This document shows positions 1-64,000 of a stretch of DNA of 64,000 bases, piece by piece. This stretch comes from Candidatus Thorarchaeota archaeon. GTDB taxonomy: Archaea; Asgardarchaeota; Thorarchaeia; Thorarchaeales; Thorarchaeaceae. The notes under the pieces were generated by a model. That model made no database searches. It saw nothing but the letters and a program-made list of their open reading frames with translations, and was not told where the DNA came from. The position numbers and the translations under genes are program-made. Within the stretch, counting starts at the first letter, position 1; each line of letters begins with the position of its first letter. The DNA lies in the NCBI GenBank assembly GCA_048884965.1, contig JBHLQH010000005.1, positions 1 to 64,000 on the forward strand. The letters run 5' to 3'.

Positions 1-42
1 GACTCTTGGATCGCTCTCTGTCTTTCTTCTTTCTTCTCTCAC
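1..42 (-). CDS. 5' end of a CDS truncated by the window edge (GTG AGA GAA GAA AGA...)
   Basis: Open frame from GTG at 42 to the edge with a purine-rich GGGGGA upstream; only 14 codons visible. Confidence 0.3.
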   Translation of the reverse strand, partial: MREERRKTESDPRV

Positions 43-260
43 AATTGACTTTCCCCCACTTAACTCACAGCAATACTTATATCCTAATATGATATAATAT
101 TAATCAGCGGGGCTCACAGCCAACCGCTACATATCTCTCTCAAATCCATCTATTTATTGCAGGCTTCGTCGCTTGTATTCTGTGGGCCCCAATGCATCTT
201 TTCTTTTCCTGAGGAAACATTAAAAGCAAGATAGAACTCGCAAGCCATGGAGAGCGCAAA

Positions 261-716
261 ATGTCAATTGCGAAGAAAGCGGTCGATAGCACCCTCAAGA
301 AGATTCTCATATACACTGGTGAGATTATTGCATCAATCATCTTGCTCATTGTAATCTGCTTACCACTCGCATTTTCAGTACCTATGTGGATTCAAAGAGT
401 CTTTTTTGGCACACCTGTCAATGAACTTTTAGTCAATCCTTTGGCATGGTTCGGGTCTGCTGGCTTAATCCTCGTTGTCGCTGGATTGGCTGTCGTTAGT
501 ATCATCATTGGCTATCCCTTCCTCATGAAGCTGATTCCTGGAAAAACCTCTGAAAATGGAACTGTGGTTGAGGATGATAAAGAAGAAGAAGTAACAATGG
601 ATGATGAAGAAGAGATTGACGACGCAGAGGAATTAGAAGATGAGGAATTCTCGGATTCCATAGACGAAGATGAGATTTCTGAAGAAGACGTATCTGATTC
701 AACCATAGATAATTAG
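261..716 (+). CDS. Hypothetical membrane protein, two TM helices plus acidic C-terminal tail
   Basis: Two hydrophobic segments followed by a D/E-rich tail; GGAGAG upstream. Confidence 0.75.
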   Translation: MSIAKKAVDSTLKKILIYTGEIIASIILLIVICLPLAFSVPMWIQRVFFGTPVNELLVNPLAWFGSAGLILVVAGLAVVSIIIGYPFLMKLIPGKTSENGTVVEDDKEEEVTMDDEEEIDDAEELEDEEFSDSIDEDEISEEDVSDSTIDN

Positions 717-766
717 TTGCACTTTGGACGGATATGATAAACATATCCTGTCCATGAGTGTTTAAT

Positions 767-1582
767 TCAAACTTCTTCGATACCAAGTTTATTGACTATT
801 CTTTCTACGATACGCTCAAAGTCCTTTGAAACCTTTGAGTTTGGTTCCTTTACTACAAATGGTGTTCCTTCGTCACTAAGAGTGATTACTCGAGGATCTA
901 ATGGAAGTGTACCAAGGTGTTCAATTTCGTAGGTTTCTGCCGCAGTCTTTGCGGCTCCTTCTCCAAAGATTTTGTAGGCTTCACCGCACTTCGGACAAAT
1001 GAACTCTGACATATTCTCTACTATGCCAATAATTGGCACGTTCATCTTCATGACCAATTGTATCGCACGCCGAGCGTCTAGCACCGCGACTTCTTGAGGA
1101 GTAGATACGATAACCACTCCTGATAGATCGGGTATGGATTGAAGAATACTTAGAATCTCGTCTCCTGTCCCTGGAGGAAGATCTACCACCATCACATCGA
1201 GCTCTTCCCAACTTACATCCGAAAGAAACTGCCGAATGGCTCTTGCAACAAGAGGTCCTCTCCAAGCAACAGCATCATCAGCTTGCTTGAGCAGAAATCC
1301 CATACTCATGACCTTCACTCCAAGAGGTCCAACAATGGGTTGGATTTTGTTTCCTTCCGCTGTTGGATGTTGTCCTTCGAGTCCCAGCAATTTTGGTACG
1401 TTTGGTCCGTAAATGTCTACATCAAGAATACCTGCTTTCAGATTTCTTTTGGCGAAAGCCATCGCCAGATTGGTGGATACTGTCGTCTTACCGACTCCAC
1501 CTTTCCCTGAAAGAACGACTATCTTGTGCTTGACCCTTTTCATCGCTTCTTGTACTTCTTCTGGAATTGTTACTGACGCCAT
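767..1582 (-). CDS. Mrp/Nbp35 (ApbC) Fe-S cluster carrier ATPase
   Basis: SGKGGVGKTT deviant Walker A, DVDIYGPNVP, WRGP, DLPPGTGD, ENMS..CPKC; ATG at 1582 preferred over TTG at 1594. Confidence 0.93.
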   Translation of the reverse strand: MASVTIPEEVQEAMKRVKHKIVVLSGKGGVGKTTVSTNLAMAFAKRNLKAGILDVDIYGPNVPKLLGLEGQHPTAEGNKIQPIVGPLGVKVMSMGFLLKQADDAVAWRGPLVARAIRQFLSDVSWEELDVMVVDLPPGTGDEILSILQSIPDLSGVVIVSTPQEVAVLDARRAIQLVMKMNVPIIGIVENMSEFICPKCGEAYKIFGEGAAKTAAETYEIEHLGTLPLDPRVITLSDEGTPFVVKEPNSKVSKDFERIVERIVNKLGIEEV

Positions 1583-1643
1583 GAAACTCGCCAAGGTCCA
1601 GATGCACTACTCCCACATTTAAAGAGTTAGATGCGACTAAGAT

Positions 1644-2459
1644 TTATGAAATCCCATTGAAAGCACCAAGAATGGAACGAGCTATCCTCTCATTGGATGC
1701 AGCTACAAAGCTCATTCTTTTGTTCATATCGAAATCCTGTAGGAATCTGATGCCTGTTGCGTCTAATACGTAACCCCCAGCTTCGAAGACCATGTGAGTC
1801 CCAGAAACATGGACTATCGGTAGAATATTACGAAGGTCGACCATTGCATCAAGGGCTCCGCTTGCGGTCCAGCATAGATCGAGCAAGTTGCTGCCTGTCC
1901 TTCGCATATCATATACGCTTTGAAGAGTCTGCAATGAGTTTTTTCCAAAGTCATCTCTCATCGGTTTCTTTGTATCATATGAGATGATGGCTTTTGAAAG
2001 ATCAATATCCTCCCTAGGTGAGATTAATTTTCCATTGAGCCGTGCTCCTTTTTCTGTTTCAGCGATATAGGTTTCTTTGGTAAAGAAGGAGTCAATTATA
2101 CTAATCTCTGCATCATCAGTATTCATTGTTTCTGAGTATGGCAAAGCGGATATTCCCACGGCGCAGAGCGGTATTCCTCTTTCCAAATTCGTAGAACCAT
2201 CAATAGGGTCTATGACTGCTAGATATTCAGGTGTCTTTTTTGGCTTTATCAATCCCCGTTCTTCTGTCAGAATCATATATACAGTATCCGCGCTTTCTAG
2301 AACCGAGATAATGGCATCTTCTGCAGATTGATCAAGCAATAGTGTGTTATCTCCAAAAGGATTCTGTCCTCCTGTCTTCATTGCAACAGAATCGAGATTA
2401 TTAAGAACGATATCTTTTGCTGCTCCTACCGCACTCAATAATTCGCTCATAACAGTCAT
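1644..2459 (-). CDS. Inositol monophosphatase / archaeal FBPase family protein
   Basis: ILTEE, VIDPIDGSTN motif, RRTGS..LDLCWTASG. Confidence 0.88.
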   Translation of the reverse strand: MTVMSELLSAVGAAKDIVLNNLDSVAMKTGGQNPFGDNTLLLDQSAEDAIISVLESADTVYMILTEERGLIKPKKTPEYLAVIDPIDGSTNLERGIPLCAVGISALPYSETMNTDDAEISIIDSFFTKETYIAETEKGARLNGKLISPREDIDLSKAIISYDTKKPMRDDFGKNSLQTLQSVYDMRRTGSNLLDLCWTASGALDAMVDLRNILPIVHVSGTHMVFEAGGYVLDATGIRFLQDFDMNKRMSFVAASNERIARSILGAFNGIS

Positions 2460-2576
2460 GATGAAACACCTTTTGGTGCTAATAGAGTGGTCTCTATAAC
2501 ACTATCCATCTACTTACAAATCATTAAATACGCTGATGTTGAGCTTTGTGTGTAAGGGCTACTATGGTGTATTATC

Positions 2577-3239
2577 ATGGGATTTCTAAGCGGTAAAAAG
2601 AAGGTCGATGCTGAACGCGGAATCTTAGAGATTAAAGGTACAATGAATGCTCTAACTCTACGGATTAGACGTCTCGAAACACGACAAATCGAAGAGCAGC
2701 AAAAAGCTAAGGAAGCTATGAGCAGAGGTGACCGTACGATTGCACGGCATCATCTGAGCATTGTAGTCGATCTTGAGAATAGACGAGGGCGATATCAACA
2801 GCAATTCCTTACTCTAGAAACCGCTCTGATGAATATAGAAGAAGCAAAGGATCAATCCGAAGTACTACGGGCCTTTACCATAGCAAATGATGCCCTGACT
2901 GCAGCGCGTGCCATGTTGAAACCCGCTGAGATTCAAGCTCAACTTGACAAGCTCTCTCAGTCATTTGAGGAGATATCCATTGCTGGTGAGTTACTGTCAG
3001 AAGATCTTTCGGCAGGCGATATGACTCTGGAATCTGAGGATCGTATCGAGCGTCAACTTGATGCGATGGAAGCTGAGATTCTTCTTGAGAAGGAAGGTGT
3101 ACTTCCGCCTCTAAAGACTGAATCCACCACAGGAACAACTGTACCAACAAAGGAGTCCGATACGAAACGAGTGGATGATTTGCTAGCTGATTTAGAGAGA
3201 GAAGCAAAGGAAGAAAGGGAGAAAGAAGCAGAAGGCTAG
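2577..3239 (+). CDS. Snf7-family ESCRT-III subunit (Vps20/32/60-like)
   Basis: MGFLSGKKK N-terminus, basic helical hairpin (GDRTIARHHL), acidic C-terminal half, LPP motif; aligns by eye with CHMP6/Vps20. Confidence 0.82.
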   Translation: MGFLSGKKKVDAERGILEIKGTMNALTLRIRRLETRQIEEQQKAKEAMSRGDRTIARHHLSIVVDLENRRGRYQQQFLTLETALMNIEEAKDQSEVLRAFTIANDALTAARAMLKPAEIQAQLDKLSQSFEEISIAGELLSEDLSAGDMTLESEDRIERQLDAMEAEILLEKEGVLPPLKTESTTGTTVPTKESDTKRVDDLLADLEREAKEEREKEAEG

Positions 3240-3272
3240 TCTGCCCACTCAGCATCTCGGTGTGGTTCTCAT

Positions 3273-3911
3273 ATGACAATTAAACTAGTAGTCTTTGACT
3301 TAGATGGCACCCTCACCACTCACAACAGCTCGTGGTGGCGATTGCATGAAGTATTTGGCACACAAGAAGAGGGTAGTAGATATTATGACGAATACTTTGC
3401 TGGTAAGATATCCTACCAAGAATGGGCTGAGCTCGATGCAGGACTGTGGAAGGGACGATTTCTTTCTGAGGTGCAAAGGATTGTGGATGAAACCGAACTT
3501 ATGCCCGGCGCTGCAGAGGTTGTTGAAGAATTGAAGAACCGTGGGTTCAAGGTTGCAATACTATCCGGTGGTATTGATATTCTAGCAGAACAGATTGCCA
3601 AGAGGGTTGGTATCGAGTATGTTCTTGTCAATAGAATATCTCACGAAAATGGGATAATAACTGGAGATGTTGACGTACTCGTGGGTTGGGGGGGCAAGGC
3701 TAAGGAAATTGAGCAGATATCCCACGACTTCGATATTCCACTCTCAGAAACAGCTTTCGTTGGCGATGGCAAGAATGACATTCCTGCATTCTCTGTTGTG
3801 GCATTATCCATTGCGATTAATCCAGAGACTGAGGAAGTCGCGCAAGCCGCATCCATTGTGATCAGAGAGAAGGATCTCAGACAAATCCTTCCTCATATCC
3901 TCAACTTGTGA
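3273..3911 (+). CDS. HAD-superfamily phosphoserine phosphatase-like hydrolase
   Basis: VFDLDGTL, ILSGG, conserved K, VGDGKND. Confidence 0.88.
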   Translation: MTIKLVVFDLDGTLTTHNSSWWRLHEVFGTQEEGSRYYDEYFAGKISYQEWAELDAGLWKGRFLSEVQRIVDETELMPGAAEVVEELKNRGFKVAILSGGIDILAEQIAKRVGIEYVLVNRISHENGIITGDVDVLVGWGGKAKEIEQISHDFDIPLSETAFVGDGKNDIPAFSVVALSIAINPETEEVAQAASIVIREKDLRQILPHILNL

Positions 3912-5064
3912 TTAGTAGGACAAAAACATATGCCTGTAGAAGAATAATCATCATTCCCTCGAATAAGTCTAACTTGTTGTCATCCGTAATATTTCGTTTT
4001 AGGAACCATAGGCTTCCAGCAATAACTACAATCTGGAATAGAACATATCTGTCAAGAGGGATTGGAACAAATATGCCAATACCTCCTGCAACAAGTAAAA
4101 CTATCTGTAGAACACCTCCCACTAGGTTTCCTACAGCTAATCCTACCTTCCCCTTTGAAGCAGCAATTAAAGCGATACCATGCTCAGGCAATGCTCCTGC
4201 AGCACCAAGTATTAGGGCGGCAATGTACACAGGGTCTCCTATAGAGCTTATCAAAGTATGCTGTTCTTCCAATAGAAGCTCAACACTGAAAGTTAGCATT
4301 TCTCCTGCAAAGAAGATGCCAATGAATCCCATCAGAGTAAGGATGGCTGAATTCCTCTTTGAGAAATGAGGTACAACTATCTTTGCTTCTCCAATCTCAC
4401 CTACTTCTCCTTCTTTCAGGGAATATGCATAAACAACATATGAAAGGAAAAGTACGAACGAGGCTTCACGGGGGAAATAATTCACGTCGCCAGTCGAAGC
4501 CGTAACAGCAAGATCGACAATACCCAAAGCAAACATGCTTGCTAATGCTACAATAGTCCATCGTATTAAAACTGAGTCTTTTTGTATGATTTCTTTTGGA
4601 ACTTCCATGTCTGCCTTCCCTTTTGTAGATATGACAATGGTAATTCCAAGCAGAAGCATGTTAAAACCCGCTGCAATTAAAACAGATAGTATCGCAATAT
4701 CAAGAAGGTCCTGACTTCCTTGCGTGTATCCACTATATGCTGCTAATCCACTTACAACTGCTTCCGGCATATTACTTGCAAGACTTGATAGGAGTCCTGC
4801 AATATAGGCGCTATATCCACGATGACCAGCAACACTTTCCAATCCTTCGACAGCCCATTCAGAAGGGCGAAACGCAAGCCATGTTCCTAGGACCAGACCA
4901 AGAAGGATTATCACACTAATTATGTCATGTCCAAAAGCAAACAGACGAATATAGAAATATGATATAATCAGAATCCCTACAATAAGAAATTCAATTTTGC
5001 CTGCACCTAGAGCCCTTCGGATTGGTTCGTATTCACTGTGGATTGTTTCATGGTCGATTTCCAA
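3901..5064 (-). CDS. Ca2+/cation antiporter (CaCA family)
   Basis: Polytopic membrane protein with two alpha-repeats (SNMPE, GALPEH...GNLVG). Confidence 0.85.
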   Translation of the reverse strand: MEIDHETIHSEYEPIRRALGAGKIEFLIVGILIISYFYIRLFAFGHDIISVIILLGLVLGTWLAFRPSEWAVEGLESVAGHRGYSAYIAGLLSSLASNMPEAVVSGLAAYSGYTQGSQDLLDIAILSVLIAAGFNMLLLGITIVISTKGKADMEVPKEIIQKDSVLIRWTIVALASMFALGIVDLAVTASTGDVNYFPREASFVLFLSYVVYAYSLKEGEVGEIGEAKIVVPHFSKRNSAILTLMGFIGIFFAGEMLTFSVELLLEEQHTLISSIGDPVYIAALILGAAGALPEHGIALIAASKGKVGLAVGNLVGGVLQIVLLVAGGIGIFVPIPLDRYVLFQIVVIAGSLWFLKRNITDDNKLDLFEGMMIILLQAYVFVLLITS

Positions 5065-5156
5065 ATCGAGTACCTCGTATTGCTGGTTGATGTAATTCTG
5101 CTCCTCGGAACGGTTCTAACCTATTAATGCTCCTCTTCAGCGCTTGATTTTCTTGG

Positions 5157-6302
5157 CTAGTACTTTACTCCTGATCCAGTATTTAGGACGACTACATCCT
5201 CATCATAGTCAATATCTCCCGATTCAACAAGATTCCTTAGTCCTGCCAGTCCAACCGCCGCTTCTGGACAGATGTCAAGACCTTCCATTTTCGCAGCGAT
5301 ACTTCTTGTTGATTCAATTTCAATCTCTGCAACTGCGACAGCACCACCGCCGGATCTCCTTAAAGCGCTTAAAATGAGTCTTCCTGCGAAGGGGTGCGGT
5401 ACCCTCAGTCCATATGCCTTCGTCTGTCCATTTTGCCAAGATTCGATGGTATCCGCATCTGTTTCAAAAGCTGTGACCACAGGAGCGCAACCTTCGCTTT
5501 GAGCTGCATACAATCTAGGTCGTTCCTTTCCTATCATCCCGATTGCTTCAAGCTCATCAAGTCCTTTCCATATTCCAATCAATGCTGTACCTCCCCCTGT
5601 GGGGCAGATAATAGCATCAGGCACTTCCCAATTGAGTTGTTCGGCAATCTCAAACGCTAGGGTCTTCTTACCTTCGACTCTATATGGTTCCTTAGTGGTT
5701 GAAAGATCGATCCAGTTCCCATTTTGCTGTCGCATCACGCTAGCACTATCTGAAATAGTACCTGGACTTGATGCAGTAATTGCCCCATACATCGTGCAAT
5801 CCTTGAAGAATTGTGATGGAGTATCCTCAGGCATGAAGATATGACAGGGCACCCCAGCTGCAGCAGAATATGCGCTCGCTGATACTGCAGCATTTCCTGC
5901 TGAAGGAAGCGCGAAGGCTGTGGCTCCAAGTTCGACATGCTTCGAGATTGCCGCACAGAGACCTCGATCCTTGAAGCTCAGAGTTGGATTTCGAGACTCG
6001 TCTTTGATCCTTAGACAACGTAGTCCTAAGTGAGTTCCCAGTCGCCGTGTTAGAATTAGAGGTGTCCATCCTTCTCCCAAACTCAGGATGAAAGACGGTG
6101 ACTTTACTGGTAGCAGCATGGAGTATCTCCACATAGAATTGTCATCGACAGGAAACTCTCCACAATCAACAGCTTCCGCAACTAGATTGAGATCATATAT
6201 GGCCAGTAGCGGAGAGCCACAGATACAGAAGGTTGCTGGACGGTCTGAAGAATAGTTCTTGCCGCACTCCGGACACTCCAGATGAGATATATATGAAATC
6301 AT
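5157..6302 (-). CDS. thrC: Threonine synthase (PLP fold type II)
   Basis: CPECG...CICG Zn site, SLGEGWTPL, NPTLSFKDRG, SAGNAA, EGKKT, PTGGG, NTGSG; ATG at 6302 preferred. Confidence 0.88.
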   Translation of the reverse strand: MISYISHLECPECGKNYSSDRPATFCICGSPLLAIYDLNLVAEAVDCGEFPVDDNSMWRYSMLLPVKSPSFILSLGEGWTPLILTRRLGTHLGLRCLRIKDESRNPTLSFKDRGLCAAISKHVELGATAFALPSAGNAAVSASAYSAAAGVPCHIFMPEDTPSQFFKDCTMYGAITASSPGTISDSASVMRQQNGNWIDLSTTKEPYRVEGKKTLAFEIAEQLNWEVPDAIICPTGGGTALIGIWKGLDELEAIGMIGKERPRLYAAQSEGCAPVVTAFETDADTIESWQNGQTKAYGLRVPHPFAGRLILSALRRSGGGAVAVAEIEIESTRSIAAKMEGLDICPEAAVGLAGLRNLVESGDIDYDEDVVVLNTGSGVKY

Positions 6303-6380
6303 TTTCTCCCACGATATTACTTGCACAATTACCATTATATGTACGTATACATTGAAGTTCATTGTGCAGGAGTACATACG

Positions 6381-7589
6381 ATGGGTCAGCTAAAGCGGAT
6401 GGTTCTTCCATTTACTGCATTGGTTGGTATGAGTAGACTCAAGCTTGCTCTAATTTTGAATGGAGTTAATCCTAGAATTGGTGGCTTGCTAGTTTCTGGC
6501 CCAAAGGGTACTGGAAAAACGACTCTCGTCCGTGCATTTGCTGAACTTCTGCCTGAAGTAGATGTTGTAGAAGGATGCAGATTTGGATGTAATCCGAAAC
6601 GAGAGGATGCCCTATGTCCTGACTGTCAAGCTCATCTTGAGAAGGGTGAATCTCTCTCATCAAAGAGAAGAAAGATGCGAGTTGTGAACCTACCCCTATC
6701 AACAACTGAGGATCGTTTGATTGGCGCACTTGATATCGAAAGAGTTCTCTCCGAAGGCATCCAAGCTTTGAAACCTGGAATCCTCGCTGAAGCACATCAG
6801 AATGTTCTCTATGTTGATGAAGTTAATCTTCTTCCTGATCATTTAGTTGATGATTTGCTTGATGCTGCAGCAACGAAGGTCAATGTCATTGAGAGAGAGG
6901 GTATCTCGATTTCACACCCCTCTGATTTTGTCTTGATGGGATCTATGAATCCTGAAGAGGGTGAGCTGAGACCACAGCTTTTAGATCGTTTTCCACTACA
7001 TGTCGCAGTTGGCTCTGAGCATTCTATTGAAGATAGAATGGAATTGGTTCGACGAAATCTTGATTTTGAGAATGACCCTGATGCATTTATCGATAAATGG
7101 GAAGCAGAGCAAAGCGAACTACGAGAGCAGATAATCAATGGTCGGTCCCTACTTCCTGATGTAGTTCTTAGTGACGGTCAACTACGAGCCATTGCAATGG
7201 CTACAGATGCATTAGAAGTGGATGGAGTAAGACCTGATATCATCATCAGCAAAACAGCAATCACAATTGCAGCATTCTTCGGTAGAACCGAAGTCGAGCT
7301 AAAGGATATGCAACTAGCTGCTCAATTGACATTGAGTCATCGAACCCGTAGAGGTGGACTTCTGGAACCTCCTGCTGGTTCGGATATCAATGAGGCAATA
7401 ACCAGAGCTCATGAAGTAGCACAGAAACAGGATCGTCGAAAATCCCCTACTGAGGTTCCTCCTGAAGATAATAATGAAGAAAGTGGAGAATCTGGAGCTC
7501 GGATGAGTGGAGGCAAGTTCGGTAGACAGGATCAATTCGCTGATATGGGCATGGGTGAGGAAGGCAAAAAAAAACTCCGAAGAAAATAA
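6381..7589 (+). CDS. Mg/Co-chelatase ChlI/BchI-type AAA+ ATPase; 5' part of a frameshifted chlD-like gene
   Basis: PFTALVG, GPKGTGKTT, TEDRLIG, LYVDEVNLL, IEREGIS, MNPEEGELRPQLLDRF. Confidence 0.92.
   Translation: MGQLKRMVLPFTALVGMSRLKLALILNGVNPRIGGLLVSGPKGTGKTTLVRAFAELLPEVDVVEGCRFGCNPKREDALCPDCQAHLEKGESLSSKRRKMRVVNLPLSTTEDRLIGALDIERVLSEGIQALKPGILAEAHQNVLYVDEVNLLPDHLVDDLLDAAATKVNVIEREGISISHPSDFVLMGSMNPEEGELRPQLLDRFPLHVAVGSEHSIEDRMELVRRNLDFENDPDAFIDKWEAEQSELREQIINGRSLLPDVVLSDGQLRAIAMATDALEVDGVRPDIIISKTAITIAAFFGRTEVELKDMQLAAQLTLSHRTRRGGLLEPPAGSDINEAITRAHEVAQKQDRRKSPTEVPPEDNNEESGESGARMSGGKFGRQDQFADMGMGEEGKKKLRRK
7565..7574 (+). promoter_or_regulatory. Slippery site C-AAA-AAA-AAA; candidate -1 frameshift or transcriptional slippage
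   Basis: A9 run four codons before the stop; the -1 frame is open from here into the vWA ORF. Confidence 0.75.
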
Positions 7590-7633
7590 GGAATCCTCGT
7601 GGTAATCCCATTAAGGGAACCATTATTGCGGTA

Positions 7634-9070
7634 ATGATGGTAGTTGGCTTTGGATATTTCGCTTGGATTGCTTTTTGTCCTTTGAATCTGCTATTTGGAT
7701 ATCCCCCCGGTGGAATGCCTGTTGACAACATCCCTCTCTTAATTATCGATTCAATTCTTTACATCCCTGTCATCTACACCCTAGTAAAGCGCTGGTTCAA
7801 GACCATGTTGAAAAGGCAATCAGGACCGGCTTCAGGTATTGATACTGTGGAGTCAGGTCCAGCAACTCCTGAACCGGGCGATGAATGGGGTCGAGCCACA
7901 CGACCATATACTGGCGATATTGAAACGAAAATAACTGGTTCGAAATCAGATTTACGAGATGCAGCCCTTGCCATTGATTCAGCCTTCTTCATCAAGCTGC
8001 CAAATCTTGATACTGGTGAAACGCTCTTTGAATCTGAAGAGCTACACAAGAAAGCGATGATTAGATCTAGAGTTTCTTCAGGAAGTTGGTCCGATAAACG
8101 AGTGAGCTCAAGAGCTGTTGGATCGCTAAAGGCAATGGAGTCAAATAAGACCGGCAGACCTACACGATGGCAACAGCCTGTCGGCGAGATTAGTTCTATC
8201 CATCTGCCATCTACTATCATAGCTGCCATTTCACGAATTGGCAAGATTCCAAAAGGTGAGAGGATACGAATAGAACCTGAGGACATTAGAGAAAGCGTCT
8301 ACTCAGGAAAAACTCCTATGACCATTATATTGGTTGTAGATGTGAGTCTCTCAATGAAGGGAAGTCTATCTGATGTTCGAAAACTCATTGAACAGATTGA
8401 AAGGGAAACAAGAGGCTCAAAGGACCGTGTTGGGATAGTTGCCTTCAAAGATAGTGGAGCCATTGAAGTTCAGGCTCCAACAACAAATTGGAATAAGATA
8501 TACCGCGCTCTTGCAAGATTGAAGATATCGGGATTGACCCCATTGGCAGAGGGCTTGATGAAATCGCTTGAAGCAATAAAACGCGAGAGAATGAGGAATC
8601 CTGATATCGAACCGCTCGTCATTGTCATATCTGATTTTGCTCCTAACATTCCCCTTGCACAATCCGTAGGACCTGGACATGCTCAATACACACCTATCAA
8701 AGATTTAGTCAAGGCTTCTCGACTATTACGAAAACAGAACGTGAGGTTAGCAGCTGTCGATGTCGAAAAAGAACACCGAAAGTGGTCGCGCGCATTGAGA
8801 AGACCATTCCACGATGCACTAGAACTGGCAGCTATGCTACGAATGAAGAAGGAAGGGCATTCGGATATTATAGAAACGATACTCTATGTGAATGAGTTTC
8901 GACAGCATTTTGGTGCTCTTCTCATAGCAAAAACTAGTGGAGGAAGAGCATTCCTTGCAGAGGAGCTCGTTGGACAGCGATCAATCCTTAGCACAATTCT
9001 GAATACTGTAAGATCAAAGGCAAAGCTAGATGCTAAGACTTTGAAAGCTGCAGAAAGCTATCTACCGTGA
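7634..9070 (+). CDS. Two TM helices plus ChlD-type vWA domain; probable 3' part of the frameshifted gene
   Basis: MIDAS DVSLSM, SGLTPLAEGL, VISD; hydrophobic N-terminal hairpin; frame open upstream through the A9 run. Confidence 0.85.
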   Translation: MMVVGFGYFAWIAFCPLNLLFGYPPGGMPVDNIPLLIIDSILYIPVIYTLVKRWFKTMLKRQSGPASGIDTVESGPATPEPGDEWGRATRPYTGDIETKITGSKSDLRDAALAIDSAFFIKLPNLDTGETLFESEELHKKAMIRSRVSSGSWSDKRVSSRAVGSLKAMESNKTGRPTRWQQPVGEISSIHLPSTIIAAISRIGKIPKGERIRIEPEDIRESVYSGKTPMTIILVVDVSLSMKGSLSDVRKLIEQIERETRGSKDRVGIVAFKDSGAIEVQAPTTNWNKIYRALARLKISGLTPLAEGLMKSLEAIKRERMRNPDIEPLVIVISDFAPNIPLAQSVGPGHAQYTPIKDLVKASRLLRKQNVRLAAVDVEKEHRKWSRALRRPFHDALELAAMLRMKKEGHSDIIETILYVNEFRQHFGALLIAKTSGGRAFLAEELVGQRSILSTILNTVRSKAKLDAKTLKAAESYLP

Positions 9071-9117
9071 TATCTGCCTTCTCAATTAGATTATTAACGA
9101 ATGTCCTAACAGTCACA

Positions 9118-9225
9118 TGCGCATCAAGTCCGAGATATGCCTAGTGTCATAGTGAGTACCGAGAGCCTAGTATTAGGTGTTCGATGAAGGTACTTTTCAT
9201 ACTCTAGGTACAGGACTTGAGCGCA
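9118..9225 (+). ncRNA. Structured RNA, candidate H/ACA pseudouridylation guide
   Basis: Nested stems with G-U pairs on the + strand, K-turn-like GA/GAU-GA, internal pocket, ACA 14 nt below the upper stem. Confidence 0.55.
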
Positions 9226-9249
9226 CTACTCATCTTGGTGAAACGTTGA

Positions 9250-10257
9250 ATGCTTCATGGAAAGATACCCCCCGATGCATTGAAATCGCGAGTCTTCAAG
9301 CATCTAGGAACCGGGCACCCAAGTATCATCCTTGGTCCCGCTCTGGGCCAAGACGCCTCACTTATTCGTATTGGTGACCGTATCATCGTCGCCTCAACGG
9401 ATCCGATAACTGGCTCTGTAGAGGATATTGGTTGGTTAGCTGTTCATGTGAATGCCAATGACATCGCGACATTCGGAGTAGAACCAAAATGGTTCTTGAA
9501 TTCCATTATGCTTCCTACTGGTTCCACAGAAGAAGACCTTGAGAAAATAATGATCCAAATTGATGAGGCCGCAAGGTCTCTTGGTATTACTGTCGCTGGG
9601 GGACATACTGAAGTCACAGATGAGATTCAGAAACCAATAATCGCAGGTTTCATGATTGGTGAAACAACAGATGATAACTATGTGACCTCGGAGGGGGCCC
9701 AACCTGGAGATGCCCTTATTATGACGAAATCCGTCGCAATTGAGGGAACTGCTATTCTAGCATCCGAAGGACACGACTTTCTTCGAAATGAACTCGGATA
9801 TCAGTTGCTTGACGAAGCAATTGCCTTGAGGAATCAAATTAGTGTAGTTATGGATGGAATAACTGCTTTCAAGACAGGTTTTGTAACGGCAATGCATGAT
9901 CCCACAGAAGGTGGCCTTGCAAATGGGATTCATGAGATATGTGATGCAAGTAAGGTAGGATGCTCAATAGTGCAGGAGCAAATACCAGTGGAGGAATCGA
10001 CCAGAGCGCTATGCCAACTTCTAGAAATCGACCCGCTCCAGTTGATTAGTAGTGGTACTATGCTCATCACCTGTGAAGCAAGGAACGCTCAAAAAATACT
10101 CGATGCACTTCGACATAACGGCATTGAAGCTGCAGTCATCGGAACTATTGAGAAGGATTTTACAAAGCGGATCATATCACTTCAGGAAAAAGAGTCCACA
10201 CTGATTCGGCCTGAAACAGATGCATTATGGGATGGGTTAAAGCGAATTACATCATAA
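9250..10257 (+). CDS. AIR synthase-related (PurM/HypE/ThiL superfamily) protein
   Basis: GQDAS, STDPIT, NANDIAT, GGHTE, MHDPTEGG, DPLQLISSG. Confidence 0.88.
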   Translation: MLHGKIPPDALKSRVFKHLGTGHPSIILGPALGQDASLIRIGDRIIVASTDPITGSVEDIGWLAVHVNANDIATFGVEPKWFLNSIMLPTGSTEEDLEKIMIQIDEAARSLGITVAGGHTEVTDEIQKPIIAGFMIGETTDDNYVTSEGAQPGDALIMTKSVAIEGTAILASEGHDFLRNELGYQLLDEAIALRNQISVVMDGITAFKTGFVTAMHDPTEGGLANGIHEICDASKVGCSIVQEQIPVEESTRALCQLLEIDPLQLISSGTMLITCEARNAQKILDALRHNGIEAAVIGTIEKDFTKRIISLQEKESTLIRPETDALWDGLKRITS

Positions 10258-11023
10258 ATCTTCGTAGAGCTTCCATTTCTCTTTCAGTTATCGATTCAAT
10301 CAGAATGGGCGAGATTGCAATGTTGTCTTCAGTCATCACGACCCTTACATCATCTCCTTCTTTCCCATCAAGTTCAATACCTTCGAACCAGAAATAGTCT
10401 CTACCATGAGGGTCTACGCGATGAACAACATTGTTCGTCATTCGAACTCGAGCAGGCACAGCATAGATGATTTTTGTACTCTCATTTACATCACATGGAA
10501 AATTCACATTGATAGCATCAAATTCCTTAGGGAATTCTTTCTCAAGTGCCTTCTTCACGATATCGACTGCTATTCTACAGACGATGTCATAGTTGCGTGA
10601 TGTTCCACTTGTATTGAACCAATCATCGGGAGCTGCTTCTTGTGAAAATGCAATAGATGGATAGCCCTTCAAGGCGGCTTCAAATGCGGCTCCAACAGTT
10701 CCACTTGTAAACATACTCTGGTAGCCTATATTCCCTCCTGCATTTATCCCTGAAACGAAGAGGTCTATATCATGGATAAAATGAGATGCAAGAACGACAG
10801 AGTCTGCAGGGGTTCCGTCATGTGTGATTAGTCTATATCCTCCTTGATCACCTCTATCTGTAGCTCTCAATGGTCGATTCAATGTAAGTGACTTTCCTGT
10901 GGCACTTCTCTGACCTTCTGGGACCACAACTGAAAGATCGCAAAACTCTGAAAGAGCTTCTGCAAGACGAAGTAATCCTTGACTTTGTGGTCCATCATCG
11001 TTTGTTAAACAAACACGTTTCAC
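10247..11023 (-). CDS. surE: 5'/3'-nucleotidase SurE
   Basis: LTNDDG, GTPADSV, SGINAGGN, SGTVGAA. Confidence 0.93.
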   Translation of the reverse strand: MKRVCLTNDDGPQSQGLLRLAEALSEFCDLSVVVPEGQRSATGKSLTLNRPLRATDRGDQGGYRLITHDGTPADSVVLASHFIHDIDLFVSGINAGGNIGYQSMFTSGTVGAAFEAALKGYPSIAFSQEAAPDDWFNTSGTSRNYDIVCRIAVDIVKKALEKEFPKEFDAINVNFPCDVNESTKIIYAVPARVRMTNNVVHRVDPHGRDYFWFEGIELDGKEGDDVRVVMTEDNIAISPILIESITEREMEALRRFMM

Positions 11024-11084
11024 GGAGAATCCCTCTGAGGAATAGAATCAAGAGAAGGATTACTTGATAAGAATGCCGTTAGGT

Positions 11085-11126
11085 AAAAGAAAAGAAAAAC
11101 GAACCCGGAAGTCGTTTCTGACTTCC
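11085..11126 (-). terminator. Hairpin plus U-tract after the short histone gene
   Basis: GGAAGTC/GACTTCC stem followed on the - strand by a T-rich tract. Confidence 0.6.
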
Positions 11127-11159
11127 AGATTCCTCCATAAGGTCTACAGATCGAGAAAT

Positions 11160-11330
11160 TTATAGGTCATAGGCTTTGAGAGTCTTGCGCTTGTTCTCAC
11201 CACAGCGCTTGACTGCACCATCTAGGATTTTCTCAATCGTCTTGTCAAGTGCTGGGTAGAAGTCTCCACCGACTTGAACATTCTTCTTCTTTGCGTAGTC
11301 TTGTATTGCTTTCTTTACAACGAAGCTCAT
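11160..11330 (-). CDS. Short histone-fold protein with truncated alpha3 (DUF1931-like), 56 aa
   Basis: MSFVVKKAIQDYAK...AVKRCGENKRKTLKAYDL ending in RxTxxxxD; GGAGG SD before ATG at 11330. Confidence 0.85.
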   Translation of the reverse strand: MSFVVKKAIQDYAKKKNVQVGGDFYPALDKTIEKILDGAVKRCGENKRKTLKAYDL

Positions 11331-11442
11331 ATTTGCTATCCTCCTATAGCGTAACGTTGTTCCTAGAATCACTTCTCCATCCTTATAAGGCTTCTCAGGA
11401 GATGCAAAATTATGCATTTCTAGGCTATTTCCAGCCTTGCGC

Positions 11443-12534
11443 TCAAATTTTGAGCTTTTTTTCCAAAATATCCATAATTCTCATGGATGCATCACCCTTT
11501 CCATAGGGACATGGAGAATCAGGCAGTGCCCCCCTCTGAAGAATGTGAGTGATCCTCTTTGGAAACTCATTTGGATCCACCCCTATAACAGCAACATGTC
11601 CTGAAGTTACAGCTTCAGGTCTTTCAGTCGATGTTCGTAGAACAAAGGCGCGCTTGTTGAGAGATGGAGATGTCACCTCCTCTTGAATTCCCCCGGAATC
11701 TGTGATGATGAATTGTGCCTTGTACATCATTTCCACAAAGTCTCTATATCCCGCTGGTTCAATTATCTTGATTTTACCTTCCGCAAGTATATGACTCCAT
11801 AAGTCATACTCTTTCAAACGAGCTACTGTCCTTGGGTGCGCTGGGAAGATGATTTCAAGACCTAATCCAGACAGTCCCTCAATTAAGCCTGAGAGGGTCT
11901 TCCTATCGTCGACGTTCTCAGCTCTATGCAGAGTAAGCAAAGCAAAATCTTCTGGTATCTGATCATTGACTACTCGTTCTCTGATTTTATCCACAACGCT
12001 TTCCAGAGTATCAATAACAGTATTTCCGGTCACGTGAATCTCTCCCCAGACATTCTCTTTCATCAGAATATCTGCAGAAGTCTGAGTTGGCGCAAAAAGG
12101 AAAGTAGAAGCGTGATCAGTGAGCCTTCGATTATGCTCTTCAGGCATCCTCATATCATAGCTCCTTAATCCAGCTTCTACATGCCCCACTGGAATATGTA
12201 GCTTAACTGCTGCAATAGTAGCCGAGAGCACCGCATTTGTATCCCCCTGCACTAGTACCACATCAGGCTGATATCGAATCAATACTTTTTCAATACCAAT
12301 TAGAGCCTTCGCAGTTTGTTCTGAATGAGTTCCTGAGCCAATGTTCAGATTCTGATCGGGAGTTCGCAAATCAAGATCCTTGAAGAATTGGTCACTCATG
12401 GTTGTTGAGAAATGCTGACCCGTGTGTAGGAAGAAATTGTCCGTACCCCTTTTCTCACATTCATGGATTAATGGGGCCATCTTGATAATCTCTGGTCTTG
12501 TTCCTACAACGATGAGAACCTTCACATCCAGCAC
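11443..12534 (-). CDS. wecB: UDP-N-acetylglucosamine 2-epimerase (non-hydrolysing)
   Basis: GTRPEIIK, HTGQH, QGDT, HVEAGLRS, PEEHNR, TLHRAEN, TDSGGIQEE, TERPE. Confidence 0.95.
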   Translation of the reverse strand: MLDVKVLIVVGTRPEIIKMAPLIHECEKRGTDNFFLHTGQHFSTTMSDQFFKDLDLRTPDQNLNIGSGTHSEQTAKALIGIEKVLIRYQPDVVLVQGDTNAVLSATIAAVKLHIPVGHVEAGLRSYDMRMPEEHNRRLTDHASTFLFAPTQTSADILMKENVWGEIHVTGNTVIDTLESVVDKIRERVVNDQIPEDFALLTLHRAENVDDRKTLSGLIEGLSGLGLEIIFPAHPRTVARLKEYDLWSHILAEGKIKIIEPAGYRDFVEMMYKAQFIITDSGGIQEEVTSPSLNKRAFVLRTSTERPEAVTSGHVAVIGVDPNEFPKRITHILQRGALPDSPCPYGKGDASMRIMDILEKKLKI

Positions 12535-12649
12535 CTACTTTAGATAAATGCTACTCCCTTCATAAACTTCATGGGTGGTTTATGTCGAAAACACCTTTAA
12601 GATACTTTGATTACAATTAAGCTGCAATCGCTTGGGGTGATTCAAAGAG

Positions 12650-13429
12650 TTGCGTTATGCACATGGACTCCTAATGGGTTTTCTCATTCCTGGCATCATT
12701 TTCGTTGGTAGCAGTGCTATCAAGCTTGCAGGAATTGGAGTGACTGATGGGGAACTTCTCACATCATTATGGAACTTATTCGTGGCTTGGACATTCATTT
12801 CCATACTAATTATTGCTGTTCCATTAGTAGTAGCATATGCAAAATTGAAGCCAAGCTTTAGGTCTATCTTTCTTTTTGAAGCAGGAGGTATACTCTTCTT
12901 CTCTCCACTATGGTTCTTTTTTACAACTGAGATAACGGGAGAATCTTTCATCGATGTCCTATTTCAAGGAGTTGAGAATGGAATCGCTTTTCCTGGTCCC
13001 ACAGGTGGATTGATAGGAGTCAATATAGGACCTATTTTCCTAATCCCTATGCTTATCACAGGAATGATAGTGGGTCTTGCATTACTCAGACCTTCCTTTA
13101 TAGAGAAAGTACCCTCAACATCTGCTCCCGCTGAGCTTGAGGCATTGAAGGAAAAGCCCCGGATTGAAGAAGAGGATGATGAGATGCCTGATGTCGCACC
13201 TCCAGTTGCTGATTCAAATAGCATCAACGAGTTAAGAAAGCTACTTACAGATCTATCTGTACCCATCACAATTATTGAAGCATTAATCAATGCTGGATAC
13301 GCGACGGTGACTGATTTGATTGCAACTAGCCCCGAAACACTATCAAAGGAAGCTGGAATAGATGTGAAGATGGCTCAAGACATTCACCTTTCTGTCCAGA
13401 AGAAGGTCTGGTTTGGTGGTATCGAATAG
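12650..13429 (+). CDS. Membrane protein (4 TM) with C-terminal helix-hairpin-helix-like domain
   Basis: Four hydrophobic segments; IEALINAGYATVTDLIATSPETLSKEAGID resembles HHH_5. Confidence 0.7.
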   Translation: MRYAHGLLMGFLIPGIIFVGSSAIKLAGIGVTDGELLTSLWNLFVAWTFISILIIAVPLVVAYAKLKPSFRSIFLFEAGGILFFSPLWFFFTTEITGESFIDVLFQGVENGIAFPGPTGGLIGVNIGPIFLIPMLITGMIVGLALLRPSFIEKVPSTSAPAELEALKEKPRIEEEDDEMPDVAPPVADSNSINELRKLLTDLSVPITIIEALINAGYATVTDLIATSPETLSKEAGIDVKMAQDIHLSVQKKVWFGGIE

Positions 13430-13440
13430 AGCGAAATTCA

Positions 13441-14187
13441 TCATTCATTGAGTGATATCATCGCATCAAGCGCTATCGTTACCAAGTCATCCAGTTTTGG
13501 CTTGTCGATGATCTTCGCCTCTTTCTCAATAGGCTCTCCAACAATGACACATGCCGTGCCGACTCGTACCCTTCGTAATTGTCCAATCACAAAAAGAGCG
13601 GCACTTTCCATCTCAGTAGCTAGTACTCCAGCTCTACGATACGAATCCCATTTTGCTTCCATTCTATGACGGTCAGCGACCAGATTCGGAAACTCACTAT
13701 AAAAAGCATCTTTACTATGTCCAATTCCAACCCTATACGACGCATCGCTTTTCTCAGCAGCGGCGATAAGCGATCTGAGAAGAGACGGGTCAGAAATAGC
13801 TGGGAATTCTAGAGGCACATATTGCCTAGAAGTCCCATCGTCTCGCACTGATCCTGAAAAGATGATGACATCTCCCGCCTTCAATGAATTATCAATTGCA
13901 CCTGCAGTCCCAACTCTTACGAAGGTGTGTCCTCCAACTCTGATCAATTCCTCTAGCGCAATTGCTGCCGAAGGACATCCAATCCCTGTTGAGCAAACTG
14001 CAACTGGCACTCCTTTGTAGGTGCCCTTGAAACTCCAATACTCTCTCTTGTGAGCAATTTCCTCTGAATTTTCGAAGAAATTCTCTGCTATGAGTCTTGC
14101 ACGGTCAGGGTCTCCTGGTAGAAGAATTAATGGCGGTATCTCTCCTGGTGCTATATCGATATGATATTCTCGAATCTCTGATGTCAT
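13441..14187 (-). CDS. udp: Uridine phosphorylase (PNP_UDP_1 family)
   Basis: PGDPDRA, STGIGCPSAAI, RVGTAG, EMESA. Confidence 0.88.
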   Translation of the reverse strand: MTSEIREYHIDIAPGEIPPLILLPGDPDRARLIAENFFENSEEIAHKREYWSFKGTYKGVPVAVCSTGIGCPSAAIALEELIRVGGHTFVRVGTAGAIDNSLKAGDVIIFSGSVRDDGTSRQYVPLEFPAISDPSLLRSLIAAAEKSDASYRVGIGHSKDAFYSEFPNLVADRHRMEAKWDSYRRAGVLATEMESAALFVIGQLRRVRVGTACVIVGEPIEKEAKIIDKPKLDDLVTIALDAMISLNE

Positions 14188-14305
14188 ATGCTACCAACCT
14201 TCTGGCTTCGAGTACGGGCTACTAAAAATCATTTCGACATGTATCTTTAGGTCTCTCCGACATGCTTAAAAGAACTCTACATGACGGCGCTCATGAGTGG
14301 TGACC

Positions 14306-14530
14306 ATGAGCGAAAATGTCACAGACCTAGAACGAAAGATATTGGCAGTTATTATCAAGGATAGCCATCGACCCGCCTCAATAACAAGAATTCTTCAGGG
14401 TCGTCAAGTGAGCTGTGATCAAAACTCGGTTGTTCAATCTCTGAATGCTCTTGAAAAGAAAGGACTAGTTGAACGTTATTCACCAAAGACATGGATTGCC
14501 AAGGGCAAAGCTGAGGAATATATCGTATAG
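14306..14530 (+). CDS. Small winged-helix protein
   Basis: DLERKILAVI...VVQSLNALEKKGLVER..W. Confidence 0.7.
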   Translation: MSENVTDLERKILAVIIKDSHRPASITRILQGRQVSCDQNSVVQSLNALEKKGLVERYSPKTWIAKGKAEEYIV

Positions 14531-14567
14531 GCGTGTAGCGATCACTAGATGCCACAACAGATGCTGA

Positions 14568-15557
14568 TTATAGGATTTTTACTAGCTTATCAACCACATT
14601 GTAGGTTAGCTCGGGATTCTTCACTGAGAATACATGGGTCCTAATAGTATTTGATGCTACAATATTACTTTCTATCTTCATCACTAGATTTTCTAGTAGT
14701 TCTTCACCTAAATCAACAAGAGGAAGTACATGCGCAACAGCTAGTGCCACCTCTTTAGATCCTTGCTTCCTCAATCTGTCTGCAGCTTTGAGAAGAGTAC
14801 TTCCGCTTTTTGTTAGGTCATCAATGACGATAATATTCTTTCCTTTTACTTCCAAATCCCCAGACAGTTCAACACTGAAGGAATTCGTTCGACTCTTACC
14901 AAACCCCTCGCAGTCAAATCTTTCCTGTCCTCCTTCATCAGGAGTGATAACGAGATATTCCTTGAACTCGAATTGCTTTGCAGCAAATTCAACAAGATCT
15001 GGTACGATATCCACAATCTCCAATTTCCCTGTATCGATAAGGTTCTTCATCCAATCGAGACTATCCGGTGCATGAGGATTTAATACCCATATCTTGTCAC
15101 ACGCCTTCGCAATCATTTCCATTGCCCATTTACCTGAAACTGCTTCTCCTGTCTTGAATGCCTTATCTTGGAGTGCAAATGGCTGGAATGTCAACACCAC
15201 CTCAATTCGAGATGGGGGTTCTACTGGTGTAGCACAGTAACTCTTGTGTGCCACTTCTTCAACTGAAATTGGATTATTCAACAGATCAAGCATCAGAAGA
15301 AGTTCAATCAACCTATCCGCGGTGGAGTATTGCTCTTGTTCATCCGGTCCTGATGCTGTGCAGCTTTGAACTACAACAACTCTTCTCCCAGATAATCTTG
15401 AAATCCGAGGGATTCTGACATAGAGGTCACCATTTGGAAACATCCTTCTACTATCATAATTTGCTGCTGAACGATAAACGGTGTAACCATGCTCTTTGAA
15501 CCGAAGTCCAAGGTGTTCTGCTCCACTGGCAAGTACAACCTCATAGTCCTTCATCAT
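14568..15557 (-). CDS. Divergent ribose-phosphate pyrophosphokinase-like protein (PRTase fold)
   Basis: FPNGDLYVRI, LQDKAFKTGEAVS, PDEGG, VIDDLTKSGSTL. Confidence 0.75.
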   Translation of the reverse strand: MMKDYEVVLASGAEHLGLRFKEHGYTVYRSAANYDSRRMFPNGDLYVRIPRISRLSGRRVVVVQSCTASGPDEQEQYSTADRLIELLLMLDLLNNPISVEEVAHKSYCATPVEPPSRIEVVLTFQPFALQDKAFKTGEAVSGKWAMEMIAKACDKIWVLNPHAPDSLDWMKNLIDTGKLEIVDIVPDLVEFAAKQFEFKEYLVITPDEGGQERFDCEGFGKSRTNSFSVELSGDLEVKGKNIIVIDDLTKSGSTLLKAADRLRKQGSKEVALAVAHVLPLVDLGEELLENLVMKIESNIVASNTIRTHVFSVKNPELTYNVVDKLVKIL

Positions 15558-15607
15558 AACTGCACCTTCGTGCGATGCGCTCAACTTCCCCCTTAAGGAA
15601 TTTTCCC

Positions 15608-16150
15608 TCAATCTATATTCGGTTTATCCTGTCCGACATATCGACTTCCAGTTCGCTTATCATAACCAGTACCTGCTTCACTACTTAATGGCATGAACAT
15701 GAGCTGTACAATCCTCATTCCAGGGTAGAGTAAAACAGGACTCAGATTCTCACAGAATATTTCTAGAGTGAGTTTGCCAGGTTTTTCTATACCTGTACCG
15801 GGATTCACGAGACCTGCTGCATGTACAATGATTCCAAGTCTTGCGATACTGGAGCGTCCTTCCAGAAATCCTGCATATCTCGAAGAGAGAGAAATCTTCT
15901 CAATCGTTTGGCCAAGAATGAATTGACCGGGAAGTATCATGAACGGATCTTGTCCAGTGTTAACTAACCTTGTTCCACTATCTAGCGGTTTATTAGAATG
16001 GATATCAATCGGTTCCCCGGGATGATACACCCTGAATACGCTGTCTAAGCTCAGATCGATACTACAGGGACCGATTGCATCATCATTTTGGGGAGTGATG
16101 GATATCTCTCCAGCCTCAATCGCTTTTCTGATATCTTGATCCGAGAGCAT
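15608..16150 (-). CDS. dcd: dCTP deaminase
   Basis: MLSDQDI, SIDLSL, EGRSSIARLG, TLEI, YPGMRIVQL, YVGQ. Confidence 0.9.
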   Translation of the reverse strand: MLSDQDIRKAIEAGEISITPQNDDAIGPCSIDLSLDSVFRVYHPGEPIDIHSNKPLDSGTRLVNTGQDPFMILPGQFILGQTIEKISLSSRYAGFLEGRSSIARLGIIVHAAGLVNPGTGIEKPGKLTLEIFCENLSPVLLYPGMRIVQLMFMPLSSEAGTGYDKRTGSRYVGQDKPNID

Positions 16151-16295
16151 GTTGTTTCACCACTTGATCTATCAGATGTGAGGAGTGGGATTCCTTTTAA
16201 TCTGTCGAAATCAAAAACACTCGTTTTCTCATACGATAACCTTTAACGCGATATACCTATCAAATCCACTAGCCACCAAAGGTGAAGTGCTAAGC

Positions 16296-16991
16296 GTGAG
16301 CCCGACGGCTAGAGACCTTCTGCTTAAGATTTCGAAAGAGACAGGAATGCCGTATCGAGAAGTAGCGAAGCGAATAAACACCTCTATGGCTAACGGTGAA
16401 GGGTTTCTTGAATCTGTCAAGATATTAGTTGAGGACCAAGGATTGAATCCTGCTGACTATAGGCTAGATTCTCTCGAAATCGTGAAGGAGATTAGAAGAA
16501 TCCTTCAAGAGGACTATTCCCAAACGCTCATGATCTCTGCAGTTTTGGGACAGCTAGTAGAATCCAAAGAGCACGAAAGATTTCCTCCCCCAGCATTTTT
16601 CACATTTCTAGAAATACTGGCTGAGATTGAAGAAGCACCTCGAAGAATGGGGTCCGAACCACCAAAGAACGTAGATGAAGCAACAACAAGAATCATTGAA
16701 TTGACGACTACCCTTGTATCTCTCATCTGTGAGTGGAGTGAGACCGGAGTAGTAGGTGTCGCAAAGGATTGCCCGTCATCTCTACATGATTTGGCGCGGA
16801 GTGTTTTCAGAAAAACAAAACTGCTTCAATCTGGGATGTGGGCATGTGTTTCCTGTGGAAAAATAGTCGATGCGAGTGAAACAAGAGCATTGCTTTGCAG
16901 TGAATGTGACTCTGAGATATCGACTAGTTCATCATCCTTTTCTGAGAATGGTGATACTAAAGATCGAACTGGTTATGGTCGAACGAAGTGA
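16296..16991 (+). CDS. Hypothetical helical protein with C-terminal CxxC-x12-CxxC Zn ribbon
   Basis: WACVSCG...LCSECD; start uncertain (GTG at 16287 or 16296, after GGTGA). Confidence 0.7.
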   Translation: MSPTARDLLLKISKETGMPYREVAKRINTSMANGEGFLESVKILVEDQGLNPADYRLDSLEIVKEIRRILQEDYSQTLMISAVLGQLVESKEHERFPPPAFFTFLEILAEIEEAPRRMGSEPPKNVDEATTRIIELTTTLVSLICEWSETGVVGVAKDCPSSLHDLARSVFRKTKLLQSGMWACVSCGKIVDASETRALLCSECDSEISTSSSSFSENGDTKDRTGYGRTK

Positions 16992-17003
16992 ATACTCAAA
17001 CTC

Positions 17004-17645
17004 TCATATCGCTAGATGAAAATCGAAACCTGCTTTGAGCATGTCCAATGTAGCACTAACCTGTTCTTCATAGATAGTTACGCTGTCAACCTGAAGTGCA
17101 AATTCTCCCATATTCGTTTGCTCAACGAATAGAATGACAGGATCGAGATTTGTCGTGGGTCCGAGGCTAATCAAGGGTGCAGATAATCCATCATAGAAAT
17201 CGCTTCTGCCCATTGGTATCTTCATTCTATGTAGCAATCGCTCGCCTTTCTTTGATATGACCTGTCCTACGGTAGGGCCATCATAACTCACAAGTGCCAC
17301 GACGAACCGTGAAGGAACATGACCTCTAAGAAAGAAGAGCATATCTGTCATCCATTCATATTCTTTAACAAAGACATCCCCAAAAATAATCATCAAATCT
17401 TCTGATACCATTGCTTGAACTGGGATTACTGGTGGTTTCATATCTGCTGGATATCTATTCCATGTCGAAAAGCTTGGCGAATTGAAAACAAAGATGGTTT
17501 CGAATGGGAGATTCTCATATAACCTTCGGCAGACCGCCTGACCCAATGGATTCAAGCCTAGAATTATCGTGTATTCTTCAGAAATCTTTCTTTTCTTATA
17601 CACTTCAAGTATTGGCGAAATCCATTCTTGTTCAAACGTTGGCAT
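17004..17645 (-). CDS. Hypothetical protein, possibly divergent PAC2 proteasome-assembly-chaperone fold
   Basis: IILGLNPLGQAV...FNSPSF...LMIIFGD...DGLSAPL pattern. Confidence 0.55.
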   Translation of the reverse strand: MPTFEQEWISPILEVYKKRKISEEYTIILGLNPLGQAVCRRLYENLPFETIFVFNSPSFSTWNRYPADMKPPVIPVQAMVSEDLMIIFGDVFVKEYEWMTDMLFFLRGHVPSRFVVALVSYDGPTVGQVISKKGERLLHRMKIPMGRSDFYDGLSAPLISLGPTTNLDPVILFVEQTNMGEFALQVDSVTIYEEQVSATLDMLKAGFDFHLAI

Positions 17646-17870
17646 ATTCTGGAGCCCTCGCAATCAATATTTCCATTGCAATCCTTTCGATAATAATTCA
17701 TCTAATAACTCATTGATTAACGTAGCTACATCCAATAAATGATTCTCAGAATAGGAAAAAGCAGGATCATTCTTGAAATTCGCATGTGCATCCCCATCCG
17801 ATTCATTTATACGGAACCCATAACGCGGGGCTTCTCGCTGATTCACTAGTACTATAGTGAGGTCATTTCA

Positions 17871-19220
17871 TTGGATAGCTACATCGAAAGTGTCTACGAA
17901 AAAGTGGTGGAAAAAGATCCTGATCAGAAGGTCTTCCACCAAGCTGCGTTGGAGGTTCTCGAAACCCTAGAGCCTGCTATCAAGAAGTATCCTATCTATA
18001 AGGAGAAGGCCATTCTTGAACGAATCACTGAACCTGAGCGAGTTTTTATGTTCAGAGTTCCTTGGGTCGATAGAGATGGCAAGATACAGGTCAACAGAGG
18101 TTTTAGAGTTCAATTTAATTCTGCAATCGGTCCCTACAAAGGTGGTCTAAGATTCCATCCTACAGTTAACCTTGGCGTTTTGAAATTCCTTGGATTTGAA
18201 CAGATTTTCAAGAACAGCCTAACTGGTCTACCTATGGGTGGTGCTAAGGGTGGTTCTGACTTCGATCCTAAAGGAAAGACTGATGATGAAGTCCGTAACT
18301 TCTGTTACAGCTTCATGCTTGAACTATACAGGCATATCGGTCAATTCATTGATGTACCAGCAGGCGACATCGGCGTAGGTGGTCGTGAAATCGGGTACCT
18401 TTATGGGGCATACCGAAAGGCAACTAACAACCATGGAACCTGTGTCCTAACAGGCAAAGGTGCTGGTTGGGGTGGCTCGCTCATTCGTCCTCAAGCAACT
18501 GGATATGGTTGTGTATACTTTGTCCAAGAGATGCTCAAGACTCGTAATGAGGATATGAAGGGCAAGGTGGCTGCTGTATCCGGATCTGGTAACGTCGCTC
18601 AATATACTGTTGAGAAGTTGCTTGATTTGGGTTCAAAGGTCATAGCCATGAGCGACTCAAGTGGATGGATTCACGATCCCGAGGGTATCGACAGAGAAAA
18701 GCTCGCGTGGATCATGGATTTGAAGAATGTCCGAAGAGGCAGAATCAAGGAATACGCTGATGAATTCAAGAGTGCAAGCTTTGAAGCTTCTGGCAGTCCC
18801 TGGCAGCTTAAGGTTGATCTAGCATTCCCAAGTGCAACACAGAATGAAGTCGATGCGAATGAGGCGAAAGCTCTCGTTGACAATGGTGTGCTTGCCGTTG
18901 GAGAAGGCGCCAACATGCCCACTGTTCCTGCAGGTGTCGAGATATTCCTAGAGAACAAGATTCTCTATGGTCCCGGTAAGGCTGCAAATGCTGGTGGTGT
19001 ATCAGTTTCTGGACTAGAGATGGCTCAGAACAGCATGCGCTACTTCTGGACCCGTGAGGAAGTCGATCAGCGTCTCAACCAAATCATGGTCAACATCCAT
19101 AAGGCTGCTCATGATACAGCTGAGATCTTTGGTCAGAAGGGTAACTATGTACTCGGTGCAAACATCGCTGGCTTCTTGAAGGTTGCCAATGCAATGGTTG
19201 ACCAAGGTTACTTCATGTAG
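17871..19220 (+). CDS. gdhA: NADP-specific glutamate dehydrogenase
   Basis: GPYKGGLRFHP, GGAKGGSDFDP, DVPAGDIGVG, GSGNVA, EGANMP, KAANAGGV. Confidence 0.96.
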   Translation: MDSYIESVYEKVVEKDPDQKVFHQAALEVLETLEPAIKKYPIYKEKAILERITEPERVFMFRVPWVDRDGKIQVNRGFRVQFNSAIGPYKGGLRFHPTVNLGVLKFLGFEQIFKNSLTGLPMGGAKGGSDFDPKGKTDDEVRNFCYSFMLELYRHIGQFIDVPAGDIGVGGREIGYLYGAYRKATNNHGTCVLTGKGAGWGGSLIRPQATGYGCVYFVQEMLKTRNEDMKGKVAAVSGSGNVAQYTVEKLLDLGSKVIAMSDSSGWIHDPEGIDREKLAWIMDLKNVRRGRIKEYADEFKSASFEASGSPWQLKVDLAFPSATQNEVDANEAKALVDNGVLAVGEGANMPTVPAGVEIFLENKILYGPGKAANAGGVSVSGLEMAQNSMRYFWTREEVDQRLNQIMVNIHKAAHDTAEIFGQKGNYVLGANIAGFLKVANAMVDQGYFM

Positions 19221-19234
19221 AATTCTGTAGTAAT

Positions 19235-19270
19235 GGGATCCATATACTGGATCCCCTACCTTTTCTTTTT
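19235..19270 (+). terminator. Hairpin plus U-tract after gdhA
   Basis: GGGATCCA/TGGATCCC stem then TTTTCTTTTT. Confidence 0.65.
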
Positions 19271-19276
19271 GCTTCT

Positions 19277-19882
19277 CTACCCTCGAATAATCTCTAGCAG
19301 TTCTGCGAGACGATTCTTCACATCACTCTCGACGATACTAAGCTCTGCAAGTTTCTTTATTTGATCCACTCTAGATTTTCGATATGTATCATCTGAGATT
19401 TTTCTTTCTCTGCGTTGAACTTCCAGCTTGTCCATCTCTGAATTGATTTCTTTTCTGCGTGTCCTAACAAGCTCGAATCCTTGTTTCAAAGACATCCACT
19501 CAATCATGGCATTACTTCGTTCCTGTTCTATTCTCTCCCTCTTGAGGCGCTCTTCTTCTTTCTGCTTCAGTTCTTTATTCGCCTTACGAATTTCTCTCTG
19601 AATCTCGAAGAGTCTTGCTTCAACTTCTCTCTTCACTTGTACTATTTGTGTTGACATGAGCCATTTCTCATGATATTGGTCAACATGCTCCTTCTCAGTG
19701 ATTTCTTTGCGTTCAAGCCTGCCATCAAGCTCAGATAGATCTGATTGAACTTCGGCAAGCTTGCTTTTCACTTCAGCCAATGAGCTCCTCAATGAAACCC
19801 ATTCTACAGAAAACTGAGACAAGACCTCCTTTGGGTCCATATAATAGGGGTCATCGGGGGATCTATTCGTACCATGGCTCAT
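19277..19882 (-). CDS. Coiled-coil protein with an internal tandem duplication
   Basis: Two ~75-aa units beginning EWVSL/EWMSL, each with an R(K)xI(T/S)xxx(H/Y) turn. Confidence 0.75.
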   Translation of the reverse strand: MSHGTNRSPDDPYYMDPKEVLSQFSVEWVSLRSSLAEVKSKLAEVQSDLSELDGRLERKEITEKEHVDQYHEKWLMSTQIVQVKREVEARLFEIQREIRKANKELKQKEEERLKRERIEQERSNAMIEWMSLKQGFELVRTRRKEINSEMDKLEVQRRERKISDDTYRKSRVDQIKKLAELSIVESDVKNRLAELLEIIRG

Positions 19883-19997
19883 GAAGAAATGCCTCCAAAC
19901 ATGTTCACCTCATATCTTGCAACGACTTAAGGATTTGGAGCTTTTTTATAACTATCTTCTTAAAAGGGGGATTTGCACTTTTTAGCTCGTGTCAGCA

Positions 19998-21065
19998 ATG
20001 GAGCTCGAGATTGAACAACGACTCTCGAATGAGTTGAAACCAATTCCCAAGGATACTTTGAATCTCCTATTTGGTTCCGTCTTCACAGATCACATGTTCA
20101 CGATGAAGTACTCCAATGATTCATGGCATGATGCGAAAATTACGCCCTATGGTTCAGTGTCATTGGATCCCGCTGCACTAGTGCTTCATTACGGCCAAGG
20201 CATCTTTGAGGGAATGAAGGCCTATAGAAGGAATGAAGACATCTACCTCTTTAGACCTAGGGATAATATGGAGCGTATGAACAAATCGGCTGAACGCATG
20301 GTGATGCCAACATTCGACTCGGATTTTGTTCTGAAGGCACTAGAGAATCTTCTCATGATTGAGAAGCAATGGATTCCATCTCAATCTGGCACCTCTCTCT
20401 ATATTCGCCCTACAATGATTGCAATTGAACCCAAGTTGGGTGTTAAGCCCTCCGACGAGTATTTGTTCTACATCATTCTAAGTCCAGTTGGACCATATTT
20501 CAGGGAAGGCTTTGCACCAGTAGGTATCTATGTTGCAGACGAACATGTACGAGCAGCTGATGGAGGGGTAGGCCAAGCAAAGACAATGGGCAACTATGCA
20601 GCTTCATTGATGGCTGGAACTCTGGCAAAGAAAGCTGGCTATTCACAAGTGCTTTGGTTGGATGCCAAGGAACGCAAATACCTCGAAGAGGTTGGAACTA
20701 TGAACATCTTTGTCATTCTTGACGATGAAATAGTAACTCCACCCCTTAGTGGTACAATCTTATCTGGAATAACTCGTGATTCTGTTCTTGCCTTGCTAAA
20801 GCATTGGGGCCACAATGCCATTGAACGTCAGATATCAATTGACGAAGTCATTGAAGGTATAGCATCTGGCAGAGTTAAGGAAATGTTTGGATGTGGAACT
20901 GCGGCAATCATCGCACCGGTCGGTAAGCTCCATTACAAACAGGAGACATATCCGATTGCAAATAGTAATATTGGAAAAATAACACAGAAACTCTTTGATG
21001 AACTAACTGGAATCCAATGTGGCGAAAGAGAAGATCCTTTCAATTGGGTTCATAAAGTCGGATGA
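19998..21065 (+). CDS. ilvE: Branched-chain amino acid aminotransferase
   Basis: FTDHM, LHYGQGIFEGMKAY, YIRP, AKTMGNY, EEVGTMN, LSGITR, GCGTAA. Confidence 0.95.
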   Translation: MELEIEQRLSNELKPIPKDTLNLLFGSVFTDHMFTMKYSNDSWHDAKITPYGSVSLDPAALVLHYGQGIFEGMKAYRRNEDIYLFRPRDNMERMNKSAERMVMPTFDSDFVLKALENLLMIEKQWIPSQSGTSLYIRPTMIAIEPKLGVKPSDEYLFYIILSPVGPYFREGFAPVGIYVADEHVRAADGGVGQAKTMGNYAASLMAGTLAKKAGYSQVLWLDAKERKYLEEVGTMNIFVILDDEIVTPPLSGTILSGITRDSVLALLKHWGHNAIERQISIDEVIEGIASGRVKEMFGCGTAAIIAPVGKLHYKQETYPIANSNIGKITQKLFDELTGIQCGEREDPFNWVHKVG

Positions 21066-21077
21066 CCTCAACTTTGT

Positions 21078-21587
21078 TTATGGAGATTCATCTAAGGAGT
21101 CTCTTTCAGCTGACGATTCTGGTGGCGATTCATCATCCAAAGCATCCCACGCTGGAGGTGGATCAAGGTACGCTTCTGAAGGAATGGTCCGCTCTCTATC
21201 ATACTCATCCCTTGAGGAGTCCTCCTCTGGGACTGCATCATTGATTTCTTTCAAAGTGTCTTCAAGGGTTCCCTTGATTCTTTCTTTTATTTCCTCTTCC
21301 TTCTTGAATTCTTCTTCTTCCTCTTCTGGCAAATCCTCTTCCAGCATTAAGTCATCAAGACTAGTTTCTTCCTCCTCCTCCTCCTCTTCTTCTTCTTCCT
21401 CCGCTGGAAGTCGAAGAGTAGCGACAAGTTTTCCTTCTTCTATCTTCTCTAGAAGTAATCTGAACATCCTTTCGACAACTATGCTTCGCCCTTTCGCCTC
21501 GAATTCGATGTTCCCAATCTCGAATTCCACCTCAGCATAGTCACCCTTATCCTTCTTTCCTTTTGTATCCCGTTCTTCTTCGCTCAT
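21078..21587 (-). CDS. Hypothetical acidic protein with poly-Glu tracts
   Basis: Small N-terminal beta/alpha unit then E-rich low-complexity sequence. Confidence 0.7.
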   Translation of the reverse strand: MSEEERDTKGKKDKGDYAEVEFEIGNIEFEAKGRSIVVERMFRLLLEKIEEGKLVATLRLPAEEEEEEEEEEEETSLDDLMLEEDLPEEEEEEFKKEEEIKERIKGTLEDTLKEINDAVPEEDSSRDEYDRERTIPSEAYLDPPPAWDALDDESPPESSAERDSLDESP

Positions 21588-21705
21588 GCGATTACCCAAT
21601 TTTGGCATTAGCTGGTATCCTAATAAAGACTTCACACTTGCTTTTCTCTGTCCCAAAGCTTATAGTGTGGTTGTGTGTTAGTGCTGGACTGCGAAGGTGT
21701 AGATT

Positions 21706-22206
21706 TTGCCGTCACAGCTATCCGTCGATTATACAAAATGTACAGGTTGCAGGATTTGTGAGTTAGCTTGTACTGCAAGAAATGAAGGGAAATTTCAGCC
21801 CAGTCTAGCTCGTCTAAAGATTGTAAAATATGATGACCTCGGACTTGACATTCCTCATGTGTGTGGTCCTTGTGATGAAGCTCCTTGTGTTGATATCTGC
21901 CCTGTCTATGCTATGCGACGAGATCCAATCACTAAAATGACCTATCTTGATTCGGACAAATGCATTCTCTGCAAGTCGTGTGTCGGTGTATGTGTGCATG
22001 GAGTGATTCTATTAGACACTTGCAGTATGAAGATTATCAAATGTGACCATTGTGGTGGAGACCCCGAATGTGCCAAAGTGTGTCCAACGAACGCTATTCA
22101 GTATGGACCGATAAGGAAACTTACTACTCTAGGGCGCCATGATAAGCTTGCAACATATCTGGAGGAAATCAAGCGAGCAGCTGAAAAAGTGAGTGGGGAT
22201 GCATAG
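21706..22206 (+). CDS. Multi-[4Fe-4S] electron-transfer subunit of the adjacent AOR
   Basis: CTGCRICELAC, CGPC..PCVDICP, CILCKSCVGVC, CDHC...CAKVCP. Confidence 0.9.
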   Translation: MPSQLSVDYTKCTGCRICELACTARNEGKFQPSLARLKIVKYDDLGLDIPHVCGPCDEAPCVDICPVYAMRRDPITKMTYLDSDKCILCKSCVGVCVHGVILLDTCSMKIIKCDHCGGDPECAKVCPTNAIQYGPIRKLTTLGRHDKLATYLEEIKRAAEKVSGDA

Positions 22207-24082
22207 TTTGACAAAGGGTGGCTATTCTGGAAAAATACTCCGAGTGAAACTAACAGAGGGTGACTTTAAAGTTGATCCTCTCCCCAAGCAATGGATAAAG
22301 GACTATATAGGCGGCGATGGATTCGCAGTTCGTCTACTGTATGACGAAGTGCCTGCCAAAACAGATCCACTAAGCCCTGACAATAAGCTACTTGTGGCAA
22401 CAGGACCAATTACAGGTACTATTTGGCCTATGAGTGGCCGAACAGTCTTTATTTCAAAAGCTGCTCAGACTGGAATTTGGGGTGAGAGTCATGTTGGGGG
22501 ATTTCTTGGCCCCGAGCTAAAATATGCAGGATATGATATGTTGGTTGTTGAGGGGAAATCCGACTCCCCAGTTCATATCTCGATTAATGATGAGGATTTG
22601 GAACTGCTCGATGCAAATGATCATTGGGGAATGACAACTGATGCAGTTACATCTGCAGTTCGAAGATACCATTCAGACCCAGATGTTCAAGTGGCTGCAA
22701 TCGGACCTGCAGGTGAGCGACTTGTCCGATTTGCCTCTGTCATAGTAAACAACGCTCGTGCAGCTGGTCGTACTGGAATGGGTGCTGTGCTTGGGTCGAA
22801 GAATGTAAAGACCATTTCAATACGCGGACATGGAGCAGTTGAAGTAGCTGAGCATGAGGAGTTTGTCAATCTGGCGAAGAGAGCCCACAACAGAGTACGT
22901 AAGCATCCACAAGCCAGGGAGATGGGAAAATGGGGGACTTGGATTCTTACTGCAGTAAAGCAGGAAATCGGAGAGCTTCCAACCTATAATCATCGAACTG
23001 GTGTTTTTTCAGGATGGGAAACTCTTAGTGGTGAATACATACGTCCTAGATTTACCGTTAGTGATAGGGCGTGTTTTGGATGCAGTCTTGGATGCAAGAA
23101 GATGAACTATATACGCGAGGGACCTTTTGCAGGAACTCTTGAAGAGGGTCCTGAATATGAGGGTTTGATGGCGTTTGGGTCTCTCCTAGGAATAGATGAC
23201 TTTGCCACAACTCTGAAGGCCAACCAAATCTGCAACAAGTATGGAATGGATATTATCTCAGTTGGTGCTACCATTGCGTTTGCCATGGAAGCATATGAGA
23301 ATGGGATTATTGATAAGAATGATACAAATGGCCTTCATCTGGAATGGAGCAATCCCGAGGTTGCAATTAAGATTCTTCAAAACATCGCTGATCGTGAAGG
23401 CTTTGGTGATTTACTTGCTGAGGGAAGTAAGGTAGCTGCGGAACGGATTGGCAGGGGTGCGGAAGAGCTAGCGATGCATGTCAAAGGACTAGAAATATCT
23501 GGACAGGATGGTCGAACACATAGAAGCATCGGACTATCCCACGCTACCGGCGCACGAGGTGCAGACCACCTTCGTTCTCTTGTTGTAGTTGATCAACTGG
23601 GATATGAAGATGTAGCAACTGAACGCTGGGGTGCAGACAAACTCCCAGAAATTCTGAATCCCTATACCGAGAAATACAAAGCCACTGCTGTATTCGAAAC
23701 TGAGAATGCGTACTGCATTCGAGACACGCTCATTGTTTGCTGGTATTCAGTATCATGGCCTCCCATCTTTTGGATGAAGGACTTTGCTGAAATGCTGCCC
23801 CTTGTTACTGGCGAATCCAGCCTTGGAGATGTGAAGAAGCTGTCAGAAATAGGCGAACGTCAACTCGCACTGAAACGGTTGTTCAATGCAAGAGAGGGCA
23901 TCTCTCGAAAGGATGATAATCTGCCAAAACGGTTCACACATGAACCTATGCCTGAAGGTCCCGGCAAAGGTCAAGTGGTGGATTTGGAATCACTCCTTGA
24001 CGATTACTACAAATTAAGAGGGTGGGACAGAGAAACCGGTCTGCCTACAAAGGAAACTTTACAGAGACTATCCCTGAGCTAG
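22193..24082 (+). CDS. Tungsten aldehyde:ferredoxin oxidoreductase family protein
   Basis: AAGRTGMGAVLGSKN, CFGCSLGC, GPEYE, GMDIIS, DDYYKLRGWD. Confidence 0.93.
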   Translation: MGMHSLTKGGYSGKILRVKLTEGDFKVDPLPKQWIKDYIGGDGFAVRLLYDEVPAKTDPLSPDNKLLVATGPITGTIWPMSGRTVFISKAAQTGIWGESHVGGFLGPELKYAGYDMLVVEGKSDSPVHISINDEDLELLDANDHWGMTTDAVTSAVRRYHSDPDVQVAAIGPAGERLVRFASVIVNNARAAGRTGMGAVLGSKNVKTISIRGHGAVEVAEHEEFVNLAKRAHNRVRKHPQAREMGKWGTWILTAVKQEIGELPTYNHRTGVFSGWETLSGEYIRPRFTVSDRACFGCSLGCKKMNYIREGPFAGTLEEGPEYEGLMAFGSLLGIDDFATTLKANQICNKYGMDIISVGATIAFAMEAYENGIIDKNDTNGLHLEWSNPEVAIKILQNIADREGFGDLLAEGSKVAAERIGRGAEELAMHVKGLEISGQDGRTHRSIGLSHATGARGADHLRSLVVVDQLGYEDVATERWGADKLPEILNPYTEKYKATAVFETENAYCIRDTLIVCWYSVSWPPIFWMKDFAEMLPLVTGESSLGDVKKLSEIGERQLALKRLFNAREGISRKDDNLPKRFTHEPMPEGPGKGQVVDLESLLDDYYKLRGWDRETGLPTKETLQRLSLS

Positions 24083-24102
24083 GACAGGTCCCACACATTT
24101 TC

Positions 24103-24324
24103 TCAGGACCCGCTTCTAGGGATAGAAATATAGAGAACATCCTCGTATCCGAGGATTCCATATCCTGAAGGATTCTCGAGCCTAACCACATCATCAAAGG
24201 CTTCATTGACTTTTACATTCGGAATTTTTGCTAGAGTGTCTTTCTGCGTGTATCTCAAGTATACCGTGAAGACTTGTCCAGTCTGCTTCAGATCTGTGAA
24301 GATAGCTTTCCAGTTGGGCAACAT
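24103..24324 (-). CDS. Small protein, possible Sm/Hfq-like fold
   Basis: GGAGG SD; helix followed by five short beta strands. Confidence 0.6.
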   Translation of the reverse strand: MLPNWKAIFTDLKQTGQVFTVYLRYTQKDTLAKIPNVKVNEAFDDVVRLENPSGYGILGYEDVLYISIPRSGS

Positions 24325-24374
24325 AGTACCTCCTGATATAGAACCAGTGACTCTTGAGTGCATTTAATAGTTGC

Positions 24375-24851
24375 TCATTGTGTAATTGCTCTGGTGTTGT
24401 CTATTTGCGCATACACTTTCGGTGCTAACCCCAATCTTTCGAAACACGCTTCAATCCTCTTAGATGGGTTTTTTCCATCATTGACTCTGAGAATGTGCGA
24501 ACCACATCCTTGCTTACAGTCTCCTGCACCAAAACTCCTTGGTCCTAATGAGAATCGATGTGTCGCAAGTAGCTGCTCGATTAGTTTACATTCCTGATTC
24601 TCTTTCGATTCTGACCATATTGCATCAAGAAGAGTCACGTTGCTGTCTAACAAATAATCGATATGCCAATGCATCTTTTTTTCTCTTCTAAAGTGCCTTC
24701 GTAGCCTGTTTTCAATGGTTGTGGAACCTTTTCCTTGAGCTGAGCCAATATACACCCAATAGCCATCATCAAAGGTTTCTTCTTGTCTAGCTCCCACTTT
24801 TATTGAAAGTCTTTCAGGAATGTAGATTATAAGTGAATAAACTCCCATCAT
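24375..24851 (-). CDS. GIY-YIG nuclease family (DUF123)
   Basis: GVYSL, YIGSA, RLRRH, HWHIDYL, EC, FGAGDC..GC.SH. Confidence 0.9.
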   Translation of the reverse strand: MMGVYSLIIYIPERLSIKVGARQEETFDDGYWVYIGSAQGKGSTTIENRLRRHFRREKKMHWHIDYLLDSNVTLLDAIWSESKENQECKLIEQLLATHRFSLGPRSFGAGDCKQGCGSHILRVNDGKNPSKRIEACFERLGLAPKVYAQIDNTRAITQ

Positions 24852-24857
24852 CTTCTA

Positions 24858-25916
24858 TCATTCCACAATGCTTGATTCTTGCTCTTCTTTCGACACTTTG
24901 ATGGCTGGAAGCAGAATGCTTTTGATGAGGCTCAAGGCTTCTCCCGTGGATAGGACTCCTCCCTGTAATTCGCGAAGTACACGAAATATTGATGGTCCAC
25001 ATGCGCTCCAACCTGTTCGATGTTGAGAAGCTAGAAAAGTACATCCAAATCGCATCATATTACTGCTGGGTTTAATGGTGTGCCCAATTTCCTTTGTGCG
25101 GTATTTTGTAAGAGCAAGGGCTGCAGGAAAATGAACGATGAGTAAACCCTTCACGAATTCAATTGATTGTCTTCCAGTTGGTAGTAATTCTCCAGTAACT
25201 AGTACATCGAGTTCCTTTTCGGTAGCATGCTCCTTTAGCTTCCTCATTGTGATCTCATGACAAGTACCACAAGGATGAATATTTCCAGCTTCCACATTTT
25301 GAATGAGAGATTCTCTCTCACTGAGGTCCTCAATAATCTCTATGTCACTGCCAAGTTCAAATGAAATATCCTTGATACGCGCCTTCTCTCTCGGGTCAAT
25401 GAATCTTGGTCCCATATTAGCTGTGAGGGCTGTAACTGATGAGATTATTCTTGTTGTAGTCAGAAGTGCCGCACTGCTATCTATGCCTCCAGAGAATGCA
25501 ACGCCAACTGATATATCGCGATGCAGTTGATTGAAATCTGATATGTCGCTACGAGGATAATTCATCTCCAGAATGACCAGATTCCTTAGGATGGTCAGGA
25601 ATTCTTTCTGTCTCTGATTTACGATTGATATTAGATCCTCAATCCTAATCAGTGTCAGCTTCAATCTATGAACCTTCATCAGAAGCTCATCTGCACCATG
25701 GATGCTTACTTTTCGGTTCAGTCTCTTTGATAGTTCTGCCGCAATCCTTCCCCCTGGTCCTATCATGAGGCTTTTCTCTGATCGATCTGAAACGATGATG
25801 TGGAGAGATGTCGAGTTCCTCTCAATCACTTCCACAACTGATGGAGGAATCCCCCTCGCATATCCAAATTCCTCTCGAATCGATATGACAAGATTCTCAA
25901 TTGATTCAACAGACAT
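24858..25916 (-). CDS. KH domain plus PP-loop ATP pyrophosphatase family protein
   Basis: DRSEKS.MIGPGG, AFSGGIDSS, HPCGTCH, TGELLPTG, FGC. Confidence 0.8.
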   Translation of the reverse strand: MSVESIENLVISIREEFGYARGIPPSVVEVIERNSTSLHIIVSDRSEKSLMIGPGGRIAAELSKRLNRKVSIHGADELLMKVHRLKLTLIRIEDLISIVNQRQKEFLTILRNLVILEMNYPRSDISDFNQLHRDISVGVAFSGGIDSSAALLTTTRIISSVTALTANMGPRFIDPREKARIKDISFELGSDIEIIEDLSERESLIQNVEAGNIHPCGTCHEITMRKLKEHATEKELDVLVTGELLPTGRQSIEFVKGLLIVHFPAALALTKYRTKEIGHTIKPSSNMMRFGCTFLASQHRTGWSACGPSIFRVLRELQGGVLSTGEALSLIKSILLPAIKVSKEEQESSIVE

Positions 25917-25993
25917 ATTCAAGACCATCCACGTTCCAAATGTGACATATAGTCGATATTGTCATAAGGCCTTTGGATGTTACTAATTTGACA

Positions 25994-26941
25994 ATGTATG
26001 GTAGTGAGATAATCCCGGGCATCTATGTAGTCAAAGGGAAATTCGCAGACGAATTTGGTTTCATATCAAGCTATGTGATAGTAGACGGTGAAACTGCTGC
26101 AATAATTGATCCTGGAACTGCAGGAGATCCTGGAAAGGATACATTGGAGTTCGTAAGAGATCTTGGACTCAATCCGAAAAGCGATATTACAACCATCCTT
26201 TGTACACATGGTCACCCTGATCATATAGGTGGTGCCGGAATCCTGAAGAAAGCCACTGGTGCATCAATTTTAATTCATGAAGACGATGCGGTATTACTCT
26301 CTGAACCAGCAGAGTTCATCAAATCCCGGCTACGATTGGACCTAGCTGGTAGGATGTCGATGAAGATCGATAGGGGACCACTTCGTGTTAATTACCACCC
26401 AGTTGAGCCAGATAGATTGATTGACCATGGAGATGTAATTACTATTGGCGACACTAGAATAAGGGTGATTCATACTGGTGGTCATTCTGCAGGGCATTGC
26501 GTCTTTTATGATTCCGAGAGAAAAGTCCTTTTTTCCGGTGATGAGGTGAACAACTTTCCAAATGATCCACGGAAATTCTATGTTGATCTGAGTGGGAGTC
26601 TTGCCATAAAACGATCTTCACTTGAATCATTACAAAAGCTAAATGTTGAATTCCTTCTTCCTTCCCATGATGTTTCACATATGTTGGGTGAAGTGGGGTT
26701 GCAATTCAGAGAGGTAGCTGATGGAGTATTGCAATTTCAAGATAATGTTCTTAGTCATCTCACCTCAAGAGGTGAAGCTGATATAGAGCAGCTAATTTTT
26801 GATATACAGCAAGCCAGAAGCATTCCAATTCCAACAGATGCCTATTCTTTGTTTACAACAACTCTAGAAGTATGTCTTAAGGACCTATCAAGAGCAGGTT
26901 TGATCAGACGTAATGATAAGGGTATTTGGAAACCAACCTAA
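25994..26941 (+). CDS. MBL-fold metallo-hydrolase with C-terminal wHTH
   Basis: IIDPG, THGHPDHIGG, GGHSAGH, FSGD, PSHD. Confidence 0.9.
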   Translation: MYGSEIIPGIYVVKGKFADEFGFISSYVIVDGETAAIIDPGTAGDPGKDTLEFVRDLGLNPKSDITTILCTHGHPDHIGGAGILKKATGASILIHEDDAVLLSEPAEFIKSRLRLDLAGRMSMKIDRGPLRVNYHPVEPDRLIDHGDVITIGDTRIRVIHTGGHSAGHCVFYDSERKVLFSGDEVNNFPNDPRKFYVDLSGSLAIKRSSLESLQKLNVEFLLPSHDVSHMLGEVGLQFREVADGVLQFQDNVLSHLTSRGEADIEQLIFDIQQARSIPIPTDAYSLFTTTLEVCLKDLSRAGLIRRNDKGIWKPT

Positions 26942-27058
26942 TCACTACGTTCAAGCTATATTCAAAAAGCGTCGTTCTATTGATAGGCGCTGTGGCTTTA
27001 CTTCTGTCAGTAGAGCATAGCAATTCTTCCAGAATATTCAGCAGAAGGGATTTCTACG

Positions 27059-29668
27059 ATGGAAAGCAAGAAACGTGGAGTTCAAACACCCAGCACCGTT
27101 GAAGCAATCAGAATGGCTTCAGCATCCATACTTGGAACCACAACAAGCAGGGGCTATCCTTTGGGTAGTGCAACTGGTTCTGGTAGTATGATGGAGGAGA
27201 ACTCTGAAACAGTCGCACTTAGTGTAACTCCTTTAATTTTTTCACTACGAGATGAGATGCTTGCATCAGAAAATCTTGAGCTACTATCATTGGAATGGGA
27301 CCTTGAGCGGACGCAGAGTCAAGAGGTCTTACCAGAGCACTTGATAATTGCTGGTGGTAAATCTGGAGATGTAGCATCACATGTGTGTGCACTGAGCTGG
27401 GAAACCGGAGTTATTGATCCATTTAGGATGGATAGCTATATTGCGACAATTGCGAAGAAGCTTTCAGATATTGAGAAATCGATTATAGGAAATGAATTGG
27501 ATTACGAGGTTGAAGGTATCAATGTTCTGAGAAGATTCTCTGATCGTTTGAACAATGTCACATTTGTTGAAATGCTTGATCGTCAATTCCAAGAAACATG
27601 GGAAACACAGAAACTTAAACCCGAGAATGTCGATATAGAAACTATTCTGAAGTACGAGTTTCGTGATGATTATTCTGCAAATCCTCCTGGACCAAGATTG
27701 CAGCGACGTAAATCTGCTGATTTCAATCTTCCAGAAGGAAATGAGAATGCGCTTCTTCTCCATCTTCAAAATAGAATCATTTCACCCAAAGGCCTTGATG
27801 CAATTGCTTCTCGTGTTCCTGATATGGGGCGCGATATCCTGTCCGAATTGAACGAATATGCATTCAGCATTGAAGAGGTCGATATAGCTAGAGCTACGAT
27901 TGCTGCATTGACGTCCTTCATTGGAAAGGATGAAGTACGACCTGCAGAATTGAATGACCTTTCGATAAAAGCTGCTGAGTTCACAGAGAAGATGTCAGAA
28001 GTCGCTGAAGTCTATTCTGATGTCCTAGAGAAACATTCCACCTCAGGTGCTCGCCTCGCATTGAATGATCATGAGCAGACTCTCAAAAATCATATTGAAG
28101 ATCACTCTTCGTCCTTAGACGCACTGCAAATTGGATTCGCTAAATCTCTACTTGGTCATATGATGACATCCATTAGACGAGAGTTCCCAATATCTGGTGA
28201 AATTCGTGCTTGGGAGCTCAAAGCTTCATTCTCATATTTTGCTGCCTTCACAAAAAGAGTTCTTGGTTACATCGCAAACGATTTGCAGCAATTCCTATTG
28301 ATCAACTCCGTCAAGAAGGTCATGAGAGAAACTCTCCAAGAATTTAGGAAAGAGGGAGAAGAGCAATCATCAAATAGTACAGAACTACTTCTTTTCCAAA
28401 AATTCTATTCAGAGCTATATTCTCTCCTGAACGCAATCATTGACAGAATCTCCTTTGAAGGAATTCAACGAAAAGAGGTTGAGTCTGTGATTGAGGACAT
28501 CACTGGTGAGATTAGTGACGAGTTCAAGAAAATAGATGTTTGGGATTTGATAGACTTCAATGATCTTGCTGAAATTGCAAGAGCTGAGATTAGGAATCGT
28601 GTGGAATCGCCCGAGGCGAAAGTTACCGCTGAATCACTTATTGCATTATTATCCGAGTTTGAACGATTTGTTGGAGAAACATTGCCTGATGTAGGAGATA
28701 CATTCCTTTCCAAGAAATCTCTCCGTTCTGTAATCAATACCATTGCTGAAACTGGCATCAATCTTCACCAAACACTCACCAAAATAGTAGAAAATGAAAC
28801 AGAGAAGCCTGATGAATGGAGGAAAGAGGCTTTCTTATGGATTGATCAGCTTAGCACACTGATTGATGAATCCATGCCCCTTTCAGAACAGATCTTCACT
28901 TTTATCAAGTTGGGCTATCTTCAGCTAGGCGAAGGAGCCACTCCTGAGGCTGTCCTTGAGCGAACTAGGGAAGAAGCCAAGGACCTAGAATCCGAATATA
29001 ACGAAGTAGTTTCTGAGTGGAAAGACAAATGCAGTGTTATTGAGCAAGAGAATCATCCTATTCGTGAAAATAATGAAAAACGCTCAGCAAAACTGAATGA
29101 AGCTGTCGTTCTATTTGAACAAGAGATGAAGCAATACACCGAGGCTTTTGAAACCCACAAGCAACTTCTTGCAGCATATCAACTCGAAGCAGATTCTACT
29201 GATTCAACTCCTCCAGCACCACCAAAGAAACCTGAAAGTCTGGAAGAGCGTAAGGCACGTATAGAGAAAGAAATCCCCCTATTGCAGGAGAAACCCAAAC
29301 CTCCCAAGCCTGAGCCCTCAGAAAAGATTCTAACCTATATCGAACTTCGCGACCTCTTGGATAAGGAATTTGAACGAATGAAACGAAGTCAAGAAAGGAT
29401 GGAACAGGTCTTTACACTCAAGCTCCGAGCGCTCAAATCCGAAGGTGCAAGAATAACTGAAGAGATAACGATTGGTATCAGCTCTGAATTTCTCGAATAC
29501 TTGATGAATGCAGCAATACGAAAATTGGGTCGTCTATTGCCTCGCGCGAAAAGAGCGTATCTAAGAGACCCTGAGGATTCGAGCTTAGTCTATCTAGTTA
29601 ACTACGAGTTTAAAGGCTCAATACTTACTGTGTCAATCGGAAACAACCTACTGAGGAGGGAGCAATAA
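27059..29668 (+). CDS. Large hypothetical helical/coiled-coil protein (869 aa)
   Basis: Long ORF, E/K/L-rich, Pro-rich turn within the C-terminal coiled coil; start uncertain. Confidence 0.8.
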   Translation: MESKKRGVQTPSTVEAIRMASASILGTTTSRGYPLGSATGSGSMMEENSETVALSVTPLIFSLRDEMLASENLELLSLEWDLERTQSQEVLPEHLIIAGGKSGDVASHVCALSWETGVIDPFRMDSYIATIAKKLSDIEKSIIGNELDYEVEGINVLRRFSDRLNNVTFVEMLDRQFQETWETQKLKPENVDIETILKYEFRDDYSANPPGPRLQRRKSADFNLPEGNENALLLHLQNRIISPKGLDAIASRVPDMGRDILSELNEYAFSIEEVDIARATIAALTSFIGKDEVRPAELNDLSIKAAEFTEKMSEVAEVYSDVLEKHSTSGARLALNDHEQTLKNHIEDHSSSLDALQIGFAKSLLGHMMTSIRREFPISGEIRAWELKASFSYFAAFTKRVLGYIANDLQQFLLINSVKKVMRETLQEFRKEGEEQSSNSTELLLFQKFYSELYSLLNAIIDRISFEGIQRKEVESVIEDITGEISDEFKKIDVWDLIDFNDLAEIARAEIRNRVESPEAKVTAESLIALLSEFERFVGETLPDVGDTFLSKKSLRSVINTIAETGINLHQTLTKIVENETEKPDEWRKEAFLWIDQLSTLIDESMPLSEQIFTFIKLGYLQLGEGATPEAVLERTREEAKDLESEYNEVVSEWKDKCSVIEQENHPIRENNEKRSAKLNEAVVLFEQEMKQYTEAFETHKQLLAAYQLEADSTDSTPPAPPKKPESLEERKARIEKEIPLLQEKPKPPKPEPSEKILTYIELRDLLDKEFERMKRSQERMEQVFTLKLRALKSEGARITEEITIGISSEFLEYLMNAAIRKLGRLLPRAKRAYLRDPEDSSLVYLVNYEFKGSILTVSIGNNLLRREQ

Positions 29669-32124
29669 TGTCAAGCTCATGGCTACTAAAAACTCGACAG
29701 ATGAGTGAAGCTGGTAAAGAGATCATCCTAACACAAGCTCTGGCGACTCATATGAGAAGTCCCCGTGATAGACAGTTAGTTATGGGTGCCTTCACTGAGA
29801 AACACCCTCTAGAAGATCTAATCTCATTCTTTGGTGCTTTCTACCTGTATCATTATCAAGGACTAAGATTGCTAAAGCTGGATGCTTCAGATGACCTATC
29901 GATAGAAGAACGAGAGGCTTTGACGAAGAAGGAACGGGAGCTACTCGAAATCGAAGTCCGGATGATGTTGGGGGAGAAGCAACGAGAAGAAATCGATGTT
30001 AGTCGAATAGCTAGCGAATTCATTGTTGAAGCCTGTAATTTGATAAAACAATCTCCCATATCTGAACGAATCGATTTGACGAATTCAATAATTGATTTGG
30101 TTCGCAAATTTGCCCATATGATTCCTACTGATTATTCAAGTAATAGTGAAATTGATTTCATTAATGAGATTACAGGATGGGCGACAAAATGGCGTCGTGA
30201 GCTGTACGTAAAGGCTTCAGGATTGAAAGAGTCCTCATTGTCTTTGAGGGAGGAGCTACTTCGTACTCATCATGAAGAGATTGCAGAATCAGCTGTTCTA
30301 AAGATGGGAGTTGAAGAGATAACTGGAAGTATGCGTTTGTGGGAAGGTCGACTCCTTACAGACAATCTACCAAAGGATATCTGGATGAAGATTGGTTCCG
30401 CGGTGATTGATTATCTCAAGAATAGCGGTAGTTCATTGGACTCCATCCGTACTGCGTATGAGATTCGAATGTCTGTTCTAGATTTGATGGAACAGGAAAT
30501 TGAGATGCCCACATCGTTAGAAGAATACGAATCTCTCATTGGGAAGGTTATAATTGGGGAGATTTCGAAAACTTCTCCAGATATCAATATCGTTGAGGTG
30601 ATATCGCATTTCGTTTCTATTCCCTCCGATGAGGTCCTTGCTGAACTCAGAACAAACGGTATTATGAATCCTGCAACAATTGTCGAAGGACTGAAGGCCA
30701 GTATCGATGAGGTTGAAACAGAGGGATCCGGAGAATCAGATGATACACAATCATCTACGAAAGTTGATCTCGAGGAGATAACTCGCAAGATTCGACGCCT
30801 AGAGAAACTAGAAGACACTCTAGAAAAACCTGTAAAGGGCATGCTCAAGGCAAAAGGTCTCAGGGCAGTGGAATTGGACAAAATATCTATTGAATTCTTG
30901 ACAAAGCCCAGAGCATCTCTTCTCGGATTCGAAATTCAGGTGCTTGAGGAATTAGGCAAAAAAACTCGTGTACCAGATCCTGACGAGGTTTCTAGTCTTC
31001 TCCAACTTCGAGAGGATTTCAAAAGTGGTTTACTTACAGGTGTCGAGATGAAAACATCTTCTGATTTGGGTCGACAAATTCAACATGGGAAGTCAATCGT
31101 TCAATTAAGGAATGACCTTGTGTGGTACTTCACTATTGGGATTCTGAAGAATCTCGCTAGAGTGATCGAAACATACATTCGATCGAAGCACGATATTCAA
31201 AGATCAAAAACACTTCTGAAGAGTATATATGAAGACTCTGAATCTAGTTTGCAGTTCTTAAGAGAGGAGATATTGATTGACCTACTCTCAATGCGGCTCT
31301 ATGAGATGAAGATGATTCATCCAGAACTTGATGCTAGCACAGTTTGTACTTGGTATCAGGCTAGACTATCAAATACAGATTTGGATAGTGCAAGAGAATT
31401 TCTAGAGAACAGCATATCTCCTGTGTTTGCAGGAATTGTGAGTTCTCCTCTTAATCTGACTGCACTTACGTTTGATAATTATGCAATAGCATATGATTTG
31501 ATGCAACGCTTCTTAAATCAACAGAGAACAGAGCGAGACATTCGCATTGAGCTGGTTTCGGAGGCTAAACTAGCTGAGGAACAAAAGAGAGAATCAGCAA
31601 AGTCCGGTCTTGATGTGATGAACTTCATTTACACCAAAGCGCACACTGTCTTCAGAGCTATTGGACGAGTAGGATCAAGAGGATTGGAATGGAACGCCAA
31701 TGATGATGCAAAGTGTGCCAATTTACTTGCATTCTTCCTGAAGACCAGTCGTGCACGTCCTATTTGCCAAGTTTGTGGGGAAATATCAGATGATAAGAAA
31801 TGCAGTACTCATGGAAAAGGTCAGATGAATGATTCCAATGATGTCGATAATCTATCTTGGTTCGTTATGCGTGCTATTACGGATATCAAGGAAGGATTGC
31901 TAGGCGCAAAAGCTGAACCCTTGACATGGTCAGAATCTAGACAAATTGTGCAAAGGGAAATCGCAAACCTTAGACGACGCGGTAAGATAACTAGCAAAAC
32001 CAATCTCAAAGCCATGCTGCCTGGAGAGATCAATTACATAGTTGGTCCAGCAATAGCTACGATTATTGGCAAGTACTTCAATGAATCTCTTGAATACGCT
32101 GCCCGAAGAGCTGGTATTGCATAG
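29668..32124 (+). CDS. Large hypothetical helical protein (818 aa) with CxxC...CxxH Zn finger
   Basis: TAATG overlap with the upstream gene, GAGG SD, CQVCG...CSTHG. Confidence 0.82.
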   Translation: MSSSWLLKTRQMSEAGKEIILTQALATHMRSPRDRQLVMGAFTEKHPLEDLISFFGAFYLYHYQGLRLLKLDASDDLSIEEREALTKKERELLEIEVRMMLGEKQREEIDVSRIASEFIVEACNLIKQSPISERIDLTNSIIDLVRKFAHMIPTDYSSNSEIDFINEITGWATKWRRELYVKASGLKESSLSLREELLRTHHEEIAESAVLKMGVEEITGSMRLWEGRLLTDNLPKDIWMKIGSAVIDYLKNSGSSLDSIRTAYEIRMSVLDLMEQEIEMPTSLEEYESLIGKVIIGEISKTSPDINIVEVISHFVSIPSDEVLAELRTNGIMNPATIVEGLKASIDEVETEGSGESDDTQSSTKVDLEEITRKIRRLEKLEDTLEKPVKGMLKAKGLRAVELDKISIEFLTKPRASLLGFEIQVLEELGKKTRVPDPDEVSSLLQLREDFKSGLLTGVEMKTSSDLGRQIQHGKSIVQLRNDLVWYFTIGILKNLARVIETYIRSKHDIQRSKTLLKSIYEDSESSLQFLREEILIDLLSMRLYEMKMIHPELDASTVCTWYQARLSNTDLDSAREFLENSISPVFAGIVSSPLNLTALTFDNYAIAYDLMQRFLNQQRTERDIRIELVSEAKLAEEQKRESAKSGLDVMNFIYTKAHTVFRAIGRVGSRGLEWNANDDAKCANLLAFFLKTSRARPICQVCGEISDDKKCSTHGKGQMNDSNDVDNLSWFVMRAITDIKEGLLGAKAEPLTWSESRQIVQREIANLRRRGKITSKTNLKAMLPGEINYIVGPAIATIIGKYFNESLEYAARRAGIA

Positions 32125-32141
32125 GTTAAATGCTGAGATTG

Positions 32142-32456
32142 TCATGCGAGGTTTGAACTTAGCCACTCCAAATAGCTAAGAGACCCTGTTCGAATGGGAA
32201 TCGTGATGAATTCCGGAGTTTCGTACGAATGGATTCTGAAAAGGAGTTCACTAAGCTCGTCTTCCATGTCAGCTTCAGTTTTCATCAAGAGGATGCATTC
32301 TTCTTCATCTTCGACATTTCCTTTCCAGTGATAGATGCTTCTAATTCCTTTAATGATGTTCACACAAGCACATTTGCGTGAATCGACTAGTAATCGGGAA
32401 ATACGTTCAGCGTCTTCATTCTTACAAGTAGAAATTGCAATGATGTATTTAGTCAT
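32142..32456 (-). CDS. cutA: Divalent cation tolerance protein CutA
   Basis: CACVNI, SIYHWKG, HSYETPE, YLEW. Confidence 0.93.
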   Translation of the reverse strand: MTKYIIAISTCKNEDAERISRLLVDSRKCACVNIIKGIRSIYHWKGNVEDEEECILLMKTEADMEDELSELLFRIHSYETPEFITIPIRTGSLSYLEWLSSNLA

Positions 32457-32566
32457 CCAATCACCTATTCTTTCCTTGAATGATTATCCAATTTGGTGTA
32501 TCGTTAGTCAGCTTGGAAACATATATACACAAGGTACTTTCGCAATTGCTTCATCGGGTGAATGAT

Positions 32567-33961
32567 ATGGGGAAAAAATTTGTGCCCAGAGGCGTTATGC
32601 CTGCTCTTGTAACCCCCTTCACGAAGGATGGAGATCTTATAGAAGACAGCTATAAGGAAATAATCGACTATGTCATAAGCCGAGGAGCTACTGGCGTTGT
32701 TCCAGCAGGGACAACTGGCGAGTTCGTCTATATGCGAACAGAAGAGCGGAAGAAGCTTCTTCGTTTGACAGTGGACATCGTTGATGGTCGTGTTCCAATT
32801 GTAGCCGGTACGGGACAGAATAGCACAAAGGCTACTATCGCATTGACAAAGTATGCTGAAGATATAGGATGCGATGCAGCATTAGTTATCTCTCCTTTCT
32901 ACTTGAGACCCGGTGACAAAGGTTACTATGAGCACTACGAAAATGTTGCTAATCAAGGTAATTTGCCAATTATCCTCTATAATATACCTCAATGCACTCT
33001 TGGTGTTCTCACCTCATCAGTCGTTGAAGATTTGGCAGAGCTTGACAATGTCGTTGGAATCAAAGATAGTAGTGGAGTGATTCCACATACTGTTGAATTG
33101 ATTCAGAAACTAAAAGGAAAGATACCTGTCCTCATCGGTCATGATGAGTGCTTCTTATCTGCAGTTGCTGCTGGTGCACAAGCTGCAATTCTTGCATCTG
33201 CGAATATTATCCCCCATATATGGCTGGAGATCATGGAAAAAGTTCAGAGTGGTGATATCCCAAGAGCAATGGAACTTCAACACTCAGCTCAAACATTCGC
33301 CAGAATCGTAACTCGAAATGGAGGAGCTCCTCCTGTTAAGGCCGCTTTCAAGATGATGGGCATCAAAGCTGGCAAATCAAGAATGCCGCTAGATACGGGT
33401 GGCACATTATCAGTGGAGTTGAAGGATGAGATACGATTGGAACTCGAAACCCTTGGTCTTCTTGAGCCATTACATACTTCATCCATTGATACAAACATAA
33501 GTATTGAGAAGCTGCTTGCAGATGAGGGTTTTGAGGTTGGCTCAGAGGTTCTTCTGGGATCCGCTTCGTCTGAAAGGATTGCGGTAAGTGTCGCCGCTGG
33601 TCCCAAGAAGGGTGTCCTAGGTAGGGCTTTTGTGAAGCTACTTACTTCGCCTCGAATTGGGCACGAAGCACTTTCTGTTATTCTGGAACCAAATCTTGCC
33701 GTTAAACCGAGCAGCCTCATGGTACCAATGAAGACCATCACCTCTATGAGACAGGCCTCTTTCTTCTATGGTCCTGTTCAGTCAGGTGCTGCAAAGGCTT
33801 TTGCAGGAATCTTGGAGCATGGTAAAATCCCCACAAAATCGATTCTTGAAGATGTTGTAATCCTTGCTGTGGATGTCGACCTTCAGTCCCACAATAGAAG
33901 ACAAGTCACATCTGAAACAGAGCAAGTTGTGTCGCAAGCGCTGGAGGAAATCTGGAGGTAA
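32567..33961 (+). CDS. DapA/NanA-family class I aldolase fused to a Fae-like domain (copy A)
   Basis: GTTGE, LYNIP, GIKDSS; C-terminal GPKKG..GRAF...GH..L..ILEPNL.VKP...RQA..FYGPVQ. Confidence 0.88.
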   Translation: MGKKFVPRGVMPALVTPFTKDGDLIEDSYKEIIDYVISRGATGVVPAGTTGEFVYMRTEERKKLLRLTVDIVDGRVPIVAGTGQNSTKATIALTKYAEDIGCDAALVISPFYLRPGDKGYYEHYENVANQGNLPIILYNIPQCTLGVLTSSVVEDLAELDNVVGIKDSSGVIPHTVELIQKLKGKIPVLIGHDECFLSAVAAGAQAAILASANIIPHIWLEIMEKVQSGDIPRAMELQHSAQTFARIVTRNGGAPPVKAAFKMMGIKAGKSRMPLDTGGTLSVELKDEIRLELETLGLLEPLHTSSIDTNISIEKLLADEGFEVGSEVLLGSASSERIAVSVAAGPKKGVLGRAFVKLLTSPRIGHEALSVILEPNLAVKPSSLMVPMKTITSMRQASFFYGPVQSGAAKAFAGILEHGKIPTKSILEDVVILAVDVDLQSHNRRQVTSETEQVVSQALEEIWR

Positions 33962-33966
33962 ATAAG

Positions 33967-35442
33967 ATGAGTGAGAAATTCAAGTTCAAAGGTGTTTATC
34001 CCGCATTGGTAACGCCCTTCAATGAAGGTGGGATAGATGAAGCAAAATATCGTGTTCTCATCGATTACGTGATTAGATCTGGAGCTACCGGGATTGTTCC
34101 TTGTGGCACAACTGGTGAATTCACTTCAATGCGATTTGAGGAGAAAGTTGAGGCCATTCGAATTGCATGCGATGCCGCAAAAGGAAAGGTCCCAGTCCTT
34201 GCGGGAACTGGTGCTGCATATACTGGTGACGCAATAAAGATTACTAGAATGGCTGCAGAGTATGGAGCTGATGCAGCCTTAGTAGTTTCACCGTACTTCA
34301 TGAAACCCTCGAACAAAGAACTATTCGAGCACTACGAGAGAGTTGCCAACAATTCAGATATTCCGATCTTTCTCTACAATATCCCACAAGTCACTGGAGT
34401 GCCAATACACTGGACCGTTGTTGATGGTCTTCGTGAGATTGATGGCATTATCGGAATGAAAGACTCAAGTGGTGATTTGGTCAATTTGACTACCATCCTA
34501 GTGCGAAGACCGGATGATTTCCAAGTTGTTATTGGACATGATGAAGTTGCGTTACCTGCTTTGGCGAGTGGGTGTGATGGTGCAATTCTAGCAAGTGCAA
34601 ACATCTTCCCGAACAGATACATCAAAATGCAGAGTGCACTCGCGAATGGAGATTTGAAGGAAGCATTACTGGTACAACGAAGCATTCAGAAGACTGTACG
34701 AATCATTGTTAATCGGGGCGGTGGACTAGCAGTTAAGGTTGCTCTAAATATGATGGGAATCCCTGTCGGTCTGGCTAGGAAACCTCTTCTGAAAGGAGAT
34801 TCGATGTCCTATGAGGATATTGATGAACTAAGGACTTGCTTAGAGGACCTCCAGTTGATTCCTAAGGGTCCTGTGACATTCAAGATGGGCAAGAAGTCTG
34901 TCATTTCAGAAACCTATCCCAAAGCTGTAGGAATGGTCCCTAGTATTGTCGAGGATCTTACTTTATTGCATGGAGAGTCTCTTTGTGGTGCAGGAAATGA
35001 GGTGGCACATGTTGATCTTGTACTAGGAATTCGTGATGGTCCATTGAGTACTGCTTTGGAAGGCGCTGGTTCGATTCGCGAAGGCTATCATACTGCGGAG
35101 ATCATCAAGGATCTTCAGCCAACGACTGTCTTTGCACCAACCGTTACGATTACTCATGAGCACCACAAGAAGATGGTACATGATTTTGCAAAGAAGGCCG
35201 TCATTGATGCCGTGAAGAGAAGTATCACTGATGGAGTCATTCCCGATGAACTGGTTCCTGATATTCTCATTATGGCGAATGTCTTTGTGCATCCCAATGC
35301 CGTTAATCCTCGAAGAGTGCATATCAACAATTTTCGTGCTGTCCGTCATGCAATTAGACGCGCAATCGAAGGCAGATTCTCCACTGATGAGATAATTGCT
35401 AGGAAGGAATCTGCACGGCATCCGTTTGCATACAATCCATGA
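33967..35442 (+). CDS. DapA/NanA-family class I aldolase fused to a Fae domain (copy B)
   Basis: GTTGE, LYNIP, GMKDSS; C-terminal GESLCGAGNEVAHVDL...VFVHP...AIRRAIEG...SARHPF. Confidence 0.9.
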   Translation: MSEKFKFKGVYPALVTPFNEGGIDEAKYRVLIDYVIRSGATGIVPCGTTGEFTSMRFEEKVEAIRIACDAAKGKVPVLAGTGAAYTGDAIKITRMAAEYGADAALVVSPYFMKPSNKELFEHYERVANNSDIPIFLYNIPQVTGVPIHWTVVDGLREIDGIIGMKDSSGDLVNLTTILVRRPDDFQVVIGHDEVALPALASGCDGAILASANIFPNRYIKMQSALANGDLKEALLVQRSIQKTVRIIVNRGGGLAVKVALNMMGIPVGLARKPLLKGDSMSYEDIDELRTCLEDLQLIPKGPVTFKMGKKSVISETYPKAVGMVPSIVEDLTLLHGESLCGAGNEVAHVDLVLGIRDGPLSTALEGAGSIREGYHTAEIIKDLQPTTVFAPTVTITHEHHKKMVHDFAKKAVIDAVKRSITDGVIPDELVPDILIMANVFVHPNAVNPRRVHINNFRAVRHAIRRAIEGRFSTDEIIARKESARHPFAYNP

Positions 35443-35452
35443 TTTCACTATA

Positions 35453-35480
35453 TAGGGGCCTTGAGCCCCTACACTTTTTC
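35453..35480 (+). terminator. Hairpin plus U-tract closing the aldolase-Fae operon
   Basis: TAGGGGC/GCCCCTA then CACTTTTTC. Confidence 0.65.
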
Positions 35481-35743
35481 TATTATACGATTAAGAAAAA
35501 ACTGAATTTGGCCATATGTTAAGCGACTGAATTCAAGATTGTCTCAGATATTATCACATCCTTCTGTATACTATGTTCTATGGTACACTACATGAAGAAA
35601 CACGTTAAAACGCCATTAAAACCAATTCCAGAAGGAGCTATCTGGACATCGTCCTATATATACTTGGATTGCATTAACAAGAAACAAGTCTAGCATCCCA
35701 TTCAGGTGCCGCGCTATCCACCGCATCCGTTGGAGATCTAAAC

Positions 35744-35968
35744 ATGGCTGAAACCTGCGAGATTGCATTGAAGCAGATACCTTCACGCAATTTGAGGAAG
35801 CAGGTTAAAAGTTTCGTTAAAGGAGATGATGTACTCGTTCAGGACATTTCGGGTCAACTATATTCTGTTGAACTAAAACGGAATAAATTGGTTCTAAAAC
35901 CTGAAAAGAGTGTAGACGCACAAAATTCTGACGGGGGCTGTGCGTCTATACACTGTCTGAATGCATGA
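35744..35968 (+). CDS. Small hypothetical protein
   Basis: GGAGA SD before ATG; TATA-like TATATA near 35655. Confidence 0.5.
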   Translation: MAETCEIALKQIPSRNLRKQVKSFVKGDDVLVQDISGQLYSVELKRNKLVLKPEKSVDAQNSDGGCASIHCLNA

Positions 35969-36016
35969 AGGTCGGAAGGTTTCAGCCAAATAATTCTTTC
36001 ATGAAGAGTGTGGCTT

Positions 36017-36078
36017 GTCTCAGCTTGCTCTTGGATCTTCATCGCTTTTGCTCCGACAGGGGTAACGGCTTCATAGAC
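36017..36078 (-). ncRNA. Box C/D methylation guide sRNA
   Basis: GUC stem, C (AUGAAGC), 12-nt guide, D' (CGGA), GC-AAAA-GC, C' (AUGAAGA), 12-nt guide, D (CUGA), GAC; both K-turns have correct geometry. Confidence 0.8.
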
Positions 36079-36212
36079 CTATCACAAGGATAGTAGCCAC
36101 AATATATCATAATTGATGAATCCTAATAAGGATTCGAATAAGACACACAACCTAGACCAGATAGGTTCTTGAAGGTGAATGTATAGCACGATTCTTTGAA
36201 AGGGGATGCCGC

Positions 36213-37259
36213 ATGAATCGAAATCTTCTCGGAAAGCACCTTATCCGATTAATAGGTCTCATCCTCTTTGTGGTAATCATACTTGGAACCGATTTCACAA
36301 ACGCAGAAGAGCTAGTTCTCAATATTGATGTAATTAGCTTCCTCTTCTTGACCTTCTTGGTTCTTCCAATAATGGCCTTCAAGGGATTACGATGGTATGT
36401 CATTGCACGAGGATTAAAGATAAACCTCAAAGCGACAGATGCCGTCGAAGGCTTGTGCATTGCTCAGATGACTGGTTTCTCACTTCCTGGATCTCTTGGT
36501 GACCTCATCCGGGTGCCTTTTCTGAAGTGTAGAGGGAATCCTTCTGACCGTTCTATTCTAAGCCTCTTCATCGATGCCATTGCAGCCGCGATTATTCCAT
36601 ACTCAGTTGCATTAATTGCATTGATCGAATTCTTCAACCTTGATGTGATCCTTATAGTTGCAGGTTTTGTATTCGGTGTCCTATTGCTTGGTGGCGGCTA
36701 TGCCCTCTATCGTCTGTTGAAAATCGTTCTTCGTCCTTGGGTCCTTCAAGCAAGGCTTAGACGGATTCAGAAAGGTGGTGCCGTCGGGAGATATGTTTTG
36801 AACTTACGTGAGTCAATTCGAATAATTGGGTTCCCAACTTTCTTGATAGCAGCTCTTGTTTCCGGAATTGCTTGGTTTCTTTACTCGGTTCAAGGATGGC
36901 TTCTTGCTCAAGTCCTCATGCTTGATATCTCTTGGTATCATGTAGCATTGGCTTTGACTTTGACATCAATGATAACTGTTCTGCCTATTTCGATTCAAGG
37001 GGTTGGTGTACGAGAAGGAATGCTTCTCCTTATTTTCAGCACACTCCTTGGATTCGAATCAAGTTCAGTTGTGATATTCTCTATTATTCTAACGATGATC
37101 TCACTTACTCCCTCTCTCTTTGGGTTCGTCAGTTGGATGCGTGATCCATTTGTTAAATTGGAGCCTGCTTCTGTAGAGGATGCAATCACTCAGCCCATAG
37201 AATTATTCCTAAATCTTCCAGCTTTTGATAGAGAAAATGATAGTTCATCGCTAGGATAG
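36213..37259 (+). CDS. Lysylphosphatidylglycerol synthase TM / flippase-like (UPF0104) membrane protein
   Basis: KGLRW, LPGSLGDLIR, LPISIQGVGVREG; polytopic. Confidence 0.88.
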   Translation: MNRNLLGKHLIRLIGLILFVVIILGTDFTNAEELVLNIDVISFLFLTFLVLPIMAFKGLRWYVIARGLKINLKATDAVEGLCIAQMTGFSLPGSLGDLIRVPFLKCRGNPSDRSILSLFIDAIAAAIIPYSVALIALIEFFNLDVILIVAGFVFGVLLLGGGYALYRLLKIVLRPWVLQARLRRIQKGGAVGRYVLNLRESIRIIGFPTFLIAALVSGIAWFLYSVQGWLLAQVLMLDISWYHVALALTLTSMITVLPISIQGVGVREGMLLLIFSTLLGFESSSVVIFSIILTMISLTPSLFGFVSWMRDPFVKLEPASVEDAITQPIELFLNLPAFDRENDSSSLG

Positions 37260-37301
37260 CCTCATATTGAAGGATGTTATCTATGGTTTGCGAATCATAG
37301 G

Positions 37302-38456
37302 GTGAGCGAGAATATGTCCAATTCCTCCAGAGTGATAAAACTCACACAAACACTTGTGTCGACGAATTCAGAAAGTCCTCCTGGGCAAGAGCGAGAGGTG
37401 GCGAACCTCCTCCGAGAGCATCTAGAACAATATGGCATTTCATGTACTTCTGTTGGACCCAATGACCGCCCAAATCTCATCTTCTCTACGAATGAAGATA
37501 CTCTTGGTCCAGTTGTATTTCACGGTCATATGGATACGGTTCCCGTTGGTGACTTGGAGCGGTGGAGTCATGATCCCTTCCTAGGCGAGATTCACGATGG
37601 TAAGTTGTACGGTCGAGGCGCATGTGATATGAAGGGACCATTGGCAGCCTTGACAGAGGCGATGATCCAGTATAATGACAAGAAGAATGATACTCCTTTT
37701 GTGCTATTGTGCACCTCTGATGAGGAAAGCGGGTGCTCTGGAGCTGAAGCAGTAGCTGATTCTGGAATCCTTTCTGGAGTCAAATACGGTGTGTGTGCTG
37801 AGCCTACTGATCTTCATGTATTGGTTGGCGAAAAGGGAATGCTATGGACAAAGGTGATTGCACACGGGAAAGCTGCGCATGGTTCCCGCCCGAGTGAAGG
37901 TGTTAATGCAATTCAACTGTGCTCTAAAGCAATTGAAGCGTTATCATCCCACGATTATCCCTATGAACTCAATGACTTAATGGGGATGATGTCATTGAAT
38001 GTTGGAATGATCAAAGGCGGCATAAAAATCAATGTCGTTCCAGATTATTGCGAAGCCAGCTTGGATATGAGAACAGTCAAAGGACAAAGCACAGAAAGGA
38101 TGCTGAATGAGATGAAACATGTCCTAAGAATTGCGGGTTTGGATGAATCTGTGTCAATCCAGTACATACATGGTAAACCTGCCGTTGTGACCCCAGAAGA
38201 TGCCACGATTGTCACTGTGACTACTAATGTTGTTGAATCAGTTGTTGGTAAGAAGCACCCTCTATCCGCTGCAACTTATGGCACGGACTGCTCAGTTCTC
38301 CAACCTCGTATTGGAATTCTGAATGTCATTTGTGGTCCCGGATCAATCGAACAGGCACATCAACCAGATGAATACATACAAGTAAGTCAATTGATGGAAT
38401 CAGTTGAAATCTATCTTAGAATAGCTGATAAAATCTCTGAGGTGGAATCTTCATGA
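37302..38456 (+). CDS. M20 family metallo-amidohydrolase (ArgE/DapE-like)
   Basis: GHMDTVP, GRGACDMKG, DEESG, EPT, AHGS, GPGS..QAHQPDE. Confidence 0.92.
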   Translation: MSENMSNSSRVIKLTQTLVSTNSESPPGQEREVANLLREHLEQYGISCTSVGPNDRPNLIFSTNEDTLGPVVFHGHMDTVPVGDLERWSHDPFLGEIHDGKLYGRGACDMKGPLAALTEAMIQYNDKKNDTPFVLLCTSDEESGCSGAEAVADSGILSGVKYGVCAEPTDLHVLVGEKGMLWTKVIAHGKAAHGSRPSEGVNAIQLCSKAIEALSSHDYPYELNDLMGMMSLNVGMIKGGIKINVVPDYCEASLDMRTVKGQSTERMLNEMKHVLRIAGLDESVSIQYIHGKPAVVTPEDATIVTVTTNVVESVVGKKHPLSAATYGTDCSVLQPRIGILNVICGPGSIEQAHQPDEYIQVSQLMESVEIYLRIADKISEVESS

Positions 38457-38537
38457 GAAAGATTAAAGGCCTAGCCCCGTTGATGTAGAACAGTCTTTGG
38501 TCAGTGCGAGGATTACAACTGAACGCGGGTGATTGTC

Positions 38538-38957
38538 ATGCTTTTCGGACGCTCGAAAGATAAACCAATTATTAAGAAACTCAAGAAGATTCAAGTAGAG
38601 ATTGAGAAAGGAAAAATGCCAAAGCTTCCTGAAACACAATCTCGTCAAGATATCATTTCATCAATTTTTAGTGAAGATCTTGCCTCTATTGGACTTCAGG
38701 CTTCATCCGATTCTGGATATATTCCATCCTCCCAAACACCATTGGCGAAGTATCTGCGACGTTTTGGAGTTTCTGATGACATTATAGATGCAATCCTCAC
38801 AGGCTTGGGAGAGGAGGAAACTGCGAAAGCTGTCAGGGATGTAATTGAGGCTGCCGCAGATACTCCTGATATTGATATGCATGGAGAGTATCTGGAGCGA
38901 GCAAAGGAGCTCGCGGTTGAGGAATGGAAAAAACGAAGGCAGATTGAAACAAACTGA
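38538..38957 (+). CDS. Hypothetical protein
   Basis: GGTGA SD; co-oriented with neighbouring genes. Confidence 0.7.
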   Translation: MLFGRSKDKPIIKKLKKIQVEIEKGKMPKLPETQSRQDIISSIFSEDLASIGLQASSDSGYIPSSQTPLAKYLRRFGVSDDIIDAILTGLGEEETAKAVRDVIEAAADTPDIDMHGEYLERAKELAVEEWKKRRQIETN

Positions 38958-38968
38958 GGTGTTGGTCC

Positions 38969-39691
38969 ATGACAGAAATACTCTACATGACAGACAACTA
39001 CCTACGTGAATTTGAAGCAAGTATAACCGGAGTAACCAAGGACTCAATCATTCTCAATAAAAGTGCATTCTATTCTGAAGGTGGAGGTCAGATTGGCGAT
39101 ACTGGGATTCTGAAAGATGACCGTTTCGAAGTCAAAGTCCTAAACACCTTGAAGCGAGAGGAAGAGATTCATCATATTATTAGCGGTGTACATTCGTTCA
39201 AGGTTGGAGATTCAGTTACAGGAGTCTTGAATTGGAATCAGCGATACGAATGCATGAGGTTCCATACTGCGCAGCATATCCTTTCTAGATACCTTCAGAT
39301 TAACTATGGTCTAGAAACGGTTGGGAATCAGATCTCCTGCGGAACAAGTAGAGCTGACTACTCACCTTTGGATCAAATTGATGATGATATGAAGCAACGT
39401 GTTGCTGAAGGCGTGAATGAAATACTTGCAATGAACTTGCCAGTGAATATACAGTTTATGCCTCGACGCGATGCAATAGAATTCTTGAAGGAGCGAGGGT
39501 ATCAATATCGGTATCTTGAGATGGTTCCCCAACATGTTACGGATTTTAGAATAATTACAATTGGAGACTATGATGCGGCTTCGTGTGCAGGAACTCATGT
39601 CGCCAACACAAAAGAGATTGGAACTATACGCATCGGGAAAGCAAAGAACGTTGGATCGGGAAAGCGACGGATTTACTTCTCTCTTAGCTAA
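38969..39691 (+). CDS. Free-standing alanyl-tRNA editing protein AlaX-M
   Basis: FYSEGGGQIGDTG, HTAQH, CAGTH. Confidence 0.92.
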   Translation: MTEILYMTDNYLREFEASITGVTKDSIILNKSAFYSEGGGQIGDTGILKDDRFEVKVLNTLKREEEIHHIISGVHSFKVGDSVTGVLNWNQRYECMRFHTAQHILSRYLQINYGLETVGNQISCGTSRADYSPLDQIDDDMKQRVAEGVNEILAMNLPVNIQFMPRRDAIEFLKERGYQYRYLEMVPQHVTDFRIITIGDYDAASCAGTHVANTKEIGTIRIGKAKNVGSGKRRIYFSLS

Positions 39692-39753
39692 CTGGTTACA
39701 TGGTTGCCAACATCTTTATGTCTGAAATGTACTCTCAAAACAATGTGAGTGAA

Positions 39754-41046
39754 ATGAAGGCGCTCGTGCTAACTGCTGGACTCGGTAATCGACTTAGACC
39801 CTTGACGGAGAAACGGTCGAAATCAATGTTGATGATAGCTGGAAAACCTGTCTTACACTACATCTTTGAGAGTCTTAAGCAGAATGGAATTAAGGATGTC
39901 ATCGTTGTAGCTGGGCATGGAAGAGATGAGATAATTAGTCATTTTCAGCACGGCGGAGAAATTGGCCTTCAGATTCGCTATGTCATTCAACTCGAACAGA
40001 AGGGAGTTGAGGACGCTATTCTGTCTGCACGAAATGAGCTCGAGTCTGAAGACGAGTTCCTTCTTGTCAATGGTGATGTGCTTGTGGAACCAGAGATGGT
40101 CAGTCGAACCTTGACCAATCATAAGACTATGGACGCAAGTACTACGATGTTAGTAACTCTGGTATCAAATCCTGAGCAGTTTGGAACTATTAAAATTGGG
40201 AAAAATGGTATTGTCGAGCAGCTTGTGGAAAAAGGTGGACCTGATCGCTATGTCAGCAATTACGCTGTCGCAGGAGTTTCTGTCTTCAACTCTCAGATAC
40301 TCGCATTTCTTGAAAGATATGATACAATGGAGTCCGCAATTGAGCACATGATTAAGGAAAATCATAACATTCTCGCGTGTGTTTGGGAAAGGGAATGGGC
40401 GGAGTTCACTTGGCCTTGGGACATTCTCAAGGCAAATAGAATAGTGATGGATCGAGTATTGAAAGGAAAAGGCAGTTTCATTTCAGAGTCCGCAGAAGTT
40501 CATGACAGCGTTGTATTAGAAGGTCCCATCTATATTGATGACGATGCAGTGATTCGTCCGCATGCGTCTCTGAGGGGTCCCGTTTGGATTGGAAAAAGAG
40601 TCTATATTGGGAATAATTCTCTCGTTCGAGACTATTCAAGTCTATGCCAAGACGTTCATATCGGCTATGCCGTTGAGATAAGAAATAGTATGATATTTGA
40701 CAAAGTGGATATTGGACGGATGACCTATATTGCAGATTCTCTTGTAGGAGCCAATAGCTGCATTGAAGCAGGTGCTCAATTATGGAATTGGAGACCTGGC
40801 AACAAGCCTTTACATTTGGATGTTGGCGATGAGTCGGTCCAGATCCCTCTGAGCAAGTTTGGTGCTATAATTGGAGATGATGTAGTTATAGGAGTGAATT
40901 CATCGATATATCCTGCAAGACGAATCGGCGAAGGTAGCTTTATTGCACCTGGGTGTGTCATTGACAGGGATATTCCCCCGTTTAGCGAGGTTCGCAGTAA
41001 ACAAGACCTAGTGATCTCAAAACGCGAAAAGACCGAGAAATGCTGA
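39754..41046 (+). CDS. Sugar-1-phosphate nucleotidyltransferase with hexapeptide domain (archaeal GlmU-like)
   Basis: LTAGLGNRLRPLT...K, NGD, VEK, PWD, left-handed beta-helix repeats, KFGAIIGD. Confidence 0.9.
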   Translation: MKALVLTAGLGNRLRPLTEKRSKSMLMIAGKPVLHYIFESLKQNGIKDVIVVAGHGRDEIISHFQHGGEIGLQIRYVIQLEQKGVEDAILSARNELESEDEFLLVNGDVLVEPEMVSRTLTNHKTMDASTTMLVTLVSNPEQFGTIKIGKNGIVEQLVEKGGPDRYVSNYAVAGVSVFNSQILAFLERYDTMESAIEHMIKENHNILACVWEREWAEFTWPWDILKANRIVMDRVLKGKGSFISESAEVHDSVVLEGPIYIDDDAVIRPHASLRGPVWIGKRVYIGNNSLVRDYSSLCQDVHIGYAVEIRNSMIFDKVDIGRMTYIADSLVGANSCIEAGAQLWNWRPGNKPLHLDVGDESVQIPLSKFGAIIGDDVVIGVNSSIYPARRIGEGSFIAPGCVIDRDIPPFSEVRSKQDLVISKREKTEKC

Positions 41047-41091
41047 AAGAGCTAACTTGTCAATAAAAGTCCATTCCGGCCCATCTAAGAA

Positions 41092-41601
41092 TCACATATC
41101 ATTGTGTAAGGAAGGTAGCATTCCAAGCATTTCTAGAAGTGCATCAAGCTGTTCTATTTCATGTCCATCGAGCAAGCTCCTTATCTCTTGATATCCCAAG
41201 TATCTATCCTTTCCTGATCTGATGACATGGTCGAAGTATTTCCCAATGTATACTCTCTCAATAGCAAGGTATACTCCCAATCCTCTTGAAATTGCGTCCA
41301 GATCTGTATTCTGTTCATCAGGACTAGTATTCCTTTGAACAATATGGCTGAGTTCATGAGCGAGCAAACCGATTAGCGCAGGTTCTGGCCACTTCTTGAC
41401 TACTAAATTGCATCGAATTGTAGAAGTTATGCTAGATCCCAGTTCGACGAATGCAAAGGATGTTATTCTTTTCCAGGTTCCTAGTACTCCGACCTCTGAT
41501 AGTTCAGGATATGCATATGCTTTGATTGTTTCGATATACTCCTGCAGGGTCTTGCTTTGTGGAAACTGACTTTTTCTCACCTTGCATCGTTGCCTCACCA
41601 A
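41092..41601 (-). CDS. HExxH zinc-metallopeptidase-like hypothetical protein
   Basis: GLLAHELSH...DEQNTD..AI.RG. Confidence 0.7.
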   Translation of the reverse strand: MVRQRCKVRKSQFPQSKTLQEYIETIKAYAYPELSEVGVLGTWKRITSFAFVELGSSITSTIRCNLVVKKWPEPALIGLLAHELSHIVQRNTSPDEQNTDLDAISRGLGVYLAIERVYIGKYFDHVIRSGKDRYLGYQEIRSLLDGHEIEQLDALLEMLGMLPSLHNDM

Positions 41602-41681
41602 CTAACCTATGCGCATCTTTTTAAGCCAAACTCTAGACAATCGCGATGAACTGCGGAGCAAGATAACGGAGAGTAATTACT

Positions 41682-42668
41682 ATTAGCCGCAAGAAATGGG
41701 GAAAATCAGCCACGAAAACCGATAAGGTGATTCGTGACGCGATTCCAAAAACCGAAACATTGAGTGAGATTAATCAATACCTAGCAAAAGCAAGGTCTGT
41801 TACACCTTTTGACTTAGCGAACAGATTCGGGATTCGTATGAGTGTAGCTCGAAAGATTCTGCGAGAGAAAGAATCAGATGGTTCAGTAGTTCCATATATT
41901 CGAGAGAGTGGATTTGTTGTCTACACGACCCCCGCGGAGATTGCTAAGAGGGAAGGTGGAGCTCCTATTATGACAGCTGATGTTCTCGAAGAAATTTCTG
42001 CTTCTGTTACACACGAATCAGTCGTCGATGATGATATGGAAGCGGCTTTGGCTGCAGCAGCATCTTCAGCTGGTACAGTTGTTAAGCCAAGCAAACTTGC
42101 CTATAGACGACGTGAAGTCGGAGAGCGTAAGGAACGAAAAGAGTCTCGCCCTGAGATTGTAGTTGAACCTTTGACCAAGGAAGAAGAAGAGCCTGTAAAG
42201 AAGGTCGAAGAGAGACCTAGGAAGGTCGAAGAGAAGCCAAAGAAGGTCGAAGAGAAGCCAAAGAAGGTCGAAGAGAAGCCAAAGAAGGTCGAAGAGAAGC
42301 CAAAGAAGGCTGAAGAGAAGCCAAAGAAGGCTGAAGAGAAGCCAAAGAAGGCTGAAGAGAAGCCAAAGAAGGTCGAAGAGAAGCCAAAGAAGGTCGAAGA
42401 GAAGCCAAAGAAGGTCGAAGAGAAGCCAAAGAAAGCTGAGGAGAAAACTACCAAGAAGGTCAAGAAGCCTGAGCTTGAGGATATCGATGGCATTGGACCC
42501 AAGACTGCAGAAACTCTCCGAGCTAGTGGTTTCAAAACAGTAGCCTCAATATCAAAGGCCACTGTTGAAAAGCTCTCCCAGAAGGTTGATGGCATTGCAG
42601 AAACAACTGCAACTCAATACATCGAATCAGCGAAAAAGCTAATCGATGAATATGAGAAATCGAAATAG
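41682..42668 (+). CDS. rps25e: Ribosomal protein eS25 domain plus heptad-repeat linker plus HhH domain; probable ATT start
   Basis: KKWGK...VTPFDLANRFGIRMSVARKILRE...VVYT; C-terminal LEDIDGIGPKTA...VDGIA; the first canonical start (GTG 41727) would cut off KKW. Confidence 0.8.
   Translation: MSRKKWGKSATKTDKVIRDAIPKTETLSEINQYLAKARSVTPFDLANRFGIRMSVARKILREKESDGSVVPYIRESGFVVYTTPAEIAKREGGAPIMTADVLEEISASVTHESVVDDDMEAALAAAASSAGTVVKPSKLAYRRREVGERKERKESRPEIVVEPLTKEEEEPVKKVEERPRKVEEKPKKVEEKPKKVEEKPKKVEEKPKKAEEKPKKAEEKPKKAEEKPKKVEEKPKKVEEKPKKVEEKPKKAEEKTTKKVKKPELEDIDGIGPKTAETLRASGFKTVASISKATVEKLSQKVDGIAETTATQYIESAKKLIDEYEKSK
42198..42449 (+). repeat. 12 x 21-bp coding tandem repeat (KK[V/A]EEKP)
   Basis: AAGAAGG(TC/CT)GAAGAGAAGCCA units; first two and last units slightly diverged. 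Confidence 0.95.
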
Positions 42669-42692
42669 TATCCTTCAAGGAACATTGGAACT

Positions 42693-42724
42693 GGAGGCAC
42701 ACTAGCCTCCTTTTCTCTTCTTTT
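42693..42724 (+). terminator. Hairpin plus U-tract after the eS25 fusion gene
   Basis: GGAGGC/GCCTCC then TTTTCTCTTCTTTT. Confidence 0.6.
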
Positions 42725-42804
42725 GTATTTGCTATACGAATAAGAAAAAGAGAGAAGGAAAGCAGCAAAAGCCGCTCATTTCCTTCATATTCAAATCTTC
42801 TGAT

Positions 42805-43401
42805 CTACTTGAGTGCCGCAATCTGTTTATCCAAATCCTCAAGCTGCGAATCAAGCTCGGCTTCCTTTGTTTTATATTCATCTTCGGGTATGTATCCCCG
42901 CATGTAATCAAATCGCAAATCTGTAAGTGCCGCCTTAAGACGATCCTTTTGCTGAAGAAGGAAATCGAGTTGATCATCACTCTCCTTCGGTGGTTCGGTA
43001 ATCACTTGCGCAGCAGGTTTTACTACTGGTGCTGGCTCAGGAACTGGCTCAGGTTCTGGCTCGGGCTCAGGTTCTGGCTCAATTTCTGGGGCTGGCTCTG
43101 GTTCAGGAATCGGCTCAGGCTCAGCAACAGCAGTAGGTTGAGGTGCTGGAGTCGGAGCCGCGTCAACTTTTGGGGCTTTGCTGGCTTGGACAGTTTCCAT
43201 CTGTTCCATGTTCTTCCGCAATGAATCTATTTGATTTGCAATCTCTGTGAAGCTATCGTTGATTGTCTGGTTTATCGACATCTTCATCTTTGCAAAATTC
43301 TCAGCGAGTTGATCAGCTAGCTTCTTAGTTTCTGCAACATTACTAGCGAAGCCCTCTATTGCTTTTAGTTTCTCTAATATCTCACCAATGTCAAAGGCCA
43401 T
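42805..43401 (-). CDS. Coiled coil, (PE)n linker and C-terminal helical hairpin (SHOCT/steadiness-box-like)
   Basis: PEPEPE tract; ALTDLRFDYMRGYIPEDEY. Confidence 0.75.
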   Translation of the reverse strand: MAFDIGEILEKLKAIEGFASNVAETKKLADQLAENFAKMKMSINQTINDSFTEIANQIDSLRKNMEQMETVQASKAPKVDAAPTPAPQPTAVAEPEPIPEPEPAPEIEPEPEPEPEPEPVPEPAPVVKPAAQVITEPPKESDDQLDFLLQQKDRLKAALTDLRFDYMRGYIPEDEYKTKEAELDSQLEDLDKQIAALK

Positions 43402-43509
43402 GAATTGTCACCTTGTTAATTGCCCTTCTGGACTAATTCCTTGGTCCACGTTCTTAACCTTTGTCATGACCTATACATATTATATCTTATTTTTGGGCAA
43501 TTTCTCTCT

Positions 43510-44361
43510 CTAATTATCCTTCTTATCGGATTTTCCTTCAAGAATTGCTCTTCGTATAATCTGAATCAATCTATCTCTATACGAAATGTCGATAGCAACA
43601 AGCTCGTAGGTTGCTACTCCTAGGATTTGACCGACCCGTTCAGGTGTAAGAGCAGTTGGGAGGTCTTGTTTGTTCGCAATACCGATTACTTTGGCATCTG
43701 GAACTTCCTCTTTTACTAGAGAAACCAACTTCTTACTGCGAAGAACGTTCTCTAGGGTACTATCCGTTACAATCACAACCACCTGTGCATTCGCAATCAT
43801 CTTTGCCCATAATATACTGAATCTAGATTGTCCTGCCAAATCCCATAGCACAATGTTGGCATTCTCTACTTCTTCAGGAAGTTTCTTGATACTTACCCCA
43901 ATCGTTGGATCATGAACTAGCGGAAGGGTTTCCCCTCTGAGTAGGTGGAGAGTCGTGGTCTTTCCGACTCCCGCGAATCCCAAGATAGCAACCTTTACCA
44001 TCGTAACAGCGATTTCATCTACTTTTGCGTCGAAACCGTCAAGTGGCTGATGAGTTCTAGCAAGTTCGATATATTCTCGTCTAAACGCTTCAACAAGCTG
44101 ACCCACTTTCTCCTCAATCTGAGAAGAATCATCTGCTTTGTCAGCTATGAAAATAAACGTGAATTCTTCGCGTACCGCATAGAAGAAACGAGCTGATGAT
44201 AGATTCATGAACTCAGTTTTACCATCTAGATCGACTGTTCCGAGAAAATTTGTCAAGTTCACTAGAAACTCAATAAGACTACTCCTTGAGTCGCTCTCTG
44301 CATACTCTTTTGTGAAAATAATATTGCCCGTACTCTCGAGTATGTAGACACTCCTAATCAC
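43510..44361 (-). CDS. Longin domain / Ras-superfamily small GTPase fusion
   Basis: MIRSVYILESTGNIIFTKEY longin start; GFAGVGKTT, PTIG, WDLAGQ, NKQD. Confidence 0.9.
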   Translation of the reverse strand: MIRSVYILESTGNIIFTKEYAESDSRSSLIEFLVNLTNFLGTVDLDGKTEFMNLSSARFFYAVREEFTFIFIADKADDSSQIEEKVGQLVEAFRREYIELARTHQPLDGFDAKVDEIAVTMVKVAILGFAGVGKTTTLHLLRGETLPLVHDPTIGVSIKKLPEEVENANIVLWDLAGQSRFSILWAKMIANAQVVVIVTDSTLENVLRSKKLVSLVKEEVPDAKVIGIANKQDLPTALTPERVGQILGVATYELVAIDISYRDRLIQIIRRAILEGKSDKKDN

Positions 44362-45470
44362 TAGTTTTCACTCCACGTTTCAGCTAACAAGTCGTAGTAT
44401 CTGCTAGCGGTTTCAATATTTATCTCCTTATCAACCAATTTGTGAGATACAATCGGTATTCCATATTCTGGCATAAATACCTCAATTGTTGGATTAGTAA
44501 TTAATCCCCATAAATTCTCCGTCTCGAAGTAAGAAACAATACGTTCTGATTCAAGTGCCCATAACGAGTTCTGTACAACTTTGATGGGCAAGGAAGTTAT
44601 TTTGGAAATTCCCTCCACTGAAAGAGGCTCATTTCTGATTGCTGATAGTACCGCATAGTGCAATCTATTGGCAAGTATCCTCGCAATCATCTCTCGATCA
44701 TCTACGATTGGCGAATTGGGATCATCAACGGGTAGAGCAGGATTGTATCCCTTCTCAGGTGGTGGAGGAGAAAAGAATGCTTTTACTGAGGTCATATACT
44801 TCTGAGCAAGTGTTGAATCCTCTTCTATTACCTTTGTAAGTGAATTCACAGGTGGGGACCTATAACAGAAAATATCCTTGATCAGAAATACAATTTCTCT
44901 CGTCTTGCCTATCATCTCTACTTTTACTATGTTTGATTTGATTAAGGGCGAAACCGCCTCTCTGATATCAACTGTATCACTTTGAATCTCATTCTTAAGC
45001 CAAATCGATAGCTTCGCTGCGCTTTCGACACATACCTGTTGCATACGCTCTAGTATCAAAGCTGTTGATGGTGTAAGGAAGACCTCTGCCATTCTCTGCT
45101 CCTCGGTTTTCCTAGGCAGAATGCTCCTATTTTCTAGAATCTCCTGCAAATCTATTACATCTGGAGTTGTGGCTAATAGTTCAAGAATCAACCTACTCAT
45201 TCCAGATATCAGATTCGCATATGCATTGACATCCTCTTCATCGGATACAATGTAACAGATCATCCAGCTAGGATAGTTGTTGTGCATGTAAGATACAATC
45301 TTCCTGCCGTCAATCTCAGATAATTTGAGGTTTGATTGTCCTTCCCCCTGATGAACGAAGTACAATTCGTTGATTAGTCTCTCGTTTAGTGACAACGAAG
45401 CAGGATACCTTTTCTCAACTATGAAACCATGATAATCATCAAGATGAACAACGAATGCAGATTCTAGCAT
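44361..45470 (-). CDS. uDENN/NPRL2-type longin domain plus winged-helix domains
   Basis: LESAFVVHLDDYHGFIVEKRYP N-terminus; C-terminal wHTH (PLSVEGISKITSLP...LWALESERIV); AGGAGG SD. Confidence 0.65.
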   Translation of the reverse strand: MLESAFVVHLDDYHGFIVEKRYPASLSLNERLINELYFVHQGEGQSNLKLSEIDGRKIVSYMHNNYPSWMICYIVSDEEDVNAYANLISGMSRLILELLATTPDVIDLQEILENRSILPRKTEEQRMAEVFLTPSTALILERMQQVCVESAAKLSIWLKNEIQSDTVDIREAVSPLIKSNIVKVEMIGKTREIVFLIKDIFCYRSPPVNSLTKVIEEDSTLAQKYMTSVKAFFSPPPPEKGYNPALPVDDPNSPIVDDREMIARILANRLHYAVLSAIRNEPLSVEGISKITSLPIKVVQNSLWALESERIVSYFETENLWGLITNPTIEVFMPEYGIPIVSHKLVDKEINIETASRYYDLLAETWSEN

Positions 45471-45532
45471 GATTAGCCTCCTGTCAGAGTGAATATATTT
45501 TCCAAATATTTATTCCCTAGATGAATGGTTCA

Positions 45533-45943
45533 CTAGTTTGTTAGTGTATCAACATCATGATTAATGCATCTAATTAGACTTGCCTCATCTAAGATCCAGC
45601 AGTTTTCGCATACGATGTTTCCACAGATGGAACACGTACCAAGATATTGTGTGAATGTTCCAAGCTTGTTCTCTTCCATCGCAAAGGAATGTTCTGCACA
45701 GTATCCTTTGGAACATCGAACGCAAAAGGTTGTCGGTTGCCTAGCGCAAATCCAACATCTTGCGAGAGTTGAATCCTGTTGGGATACTGGATTCCTAGTA
45801 GTATCAGTACTCCCAACGCATCCTTCCCGTTCGCAAGTTCCAATCCCTTTATAGCAGCCACATATCTTGCAGAATGGATCCAATTCTGGTGAATATGCTC
45901 TTTTAGCTAAAATTTGCACACTCCCGTGTTTTACAGTCGTCAA
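45533..45943 (-). CDS. Cys/His-rich multi-zinc-finger protein (B-box-like)
   Basis: CKICG..C....C; CWIC....CVRC...YCAEH; CSICG..VCENC...C..H. Confidence 0.7.
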   Translation of the reverse strand: MTTVKHGSVQILAKRAYSPELDPFCKICGCYKGIGTCEREGCVGSTDTTRNPVSQQDSTLARCWICARQPTTFCVRCSKGYCAEHSFAMEENKLGTFTQYLGTCSICGNIVCENCWILDEASLIRCINHDVDTLTN

Positions 45944-46001
45944 GTATACTGCTAGAAAGGATGAAAAGGGTTCTCATTTCTTGTGATAGTGTGGACAAGA
46001 A

Positions 46002-48338
46002 ATGGACCTTGAAGGCAAGAACTTGATCATTCCAATTACCGCAACTCGCCACTTGGCAATAGATGGCGGCCCTCCAATGGTACAAGCGATTCCAGAGGAA
46101 TATGTATTTGCTGCCAATGCTTTGCTCTTCTTGAATATGAGCAAAGGGGAAGATCTGGAGTTCCTCATGAAAGCGTATCTGCCAGTAAAGTTGCTACGCC
46201 TATCTCGTTCAGCATGCGCTTTTATTGATATGCTTGGTCTTATTTCTTCACAGGTTCGGTTGTTCAAACCTGATGATGTACAGAAACTCCTAACCAGCTT
46301 AGAAGAATCTAGTAATTCAAATGCAATTGAGAAGATTACAGATAAAATGATTGAGGCACTTGTCAAGACAGCATCCGCTAAACCAAAATCCGTGGTTGGA
46401 CTTATAGGTGGTCATCATGTCAATGCCTTATCCAGCCTCTTACAATGGCCAACTACTTCCTATTTAGAACCTTATGCCTTCGTACTTCCTTCAATAGTCA
46501 ATGAACGGAATCTATCAATAATCTCTGATTCTATGAAACATGCTCATGAATATCTTATCACACTTCGAGAAGCAACTCGAAAGTTTGATGAGGTCCTAGA
46601 TAGACATGTGTCATTTCTTTCAGCCAAGACATCTTCCTCTGTTTCCGGACGATTGAAACGTTTGGAAGAACGACTGAAAACCTTAGAGGATGAAATATCT
46701 TATCTTGAGTCCAGAAAGGAGCAATTCTCTTCAAGAAAGGACATCAGTACCGATACTCAGAAAAGAATCAATGAAATCGAGTCCAGTTTGAAAGCTCGAA
46801 CATCTGCATATGAGAGAGATATGGAACGCAAGAAAAAGCTGGAAGCGGAAGTTTCAGACACAACTGATTCTCTTAGTACGGCTCAGGATAAGCTTCGAGG
46901 TACTATCAAGAAAGTATGGATTGACATTGAAAAGGTCAAGAAAGAATATGAGAGTGTCACGGGACAGTATGCATCTGGTGACGAAACAGACGATGGCGAT
47001 TACCTTCTCATTCCGCTTTATCTCGCAGGACTATCCAGAAAGGGGCAACTACGTGTTGTCATTGTCCCTCCAAAACAGCTTATGGAGGATCCAGAAAAAG
47101 TAAGTCTGAGACGTGATTTCGTCTATCCGTTTGCCACAGCTAATTCTCAAGCAGATGTTCTAATACGAATACTCACTGAGCGTGCCAATCAGGATATTGC
47201 GTTTAGAAAAACCCTTAGAGATGCTTCTCGCGAGAGGAATCTACTGGCCTTAGAGCCTTCACGAGCCCTATTGAAGGAAGGAGCTGGACTTCTGTTAGCT
47301 GATGGTTTGGCAAAACCCTCTGAGATTCAGGAATTGGAGAGTTATCTTGCCAATGTCCCACCTCAATCCATGGAATTAAGGGTGCCAAAACGCATCACGG
47401 GAGACACCTCAAGCGGAGACGCATGCAAAGTCATATTCAGTGTTTTTGATGATACTGGTAGTCCCGTAGAAAATGCAGTCATTGAGATAGGTCCCATCCG
47501 ATTACAGACAAATAGTTCTGGAAGGTCTGATGTAGTATTAGCTTTTAGTAACTATGAAGGAATAGTTGAAGCCAGAGGGTACAAGAGAAAATCCTTTGAC
47601 TTCACTTTGAGCAAGACTGGAGATATTGTGCTTCCATTGGTGCTGACTGAGTTATCACATGAAGAAAAGTTGGATTTGGAACTAGATTCTCTTGTTGGCC
47701 GAGCAGAACGTATCGCATTAATTAAATCACGATTGGCTGAGGCATTTGATAAGCATGGCGACACATTACTCCAAATCCCTGCGTATAGAAACGTCCTCGT
47801 TGAGATGCTCATCGAATTAGGGCTTGAACCCGAAAGCTGGATTGCAGAGGCAAAGAAACAACGAGGTATGATGCAGCGACTCCTCCGACGTGACGAAAGG
47901 GAAGAGAGAATTCGTCGTGACATTCTGCGTATTGCTGAGGAATCAAAGCAAGCTGGAGGCATCATGCTACTCTCAGAACTGATTCTTCGAATGGATTCCC
48001 TTGGTTGGGAAATCAGTGCAGATTTTCTAGAGAATATGATTAAGGATATGGCAAAGGAAGGCTTGCTGGAAGGAGTGACAAGTCTGGAAAATGGTGCGAA
48101 GCTTGTCAAGTTCATTCCGGTAGCTCTTACAGATGATCCTCAGAAGATATTGAGTCTTGCATCTCAGAATGATGGTCGCATCTCCATCGAAGAGGCTGTC
48201 GTAGAGCTCAATTGGACTGAGGAAAGAGTGCGAAACGCTCTTGATCTACTCGTTGCGAACGGTGTGGCGAAGCTACAACGAAGCTTTTCACGTAGTACAC
48301 AATACTGGTTCCCAGGTCTCAAGGGTCGAAAGACATAA
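46002..48338 (+). CDS. Coiled coil, beta-sandwich and C-terminal Vps22/EAP30 (ESCRT-II) domain
   Basis: FDKHG..L.QIPAYR...M..LG..P; GGIMLLSEL; P..LTDDPQKIL.LA..NDG.IS.E....LNWTEER.RNALD.L...G.A...YWFPGL parallels SNF8. Confidence 0.85.
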   Translation: MDLEGKNLIIPITATRHLAIDGGPPMVQAIPEEYVFAANALLFLNMSKGEDLEFLMKAYLPVKLLRLSRSACAFIDMLGLISSQVRLFKPDDVQKLLTSLEESSNSNAIEKITDKMIEALVKTASAKPKSVVGLIGGHHVNALSSLLQWPTTSYLEPYAFVLPSIVNERNLSIISDSMKHAHEYLITLREATRKFDEVLDRHVSFLSAKTSSSVSGRLKRLEERLKTLEDEISYLESRKEQFSSRKDISTDTQKRINEIESSLKARTSAYERDMERKKKLEAEVSDTTDSLSTAQDKLRGTIKKVWIDIEKVKKEYESVTGQYASGDETDDGDYLLIPLYLAGLSRKGQLRVVIVPPKQLMEDPEKVSLRRDFVYPFATANSQADVLIRILTERANQDIAFRKTLRDASRERNLLALEPSRALLKEGAGLLLADGLAKPSEIQELESYLANVPPQSMELRVPKRITGDTSSGDACKVIFSVFDDTGSPVENAVIEIGPIRLQTNSSGRSDVVLAFSNYEGIVEARGYKRKSFDFTLSKTGDIVLPLVLTELSHEEKLDLELDSLVGRAERIALIKSRLAEAFDKHGDTLLQIPAYRNVLVEMLIELGLEPESWIAEAKKQRGMMQRLLRRDEREERIRRDILRIAEESKQAGGIMLLSELILRMDSLGWEISADFLENMIKDMAKEGLLEGVTSLENGAKLVKFIPVALTDDPQKILSLASQNDGRISIEEAVVELNWTEERVRNALDLLVANGVAKLQRSFSRSTQYWFPGLKGRKT

Positions 48339-48393
48339 GATTAGGTCTTTCAAAGCTCTTTCAAACCGTTGGTTATCGTTAGGGGTATATCGA

Positions 48394-49179
48394 ATGAATA
48401 GGCTATCTCATCTGACATTTGCGTTTTCCTTGTTTGTGGCTTTGTATTCTCTAATCTTTGCCTTCAGTGTATGGCAATCTGATCTTGGGCAACTAACTGA
48501 ATTCCTTCTATACTATATTGTAGGTGGAATCGCCTTCATGATTATTGTTACACCTCTTCTTTATTGGAAAGCTCCTAACAAAGACTCCGCAAGCAGAACT
48601 GTTACAAACAGAGGTGCTGCTTTTGCAGTTGCCTATGTTGTCTTTGCAATTGGAAGTCTCGCAGGAAGTATCATCTATCTCTGGTATCATGGTATCCCCT
48701 TCATTGGACATGTATCGCTTTTCATTGGCGCCTTCATTACAATGTCTGGAGCACTGATGCCTGATTGGGATATCATCTTCTTGGGAATTTCTGAGCACAG
48801 ACATGTTGTGTTCCATTCAGTAATCCTGCCACTTCTGATCACTCTGCTGACTTTGGTCAATGTCGCCAACGCGATAATATCTACCACTTCCTTTAGTATT
48901 GGCGCACACGTCGAGTATTATCTTGCAGCATTGTTCCTGCTTGGGTATGCCAGCCATCTGTATCTAGATATCTTTCCGAGTGATGCCAGTCCCCTCGAAA
49001 TCCTGTGGCGTGTTGTTGATCCCTCAGACAAAGCTCCAACTGGACTAAAACCATGGGGTCCTATCACAATCAGTAAGAAAGCGGCTAAGTCTTGGCTGGT
49101 TGGGAATGCGTCCTTACTCGTAATGGTTGCAGTAGGTCTAATGGCGTTGTACTTTTACAACCTCCAGCTAGCGCCTTAG
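48394..49179 (+). CDS. Membrane metal-dependent hydrolase (YdjM/DUF2227-like)
   Basis: GALMPDWD, HR...FHS, GYASHLYLD; multiple TM helices. Confidence 0.8.
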   Translation: MNRLSHLTFAFSLFVALYSLIFAFSVWQSDLGQLTEFLLYYIVGGIAFMIIVTPLLYWKAPNKDSASRTVTNRGAAFAVAYVVFAIGSLAGSIIYLWYHGIPFIGHVSLFIGAFITMSGALMPDWDIIFLGISEHRHVVFHSVILPLLITLLTLVNVANAIISTTSFSIGAHVEYYLAALFLLGYASHLYLDIFPSDASPLEILWRVVDPSDKAPTGLKPWGPITISKKAAKSWLVGNASLLVMVAVGLMALYFYNLQLAP

Positions 49180-49206
49180 CTGACACCATATCCCAGTGGC
49201 TTATTC

Positions 49207-49503
49207 CTACCACTCATCATCGAAGTCGAAGTCATCATCAAAGTCTTCGTCTTCATCATCGTCATCTTCTTCAAAGAGGTCTTCATCTTCCTCTTCATCA
49301 TCTTCGAAGAGGAAGGTGTCATCATCTTCAGGTTCCTCGACAACCGGAGGTGTCTTCGTCTTCTTGGCAGCCTTCTTCAAGGTTTCAGGTGCCAAACACA
49401 TGCTATCTGTTTCGTCAAAATATTGGCATTCAGGACAGCACTCACCCTTATGCTCACAGGTAAGAAATGCACCGCAAATCTTGCAACATTTTAGTTCTGA
49501 CAC
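49207..49503 (-). CDS. Small Cys-rich protein with acidic tail
   Basis: CCKIC...C....CC.EC.Y......C, then a D/E/F tail; GGTG upstream. Confidence 0.7.
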   Translation of the reverse strand: MSELKCCKICGAFLTCEHKGECCPECQYFDETDSMCLAPETLKKAAKKTKTPPVVEEPEDDDTFLFEDDEEEDEDLFEEDDDDEDEDFDDDFDFDDEW

Positions 49504-49650
49504 GATAAAGCACCTGAATCGTATTTCAAGTAATGAATTCCGTCAATTCCCCAAATAAGCGTCTCCGTGCTGGACTTCTAACATTGTACCCTTTTAAAAC
49601 AGGTCTATCCATCAATGTTAAATGAAAATCTCTGATTTCTTGTCAAGGAG

Positions 49651-51393
49651 ATGCCTCCAATGGATGACCTTGAAGTCTTTGTTCGAAAAGCAGTTCTGGA
49701 AAATGCAGTCAAGTATGATGGTAAACCGAACACGAAATCAGTCATGGGAATGATAATGGGTTCTCGAGCTGATTTGCGTTCTCGTGCATCAGAAGTAAAG
49801 GAATTGGTGACTACTTTAGTTTCAGAAATAGAGAAACTACCCCTTGCTGAACAGAGAGTTCAACTTCTAAAACTCGATCCATCTGCATTGGATGAGGAAG
49901 AGCCAGAAGTCCAAGAGGACAAAGAGATGCCCGATCTTCCCAATCTGGCTAAGTGGGACAGGGTCGTGATGCGACTTGCTCCATTTCCATCAGGTCCATT
50001 ACATATCGGCAATGCAAGAATGGTCGTTTTGAATGATTATTATGTTAAGCGATATAATGGCAGATTGCTACTAGTCTTTGATGATACGATTGGGTCTTCA
50101 GAGAAACAAGTGGAAACCGAAGCATTCGATCTTATCCCTGAAGGATTAGATTACCTAAATGTGGATGTTCATGAAACCGTATACAAGTCGGATAGGATGG
50201 ATTTATTCTACAAGTATGCTATTGACCTAATAGAAAAGGAACATGCATATGTCTGTGATTGCGATGCTAATCTTTGGAGGTCTGAGCACAAGATACCTGG
50301 AAAGCCTTGTGCTTGTCGAACACTTCCTATTGAAGAGAATCTGGCCCGATGGGAAAAGATGCTCGATGGCACCTATCCCGAAAAATCCGCTGCTGTGCGG
50401 CTTAAGACTGGGATGACTGATCCTGACCCTGCGATGCGCGATCATGTGATTCTAAGGATCTCAGAAACTGAACACCCTCGTGTGGGTACCAAATATCGAG
50501 TATGGCCCCTTCTAGAATATTCTTGGGGCATCGATGATCATGAACTTGGAGTGTCCCATATAATACGAGGAAAGGATCTCGTTAAGGAAGGGAAGATTGA
50601 GAAGTTTATCTGGAATCTATATGGGTGGAAAGACCCCGAGCTGTTATACTATGGTAGATTGAAGTTTCAAGATGCTAAATTAAGCAAGAGTAAATCACGA
50701 CAAGAGGTTCTAAGTGGTGTTTATTCTGGATGGACTGATCCAAGGACTTGGAGTATGCAGTCTCTAGAGCGTAGGGGAATTCATCCTGCCGCGATACGAA
50801 AAGCGATGCTAGATCTTGGTCTGAGTATCGTTGATATTTCTATATCGATGAAGTCAGTCTACTCTGAGAATAGAAAGCTGAGGGATGCTGATGCTCCGCG
50901 TTTGTTCTTCGTTCAGAACCCCGTTTGGATTGAATCCATTGGGTTTCCAAGTGATATAAAGGTCGCCGAAGCTCCTGTCCATCCTGATTTCCCTGATCGT
51001 GGTAATCGTGAGATCCCGTTGACCTTCACCGCAGGAGTTCCCACTCTGGGTATTGCGATCAAGGACTTTGACCGAATCGAGGATGGAAGTCTGTTTCGAA
51101 TGAAGGATTTAGCGAACTTTACTTTGAGAAAGGACTCAACACCAAGAGCAGAGTTTCATAGTTTGGATGTTGAAGAAGTTCGGAAAGTCAACGGTCCCAT
51201 TATCCATTGGATTCCAAAGGAAGAAAGTGTGCCTATCGAGCTAACAGATGTTGATGGTACTATTGCCAAAGGACTTGCTGAGCCTGCTATCACTCAGTAC
51301 CCATCTGGGACTTTCCTTCAGTTTGAAAGAGTTGGGTTTGCCAGAATCTTTGACAAGTCTGACATCATACAAGTAGCCTTTGCTCACAAATAA
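49651..51393 (+). CDS. gltX: Glutamyl-tRNA synthetase (archaeal type)
   Basis: RLAPFPSGPLHIGN, DDHELGVSHIIRGKD, KLSKS, GWTDPR, QFERVGF. Confidence 0.96.
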   Translation: MPPMDDLEVFVRKAVLENAVKYDGKPNTKSVMGMIMGSRADLRSRASEVKELVTTLVSEIEKLPLAEQRVQLLKLDPSALDEEEPEVQEDKEMPDLPNLAKWDRVVMRLAPFPSGPLHIGNARMVVLNDYYVKRYNGRLLLVFDDTIGSSEKQVETEAFDLIPEGLDYLNVDVHETVYKSDRMDLFYKYAIDLIEKEHAYVCDCDANLWRSEHKIPGKPCACRTLPIEENLARWEKMLDGTYPEKSAAVRLKTGMTDPDPAMRDHVILRISETEHPRVGTKYRVWPLLEYSWGIDDHELGVSHIIRGKDLVKEGKIEKFIWNLYGWKDPELLYYGRLKFQDAKLSKSKSRQEVLSGVYSGWTDPRTWSMQSLERRGIHPAAIRKAMLDLGLSIVDISISMKSVYSENRKLRDADAPRLFFVQNPVWIESIGFPSDIKVAEAPVHPDFPDRGNREIPLTFTAGVPTLGIAIKDFDRIEDGSLFRMKDLANFTLRKDSTPRAEFHSLDVEEVRKVNGPIIHWIPKEESVPIELTDVDGTIAKGLAEPAITQYPSGTFLQFERVGFARIFDKSDIIQVAFAHK

Positions 51394-51449
51394 TGCGTCG
51401 CCAAAGATGAAATAAGGGAAGGCTCTCCATTCTGGCAATGGGGTTTCAA

Positions 51450-52202
51450 ATGTCAAAGAAGAAGAAAACGGCGAAACCAACTCTATCTGCATCATTGTTT
51501 AAGCTAACAGGTGCAGCAGCCAAATTGAAAATTGACGACAAAAAGAAGAAGACTTACTACTTCACTGAGAAAGTGAAGCCTGACAAAGCAGCCAAGTTGG
51601 CTATTGATACTGCCGCTGAGATCATGGAGGTCAGTGCGGATTCTATCAAAGTAGGCAAACCCGCGCTCAAGTATGACTTCTATTCAATATATGATGCTGA
51701 AGTCGTAATGAAGTACCTTAGTGTACGACAACAGGAAATTGGTGTCTATGAACAGCTGCAAGGCGCAATGGTCGGGAAGGATGTCATTCTTCCAAAGAAG
51801 GGAAAGGATGTTCCTGGAAAAGCCATATTCCTAGACATCATTGAACTCTATGAAACATCAAATACTACTTCCTACATTCTTGATGGTTCCACAGGCTTTG
51901 CTGCTAGGACTCTGGAATCACTCTTGAAAGGTCCTGGCAAGAAAGCAGCAACTTCTGCATGGATTACAAAGGCGAAAGTATCACCTGGTAAGTTCAACTC
52001 CTTGGATAAAATCGTCAAAGCCATCGCAGTAGACGCATCTAAGATTCCAAAGGATGCCAAGCGTGTAGCTGAACACAGTCTGACTTTCAAAACACTTGAA
52101 GGATACTATGTTCCGACCTATTATGTCACTGCCACAGCTGGAGCAAAATCAAAGATCCTTCGCATCAATGCAGTGAATGGTAATGTTGCCCTCAAGGTAT
52201 AG
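51450..52202 (+). CDS. Hypothetical lysine-rich protein
   Basis: Long ORF ending YYVPTY...INAVNG. Confidence 0.7.
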   Translation: MSKKKKTAKPTLSASLFKLTGAAAKLKIDDKKKKTYYFTEKVKPDKAAKLAIDTAAEIMEVSADSIKVGKPALKYDFYSIYDAEVVMKYLSVRQQEIGVYEQLQGAMVGKDVILPKKGKDVPGKAIFLDIIELYETSNTTSYILDGSTGFAARTLESLLKGPGKKAATSAWITKAKVSPGKFNSLDKIVKAIAVDASKIPKDAKRVAEHSLTFKTLEGYYVPTYYVTATAGAKSKILRINAVNGNVALKV

Positions 52203-52205
52203 TAT

Positions 52206-53789
52206 CTATTTGCTTGTAGATAGTGATCCCCACCCTCCGCCTCCGGGGGTCTCTATCCTAATTTTTGATCCCTTCAGTGCCTTCACAGTCGTCTTTGACT
52301 GAATTACATATTCCTGATTCTCGAACGTCAAAACATTCTTTCCGACTTGAGCATCTCCTCCTCCAGCCAATCCTGAAGGGCGAAGAAACCTGCGTTCTGA
52401 TTGTATGGACACGATGAAATCATCATCAAGAAGCTCAATCTCCCGAATCAATCCCTCGCCTCCTTTCCATCTACCATCTCCACCACTTCCAGTTCGTAGT
52501 GAATATCGGGTAATCCTAAGAGGATATTCTATCTCAAGCGACTCAATTGGAGTGTTTAGGGTATTTGTCATATGAGTGTGTATTCCGCTGGCGCCATCCA
52601 ATCCCTTGATTCCTCCTGACCCACCTCCAATAGTTTCATAGAAAGAGAAGGGTTTGTTGAATCTCCCGTCAAATCCTCCGATGGTTAGATTGTTCATCGT
52701 TCCTTGGCTTGCCGCAGGAATCATCTCAGGAGTAATCTTTGACAAGCAACCTAGTACAACATCCACAATTCTCTGTGAGGTTTCGACATTTCCAGCTGAA
52801 ACGGCTGCTGGGTACAAGGGATTCAGTAGTGATCCAGATGGTACAAAGGTATCGAGAATGCTCCAACATCCTTCATTAATTGGAATGCCTTTTCCAAAGA
52901 CCGCTATAAAGACATAATATACAGAGGAAAGCGTAGATGCTATTGGACAATTGATGTTTCCTGCAACTTGATTGGCTGTTCCCTCAAATGTAATTGATGC
53001 TCCTCTATCAGAGATGCTGATCGAACAGACGATTGGTATTTGGAATGAGCCTGCACCATCACTTTCCATGTAATCTCTAGAGGTTCCTTTCATTCCCGCA
53101 TAAGGAATCATAGCCTTCTGCATCAAATCCATCGAGTATTGCTTCAATTCATGATAAATCTTCAGAACTCCTTCTGTACCATGTTCTTTCATAATCGATT
53201 GAAGTCGTCTAGCGCCTACTGTGTTTGCCGCAATTTGGGATGCCAAATCCCCCAGTCTCTCTTCAGGCGTTCTCGTCGCTTTTAGGATATCATCAATCCA
53301 ATCTGTGACGAGCTTCCAATCTTTTACGATCAAGCGCGGTGGTATCACTATACCTTCTTCATGAATGTCAAGTGAAAGTCCTGGCATCGAGCCCGGACTC
53401 GTTCCGCCTATATCTGCGTGGTGTGCTCTATTCGCCACGAAGCCTACATGTTGGTCTGCCATAAAGACCGGACATACCACTGTCAAGTCAGGAAGGTGGC
53501 TACCTCCTGAATACGGATCATTGAGAAGAGCCATTGATCCCTCTGACATATCATCTTCGAGTTCATCTATGCATGCTCTAACTGAACAAGGCATTGCACC
53601 CAGATGAACAGGGATATCTTTTGACTGAGCAACAAGCTGTCCCTCATCATCAAAAACAGCGCAACTGCAATCCCTTCTTTCTTTGATATTTGGACTGAAT
53701 GAAGCTCTTCTAAGTGTAAGGCTCATCTCTCTGGCAGTTGACAACAATGCATTCTTGATAACCTCGAACGCAATAGGGTCCTCTATCAT
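52206..53789 (-). CDS. Hydantoinase B / oxoprolinase subunit
   Basis: SPNIKERRDCS, PVHLG, NDPY.GGSHLPD, HHADIGG, MTNTLNTPIE, TPGGGGWG; ATGA overlap with subunit A. Confidence 0.94.
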   Translation of the reverse strand: MIEDPIAFEVIKNALLSTAREMSLTLRRASFSPNIKERRDCSCAVFDDEGQLVAQSKDIPVHLGAMPCSVRACIDELEDDMSEGSMALLNDPYSGGSHLPDLTVVCPVFMADQHVGFVANRAHHADIGGTSPGSMPGLSLDIHEEGIVIPPRLIVKDWKLVTDWIDDILKATRTPEERLGDLASQIAANTVGARRLQSIMKEHGTEGVLKIYHELKQYSMDLMQKAMIPYAGMKGTSRDYMESDGAGSFQIPIVCSISISDRGASITFEGTANQVAGNINCPIASTLSSVYYVFIAVFGKGIPINEGCWSILDTFVPSGSLLNPLYPAAVSAGNVETSQRIVDVVLGCLSKITPEMIPAASQGTMNNLTIGGFDGRFNKPFSFYETIGGGSGGIKGLDGASGIHTHMTNTLNTPIESLEIEYPLRITRYSLRTGSGGDGRWKGGEGLIREIELLDDDFIVSIQSERRFLRPSGLAGGGDAQVGKNVLTFENQEYVIQSKTTVKALKGSKIRIETPGGGGWGSLSTSK

Positions 53790-55816
53790 GTTGCCCTCCT
53801 CCTTAGCCAAATCACTTCCGATTTCTTCTTTTCCAATAACCAATCTTCGTTTACCCATGTTGTCGTATCCAATTGTTCAACAATAAGTGGCCCTTCTAGT
53901 TGCTTCTCTTGAGGGATCGCATCTCTATGATACACTGGGACTTGGATTATCTCACCAGATTTGAGCGTGGCTTCTCTTTGGGAATATGACTCATCTCCAA
54001 GACTTGAGTCTTTCAGACCTTCCTGGAAACCTGCTTGAATCGCTTCCGCAACAACTCTGGCAGTAACCCATTCAATATCTCTATCCTGAAGCGTGTAGCC
54101 AAATTGCCTTTCATGTTCTTTCTCAAAGGAATCTCGTGATATCATTACCAGATCGCTGGTTTCGAAGGGGAGTTCGATGGTCAATTCATGAGATTGTCCC
54201 TTGTAACGCATGTCAACCTTCCAAGTATGAATTATTTGGTCGTTATCCGCACCCTGCTCTATCAGAGACCTTCTCGAATTACGAGTTAGCCCCTCAAGGG
54301 TCGATATGACATTAGGCATATTCTCACTCGACGCATCAAGAATGATAGATTTCATAGTGTCCACACGTAAATCCGCGCAAACTAGTCCCAAAGCTGATGT
54401 GATTCCCGGATGTTTAGGAATAAGAATTCTCTCGATTTCAAGACTCTCCGCTATGTCTACAGCCTGTGTTGGTCCTGCTCCGCCAAAAGGAACCAAGACA
54501 AAGGTTCGGGGATCTAGTCCTCTTTCTATTGTTACCTCTCTTATTGCTTGAACCATGTTCGAAGTTGAGATTTTGATGATGCCAGCCGCTGCTTCTTGAA
54601 GTGATATACCAAGAGAATCAGCAATTCTCCCTACGGCCATTCTTGCCATTCTCATATTTAGCTTGATTTCTCCACCTACAAAATACTCTGGATTCAATCT
54701 ACCAAGTATCAGATTTGCATCGGTAACTGTGGCTTGGACACCTCCATTGTCATATGCAGCAGGACCTGGAAACGCTCCTGCACTCTGAGGTCCAACGTGG
54801 AGCACTCCTGCTACATCAAGCCACGCAATGCTCCCCCCTCCAGCTCCTATGGTCTTTACGTCAACTGAAGGAAATCGCAGTGGCAATCCAGCAACCTCGT
54901 TATCTGACCTAACAGCAACTCCATCTATTATGGCACTCACATCACAGCTTGTTCCACCCATATCCAGCGTCAGTGCCCTCTTGACACCATTCTGCTTAGA
55001 AACGAACCACCCTCCAATAGCTCCTCCTGCAAGTCCTGAGATTGCAAGTCCCACTGCTCTTCCTGCAACTTGTGATCCTAGAACGGTCCCTCCATTTGAT
55101 TGCATCACATTCAGACGAGAATTTGGACAGATGAGTGAAACTGTTTTGTTCAATCTCTCTAGATACCCTACTACGAGCGGGCCTAGGTATGCCTCAAGCA
55201 CTGTGGTCGATGTCCTCTCGAATTCTCTAAATTCAGGAAGCACCTCTGAAGATGTCACAGTATAGCAGGGAATAGTATTTCGAATATTGCTTGCAATCTT
55301 CGCTTCATGCTCAGGATATCTAAAGGAGAACAGAAGCGAGATAGCAATGGCATCTGGTTTTTTTGCACACAGTTCTTCAACTACACTTTGGACTTCGGCG
55401 TCATCGAGCTTTTCGATGACCTCACCTTTCCAATCAACTCTTTCTCTGATGCCATATCTATTGTTACGCCCGACCAAAGGTCTTGGGCGCTGAGCGCAGA
55501 TGTCGTAGATATTCTCTCTATTCTGCCTTCCTATTTCAAGCACGTCTTCAAACCCTCTTGTGGTGATAAGACATACCCTTGCACCTTTACGCTCAAGCAT
55601 AGCATTTGTGGCGACTGTTGTTCCGTGAACGACAAGTTTGATTTCAGAAGGATCGATATTCTCTCTCTTCAGTATCTCTTGTATCCCTCTTGCAACAGCC
55701 TGATCTTGTGCCTCTGGTGATGAAGGGACCTTGTGCACTACTTGCCGTCCTGTTTCTGGATCACTCAGGATAAGGTCTGTAAAAGTTCCTCCAACATCAA
55801 CACCAATTATCTTCAT
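53786..55816 (-). CDS. Hydantoinase A / oxoprolinase subunit
   Basis: GVDVGGTFTD, HGTTVATN, REFERTSTT, DMGGTSCDV, GAGGGSIA, TVTDAN. Confidence 0.94.
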   Translation of the reverse strand: MKIIGVDVGGTFTDLILSDPETGRQVVHKVPSSPEAQDQAVARGIQEILKRENIDPSEIKLVVHGTTVATNAMLERKGARVCLITTRGFEDVLEIGRQNRENIYDICAQRPRPLVGRNNRYGIRERVDWKGEVIEKLDDAEVQSVVEELCAKKPDAIAISLLFSFRYPEHEAKIASNIRNTIPCYTVTSSEVLPEFREFERTSTTVLEAYLGPLVVGYLERLNKTVSLICPNSRLNVMQSNGGTVLGSQVAGRAVGLAISGLAGGAIGGWFVSKQNGVKRALTLDMGGTSCDVSAIIDGVAVRSDNEVAGLPLRFPSVDVKTIGAGGGSIAWLDVAGVLHVGPQSAGAFPGPAAYDNGGVQATVTDANLILGRLNPEYFVGGEIKLNMRMARMAVGRIADSLGISLQEAAAGIIKISTSNMVQAIREVTIERGLDPRTFVLVPFGGAGPTQAVDIAESLEIERILIPKHPGITSALGLVCADLRVDTMKSIILDASSENMPNVISTLEGLTRNSRRSLIEQGADNDQIIHTWKVDMRYKGQSHELTIELPFETSDLVMISRDSFEKEHERQFGYTLQDRDIEWVTARVVAEAIQAGFQEGLKDSSLGDESYSQREATLKSGEIIQVPVYHRDAIPQEKQLEGPLIVEQLDTTTWVNEDWLLEKKKSEVIWLRRRAT

Positions 55817-55863
55817 CGCACCTCTCTCGGAATATGTGTTAGATATGAAAGTTGGGCTTTGAT

Positions 55864-56820
55864 TCATCTTAGATTCTTGAAATAAACGATCATTCTAGAT
55901 TCGACAGTAAAGCCCACATTCTTGTAAAGACCATAGGCGCTACGATTGGATGTGTCCACTCCCAGACTGAGCATCTTGGTTCCTATTGCCTTTGCTTTAT
56001 GCATAGTCTGCACTAAGAATGATTTGGCGATGCCTATTCCCCGATATTCTTCACGCACTCCGAATCGATCCAGATGTTCCTCTTCATCGCGTGATAGGTA
56101 GATAGCAAAACCAATGACCTTCTCCTTTTCGACAAGCACGCATGATAGATGCCTGTTCAAAGAATGGTTATTGTAGGCACTTTCAAACTTCTCTCTCCGT
56201 TGGCCTTCGTTCATATTTAGGAACTCATTGTCTTCACCTGACAAGAAAGCCTGATAGTAGCAGTCGTATAGGTCTGTTTCTGAAACGCTATCCAATGGTT
56301 TGATATTAATACCTTCAGGGATTGTTCGTAATTCCAATTCCCCATGATCAAGGCTTCTTACAAGATATGCACTCTCCTCAAGAAGAGTCATATCACTTGC
56401 TTTGTACCACTTCCTATACATCTCATACTCTTTCTCACTTGAGGCATCAACCTCACTCAACATCGTTTCTAGTTGAGAAATACCCCGAGATGACGCGTAA
56501 GAGAATATGGATTCAAGAAGATAGTATGCTACCTGATCTCGTGAATCGGACTCCTTAACAATTGGCTGCCATCGCCCTAGTTCAGATAAGGACTTCCCAT
56601 TCCTATCAAGTGCTGCCCAGCCATGAAGTGTATCATCTATATACGCCAAAAACAGTGCCTCTGATGGAAATCTGGATTCGATGTTGCTAAGATATCTTCT
56701 AATCCCCATGGCATCTCTTGCATTTTTGTAAATGCCCTTCCCAAACTCATGAGTAAAAGCAGAAATCTCATTGAGGTCAACCTCTTCCCATTTCAGAATC
56801 TCTACCTTGATTTCTATAAT
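55864..56820 (-). CDS. Tandem GNAT acetyltransferase; probable ATT start at 56820
   Basis: V.EEYRGIGIAK, N..A..LY..VGF; frame open 37 codons upstream of ATG 56709 to an ATT after AGGAGG. Confidence 0.8.
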   Translation of the reverse strand: MIEIKVEILKWEEVDLNEISAFTHEFGKGIYKNARDAMGIRRYLSNIESRFPSEALFLAYIDDTLHGWAALDRNGKSLSELGRWQPIVKESDSRDQVAYYLLESIFSYASSRGISQLETMLSEVDASSEKEYEMYRKWYKASDMTLLEESAYLVRSLDHGELELRTIPEGINIKPLDSVSETDLYDCYYQAFLSGEDNEFLNMNEGQRREKFESAYNNHSLNRHLSCVLVEKEKVIGFAIYLSRDEEEHLDRFGVREEYRGIGIAKSFLVQTMHKAKAIGTKMLSLGVDTSNRSAYGLYKNVGFTVESRMIVYFKNLR

Positions 56821-57018
56821 GCTCAGCCTCCTGATGAATAACCATTGGAAGGATTACTCATGCTTTCTCAAATCGCCTCGCTTGTCAATATCTGAAGAAA
56901 TCGTCACAAAGGCCAAAGAAAAGACCGTGTGTTGCATTATAAGCACTGCCACCTCTGCCAAGCACCATTTCACAATGATTAATTACACTTCTCTATTCCG
57001 TTAAGGAGTTGTGATATA

Positions 57019-58200
57019 ATGAGCTACTCTTACTCAGCAGTCTTGATTCGTTATGGAGAGATTGCAATAAAATCAGATCAAACCCGACGAAGAATGGTAA
57101 AGCTTCTTGTTAAACATGTCAAGGCTGCTTTGAAAGAGAAGCGATTGCAATATCACAAAGTAATCGTTGAGTATGGTCGAATCTTCATTCAAACTGATCA
57201 AGCAGATGAGGTATCTTCTGCCATAGCAAGGGTTTTTGGAATAGTATCCACGTCTCCTGTTGTTGTCACATCCTCAGACCTTCAGGTTATCAAAGACATT
57301 GGATTTGATATCGCTAAGAGTGAATTTGATCCCCGACTAACATTTGCTGTTGGAGCAAGAAGAGTAGGCAAACATGACTTCACCAGCCAGAATGTCCGAG
57401 AGGGCTTAGGTGAGCGAATATTCGAAGAACTACATTTGAAGGTGGACCTCTCCAACCCTGAGCAAACAATCTATGTCGAAGTACGGGATGAAAAAGCCTA
57501 CATATTCACTAAGACAATTCCGGGTGTGGGCGGAATGCCCACCGGTACACAGGGAAAGGTTGTGTGCACCGTCTCTACTGGTCTAGACTCGCCCATAGCT
57601 GCGTATAAGGTTATGAAGCGTGGAGCGATACCTGTGCTGGTCTATTTCGATAACACACCTCACTCTGGAGAGGGTTGTACAGAGCTAGCAATCAGGCAGG
57701 CAACAAAACTTGCTGAGTATATCTACAATTTCGATGTGAAGCTCTATATTATTCCACATGGTCCTGATCTAGATGAGATAGGTTGCCATGCTCCAGAACG
57801 AGCTACATGTGTAATGTGCAAGAGGAACATGCTTCGTCTGGCGAGGGAGGTTGCTATTCGTGAGAATGCAGATGCTATAGTCACCGGAGAAATCATCGGA
57901 GAACAAGCTTCTCAGACGACTGCGAATCTACGTTCCATAAACTCTGTGGTCACCGATTTCCCAGTCTTGCGTCCTCTCGCTGGTGATGATAAAGTGGACA
58001 TAGAGCGCTTGGCGATAGAGATAGGTACATATCAATTCGCTGAAGACGGACTCAGTTGTTGTACACTAGCTCCCAAGTATCCACTCTTGAATGCAGATAA
58101 GGACGCGTTGGAAGAAATAGATACCAAAATGAACTTCGATATTATCAAACAAGAGGTTGATAATGCACGTGTTCTCTATCTAAAGCGTAAAAATGCCTGA
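57019..58200 (+). CDS. thiI: tRNA 4-thiouridine synthase (THUMP plus PP-loop)
   Basis: IRYGEIAIKS, GGMPTGTQG, STGLDS, CVMCKR, TGE.IGEQASQT, RPL. Confidence 0.93.
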   Translation: MSYSYSAVLIRYGEIAIKSDQTRRRMVKLLVKHVKAALKEKRLQYHKVIVEYGRIFIQTDQADEVSSAIARVFGIVSTSPVVVTSSDLQVIKDIGFDIAKSEFDPRLTFAVGARRVGKHDFTSQNVREGLGERIFEELHLKVDLSNPEQTIYVEVRDEKAYIFTKTIPGVGGMPTGTQGKVVCTVSTGLDSPIAAYKVMKRGAIPVLVYFDNTPHSGEGCTELAIRQATKLAEYIYNFDVKLYIIPHGPDLDEIGCHAPERATCVMCKRNMLRLAREVAIRENADAIVTGEIIGEQASQTTANLRSINSVVTDFPVLRPLAGDDKVDIERLAIEIGTYQFAEDGLSCCTLAPKYPLLNADKDALEEIDTKMNFDIIKQEVDNARVLYLKRKNA

Positions 58201-58313
58201 TATCCTGTTCGCGCCTTTTGAGTGTTTTATAAGCTCGAATATAATCTTTTAAATAGAGTATGGCCTCATTTGGCACCTAATAACTGTGATTAGAAGTCTT
58301 GGTTGTGTTTACA

Positions 58314-58559
58314 ATGCCCCGTTCAAGAAAGAATAGAATAATTCCAGTGGCACCAGTTGATCGACTTATGAGGGATCAACTCTCATCGAAGGTTGATCGA
58401 GTCAGCGACAAAGGTGCTGAGCGACTTGCACAGATCCTTGAGGAGATAGGCGCACACATCTCCAAGATGGCTGTTGAACTTGTGGAATTTAGGGATAGGA
58501 AGACCATTACGGATAAGGACGTAGATCTTGCTTACAAGCAATGGCGCCGTCAATTGTAG
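58314..58559 (+). CDS. Archaeal histone (HMf-type) variant with short basic N-terminal extension
   Basis: IPVAPVDRLMR...RVS...RKTITDKDVDLA. Confidence 0.88.
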   Translation: MPRSRKNRIIPVAPVDRLMRDQLSSKVDRVSDKGAERLAQILEEIGAHISKMAVELVEFRDRKTITDKDVDLAYKQWRRQL

Positions 58560-58641
58560 CCTTATCGAAAACGAAGGACTTTCTAAGGGCTTTCGCCCAC
58601 AAAGTAATGTACTCAATTCGCACTGCCGGGAGAGTGATTAG

Positions 58642-59340
58642 ATGAGTCACAAGTCCATTCCTGTTGATGATGGGATTGCATTACTCAGTGTGCATCATGT
58701 TACTCCCGAATTCGAAGATGCTGTTGTACAAACATGCGACCGTCTTGATGAAATCGGAATATCTGATTTCACCCTCTTGGTTACACCTTTCTACAAGATG
58801 AAACGTTCGAATGCCTTCGAGAAGCATCTATTGTTTGCCGGTTATCTTTCCTCCCTTGGGCTTGAGATATCTATGCATGGTTATTCACTTCAAACCAAAT
58901 CTGGAAGCGAAGCTGAGTTTCAGAGAATGTCTAACGAGCAGATATCCTCGCGGCTAAGAATTGGTATTAGTCTAATGAGAAAGGGTTTTGAAAGAGGTCC
59001 TGTAGGATTCATACCTCCTATGTGGCTTGCTCCGCAATCCTTGGTCAGACTATCCAAGGAATTGAAGCTGAGGTACTGTGCTTCAAGTGATACGATTTAC
59101 GATCTGCAGTCTGATATGAATCATACGACCGCCTACCATATTATAGAACAAGAGTTTCGATCTATTTCGAAAGCTGATGCATTCCTCGAACTAGAACTTG
59201 GAGGGCCGGTCCAGATTTCTCTTCATCCGAAAGCATTTCTCTCAGGTAATCTATATGATCTGATTCTGGATATGAAGGATCGACTTGGTTATCGTTTCAC
59301 AGGATATGCAAACTATCTTGAGATGAAGAGGAAAAAATAA
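58642..59340 (+). CDS. DUF2334 / polysaccharide deacetylase-like protein
   Basis: LSVHHVTP, ISMHGY, EAEF, GFIPPMW, ISLHP. Confidence 0.75.
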   Translation: MSHKSIPVDDGIALLSVHHVTPEFEDAVVQTCDRLDEIGISDFTLLVTPFYKMKRSNAFEKHLLFAGYLSSLGLEISMHGYSLQTKSGSEAEFQRMSNEQISSRLRIGISLMRKGFERGPVGFIPPMWLAPQSLVRLSKELKLRYCASSDTIYDLQSDMNHTTAYHIIEQEFRSISKADAFLELELGGPVQISLHPKAFLSGNLYDLILDMKDRLGYRFTGYANYLEMKRKK

Positions 59341-59555
59341 CGAGATTTTCTTCACATCTTCATATCTAGTAAAACCATCCGCAAATCCTTTATCTTGGTT
59401 CTGACGAAAAATCGAAAGATATGCCTCAATGACGAATGGGTTCACCGGACACAGATTATTATATACTTGATAATCAATGCATTCCTGTCTAGTGAAGAGA
59501 CTATTCAATCGGAGGAAGGTTCCACTACTGGACAAATGACAATGAGGTCATAGAA

Positions 59556-62500
59556 ATGATTGTTAGAGCGATTAGCATCAAAAAGAGAAAAAACGTTAGA
59601 GTAAGAATTCTTCAGCTTTCAACAATAGCTGTTCTTTTCCTCTTACTAGTGCCGCTTCAAACACCATTTACTGACCCGGAATTTGTCGATCCAAGAGGAA
59701 TTGAAGGGACATCGAGGAATGATTACGCGCTTGCTGATACTACAAGCTATTCTGGCTCAGGCGATTCTTTGTCCATCAGATACTCCGGTATCGTGACCAA
59801 TGTCTATGATGACACATTCGTCATCGACTCATCAACCTCCGATATTGCCAGTGTTACGATCGATGATGGCTGGACAGGTTCCGGACTGCGGACTACAATT
59901 GATACTCTCTCGCTGGATGTCAATGCTGTAAGGAACAGCGATATGAATTCCTATCATAATGAGAAATGGATAGAAGAAGGCGCATACCAGAGTGAGGATG
60001 TGACGGTTCCTGATTCATGGACACTGACCAAAGCCACTACTAATGGAGAGACTGGTCACCCCTTGCATGGCATCTTTGAGATGAATGATGTTGGCAGTTC
60101 GGGCTATTCAGGTACAATGGGCTGGAGATTCGATGCAGAGTGGTCCATAAGTGCTACTGTAAATGCTGATGATCAGATATACTTGAGTCAGCTCGTTCAT
60201 GTACCTTACAGAGAGGTCTACTCGGCTGAAATAACATTCAATTATCACGTCCTTTCCTCTTCTAGTTTGGCAGACCAAGTCTTTCTCTTCACCAGATTCA
60301 ATGGATATGAGACAGAGTTCCATGTTTTTGAGTCAGGAGACACGACTGATACATGGCTCACAGGAAGCATTACTATCCCATCTGCCCAGCTAGATGTCAT
60401 TTCAATGCCCAACTCAATTCTTCTGGAGGTAGGATTACAATCAAATGTTGCTGGAAGTCAATCAACAGCAAGGAACTCATATGTTTATGTTGATAATGTC
60501 GAGCTCAATCTGAATGTTCGACCGTTCCCAGAGCAGATTGACCTAAAGGTCAATGGAACCCTAGTTGATGGCGCAGTAGAAGGAAGCATCTATCCATATT
60601 TGGAGGATGATAGCAATAGGGACGCTCAGGATGATGACTATGGGAATGGAATCGACCTTGATGGTTATCCTTGGGGATCCGGTTCTTCTGGAGTATTATT
60701 TGTGGGTGCTTGGGGGACCAGTTGGACCGACATTGTATCATATCAAGCAGGATTTCAATTCCCCCTTGATATACCTCAAGGTGCAGTGATTACGTCTGCA
60801 TATCTTGAAGTGGAACCAGATGGGGAAATTGGACTGGCTAATTTGAGAATCTATGCCGCTGGCCAGAACTCGTCTGGTCTTCCTATCGAGAACTTTACTA
60901 CAGGTCTCCCTATAATGGAAGATCGATTCAATTGGGTCGATACAAGCGTTGATTGGACTGTCACGGATATTATTGGACCAGTTAGGATACGGCAAAGATC
61001 TCCTGATATCGCCCCTCTGCTTCAGTCCATTGTTTCGGATAGTAATTGGATGAGTGGTAATTATACATGTCTGATGCTGGACTACATGTGGGGAAGTAAC
61101 TACCAAGCTGAATGGGGCATCAAAGGCTCATCTGGTACTAGTGGTTTCACACAAGATGAACTCGCACGATTATTTGTTGAATACATGATTCCCCAATCAG
61201 AGGACACCGTATACCTAATGCAATACGAGAAAGACATTACGATACAAGCTAGTCAAGTTGTAGCTGACTTGACTGATTTTCCAGTTCTTATTGATATTTT
61301 TGATAGTGATTTGAAGACTGATGTCCAGGCTGATGGAGATGATATCGTCTTTAGACTAGGTGATGATGCTCTTGACTTCGAGATTGAAGCATTTGAGCAA
61401 GATTTCAATTTAACTCATGCTCACTTGACTGCTTGGGTTAAAATACCAAATCTCTCAAGTACTGTTGACACAGTCATCACAATGGCATATGGAAATCCGA
61501 GCGCATCCTCATCATCTTCAACAGCGGTTTGGGATGATTATGCTACAGTTAACCACCTGAAGGACGACCCGTCTGGTACTATCTATGATAGTACCTCAAA
61601 CAACTACGATGGCACGGCATATGGCACAATGGGCTCCGAAGATAGTGTTCCTGGGCTTGTAGGTAGAGGTATCGATTTTGATGGTTCTGGAACCGCTGAC
61701 ATGATTTCTATAGGTCAAATTTACACTGACGACTGGAGTGAGGTCACAATTAGTATCTGGGTAAGATCTGATTTAACGAAGGACGCTCGAGTATTCTCGA
61801 AGTCACCCTCTACGGCTACAACAGAACATATAGTCACAATGAGAGTTGACACAAGCAATCGAATGACGGCACGTATAAGAACTGATGCGGGAGGTACTTC
61901 AGTCAATAGTGTGGGTTCATTCACCCTAGGTTCATGGAATCTTCTGACATGGACTTGGAGCGCGTCATCTGGCTTTATACTTGGGTACATAAACGGAACT
62001 CAAGAGATAAACACAGCTCGATCCGGCACCACCCTTTACGATTCCATAGATGTGTTCGTTCTCGGAAACACTGACATGACTAACGACCGATATTTTGATG
62101 GAATACTAGATGAAGCACGCTTGGCAAACAGAGTTCTCCCACAAGCTTGGATTGCGACAGAATTTAATAATCAAATCGACCCTTCCTCGTTTGTTAGTGT
62201 TGGTTCTGAAAGAACACTCCAATCTACCTGGGTCGATGATTCTGAAGGCCGAGTAGTCGTATCGACAAACTCAGCCTTTCCAATCACTACTGATGTTATC
62301 TTAACTATGGATATCGAAGGGGTAGGACAATCACTTGATGTTTCATATAATCCTGGCGCAACTTTCTATGCTCGGAATGGAACAAACATCGTCGATTGGG
62401 TTGCGTACGCAATGATCTCCCCTCCAAATACAACGACCGACTTGAATGCGTACATTGATTATCCATTTACTCAATGGAACCCCGTTGCTGTGGCTAATCC

Positions 62501-64000
62501 CCTTGGACACAACAAGACATATGGCACAGATTGGGACTTCCAAGATGGAAGCATCATAGTCTACTCATCCGCAGTTGACTACTGGGGCCTCTGGAAGTTC
62601 TATTTTGAGAGCTGGAACTATGTTGAGAATATGCAGATTGGTATCAATGGACAGACACTCGGAACCACAGCTACCTTTGATGTCAATGATGTAGCTGCAT
62701 TTAGAGCAACCACACCTTGGATTACGAATGCACGAGTAGGTTTGTCTCTGACTGATCCTACAGGAAGTGAATGGCATACTGATTACGCTACTACTGGTAC
62801 CCCTGGTACAACTTGGCATGTTCCTGGTTTTCAATATCGGATGCAATTGACTGTAGCTGCATCAGGAGTCGATGCTGATGTAACAAATTATCCTATGCTC
62901 GTTAGTTTCTCAGATACTGATTTCACAAATACGGCAAAGGTTCAAGCAGATGGAGATGACTTCGTTTTCGTTCAAAATGGAGAGATACTTTCCCATGAAA
63001 TCGAACGCTTTGACCAAACCTCTGGAACATTGATCGCATGGGTAAAATGCAACCTGTCTAGTACTGTTGATAATACGCTATTGCTCTACTACGGAAATCC
63101 CGTTGTTGGTTCTACTGAGAGTCCTTGGGATTTGTGGGGTGGTAATTATGATGCTGTATATCACATGAATGAATTAGTTACAAATGAAGGCTCTGGAGAA
63201 GCTATCCACGATTCAACCGCGAACAACTACACTGGAACTCACAATGGTAATTCTCGGAATATTGGGATTGGAGCTAGCTATGGCCAATACTTCGATGGCA
63301 ATGATTACATATCGCTTAGTGAATCCCAAGCGTTCAATCCTTCTGGTGATGTAACGATTTCAGGGTGGTTCTATCTCTCAACTGCATTCGATTCCTCATC
63401 TGCAACTTCTCGTCTCTTGATTTCGAAGTATGCAAGTGGAGATGATAATTTTCATATCATTTTGGCAGGAACCGACTATACTGAAACAGGATTCTCCTCA
63501 TACGGCGCGTTGGTCTTTGGATTCGAAACGGCAGGATCAGAATATGTCAAATGGACAACCCGGGCATCTTGGAGTAGTGGGGTTTGGCATCATTTCGTTT
63601 GTGTCCTTGATTCTGACACTCCCAGCAATATCAAGATATATGCAGATGGCATTGATGTAACTTCTACGAGCTATTCTGGTAGTGCCTCATATGTAGCAAT
63701 TCCAAGTGCGGGTGATTGGGGTTTTGGTGGAGGAACTATGGACACATCTGAGATAGCCGCTGGTTCTGCATACTTTTTAGGTAACATAGATGAAATGAGA
63801 ATTTCAAGTGATCAGAAATCCTTGGGTTGGACTCAAGTATCATATGATAATATTTTTTCATCCTCTTCCTTCATCACGAAAGGAACTGAGGTTACAAAGA
63901 CATCTCCTCAACTGACGATTACGAAGACCATAGATTCGACTGCTCCTGCAGGACTTTGGACTGCTACTATGTACTACAATGACACAGGATCCTCAATAAC
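59556..64000 (+). CDS. Giant secreted/surface protein with repeated DUF2341 plus LamG modules; 3' truncated
   Basis: ATG after GAGGT, basic plus hydrophobic signal peptide; DFPVL...VQADGDD...AWVK...YGNP twice; same frame at both ends, and the track reports no terminated ORF in this frame. Confidence 0.88.
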   Translation, partial: MIVRAISIKKRKNVRVRILQLSTIAVLFLLLVPLQTPFTDPEFVDPRGIEGTSRNDYALADTTSYSGSGDSLSIRYSGIVTNVYDDTFVIDSSTSDIASVTIDDGWTGSGLRTTIDTLSLDVNAVRNSDMNSYHNEKWIEEGAYQSEDVTVPDSWTLTKATTNGETGHPLHGIFEMNDVGSSGYSGTMGWRFDAEWSISATVNADDQIYLSQLVHVPYREVYSAEITFNYHVLSSSSLADQVFLFTRFNGYETEFHVFESGDTTDTWLTGSITIPSAQLDVISMPNSILLEVGLQSNVAGSQSTARNSYVYVDNVELNLNVRPFPEQIDLKVNGTLVDGAVEGSIYPYLEDDSNRDAQDDDYGNGIDLDGYPWGSGSSGVLFVGAWGTSWTDIVSYQAGFQFPLDIPQGAVITSAYLEVEPDGEIGLANLRIYAAGQNSSGLPIENFTTGLPIMEDRFNWVDTSVDWTVTDIIGPVRIRQRSPDIAPLLQSIVSDSNWMSGNYTCLMLDYMWGSNYQAEWGIKGSSGTSGFTQDELARLFVEYMIPQSEDTVYLMQYEKDITIQASQVVADLTDFPVLIDIFDSDLKTDVQADGDDIVFRLGDDALDFEIEAFEQDFNLTHAHLTAWVKIPNLSSTVDTVITMAYGNPSASSSSSTAVWDDYATVNHLKDDPSGTIYDSTSNNYDGTAYGTMGSEDSVPGLVGRGIDFDGSGTADMISIGQIYTDDWSEVTISIWVRSDLTKDARVFSKSPSTATTEHIVTMRVDTSNRMTARIRTDAGGTSVNSVGSFTLGSWNLLTWTWSASSGFILGYINGTQEINTARSGTTLYDSIDVFVLGNTDMTNDRYFDGILDEARLANRVLPQAWIATEFNNQIDPSSFVSVGSERTLQSTWVDDSEGRVVVSTNSAFPITTDVILTMDIEGVGQSLDVSYNPGATFYARNGTNIVDWVAYAMISPPNTTTDLNAYIDYPFTQWNPVAVANPLGHNKTYGTDWDFQDGSIIVYSSAVDYWGLWKFYFESWNYVENMQIGINGQTLGTTATFDVNDVAAFRATTPWITNARVGLSLTDPTGSEWHTDYATTGTPGTTWHVPGFQYRMQLTVAASGVDADVTNYPMLVSFSDTDFTNTAKVQADGDDFVFVQNGEILSHEIERFDQTSGTLIAWVKCNLSSTVDNTLLLYYGNPVVGSTESPWDLWGGNYDAVYHMNELVTNEGSGEAIHDSTANNYTGTHNGNSRNIGIGASYGQYFDGNDYISLSESQAFNPSGDVTISGWFYLSTAFDSSSATSRLLISKYASGDDNFHIILAGTDYTETGFSSYGALVFGFETAGSEYVKWTTRASWSSGVWHHFVCVLDSDTPSNIKIYADGIDVTSTSYSGSASYVAIPSAGDWGFGGGTMDTSEIAAGSAYFLGNIDEMRISSDQKSLGWTQVSYDNIFSSSSFITKGTEVTKTSPQLTITKTIDSTAPAGLWTATMYYNDTGSSI

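Follow-up and report, generated by a model that had tools for sequence, protein, structure and literature searches.

Frameshifted chlD genes and related systems

Frameshifted chlD genes (fs-chlD, the 'magnesium chelatase' recoding cluster) have been described by Antonov et al. 2013 (PMC3711429), Atkins et al. 2016 (PMC5009743) and Kuznetsov, Milenkin and Antonov 2022 (PMC9227772); according to the available text of these papers they occur in archaea and bacteria, have known fused homologues, and include bearers (Spirochaeta thermophila, Brevefilum fermentans) that have neither ChlH/CobN nor the chlorophyll and B12 pathways. Poly-A sites from the chlD genes of other species gave 10-63% shifting in E. 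coli reporters, rising with run length (PMC3711429, available text).

Here we describe a gene at 6381..9070 on the forward strand of our window (the first 64,000 nt of contig JBHLQH010000005.1, from a Candidatus Thorarchaeota archaeon). Several features are shared with fs-chlD: a ChlI-type AAA+ ORF with intact ATPase motifs overlaps a vWA ORF at a -1 offset; a conserved poly-A or A_AAA_AAR site, under purifying selection in the Thorarchaeota loci, lies inside the overlap; and in-frame fused homologues exist (here four of 59 in the family and all of sister family f12; cluster member P0165 has 889 aa). The published precedent of chlD recoding at poly-A sites, which the preliminary description of this locus had invoked, therefore agrees with it in overlap geometry, conserved A-run and fused homologues. 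Unlike fs-chlD, the Thorarchaeota gene has a hairpin and linker of ~165 residues separating the shift site from the ChlD-homologous region, has no conserved downstream RNA structure, and belongs to an Asgard lineage absent from the lists in the available text of PMC3711429, PMC5009743 and PMC9227772. Neither in that text nor in the literature searched did we see transmembrane segments mentioned for fs-chlD proteins; relative to these sources, the slippage device is already published for chlD and the membrane anchor is new.

Three other systems bear comparison. With the tetrapyrrole chelatases (ChlIDH, CobNST) the gene shares an AAA+ module very near ChlI and a vWA/MIDAS adaptor homologous to the ChlD C-terminus, but its adaptor is membrane-anchored, its profile scores are below cut-off, and no large subunit was found in genome or family. 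MoxR-type AAA+/vWA pairs (NorQ/NorD) likewise set an ATPase ring and a vWA/MIDAS adaptor on a partner complex; this is a functional analogy only, since the AAA+ clade here is ChlI rather than MoxR, the adaptor has its own AAA+ copy, and no target gene adjoins. In dnaX, the tau and gamma forms arise by a ribosomal -1 shift at A_AAA_AAG in E. coli and by transcriptional slippage on an A9 run in Thermus thermophilus. There too one gene with a similar A-run site gives long and short AAA+ forms of one complex, although the protein family and complex are unrelated, and in Thorarchaeota the default would be the short form and the shift would give the long one; the in-frame genes of f12 have the dnaX layout, in which a shift would yield the short form.

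Layout of the locus

All features lie on the plus strand. The zero-frame ORF (ORF1, 6381..7589; ATG 6381, TAA 7587-7589) encodes a 402-aa ChlI-type AAA+ ATPase, with C-terminus GKKKLRRK. In profile searches it matched positions 2-349 of TIGR02442 (447 bits) and the BchI/ChlI model TIGR02030 (382 bits), and it matched the solved ChlI 6l8d at E 2.7e-96. Comparison with 6l8d locates Walker A (GPKGTGKT, 6498..6521), Walker B (LYVDEVNLL, 6807..6833, the same residues in 6l8d), and the sensor-1 and arginine-finger region (GSMNPEEG...RPQLLDRF, 6939..6992), which aligns to GSGNPEEGELRPQLLDRF of 6l8d with a single difference, M for G. A four-Cys motif (CxxxC...CxxC, 6576..6626) sits in an insert missing from cyanobacterial ChlI 6l8d, and is found too in orthologs L045 and L048 and the distant homolog L071.

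After a stop at 7556-7558, the -1 frame is open from 7559 to 9070. Both frames are thus open only within a 31-nt overlap (7559..7589), to which any frame change is confined. Inside it lies an A9 run (7566..7574) with the in-register heptamer A_AAA_AAA, through which the -1 frame reads ..KKTPKKIRNPRGNPIKGTIIAVMM..; the coordinates, run and reading frame given in the preliminary description are exact. The -1-frame part of the long product (7574..9070) comprises 498 codons and a stop, for a full product of 896 aa. It includes the two-helix hairpin treated below, followed by a linker (7826..8122) that is predicted to be disordered (pLDDT <50) yet is conserved in sequence, with conserved motifs in the ortholog consensus; the last part of the linker is the start of the ChlD-homologous region, the TIGR02442 match beginning at residue 167 of the 503-aa frame. 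The vWA domain (8138..8761) is supported by Pfam VWA_2/VWA, an AlphaFold model and vWA fold matches, and this half matches positions 389-624 of TIGR02442 and 344-579 of TIGR02031. Its MIDAS motif DxSxS (8339-8353) has residues D255, S257 and S259, invariant across the ortholog alignment. Beyond the vWA core is a C-terminal helical extension (8768..9067; AlphaFold helices 398-479, pLDDT 83-92). AlphaFold helix numbers are counted from window base 7577.

Together with the comparisons below, this layout makes it very probable that the locus is an fs-chlD gene in which slippage at A9 yields a short soluble ATPase and a long membrane-anchored AAA+-TM-TM-vWA form. The preliminary description had likewise proposed one gene with two such products, the longer of ~895 aa, and the comparative evidence favors that proposal.

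Conservation of the A-run and its reading frames

The gene is split at the A-run in 43 of the 45 distinct orthologous Thorarchaeota loci, a -1 shift being needed in 42 and a +1 shift in one (L045), while the other two are in frame; conservation of run and offset, which had been put forward as a check, is thus high, and the orthologs are a mix of split and fused genes. The run has at least nine A's in 44 of the 45 loci, spanning three codon registers at protein identities of 55-76%: A9 occurs in the identical register in 33 loci, and A9-A11 variants in other registers preserve the offset. L019 has lost the long run and has CCA AAA AAA TAA, with its A's in register, at the stop. Every variant retains A_AAA_AAA or A_AAA_AAG in register. 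In at least eight orthologs a -1-frame TAA overlaps the start of the run, which leaves only the run as the shift window (13 nt in L022), and in most loci the zero-frame stop holds a conserved position 10-12 nt 3' of the run. A phylum search returned 59 full-length matches belonging to the family, of which four are in frame, each with one additional A (A10 or A11); one of these alleles is on a SPAdes contig with 68x coverage. The whole 4.09-Mb genome has four A/T runs of at least nine, against ~61 expected, the depletion rising with length (4x at 7, 7x at 8, 11x at 9), and the run at 7566-7574 is the sole one of the four that lies between two long ORFs.

Coding constraint extends upstream of the nominal vWA start. 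In the ortholog alignment, the 44 nt from the ORF1 stop to the nominal ATG evolve as -1-frame codons (column entropy by codon position 0.53/0.29/1.47), and the coding periodicity changes frame at the A-run. Codon-position entropy and a conserved motif mark a -1-frame coding stretch at 7575..7633 (..TPKKIRNPRGNPIKGTIIAV), where the peptide KKTPxxIRNPRGDPIKGTIC is conserved 5' of the ATG; in 35 of the 43 split loci its R-N-P-R-G motif has no ATG, GTG or TTG ahead of it.

These observations bear on the reading of the locus as two ordinary neighbouring genes, with the vWA protein starting at ATG 7634 and the A-run a mere Lys-rich tail. Database annotation follows that reading ('AAA family ATPase' and a 'VWA domain-containing protein' of 476-477 aa), and most orthologs do have ATG or another Met codon at that position. 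However, the stretch before the ATG shows -1-frame periodicity and a strongly conserved peptide that mostly lacks a start codon, the run is invariant when AAA makes up only 46% of the Lys codons elsewhere in these genes, and both in-frame alleles and in-frame sister families are known; we judge two separate genes very unlikely, though a third product could arise from extra initiation at ATG 7634. The same -1 split in 42 independently assembled genomes from many studies, with constraint persisting on both halves and the zero-frame stop held in place, argues against a misassembly, a sequencing error or a pseudogene masking a true in-frame A10 gene. Homopolymers are prone to errors, and the in-frame relatives do have one more A, but such an error is scarcely credible here. 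By these comparisons the A9 run is a real recoding site, and neither chance nor an assembly artifact.

The membrane hairpin and its lineage

The preliminary description had noticed two transmembrane helices right after the shift site. Both stand out in a hydropathy scan and as AlphaFold helices at pLDDT 77-91: helix 1 (7607..7693, AlphaFold helix 11-39) and helix 2 (7730..7813, AlphaFold helix 52-79), the latter followed by the basic stretch KRWFKTMLKRQ. The hairpin is present in all orthologs, with basic flanks and a single acidic residue in its loop. The anchor had been taken as peculiar to this one gene, but it is common to a wider lineage of in-frame 800-1000-aa proteins from Asgard and Bathyarchaeota archaea, while homologues of 605-797 aa have no hydrophobic segment between AAA+ and vWA. 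Membrane-type sequences cluster in a quick FastTree tree of rows picked by similarity to the query, which shows clustering by membrane state and nothing firmer.

In sister family f12 all genes are in frame (856-892 aa) and have the same hairpin. An in-register A_AAA_AAR, with six or seven A's, occupies the homologous K-K site in 13 of 16 loci, and the codon before the heptamer ends in A although its amino acid varies (R, A or S). Because the heptamer is missing in the other three loci, a need for the short form is not proven clade-wide; no separate chlI was found in the five f12 genomes searched. Homologues in families f8, f10 and f15 showed no in-register run at the domain boundary, and the slippery site is thus not common to the whole membrane-type lineage.

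How the frame changes

A canonical -1 ribosomal cassette pairs an X_XXY_YYZ heptamer, present here in the zero frame as A_AAA_AAA, with a structure 5-9 nt downstream. We found no conserved RNA structure 3' of the site (RNAalifold consensus -0.04 kcal/mol, no co-varying pair, mean z-score -1.1). Two hairpins had been pointed out there earlier, and both inverted repeats do exist in the sequence, but the orthologs do not preserve their pairing, and their distance from the slip site is 25-45 nt; as stimulators they do not stand. An upstream Shine-Dalgarno-like candidate, GGAAGG, was rejected because, judged by eye, its conservation is no greater than coding explains.

One account is that RNA polymerase slips on the nine-A template, adding or dropping an A, and that the mixed mRNAs are then translated normally, which we rate at just short of an even chance. 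The homopolymer of ~9 or more A/T that this calls for is kept whatever the codon register, when a ribosomal heptamer requires only seven; the want of a conserved downstream structure and the length-dependent depletion of A/T runs elsewhere in the genome also fit, as does the Thermus dnaX A9 run (cited in the available text of PMC3711429). Natural A9, A10 and A11 alleles and the +1 locus L045 all persist, and would be easily tolerated if transcripts were heterogeneous. L019, with an in-register A7 only, sits poorly with polymerase slippage, and the six or seven in-register A's of f12 fit a ribosome better. A dnaX-style ribosomal -1 slip on A_AAA_AAA, with the long run providing more slippery positions, is a plausible account to which we give somewhat less than an even chance. 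It draws on the in-register heptamer of every variant, on the position of the L019 A7 directly at the stop codon, on the f12 heptamers with their A-ending preceding codons, and on the literature, where chlD sites are treated as A_AAA_AAR shift sites (PMC5009743, available text). Against it, efficient ribosomal -1 frameshifting without a conserved stimulator is atypical, L045 would require +1, and the run keeps its first two A's though the heptamer can do without them. The published reporter tests, in their available text, do not tell the two mechanisms apart.

Relation to tetrapyrrole chelatases

CobN/ChlH (PF02514), which the preliminary description had reported missing from the window, gave no match there or in the genome (95.7% complete), while control genomes score; nor was it found in the family genomes (0 of 61 and 0 of 76), in 19 f12 genomes or in 21 f22 genomes. 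In other Asgard families CobN adjoins short chlD genes that lack transmembrane helices. Scores fell below the NCBIfam equivalog cut-offs: 382 vs 467 bits for BchI, 238 vs 500 for BchD, and 447 and 106 for the two halves vs 779 for TIGR02442. The medium subunit of a class I chelatase is soluble, whereas this product has a two-helix hairpin between AAA+ and vWA. That no large subunit was found in the family supports the view that the product is not a classical tetrapyrrole chelatase. In one genome (G043) a membrane-type gene occurs alongside a canonical chlD linked to CobN, which speaks for a separate function other than that of a chelatase.

Proposed function

The source organisms are uncultured and known only from metagenome bins; we infer from sequence and analogy both that the two products are made and what their ratio, topology, ring assembly and target might be. 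Standard decoding of 6381-7589 would give the soluble 402-aa ATPase. At A9, a fraction of expression events would enter the -1 frame, whether the ribosome moved back one base on A_AAA_AAA or the polymerase added an A, and the proportion of products may be set, as was suggested earlier. The 896-aa form would consist of the same ATPase, a basic segment, the hairpin (probably with both ends cytoplasmic), the conserved flexible linker, and a vWA domain with intact MIDAS. If the analogy with ChlI/ChlD and CobS/CobT applies, most of the ATPase ring would consist of the short form, and the long form would enter the ring to present its vWA adaptor. With the adaptor tethered to the inner membrane face, the target of the motor would be associated with the membrane, and presumably would not be a CobN/ChlH-bound tetrapyrrole. 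Most likely the motor would use ATP to mature or remodel a membrane protein complex, much as MoxR/vWA pairs do; the membrane remodelling machine suggested in the preliminary description is conjectural.

Across the family the gene shares synteny with threonine synthase, an AIR-synthase-like gene and surE, but none of these three adjoins the membrane-type genes of the sister family or the more distant ones, and the arrangement therefore looks inherited rather than functional. In the gene neighbourhoods of the family, the sister family and the more distant genes we found no conserved neighbour pointing to the target. A search of the ESM Atlas with the hairpin and linker part gave no usable match, and a fold search of the AlphaFold model gave only generic vWA matches, NorD structures 9qh8 and 9qh6 among them, with no clue to the target. 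A link to anti-phage defence was considered and dropped, PADLOC giving no meaningful match.

More broadly, and tentatively, the genes may form a lineage of membrane-anchored ChlI/ChlD-like motors of their own, independent of CobN and spread widely through Asgard and Bathyarchaeota archaea. Their target would lie in the membrane (for example, an enzyme complex there whose metal cofactor they mature or insert), and in Thorarchaeota and the sister clade the conserved slippage site would set the ratio of soluble ring to tethered adaptor; we hold this wider reading to be possible rather than probable.

Implications

Databases list this gene as two unrelated ones and place the vWA start inside the true coding region, so the annotation would be wrong for a whole archaeal family. 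Established cases of recoding in archaea are few, and the Thorarchaeota case is deeply conserved in an Asgard lineage; its natural A9, A10 and A11 alleles could help to distinguish ribosomal from polymerase slippage. That some chlD/chlI complexes have no large subunit is a published puzzle, to which the membrane-tethered adaptor of this lineage adds a clue. Should the reading as a CobN-independent lineage be true, Asgard archaea would have their first documented case of conserved programmed recoding, and the proteins would represent a new functional class of AAA+/vWA machine.

A chlD-like gene split between two reading frames

The ChlI-type ORF (ORF1; + strand, ATG at 6381 to TAA at 7587-7589, 402 aa) ends GGC AAA AAA AAA CTC CGA AGA AAA TAA, so that its run of nine A residues (A9) occupies 7566-7574, and the sequence bears out these coordinates of the preliminary description. 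In the -1 frame a stop codon at 7556-7558 is followed by open sequence from 7559 through to 9070, and both frames can be read together across just 31 nt, a stretch that contains the run. Slipping back one base on A_AAA_AAA, or adding one A to the mRNA, is predicted to yield an 896-aa product. The vWA stop is followed by a gap of about 180 nt (9071-9249) before another gene begins.

ORF1 is by homology a predicted ChlI-type AAA+ ATPase: a profile search matched positions 2-349 of TIGR02442, TIGR02030 was hit at E 1.8e-114 and the solved ChlI structure 6l8d at E 2.7e-96, with Walker B and the arginine-finger segment identical to those of 6l8d and Walker A conserved. The -1 frame encodes a vWA domain matching the C-terminal part of TIGR02442 (positions 389-624), its MIDAS residues invariant in 52 aligned homologues, and the two frames jointly span one ChlD-like protein; all NCBIfam scores of both halves were below the equivalog cut-offs. 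An insert of the ATPase (6576-6626) carries a four-cysteine motif (CxxxC, with CxxC nine residues on), which may be a zinc or other metal site; the aligned cyanobacterial 6l8d has no cysteine there, while the motif recurs in two Thorarchaeota orthologs (L045 and L048) and in a distant membrane-type homologue (L071).

Conservation of the run and of the frame offset

The comparison covered 45 distinct orthologous loci whose upstream sequence was complete, from metagenome-assembled Asgard archaea of the Thorarchaeota and 55-76% identical over the vWA half. The split placed vWA at -1 in 42 of them, which makes assembly error a very unlikely cause; two were in frame, and one (L045, JAOUFI010000013.1) would need +1, having a one-base deletion just upstream of A9 (GAGGC, not GAAGGC), and represents either an assembly error or an allele that depends on a slip in the other direction. 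At 33 of the 45 loci A9 occupies one common register and is spaced 59 nt from the downstream ATG, and the rest kept the frame offset with A9-A11 in two other registers; at L019 the run is interrupted, yet CCA AAA AAA TAA lies in register at the stop. Lysine codon use alone would not predict such constancy: AAA makes up only 46% of Lys codons elsewhere in the ortholog genes. At no fewer than eight loci a GGT codon before the run creates a -1-frame TAA overlapping the run start, so that the run is the sole place for the frame change, and at L022 the window for the change is 13 nt. One in-frame TAA inside the vWA frame of L015 / L083 may mark a pseudogene or a sequencing error.

Coding constraint changes frame at the junction. 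Before the run, variation concentrates at the third codon position of the zero frame; over the 44 nt from the ORF1 stop to the ATG, column entropy is 0.53, 0.29 and 1.47 at -1-frame codon positions 1, 2 and 3. The peptide KKTPxxIRNPRGDPIKGTIC, encoded before the ATG, ranks with the best-conserved parts of the junction region, and in 35 of the 43 split loci no ATG, GTG or TTG lies between the -1-frame upstream stop and this motif. This constraint, the peptide and the conserved run make a pair of separate genes very unlikely. In a wider search the gene was present in 66 of 76 genomes of the family, with an open frame of 893-913 aa in four of 59 full-length matches, each having exactly one A more (A10 or A11) than its split relatives; one sits on a SPAdes contig of 68x coverage, and some of the in-frame alleles, if not all, are therefore probably genuine. 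Orthologs are thus neither always fused nor always separate, and the run is kept. From these comparisons we conclude that ORF1 and the vWA ORF are one gene with a conserved, predicted recoding site, in keeping with the core of the preliminary description.

Mechanism of the frame change

The two inverted repeats 3' of the run, named in the preliminary description and considered here as possible frameshift stimulators, did not fare so well when compared across 33 orthologs without gaps. In the first, outer pairs hold in only 6-19 of the 33, and the CCC/GGG core is fixed by Pro and Gly codons; the second, ~45 nt from the site and built from Thr-Ile and Met-Val codons, is partly kept and shows no compensating change. 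RNAalifold on 26 sequences gave -0.04 kcal/mol and no co-varying pairs, and the mean MFE z-score 3' of the site was -1.1. There is therefore no conserved stimulator RNA structure at the A9 site.

Slippage of RNA polymerase on the run and a ribosomal slip are about equally probable sources of the frame change. Transcriptional slippage would fit a run of at least nine A's across three registers, the tolerance of A9, A10, A11 and +1 alleles, and a depletion of A/T runs that increases with length: the 4.09-Mb source genome (G000) has four runs of at least 9 against ~61 expected from composition, with 136 (566 expected) of length 7, 22 (158) of 8, 4 (44) of 9 and none longer. The chlD-like run is the only one of at least 9 between two long ORFs; a homopolymer scan placed the other A9 runs at C11:56237 (-), C32:31836 (+) and C90:245 (+), that on C11 lying 28 codons into a frame open for 419 codons more. 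Ribosomal slippage is favored by the in-register A7 of L019 and by in-register heptamers with six or seven A's in the sister family f12. Published reporter shifting of 63%, 40% and 10% for 11, 9 and 7 A's (PMC3711429) does not separate the two.

The membrane hairpin

Two hydrophobic stretches directly follow the conserved basic peptide in all orthologs, upholding the two transmembrane helices first described between AAA+ and vWA. An AlphaFold model from a 52-sequence alignment (residues counted from base 7577) makes them helices 11-39 and 52-79 (pLDDT 77-91), followed by a linker (84-182) that is disordered yet conserved in sequence, a confident vWA domain (188-395) and a helical C-terminal extension. 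The segments before helix 1 and after helix 2 are rich in Lys and Arg, and the inter-helix loop contains just one acidic residue; the positive-inside rule would put both hairpin ends in the cytoplasm, with ATPase and vWA domain on the same side.

A membrane-type lineage and CobN/ChlH

In an exhaustive HMMER search the Thorarchaeota proteins stood alone at the level of 50% identity. Nearest to them come single ORFs of ~800-1000 aa (named members: Thorarchaeota, Promethearchaeota, Bathyarchaeota), most of which are strongly hydrophobic in segments around residues 385-545, where typical ChlD-like matches of 605-797 aa have none. A quick tree built from 61 full-length proteins required 5 changes of the membrane state, against 15.7 in shuffles, and grouped the family with f12 in a well-supported clade. 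The gene occurs in 19 of 19 f12 genomes and, among the matches listed, 19 are full-length in frame (856-892 aa) with the hairpin. At 13 of 16 f12 loci the homologous K-K site, which immediately precedes a DP motif, carries an in-register A_AAA_AAA or A_AAA_AAG, and the -1 frame stops 3 to ~20 codons beyond; as in dnaX, whose layout is the same, a slip would yield a short form. No other ChlI-like gene was found in five f12 genomes.

CobN/ChlH (PF02514), already noted as absent from the window, had no match in G000, nor in family genomes (0 of 61 and 0 of 76), f12 (0 of 19) or a further family, f22 (0 of 21). Other Asgard families do have it, often beside short chlD genes lacking the membrane segment. 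This distribution argues that the membrane type is a distinct lineage that would not work with the classical large subunit. One Asgard genome (G043) has, at separate loci (C81 and C12), a ChlD-like gene of the membrane type (889 aa) and a canonical chlD (685 aa) adjoining cobN, and so allows a natural comparison of the two kinds.

Relation to known recoding and possible function

The recoding device itself is already known, and the Thorarchaeota site is a variant of it. Earlier reports describe a magnesium-chelatase cluster, Methanocaldococcus and Methanococcus included, whose members shift to -1 at poly-A (Antonov et al. 2013, PMC3711429), a chlD site of the form A_AAA_AAR (Atkins et al. 2016, PMC5009743), and frameshifted chlD of unknown function in genomes without ChlH/CobN (Kuznetsov et al. 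2022, PMC9227772). The sources and passages searched mention neither the transmembrane hairpin nor how broad the membrane-type lineage is, nor its family-level mutual exclusion with CobN.

The order threonine synthase, chlD-like gene, AIR-synthase-family gene, surE is conserved in most Thorarchaeota loci retrieved; in the window the syntenic neighbours lie at 5157-6377 (-), 9250-10257 (+) and 10247-11023 (-). The AIR-synthase-like gene, found in 62 loci, is HypE/ThiL/SelD-like and below all subfamily cut-offs. These three genes are syntenic inside the family and absent beside f12 and other membrane-type genes, and we found no conserved partner gene. There was no anti-phage defence signal, and fold matches of the model were generic vWA domains. 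In recent CobS/CobT structures, according to preprint abstracts, the vWA adaptor docks at the ATPase hexamer pore and bridges to the large subunit; by analogy, the Thorarchaeota product may be a membrane-tethered AAA+/vWA motor, which, much like MoxR/vWA chaperones, would work on a target associated with the membrane.

Follow-up and report, generated by a model that had tools for sequence, protein, structure and literature searches.

Which reaction is carried out by two adjacent genes that each fuse a DapA-type aldolase barrel to a Fae-like domain, and does either gene deserve its database label as dapA? The pair lies in a window of 64,000 nucleotides, the whole stretch of DNA analyzed here, from contig JBHLQH010000005.1 of a Candidatus Thorarchaeota archaeon (GCA_048884965.1). 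The original prediction treated the genes as two fusion enzymes that channel formaldehyde and offered, as an example, the interconversion of pyruvate plus formaldehyde with 4-hydroxy-2-oxobutyrate (HOB). Our analysis shows that the pair, here genes A and B, is a real, conserved, and misannotated system. A and B most likely constitute one enzyme of two subunits, which either joins pyruvate to a methanopterin-bound C1 unit or splits the two apart.

The predicted layout, tandem barrel-plus-Fae genes with a 5-bp gap and one terminator, agrees with the open reading frames, the Pfam matches, and a hairpin downstream of gene B (Table 1). Gene A likely starts at the ATG at 32567, with a GGTGA element immediately 5' of it; the longest open frame reported for this gene by the ORF tool begins at 32480. 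Gene B starts 5 bp past the stop of gene A, and a GGAGG element overlaps the end of gene A. The two proteins are 36% identical. Both match PF00701 above the Pfam cut-off (E ~1e-73), and the anticipated match of both C-terminal domains to Fae was found as well, with PF08714 scoring 85 bits in A (E 5.5e-24) and 103 bits in B (E 2.2e-29) against a cut-off of 27 bits. A and B are the sole DHDPS-family genes and the sole Fae genes detected in the genome.

Table 1. Positions of the gene pair and its parts in the window
Feature	Position	Strand	Basis
Gene A, 464 aa, DapA-family class I aldolase plus Fae half-domain	32567..33961	+	ORF, Pfam
Gene A aldolase barrel: Thr49/Thr50, cross-subunit Tyr112, Tyr138, Cys143 at the DHDPS Arg position, Schiff-base Lys166	32588..33394	+	
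Fae half A: with central GHE..ILEPNL, RQAS, and GPxQ face; without GE, catalytic His/Asp, VFVHP, NN, and C-terminal HPF	33554..33946	+	
Gene B, 491 aa, DapA-family class I aldolase plus complementary Fae half-domain	33967..35442	+	ORF, Pfam
Gene B aldolase barrel: Thr48/Thr49, Phe111 for the cross-subunit Tyr, Tyr137, Val142 at the DHDPS Arg position, Lys165	33982..34815	+	
Fae half B: with GE, His348/Asp350, VFVHP, NN, and HPF; without EPNL, RQAS, and GP	34972..35427	+	
Terminator-like G+C hairpin, 7 pairs, then a T-run	35453..35471	+	consensus match only

The GTTGE, YNIP, and KDSS motifs are found in both barrels, and the Schiff-base Lys, the Thr-Thr pair, and the relay Tyr are intact. At the position of E. 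coli Arg138, Cys is conserved in A (99% of 111 homologs) and in single-gene fusions from other lineages (92% of 97), and B carries Val. Both barrels exceed the TIGR00674 cut-off of 206 bits (A, 224; B, 232) and have DHDPS as their top PDB matches; they score well below the curated cut-offs for NanA, KDG aldolase, KdgD, and HpaI-type enzymes. The cross-subunit Tyr position is Phe in 105 of 106 Thorarchaeia B proteins and mostly Tyr in A (98 of 111). If the tight barrel dimer is formed between A and B, the B site would be complete and the A site incomplete.

Each gene does contain a Fae domain, as first read, but neither domain is complete alone: both align to Methylorubrum Fae (E 9e-10 and 4e-21), and both fall below the TIGR03126 cut-off of 118 (A, 78.6; B, 117.5), with single-gene fusions scoring 190 to 210. 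As a reference we used 71 Fae positions that are at least 90% conserved across 97 single fusions and compared them with 111 A and 106 B homologs. A alone keeps 17 of these positions, B alone keeps 32, both keep 9, and neither keeps 13. The His/Asp pair is kept in B alone, where His348 and Asp350 align to His22 and Asp24 of Methylorubrum Fae, and the EPNL/GP face is kept in A alone, so that both faces of the pocket are complete when A and B are combined. The cofactor binding site of Fae is located between subunits; the role of His22 and the assignment of these residues to the intersubunit pocket are assumed here. A predicted two-chain A/B complex scored 0.86 against 0.00 for the best control (58 of 80 solved complexes pass the mark, compared with 2 of 110 mismatched pairs), which supports binding at the level of the model but may reflect likeness to solved Fae. 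Contact agreement between runs was at least 81%, and partner pLDDT was at least 80. The model sets the kept face of A against the kept face of B, and the columns that belong to only one face are kept by the matching subunit at 7:0 and 11:0. Since the Fae domains are complementary halves, the two enzymes of the first reading are instead very probably one heteromer, and the pair would be a clear example of an oligomer whose duplication divided one active site between paralogs.

We assessed how widely this architecture is distributed. Of the 65 genomes in the family of this archaeon, 62 have Fae matches, nearly always exactly two weak ones, and an adjacent A-then-B pair was found in all 10 genomes of the family that were checked. 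In other Asgard lineages the fusion is encoded by one gene (~495 aa) and its Fae is intact, and Fae-Hps is usually present as well; some of these carriers also own an unfused DapA-family gene. A scan of GTDB recovered 438 relatives. Among the best 80 there are 77 full-length fusions, and almost all of these are labeled Bathyarchaeia. A/B pairs also occur beyond Thorarchaeia, in other Asgard families, on contigs labeled Thermoproteota or Korarchaeota, and on high-GC metagenome contigs, and every examined pair from these lineages has the A-then-B order and the same Fae split. The first reading was right that the fusion is real but missed both its wide spread and its frequent single-gene form. 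In a tree of the barrels, one branch (100/98) unites 15 of 17 B-types and another (94/86) the single fusions; the A-types are not resolved, and the tree does not give the order of events. The pairs in other lineages and the common branch of B-types lead us to reject a duplication restricted to Thorarchaeia, and the A/B pairs may have a single origin.

Also missed at first was a TIM-barrel partner of the fusion. Single fusions have as neighbors a protein of ~428 aa (X) or a U32-like protein of ~315 aa (Y). Among 77 Bathyarchaeia loci, the fusion has X nearby in 64 and Y nearby in 5 (69 in total), mostly directly adjacent, and X or Y is near the fusion at all 20 Asgard single-fusion loci. Across 80 Asgard genomes, X or Y is present in 30 of 32 fusion carriers versus 8 of 48 others, and the two never occur together (0 of 80). 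Presence of the fusion and of X or Y matches in 10 of 10 genomes within one Asgard family, and X and Y replace each other at one syntenic slot in two sister genomes. The Thorarchaeota genome under study has X on a different contig. In an even sample of Bathyarchaeia, X is present in 7 of 19 fusion carriers and in 0 of 42 others; no Y was seen in the fusion neighborhoods of the 12 carriers that lack X. The fusion and its partner are therefore linked, yet X itself is not obligatory. X has no match in Pfam, NCBIfam, or a PDB sequence search. It is modeled (pLDDT 84) as a TIM barrel for which a fold search gives no clear best family, and its homology to Y is weak (probability 38%, E 3e-4). We did not count as support a dapA gene found close to X in Polaromonas, which retains the canonical Arg.

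The genomic context of X and of the fusion points to a common compound. In four Asgard genomes that have neither Fae nor the fusion, X is the first gene of an operon that also encodes a class I aminotransferase, homoserine dehydrogenase (Hom), and AOR; asd and thrB are absent from these four genomes. This operon fits a route that connects HOB, homoserine, aspartate semialdehyde, and aspartate in either direction, and metagenomes contain five further X-Hom loci. Of 80 X loci from metagenomes, 34 have a PanB-family gene that adjoins X or lies at most two genes away, often in the order Lrp-PanB-X-aminotransferase. All 18 aligned X-linked PanB proteins have Leu, Ser, and Ile in place of Val179, Gly201, and Val214, the residues of both the E. 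coli PanB and the PanB of the Thorarchaeota genome under study. Two of these positions presumably line the pocket for the methyl groups of the substrate, and the bulkier residues would suit pyruvate.

Homoserine dehydrogenase itself is depleted where the fusion occurs: it is found in 2 of 19 fusion-positive versus 33 of 42 fusion-negative Bathyarchaeia and in 6 of 32 Asgard carriers versus 25 of 48 others, counts which, like all gene distributions here, come from related, nonindependent genomes, so that p-values overstate them and they are suggestive only. Among thrB-positive Bathyarchaeia, hom is absent from 6 of 6 fusion carriers versus 5 of 26 noncarriers. General amino acid auxotrophy as the cause of this exclusion is not supported by the one control used, IlvC, which is present in 13 of 19 fusion-positive and 36 of 42 fusion-negative Bathyarchaeia. 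The fusion, thrB, and thrC stand in a row on one strand in one Bathyarchaeia genome; thrB was not found at ~110 other fusion loci or in any tested Asgard fusion carrier. One genome has hom directly 3' of the fusion. The convergence of three contexts, the X-Hom operons, the X-PanB loci, and the exclusion of hom, all of them associations among genes, suggests HOB. The example reaction in the original prediction agrees with this gene context, and the reading as a whole is supported in part.

The host genome also contains genes of the C1 pathway that such chemistry would draw on. The prediction had proposed to look for mch, mtd, and ftr in carriers, and all three of these tetrahydromethanopterin (H4MPT) C1 genes were detected. 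We propose that A and B together would form a hetero-oligomeric H4MPT-dependent pyruvate hydroxymethyltransferase, with the net reaction pyruvate + methylene-H4MPT + H2O = HOB + H4MPT. The Fae site would lie at the A/B interface, its His/Asp face supplied by B and its EPNL/GP face by A, and would exchange formaldehyde with H4MPT. In the class I barrel, pyruvate would be held as a Lys enamine, to which formaldehyde would be added or from which it would be released. A general aminotransferase could interconvert HOB and homoserine, and HOB would also be connected to the TIM-barrel partner X or Y. An A/B heteromer with HOB/H4MPT chemistry is, in our judgment, probable; we infer its substrate, channelling, and direction.

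Other readings of the locus account for parts of these data. The same heteromeric aldolase-Fae could act catabolically on a different hydroxymethylated 2-oxo acid fed by X or Y, such as HOB with a substituent at position 3 or a branched 2-keto-3-deoxy sugar acid from which formaldehyde is lost. Bacterial X/Y loci indeed include UxaA- or enolase-family dehydratases, a lactonase-like gene, an FGGY kinase, and sugar ABC transporters, one A/B pair is grouped with an aminotransferase, MttB-family methyltransferases, a corrinoid protein, and proline racemase, and the A and B barrels differ at so many conserved positions that two specificities are possible. We nevertheless consider such a substrate unlikely, since it leaves unexplained the exclusion of hom, the thrB-thrC cluster, and the X-aminotransferase-Hom-AOR operon, all of which indicate an unbranched C4 skeleton. 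It is more doubtful still that the domains are uncoupled, with the barrel serving as a pyruvate aldolase for an aldehyde other than formaldehyde (HOGA-, KDG-, or deaminase-like) and Fae as a scavenger or scaffold. The barrel matches many models of the DapA/NanA family, and general formaldehyde scavenging is conceivable for the sole Fae genes of a genome. However, the barrels fall short of the HOGA/KDG/NanA-type cut-offs, the fusion has been kept in Asgard archaea, in Bathyarchaeia, and in additional lineages, frequently together with a separate Fae-Hps, and the PanB-type surroundings of the partner imply transfer of a hydroxymethyl group.

The database label, a true DHDPS of the lysine pathway, can claim the TIGR00674 and PDB matches and the presence of asd and aspartate kinase (lysC) in the genome. 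Against it, asd and lysC are clustered with a PF01837 homocysteine synthesis gene, which accounts for the need for aspartate semialdehyde, some carriers have the unfused DapA-family gene, and dapB (PF01113) was not found in this genome, which is 95.7% complete. Together with the Cys and Val at the Arg138 position, the missing dapB leads us to reject this identity as very improbable, and the doubt that the original prediction cast on the dapA label, on the grounds that the Schiff-base machinery is kept and the DHDPS Arg is replaced, proved justified. If our assignment is correct, hundreds of archaeal dapA annotations are wrong, and the lysine synthesis inferred from them needs review. Just as improbable is the reading of the pair as a replacement for PanB that uses H4MPT and supplies ketopantoate to coenzyme A synthesis: the reaction type is the same and X is often found with a PanB-family gene, but an ordinary panB is already present in this genome and in 11 of 11 related Thorarchaeia, and we reject ketopantoate synthesis on this count.

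The net reaction probably lies so close to equilibrium that either direction is feasible. Given HOB chemistry, synthesis, with homoserine or HOB supply replacing homoserine dehydrogenase, stands at slightly better than an even chance and is favored because of the exclusion of hom, the thrB-thrC cluster, the near-universal retention of the pair in Thorarchaeia, and the normal direction of PanB. Cleavage, whose chance we place a little under even, is plausible because X and Y occur in sugar acid catabolic clusters, one A/B pair lies in the MttB/proline racemase uptake cluster, and Asgard carriers lack thrB. Released formaldehyde is captured by Fae-Hps, and as this capture is strongly favorable, we count it toward cleavage. 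For Thorarchaeia, in which no thrB was detected, the two directions are about evenly matched. In its broadest form, the proposal is of a dedicated natural route between the H4MPT C1 pool and the homoserine node that displaces hom, core in Thorarchaeia and also common among Bathyarchaeia and other Asgard lineages, with a PanB-like folate counterpart, a U32-fold partner family, and an obligate split-Fae heteromer in some lineages; we hold this to be a serious but tentative possibility. If true, it would mark an unrecognized junction of the methyl branch of the Wood-Ljungdahl pathway with amino acid metabolism in Asgard archaea and Bathyarchaeia.

The A/B pair resembles several known systems without coinciding with any. 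Like Fae-Hps (NF009833), it fuses Fae to a formaldehyde-exchanging aldolase and would couple an aldol step to methylene-H4MPT. Unlike Fae-Hps, it has an N-terminal Schiff-base DapA barrel, no Hps, and a Fae site spread over two genes; NF009833 matches A and B only in the Fae part, and neither Hps nor hom nor thrB was found in the 95.7% complete genome. Fae of Methylorubrum extorquens (PDB 1Y5Y/1Y60; PF08714, TIGR03126) aligns with both C-terminal domains and shares the His/Asp of B, whereas the copies in A and B are fused, hold partial conserved sets, and fall below the TIGR03126 cut-off. The DHDPS/NAL family (DapA, YagE, YjhH, KDG aldolase, and HOGA) shares the fold and the Thr-Thr, Tyr, and Lys machinery, but A and B lack the DHDPS Arg, pass only the dapA cut-off, and have the Fae fusion and motifs of their own (YNIPQxT, GHDE, and ILASAN). 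With PanB and SHMT the likeness would lie in the net reaction, a pterin-linked transfer of a hydroxymethyl group to a carbon nucleophile. PanB is the folate analog of the proposed reaction, and a PanB-family gene takes the equivalent place beside X in many other loci. The A/B pair differs in having no sequence homology to either enzyme, two active sites, free or channelled formaldehyde, and H4MPT instead of folate. The X and Y families and the X-linked PanB paralogs become testable targets.

The original prediction knew of no characterized DapA-Fae fusion, and our search of the open literature, with subscription journals outside its scope, likewise returned no description of one; the Atabeyarchaeia paper mentions Fae-Hps only. 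Promiscuous pyruvate aldolases interconvert HOB with pyruvate plus formaldehyde (PMC13279387, PMC7918591), and HOB has been termed non-natural (PMC13279387). The engineered homoserine cycle passes through HOB; in it, a HOB aldolase and a HOB aminotransferase recruited from promiscuous enzymes carry out the same chemistry as proposed here (PMC7918591). If our reading is correct, A and B are a natural version of a reaction described so far only in engineered microbes, and a dedicated HOB enzyme would be directly useful for synthetic assimilation of formaldehyde or methanol.

Gene X, the partner of the fusion (a DapA-family aldolase barrel joined to an Fae domain), is present in this genome as an uncharacterised 428-aa TIM barrel that shares 65% identity with the X proteins adjoining Lokiarchaeia fusions. 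It is flanked by an ECF S-component-like gene on one side and a rubrerythrin-like gene on the other. In two sister genomes (L154 and L160), the same syntenic slot is held by X in one and by the U32-like partner Y in the other, which suggests that X and Y do the same job. Three Thorarchaeia genomes (L156, L157, and L159) carry a long gene of the threonine-synthase family two genes away from X; this genome has no close orthologue of it.

X also shares an operon with genes for an aminotransferase, homoserine dehydrogenase, and aldehyde:ferredoxin oxidoreductase (AOR) at L150-L153, L230, and L234, with a gene order that varies among loci. All four Asgard genomes tested that carry this operon lack asd, and the operon possibly represents an unrecognised homoserine/aspartate route. 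Searches of this genome for hom, thrB, and dapB found none; its PF01837 homocysteine-synthesis gene is grouped with asd and an aspartate kinase. At one Bathyarchaeia locus, L265, the fusion clusters with thrB and thrC and occupies the usual place of hom. A PanB-family group is tied to X at L187 and 33 other loci among L173-L252. Its proteins, in which three positions always carry a bulkier residue, are candidate pyruvate hydroxymethyltransferases wrongly annotated as panB.

Coordinates of the genes and clusters discussed
Feature	Location	Strand	Remark
X	L135:8328-9623 (G000 C17)		
X-containing operon	L150:8304-13759		
Fusion-thrB-thrC	L265:8938-12726		
PF01837 gene group	L285:539-5075 (G000 C33)		
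X-linked PanB-family gene	L187:4739-5590		
A/B cluster	L142:4375-13332		
AOR gene	window 22193-24082	+	~8 kb upstream of A/B pair
Two large ORFs	window 27059-32124	+	869 and 818 aa, overlapping junction
313-aa protein	window 41727-42668	-	

Two fusion proteins, P0248 and P0251, are one A-type and one B-type protein whose barrels have both lost the Schiff-base Lys and other motifs, despite retention of the Fae motifs. They are possibly a non-catalytic pair. At L142, the cluster around an A/B pair includes an aminotransferase, a corrinoid protein, and two methyltransferases of the MttB family, together with an ABC transporter and a gene of the proline-racemase family.

Within the window, the AOR gene is one of about ten AOR-family matches in this genome. 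The two large ORFs gave no match in a Pfam search; look-alikes immediately precede the A/B pair at L166, L168, and L169, which come from other Thorarchaeia. In the 313-aa protein, a small N-terminal domain and a helix-hairpin-helix-like C-terminus flank a long Lys/Glu/Pro-rich run of short repeats.

Follow-up and report, generated by a model that had tools for sequence, protein, structure and literature searches.

The window, that is, the whole stretch of 64,000 nucleotides of Candidatus Thorarchaeota DNA analysed here, carries two consecutive forward-strand genes, A and B, both of which encode a DHDPS-family aldolase fused to a Fae domain, as judged by matches to the profiles PF00701 and PF08714. 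Gene A (32567..33961, +) encodes 464 aa, the length of the database form (P0121), which begins at the ATG at 32567; the reading frame is open from 32480, GGGTGA lies ahead of the ATG and an AT-rich box is found about 40 nt upstream. Its aldolase domain (32588..33394, +) contains GTTGEF, SPFY (with the equivalent of Tyr107), YNIPQC (no Arg138) and the Schiff-base lysine in GIKDSSG, and its A-type Fae half-domain (33554..33946, +) retains the GPVQ cap as well as the PNL loop. Gene B (33967..35442, +; 491 aa) has an aldolase domain (33982..34815, +) with GTTGEF, SPYF (Tyr107 replaced by Phe), YNIPQV (again no Arg138) and the lysine in GMKDSSG, and a B-type Fae half-domain (34972..35427, +) that keeps GE..G..EVAHVDL, VFVHP, NNFRA and the ARHPF arm. 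Within the final codons of A there is a GGAGG (33954..33958, +), 8 nt ahead of the ATG of B, and only 5 nt separate the TAA stop of A from the start of B. These two features suggest that translation of A and B is coupled.

The PF00701 match is strong in both genes (E 1e-73 and 5e-74), and both are labelled in the database as 4-hydroxy-tetrahydrodipicolinate synthase, the lysine enzyme DapA. With PF08714 (cut-off 27), the match of A reaches 85.2 bits and is confined to profile positions 10-135, and that of B reaches 102.9 bits and spans positions 2-158. Both miss the equivalog cut-off of TIGR03126 (118.05), with 78.4 for A and 117.5 for B, and B matches the Fae of Methylorubrum extorquens (1Y5Y) with an E value of 4.5e-21, compared with 1e-9 for A.

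Reciprocal motif loss in the two Fae domains

The initial annotation had claimed that the two Fae domains are reciprocally degenerate, and the comparison with M. extorquens Fae (1Y5Y) bears this out, the motif sets of A and B being the exact reverse of each other. In A, the His22 hairpin is missing, as ERIAVSV (33572-33592) stands where Fae has EVAHIDL, and the protein ends in EEIWR, about 30 residues short of the Fae end, with neither HPF tail nor C-terminal arm. At the F-x-HP position A reads VDVDL, and Thorarchaeota (Thor) A proteins have a new conserved acidic motif, D-x-D-L, at this site. What A retains are the motifs LSVILEPNLAVKP (33671-33709) and MRQASFFYGPVQ (33746-33781), with EPNL and YGPVQ, in which Gln405 is the equivalent of Gln88. 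B, conversely, retains the hairpin EVAHVDL (34999-35019), where His348 corresponds to His22, as well as VFVHP (35281-35295), NNFRA (35326-35340) and the arm ARHPFAYNP (35413-35439). Its PNL site has a deletion of 4-5 residues and reads IKDLQP (35104-35121), and FGPAQ is replaced by HDFAK (35179-35193), with Lys409 at the Gln88 position.

The same pattern was observed in a tabulation of conserved columns that covered 120 A clusters and 107 B clusters, with 29 canonical Fae and 10 single-copy fusions as the reference, and it is seen again in three further phyla. The reciprocal loss is ancient. Among 35 positions that are near-invariant in Fae, 17 are kept by B only, 7 by A only, 5 by both and 6 by neither. 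The columns kept by A and those kept by B are negatively associated at three stringencies (Fisher one-sided p 0.017-0.03), and the most stringent cut leaves 26 positions, 25 of which survive in one partner or both. To judge by these columns, the complementarity is more than chance. The His22-equivalent histidine occurs in 0% of the 120 Thor A clusters; by contrast, P54, N55, P60, G81, P82 and Q84 of A are 98-100% conserved in every phylum, and the same holds for G6, E7, A17, H18, F115, P118, A120, N130, H160 and P161 of B. As the retained motifs are this conserved across phyla, both halves are under purifying selection and neither is decaying.

The shares of the two partners are unequal, since B keeps many more of the conserved positions than A, and 89% of Thor B proteins have a Gln88-equivalent. 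B might thus bind the coenzyme differently, without A. A related reading, which we regard as unlikely, is that B alone is a working Fae with a remodelled pocket, while A's Fae-like domain, itself non-catalytic, serves as a module for ligand binding, regulation or scaffolding (a pseudoenzyme partner), with no site shared between them. The totals of 22 of the 35 near-invariant positions for B versus 12 for A, the TIGR03126 score of B against a cut-off of 118 and the frequent glutamine in Thor B would all fit such a division of labour. Nevertheless, the PNL loop and the Gly-Pro of GPAQ, invariant in 29/29 canonical Fae and present in 9-10 of the 10 single-copy fusions, are absent from every B in four phyla, and the residues lost in B are those that are 98-100% conserved in every A. 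Moreover, outside Thor the glutamine is found at the Gln88 position in 0% of B proteins, and A and B always co-occur (see below).

Pairing, distribution and phylogeny

The A/B pair occurs in Thorarchaeota and two other Asgard families, in Bathyarchaeia and in bacteria of the Anaerolineae. Both genes are present in 52 of the 61 Thor-family genomes and are adjacent in 51 of these 52; the four single-gene cases in this family all lie at contig ends. In three Anaerolineae genomes, A and B are unlinked but both are still present. The question of whether the genes always occur as a pair, raised together with the initial annotation, can therefore be answered in the affirmative, and a solitary B, whose frequent occurrence would have spoken against the proposed heteromer, was seen at contig ends only. 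A and B are strictly co-inherited or co-transferred. In the phylogeny, all A proteins form one clade and all B proteins another (support 100 and 97), with mirrored sub-trees, so that a single old duplication gave rise to the pair.

Other Asgard families, and likewise Bathyarchaeia, commonly carry uncharacterised single-copy DapA-like::Fae fusions. These proteins share with A and B the domain order, the aldolase subtype (YNIPQ-x-TG, no Arg138) and the tree family, but they have a complete Fae domain in one chain encoded by one gene, and they retain all the motifs: EVAHID, EPNL, GPAQ, VFVHP and ARHPF (e.g., L038-L047 and L133). The ancestral form is an intact single-copy fusion, of which the pair in the window is a derived, duplicated and split version. 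Such fusions also bear on the proposal that the split resolved a clash between the fivefold symmetry of Fae and the fourfold symmetry of DapA-type enzymes. This motive finds no support, because intact single-copy fusions are common and the ancestral fusion thus tolerated the combination of Fae and DapA-type domains. A search of cluster representatives with the Fae domain of A returned mostly fragments, and the motif regular expressions applied to them were crude; its result is not used here.

The constancy of the pattern over four phyla, the strict co-inheritance or co-transfer, the probable translational coupling and the negative association of the retained columns all argue against A and B being independent enzymes with different substrates, whose complementarity would be coincidental drift after duplication. 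In its favour, the catalytic residues of the two aldolase domains are preserved in most lineages, but we consider this reading extremely improbable.

The aldolase domains and the one-carbon context

In several respects, the N-terminal domains resemble DapA (TIGR00674; EC 4.3.3.7; e.g., 1DHP, 2EHH). Both exceed the TIGR00674 cut-off of 206.15 (A 223.9, B 232.2) and have a DHDPS-like fold, with a target-normalised TM-score of 0.93 against 2EHH in Foldseek, where the full model of B matched DHDPS chains only. Additionally, both contain Lys161 (GIKDSSG/GMKDSSG), Tyr133 (LYNIP) and Thr44/45 (GTTGEF), in the residue numbering of E. coli DapA. The whole fusion family differs from DapA, however, in that Arg138 is missing: its position is occupied throughout by Cys, as in A, or Val, as in B, and no arginine was found there in any fusion examined. 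A search for DapB (PF05173) gave no match in the genome, whose completeness is 95.7%, whereas the identical search matched 11 of 14 control genomes. The possibility of a true DapA was rejected, as the residue that binds aspartate semialdehyde is missing and DapB was not found, and for the same reasons the database name is probably wrong. The DHDPS-family domains of A and B are the only ones in this genome.

Tyr107, in whose place all 107 Thor B clusters have Phe, was considered as a second split site within the aldolase. DHDPS with a Tyr-to-Phe mutation reportedly retains activity, and the position cannot be reliably read outside Thor, so the substitution was rejected as firm evidence.

The Fae domains of A and B are also the only ones in the genome. 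Mch and Mtd are present, so methylene-H4MPT is a metabolite in this archaeon. Hps gave no match above cut-off in the genome, and neither bifunctional Fae-Hps nor homoserine dehydrogenase nor ThrB was found there; there is one match to ThrC, barely above cut-off. Additionally, no match to Mch was obtained in four Chloroflexota genomes with the A/B pair, in whose hosts the ligand may be something other than H4MPT.

This last observation, together with the new D-x-D-L at the F-x-HP site of Thor A, could be taken to mean that neither Fae-like domain carries out Fae chemistry, and that both are instead oligomerisation modules or binders of another ligand that serve a two-subunit aldolase. We consider this very unlikely, as conservation reaches 99-100% for the catalytic histidine of B and the Glu/Asp residues beside it and 100% for the coenzyme-contact glutamine of A, and Thor genomes have no other Fae yet possess Mch and Mtd.

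A putative composite active site

The reading we favour, with somewhat more confidence than doubt, is that A and B assemble into an obligate heteromer whose single Fae-type site spans the A:B interface. In Fae, the coenzyme cleft reportedly lies between neighbouring subunits, His22 is said to be the acid catalyst, and Gln88 reportedly reorients, and the C-terminal arm becomes ordered, upon binding of methylene-H4MPT. In the proposed model, an ancestral DapA-like::Fae fusion would have been duplicated, and each copy would then have lost one side of the coenzyme cleft. A would contribute the PNL loop and the GPxQ helix cap, including Gln88, while B would contribute the Glu/His hairpin with His22, the F-x-HP strand, the Asn helix and the C-terminal arm, so that a complete site would be restored only by contact between A and B. 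In the monomer model of B, the C-terminal tail has low pLDDT, as would be expected if this arm depends on a ligand or partner.

Fae is a single protein of 170 aa (1Y5Y/1Y60; PF08714; TIGR03126; EC 4.2.1.147) that forms a homopentamer in which every subunit has all the motifs; A and B jointly keep nearly the whole signature, including His22 and Gln88, but split over two paralogous fusions. The two structure entries comprise 10 chains, and Fae has been termed "pentamer-forming" in a preprint (10.1101/2023.10.23.563531). Because perfect alternation of A and B is impossible in a ring of five, the quaternary structure of the predicted complex would have to differ from that of Fae.

In both partners, the aldolase domain is of the pyruvate-type class I kind and retains its Schiff-base lysine. 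As this lysine is kept and the domain is not a DHDPS (no Arg138, no DapB), the probable role of the complex is to transfer formaldehyde between a 2-oxo acid and a pterin carrier, which is H4MPT in this archaeon. A and B would most likely function only jointly, as one undescribed two-subunit one-carbon enzyme; a literature search found no paper describing a DapA-Fae fusion or the A/B pair. A more specific proposal, which we regard as distinctly unlikely, is a natural methylene-H4MPT:pyruvate hydroxymethyl-transfer system, in which the aldolase domains would join formaldehyde from the composite site to pyruvate and so yield 4-hydroxy-2-oxobutanoate, feeding homoserine and threonine synthesis in Thorarchaeota in place of the aspartate route. 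To our knowledge, such chemistry is so far known from engineered pathways only.

Two known systems offer partial parallels. In the archaeal bifunctional Fae-Hps (NF009833), Fae is likewise joined to a formaldehyde-handling aldolase-type enzyme, an arrangement that suggests a direct hand-on of formaldehyde. In Fae-Hps, however, the partner is a hexulose-6-phosphate synthase and Fae is N-terminal and complete, and A and B match NF009833 in its Fae part alone, with 70.6 and 84.5 bits against a cut-off of 274. The other parallel is the deoxyhypusine synthase of trypanosomatids, a heteromer of paralogues with a shared active site, in which a site at the interface of a homo-oligomer came to depend, after duplication, on two individually impaired paralogues. 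Its fold and chemistry are unrelated to those of A and B, which, in contrast, are two-domain fusions and are spread across phyla and domains.

If the site is truly built in trans, the pair, which has remained together while being transferred between archaea and bacteria, would be a clear natural example of an interface active site that degenerated in complementary fashion, by which a homo-oligomeric one-carbon enzyme became an obligate two-subunit enzyme. It would also mean that hundreds of database entries named 4-hydroxy-tetrahydrodipicolinate synthase should be corrected. For the organisms themselves, the pair, which supplies the sole Fae-type domains of the genome in Thorarchaeota, may indicate an uncharacterised link between the pterin-bound one-carbon pool and 2-oxo acids in Asgard archaea, Bathyarchaeia and Anaerolineae.

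A pair of fusion genes with complementary Fae domains

The co-directional genes A (32567-33961, 464 aa) and B (33967-35442, 491 aa) are separated by only 5 nt, and a GGAGG motif at 33954-33958, within the last codons of A and 8 nt 5′ of the B ATG, suggests that their translation is coupled. Both encode an N-terminal DHDPS-family domain (PF00701, E about 1e-73) followed by a C-terminal Fae domain (PF08714), which in A scores 85 bits and covers profile positions 10-135 only and in B scores 103 bits over positions 2-158. These are the only Fae and the only DHDPS-family domains found in the genome of the window, which belongs to a Thorarchaeota (Asgard) archaeon and is 95.7% complete. Some 1.9 kb 3′ of B there is a gene for an M20-family peptidase (ArgE/DapE-like; 37302-38456, + strand); such peptidases are also found near the pair in three other loci of the Thorarchaeota family (L033, L035 and L037), near a single-copy fusion (L043) and in an Anaerolineales locus (L131).

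The initial annotation described the two Fae domains as reciprocally degenerate, and alignment to the Methylobacterium extorquens enzyme (1Y5Y), with coordinates re-checked, bore out this description in every detail. Copy A has ERIAVSV at the position of EVAHIDL and ends about 30 residues before the end of Fae, and it retains LSVILEPNLAVKP and MRQASFFYGPVQ. Copy B retains EVAHVDL, VFVHP, NNFRA and ARHPFAYNP; a short deletion has removed its PNL loop, and HDFAK stands at the position of FGPAQ. Within the pair, His22 and the C-terminal arm are present in B only. Outside the Thorarchaeota family, Gln88, the Gly-Pro cap and the PNL loop belong to A only; within it, A always has Gln88 and B can do without it, and the B of the window has Lys409 at this position.

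Conservation and descent of the two types

The same division of motifs is observed well beyond the window. We compared Thorarchaeota protein clusters (120 A-type, 107 B-type) with 29 canonical domains from Asgard Fae-Hps genes and with 10 DapA-Fae fusions that other Asgard families carry in single copy; the latter retain every Fae motif. Across the columns conserved in these references, retention by A is negatively associated with retention by B (one-sided Fisher test, p 0.017-0.03 over three stringencies). Under the most stringent cut, at least one partner keeps 25 of 26 positions and both keep only 5; with other phyla added, the 35 strict columns are divided into 17 kept by B alone, 7 by A alone, 5 by both and 6 by neither. 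In canonical Asgard numbering (add 4 for M. extorquens, so that Q84 is Gln88 and H18 is His22), P54, N55, P60, G81, P82 and Q84 of A are conserved at 98-100% in every phylum, as are, in B, G6, E7, A17, H18, F115, P118, A120, N130, H160 and P161 (98-100%). The segments lost from each type vary within its own clade. Judged from this pattern of conservation, the retained residues are not relics in either protein.

Maximum-likelihood analysis of 27 full-length fusions grouped the A-types from three Asgard families in a single clade (support 100/99) and placed the B-types together in another (100/98). A scan of species-representative genomes with the A-type Fae alignment returned 128 relatives, which, besides Thorarchaeota, come from Bathyarchaeia and from bacteria of the Chloroflexota (Anaerolineae), all of them with the same A/B pattern. 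A tree of 41 sequences again gave a single A clade (SH-aLRT 100) and a single B clade (97) with mirrored sub-trees. The pair thus goes back to one old duplication, and since then its two genes have been passed on together, both by descent and by transfer.

Pairing and the proposed composite site

Among 61 genomes of the Thorarchaeota family, 53 carry an A-type Fae, 55 a B-type and 52 both. In 51 of these 52 the genes share contig and strand, and A precedes B by about 1.45 kb; the exception is G210, where they lie on two contigs and B stands at a contig start. In all four one-partner genomes (G161, G213, G093 and G214) the lone gene is located at a contig end, and three Anaerolineae genomes in which A has no adjacent B each have exactly one B-type gene, with the full B signature, on another contig. 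Given these contig ends and unlinked copies, B was not found alone, in agreement with the expectation that the two genes occur together.

Fae is reported to be a homopentamer that holds methylene-H4MPT in the cleft between neighbouring subunits, with His22 acting as acid catalyst; coenzyme binding reportedly flips the Gln88 amide and orders the C-terminal arm. The chain count of the structure bears out the pentamer, which a preprint (10.1101/2023.10.23.563531) also describes. As the initial annotation proposed, a single composite site could form across the A:B contact, to which B would contribute His22 and the C-terminal arm, and A would contribute Gln88 with its Gly-Pro cap and the PNL loop. 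Given the strong selection on each half and the constant co-occurrence of the genes, this is the simplest reading of the sequences. Active sites shared by two paralogues at their interface are known in other enzymes; full-text searches of the literature found neither a DapA-Fae fusion nor a split Fae.

Confident single-chain AlphaFold models were obtained, with pLDDT 91.4 and pTM 0.90 for B, and 90.4 and 0.70 for A. The last 8 residues of B are of low confidence, as expected in such a model for an arm that would need a partner or a ligand. Between its aldolase and Fae domains, B carries an additional beta-hairpin (34864-34920, residues 300-318), and its domain arrangement is confident; A has a short helix at that place, and its arrangement is less certain.

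It had also been suggested that the split would resolve a clash between fivefold and fourfold symmetry. This is not supported, since single-copy fusions with a complete Fae are common: in many genomes a further Fae match, also full-length, falls within an open frame of about 500 aa (sampled at L038-L047 and L133), so a homomeric protein can accommodate a DapA-like domain together with a Fae domain. The split is derived, not required. Moreover, perfect alternation of A and B is impossible in a five-membered ring, and a heteromer must therefore have a quaternary structure other than that of Fae.

Neighbouring genes, coenzyme and predicted chemistry

Two further proteins recur beside these genes. 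One, of about 315 aa, adjoins DapA-Fae genes in five Asgard families (L050:2340-3287; L038, L039, L043, L044 and L049) and lies directly upstream of A in Chloroflexota (L120:952-1902, L123:1027-1977 and L126:873-1925). It is highly conserved across the two domains of life (phmmer about 490-500 bits) and finds no sequence match in Pfam, NCBIfam or PDB. The ESM Atlas clusters closest to it are U32-peptidase-like, and no copy was found in the genome of the window. The other, of about 427 aa and with no Pfam or NCBIfam match, is encoded directly upstream of single-copy fusions in three Asgard families (L040:6254-7534, L041, L042, L046 and L047), and a copy with 62% identity lies on another contig of the window's genome (G000:C17:50351-51613, L053).

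Methenyl-H4MPT cyclohydrolase (Mch, PF02289) had no match in four pair-carrying Chloroflexota genomes whose completeness was not reported (G222-G225, hosts of L120, L125, L127 and L132), and was matched in a pair-carrying Bathyarchaeia host (G226). In the Mch-less Chloroflexota, a composite site might work with a different pterin.

Both aldolase domains of the window retain GTTGEF, Tyr133 and the Schiff-base Lys, and Phe occupies the Tyr107 position in all 107 Thorarchaeota B clusters. In one Thorarchaeota genus (g10; L033:4287-5735 and L035:2046-3524; 4 of the 107 clusters), B lacks the Schiff-base Lys (GLSDASG) and the Thr-Thr motif (ASLGEF), and its A partner keeps both; the Lys motif is missing in just 1 of 120 A clusters. 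The sequence of this B suggests an aldolase that is catalytically inactive and kept for its Fae half.

Arg138, which in DHDPS binds aspartate semialdehyde, is absent across the whole fusion family. As DapB was also not found in the 95.7% complete genome, the name 4-hydroxy-tetrahydrodipicolinate synthase is probably wrong for A and B. In the same genome Hps was not found, so their Fae domains would not serve the ribulose-monophosphate route. Homoserine dehydrogenase (PF00742) was not found there either, which leaves room for a putative role in homoserine supply; we give this idea low confidence, because ThrB was likewise not found in that genome and ThrC is marginal. A ThrC-like gene at 5166-6134 (- strand) falls below the family cut-off, with 148.8 bits. 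Mch and Mtd are both present, and methylene-H4MPT should thus be available. It is reasonable to predict that A and B may carry out a formaldehyde exchange between the pterin carrier and pyruvate, which would yield 4-hydroxy-2-oxobutanoate.

Follow-up and report, generated by a model that had tools for sequence, protein, structure and literature searches.

The closest described counterpart of the RNA reported here is sR7 of Methanopyrus kandleri (MKAsR7), whose D' guide is predicted to target 23S G2720 and whose D guide is predicted to target C2784, in the numbering of a published alignment (Dennis et al. 2015, PMC4644070, Additional file 1); these positions correspond to E. coli G2446 and C2510. 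The same catalogue gives G2720, that is G2446, as the predicted target of Methanococcus maripaludis sR101 (D' guide) and Ignicoccus hospitalis sR414 (D guide), and C2784 as that of I. hospitalis sR473; all four RNAs were detected by RNA-seq and their targets are predictions (PMC4644070). In eukaryotes, snR38/SNORD1 has its target at yeast Gm2815, human Gm4392 and Arabidopsis Gm2816 (PMC11542601) and has been traced to LECA (PMC3511168), and the site of U49/SNORD49 is human Cm4426 (Cm4456 in the new numbering) and Arabidopsis Cm2869/2880 (PMC3511168, PMC11542601). For human and plants both sites are listed as mapped, while for yeast the second is not (PMC11542601). Guides in common between species may reflect either ancestry or convergence (Dennis 2015, PMC4644070); for archaeal and eukaryotic snoRNAs no homology could be firmly inferred by Hoeppner and Poole (2012), and G2446 is not among the archaeal counterparts that they named. 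In the literature that we searched, of which our coverage was incomplete, we found no report of Asgard C/D guides or of an experimental Gm2446 in an archaeon.

We analyzed a window of 64 kb (the whole stretch of 64,000 nucleotides) from a Candidatus Thorarchaeota genome. Sequence inspection at 36010–36100, on the minus strand, found the elements of a box C/D sRNA where the initial annotation had placed them, with boxes C, D', C' and D in order, two 12-nt guides and an outer terminal stem of 6 bp; a hairpin at 36093–36079 was absent from that description. The features are the following.

36124–36129, minus strand: candidate archaeal TATA box, putative, about 24–29 nt upstream of the stem; read from the sequence and also present in the same-genus genome G014.
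36095–36100, minus strand: 5' arm of the outer terminal stem and probable 5' end of the RNA; pairs with 36010–36015, and similar arms occur in orthologs.
36079–36093, minus strand: hairpin of 5 bp with a 5-nt loop, separating the box C stem from the outer arm; read from the sequence.
36076–36078, minus strand: 5' arm (GUC) of the canonical stem in the terminal K-turn, its partner being 36017–36019; 95% of cells are paired, and two of the three pairs change on both sides.
36068–36074, minus strand: box C (AUGAAGC); position 36075 supplies the remaining base of the 3-nt bulge; the tandem G-A and the G6-C pair are invariant in 21 orthologs.
36056–36067, minus strand: guide 1, the 12-nt D' guide; complementary to 23S 2443–2452 through positions −2 to −11, with D'+5 on G2446 (E. 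coli numbering).
36052–36055, minus strand: box D' (CGGA in the host, CUGA in 30 of 53 copies).
36043–36051, minus strand: 2-bp GC stem that closes the internal C'/D' kink, with a 4-nt loop and a bulge base; all cells are paired (100%), and one pair changes on both sides.
36036–36042, minus strand: box C' (AUGAAGA); from the sequence and ortholog comparison.
36024–36035, minus strand: guide 2, the 12-nt D guide; complementary to 23S 2509–2516 through positions −4 to −11, with D+5 on C2510.
36020–36023, minus strand: box D (CUGA); from the sequence and ortholog copies.
36017–36019, minus strand: 3' arm (GAC) of the canonical stem of the terminal K-turn; from the K-turn pairing analysis.
36010–36015, minus strand: 3' arm of the outer terminal stem; pairs with 36095–36100.

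The sRNA is intergenic, with an ORF of 74 aa (35744–35968, plus strand) on one side and an LPG-synthase-TM gene (36213–37259, plus strand) on the other. The ORF has no Pfam match and is conserved in same-genus genomes. RNA-library contigs from two metatranscriptome studies cover 35708–35899 and not the sRNA, although such contigs cannot show absence. An AT-rich block lies 32–39 nt upstream of box C in orthologs; a sigma-70 promoter scan of the locus was also run and is uninformative for archaea. The hairpin at 36079–36093 recurs, with different loops, in two same-genus genomes (G014 and G019) and is missing from most orthologs. Elsewhere in the window, two tandem paralogs (32480–33961 and 33967–35442, plus strand) are each a fusion between domains of the DHDPS family and of the formaldehyde-activating enzyme (Fae), 29668–32124 (plus strand) encodes a protein of 818 aa with no Pfam match, and the product of 41727–42668 (plus strand) combines a ribosomal protein S25-like N-terminus, a Lys/Glu/Pro-rich repeat linker and a C-terminal helix-hairpin-helix domain.

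A strict pattern of all four boxes and a paired terminal stem gave two matches in the 4.09-Mb host genome, against 0, 0, 1, 0, 0 and 0 in six shuffled genomes; the second host match, near 18499 on the minus strand of contig C15 (G000:C15), may be due to chance. With exact patterns the sRNA was detected in 56–57 of 85 other Thorarchaeota-family genomes, while a reversed control pattern matched in 2 of 86 family genomes, and BLAST also finds orthologs. In the 53 copies that could be parsed, there is hardly any change in the boxes and guide cores, and variation is found in the guide ends, loops and flanks. Pairing in the K-turn stems reaches 93%, against 20–36% for slid controls, and in four of the pairs both partners have changed. 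The terminal K-turn has its tandem G-A, 3-nt bulge and flanking stems, helices 1 and 2 being 92–95% paired with both-sided changes. The internal C'/D' kink motif is also present, with an invariant tandem G-A, a G-C pair in 20 of 21 and a 2-bp stem that is 100% paired; however, the host version is less canonical, with CGGA as box D', a stem of 2 bp and an A-G apposition replacing U-U. Of the two well-formed K-turns that had been described, the terminal one holds in full and the internal one with this reservation. MFE folding of the sRNA was not significant (z = −1.15), as is expected for an RNA folded with the help of proteins. The host encodes fibrillarin and Nop5 side by side on contig C7, plus L7Ae-family genes. 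Anatomy, family-wide conservation, K-turn covariation and the excess over shuffled genomes confirm that 36010–36100 on the minus strand is a real, conserved, stand-alone archaeal box C/D sRNA, and the locus appears to carry the features by which such an RNA can be tested.

A search of Rfam with the sRNA gave no match at the gathering score. The snoR38 model (RF00213), proposed earlier as a check, was the best C/D-class alignment, with the guide at D' in both, but at 18.5 bits (E = 4.4) it fell below the cut-off of 45 bits; the alignment has large gaps and no shared blocks outside the guide, with no homology beyond boxes and guide. The covariance model of U49/SNORD49 (RF00277) gave no match to the sRNA at E up to 10.

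Genes for 16S and 23S rRNA were searched for and are absent from the host assembly, and since the host rRNA is unassembled the targets were read from the 23S and 16S rRNAs of relatives. In all six family 23S rRNAs scanned, positions −2 to −11 of guide 1 form 10 of 10 Watson-Crick pairs with the PTC segment 2443–2452, a score equalled by 1% of shuffled guides; archaeal RNPs are efficient with 9–10 bp of guide pairing, ten pairs being the reported maximum (PMC7229835). The guide core, −3 to −10, is nearly invariant in the 53 copies. By the alignment of Dennis 2015 and the snoR38 consensus, D'+5 falls on the equivalent of E. coli G2446 and yeast Gm2815, in agreement with the initial annotation, which had applied the D'+5 rule. 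The same annotation had described guide 1 as one base away from snR38 and had predicted a eukaryote-like ACAGGG in the host 23S. One letter does differ; it pairs with G2448, which these 23S rRNAs have, so that the difference from snR38 gives a correct pair. The predicted ACAGGG is absent: in the 23S rRNAs of same-genus and same-family genomes the segment reads CCAGGG, and C2442 and G2448 both depart from the eukaryotic sequence. Position 2448 is A in E. coli, eukaryotes and most archaea of the Dennis alignment (PMC4644070), and guide 1 follows the rRNA across lineages: C at −7 goes with G2448 in Thorarchaeota and Heimdallarchaeaceae, while snR38 and most non-Asgard archaea have U. Position −1 is unpaired to the target and variable (U, G or A), so this part of the likeness to snR38 does not reflect complementarity.

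The segment of 16S helix 11 that had been put forward as a weaker alternative can, in some 16S rRNAs of the family, pair over 8 bp with guide positions −4 to −11, and secondary 16S matches are listed for similar guides (Dennis 2015, PMC4644070). Yet the 16S segment varies in the family while the guide does not, −2 and −3 are mismatched, and the score is 11–12 against 20 for the 23S. With at most eight pairs and a variable segment facing a constant guide, helix 11 was rejected as the target, and the reading that guide 1 acts there instead of on the 23S is extremely unlikely. The extent and constancy of the 23S pairing indicate that guide 1 likely directs 2'-O-methylation of 23S G2446.

Several features of the target region were observed beside this. 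G at E. coli position 2448 was found in the family 23S (L037–L047) and also in L033–L035, L041 and L050, covering Thorarchaeota and several other Asgard families. Two distant copies of the sRNA, L301 (G004) and L013 (G074), have C at −10 of guide 1, a mismatch to the universally conserved A2451. Many Asgard 23S genes (L040, L041, L044, L045, L046, L038, L280) have insertions, probably introns, that fall within the guide 1 target or next to it, after about 2439, 2450–2452 and 2475; in those genomes splicing would have to come before guide pairing.

For guide 2, to which the initial annotation had assigned no target, the only conserved rRNA match is 23S 2509–2516, with D+5 on C2510, 64 nt downstream of the guide 1 site. 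The host guide forms 8 contiguous pairs with the 23S of relatives, with mismatches at −2 and −3, and shuffled guides match as well in 86% of cases over both rRNAs and in 10% within 100 nt, so that guide 2 alone is not significant. In the orthologs, the stretch that stays constant runs exactly from −4 to −11, a Watson-Crick pair (G-C2510) is always found at +5, and substitutions at −10 and −3 lead to G-U wobbles. A compensatory change is seen in G024, where the 23S has A2516 and the sRNA has U at −11, in place of the G and C of the other 44 copies, and the G004 copy has a perfect 10-bp guide 2 for its own 23S. The family-wide 23S search was made with a strict pattern and returned one genome; one 23S of G167 (contig C57) differs from the D-guide target, is possibly misbinned, and was left out. 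The sites of snR38 and U49 are also 64 nt apart in human (Gm4362/Cm4426) and Arabidopsis (Gm2805/Cm2869) (PMC3511168). This common spacing in Thorarchaeota, human and plant, together with the comparative evidence, suggests that guide 2 aims at the U49/SNORD49 site. On the covariation in G024 and the 10-bp version in G004, 23S C2510 is the most likely target, and its methylation is predicted as probable.

Taking into consideration that the host guide 2 has 8 pairs, against the 9–10 bp of efficient RNPs, C2510 may be bound but weakly methylated. A reading that goes further is that guide 1 methylates G2446 while guide 2 acts as a folding chaperone at helix 89/90, with no methylation of C2510 in most Thorarchaeota. 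It draws on the A at −3, which stands opposite G2508 in 42 of 44 copies and leaves 8 bp, and on the non-methylating guides documented in Pyrobaculum (PMC6009581) and human (PMC5027482). The constancy of the Watson-Crick pair at +5 argues against it, as do the versions of 9–10 bp in the same register in G004 and Hodarchaeales, and human SNORD49 methylates fully despite an internal mismatch (PMC5027482); we regard this reading as possible, though on balance unlikely. Far less credible is a target at the tRNA-like host locus C4:162139–162275, which has a 10-nt match with one G-U pair and scored 19/20 in a scan of the host tRNA calls: the ARAGORN call there is aberrant and lies within a tRNA array, and guide 2 covaries with 23S position 2516. 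The array itself (G000:C4:161137–163037) is dense, contains atypical tRNAs and is possibly of mobile-element origin. The genome also matches the complement of guide 2 exactly at C3:153337 and C54:9622; these matches were treated as chance.

A paralog of the sRNA stands in tandem with it at L003:1385–1447, L100 and L102 (genomes G017, G042 and G045), keeping the G2446 guide and carrying a different D guide that forms 9 bp with the 23S A-loop, with D+5 at E. coli position 2555. Single copies of this A-loop type were found in G007, G009, G016, G043, G058 and G065. The host assembly has the C2510 type only, and a contig in run X3 carries the tandem pair of a relative.

With C2510 as the favored target of guide 2, the locus very probably encodes a stand-alone Thorarchaeota double-guide box C/D sRNA that would direct 2'-O-methylation of both G2446 and C2510. 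We infer, rather than observe, that the RNA is transcribed, from the TATA-like element at 36124–36129; that, as in the established pathway, L7Ae would bind the terminal C/D and internal C'/D' kinks and recruit Nop5-fibrillarin; and that, if the host 23S matches that of its relatives, the D' guide would pair with helix 74 and the PTC loop (domain V) of the pre-23S for methylation of G2446. The D guide would pair 64 nt downstream for methylation of C2510, and may also help to fold domain V.

When compared with the described systems, M. kandleri sR7 has the same layout, the same box order and the same predicted targets, and in both RNAs the guide letters follow the rRNA of the host. The D guide has about 9 pairs in sR7 and 8 in the Thorarchaeota sRNA, whose terminal stem is longer and holds an inserted hairpin; no shared synteny was seen between the two. 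M. maripaludis sR101 and I. hospitalis sR414 differ from it in their second guides, and sR414 has the G2446 guide at the other box. snR38/SNORD1 (RF00213) shares the target nucleotide and the guide upstream of D', with 10 of 11 guide letters matching the consensus; however, its spacers are longer, its guide pairing extends over 2442–2454 and its consensus has no C2510 guide. U49/SNORD49 (RF00277; plant RF00337) resembles guide 2 in targeting C2510, 64 nt from the snR38 site, but it is a separate snoRNA in eukaryotes, with no yeast site listed. The Thorarchaeota sRNA is thus predicted to function like snR38 plus U49, yet it falls outside both Rfam families.

A genome-wide exact scan for box C, guide and CUGA returned 111 stretches, and among the matches listed 66 of 80 were archaeal. 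With four-box anatomy, the G2446 guide stands at D in Desulfurococcales, Pyrodictiaceae, Methanomethylicota and Nitrososphaeria, and at D' in Methanothermococcus, Methanosarcinales, Hydrothermarchaeota, Nano/Woesearchaeota and Heimdallarchaeum. Pattern matches in families f21, f9, f26, f14, f23 and f12 and in 14 bacteria were without this anatomy and were discarded as chance. The Heimdallarchaeum family has pattern matches in 15 of 31 genomes, which have other D guides. In a Hodarchaeales family, named through its Trm112 clusters, the G2446 and C2510 double guide was found in 17 of 22 genomes, upstream of trm112. As in Thorarchaeota, the D' guide is for G2446 and the D guide for C2510; the Hodarchaeales RNA differs in having a canonical box C, an internal stem of greater length and a perfect D guide, and in its gene neighborhood. 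In these loci (L259–L278) it lies directly upstream of trm112 in nearly all genomes, and variants occur, with two inverted copies in G172, a copy without the 5' half in G156 and a decayed box C in G170. Both guides are also present in the archaeon L152 and in an Asgard bin (G373) with a degenerate D'. In Asgard family f29 a C2510 guide stands at D' in 5 of 7 genomes (L296–L300), and in G380, of the same family, the D guide resembles the G2446 guide, the order of the two being apparently swapped. Neither guide was found with strict patterns in the 135 genomes of Asgard family f9, which is not proof of absence.

The initial annotation had suggested a guide shared by Asgard archaea and eukaryotes. 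Taken at its strongest, this would make the guide an innovation common to the two and directly orthologous to snR38/SNORD1, the host 23S having a eukaryote-like ACAGGG. Besides the snoR38 alignment, this is favored by genus g2, where the guide core is identical to the snoR38 consensus, and by the occurrence of the guide in Heimdallarchaeaceae and Hodarchaeales together with the tracing of snR38 to LECA (PMC3511168). However, C2442 and G2448 of the family 23S are unlike eukaryotes, the score is far under the Rfam cut-off with a likeness limited to the boxes and a guide dictated by its target, and the 135 genomes of family f9 gave no such guide with strict patterns. Moreover, many of the archaeal matches listed are non-Asgard, the guide being present in Thermoproteota, Methanococci, Methanosarcinales and DPANN, and G2446 guides had been published before for Methanopyrus, Methanococcus and Ignicoccus, in the entries for M. 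kandleri, M. maripaludis and I. hospitalis. These refute Asgard exclusivity, and we consider direct orthology of this kind very improbable. In the genomes compared, the G2446 guide is pan-archaeal and not a mark of Asgard-eukaryote kinship; the link with eukaryotes, as it appears from these comparisons, is a shared target site that is present across archaea. Because the guide is pan-archaeal and the target pair had already been predicted for Methanopyrus, the sRNA is not evidence for a special link between Asgards and eukaryotes. G2446 can be added to the few sites for which guides occur in archaea as well as in eukaryotes.

It is conceivable, though we hold it to be doubtful, that the G2446 and C2510 double guide is one ancient orthologous RNA from which snR38/SNORD1 and U49/SNORD49 arose by splitting; alternatively, the Thorarchaeota, M. 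kandleri and eukaryotic guides may have converged on a conserved target. The RNAs are too short, and too tightly bound by their targets, to yield a tree. If the former were true, an ancient double guide would have survived in Methanopyrus, Thorarchaeota and Hodarchaeales as well as in a few further lineages, and it would be a rare guide-RNA family traceable over the archaeal-eukaryote boundary, where Hoeppner and Poole (2012) firmly placed none. For Thorarchaeota, the sRNA gives predictions of two ribose methylations at the Asgard peptidyl-transferase center, at sites that are both methylated in plants and humans. The same pairing is found in Hodarchaeales, which have been proposed to be close to eukaryotes.
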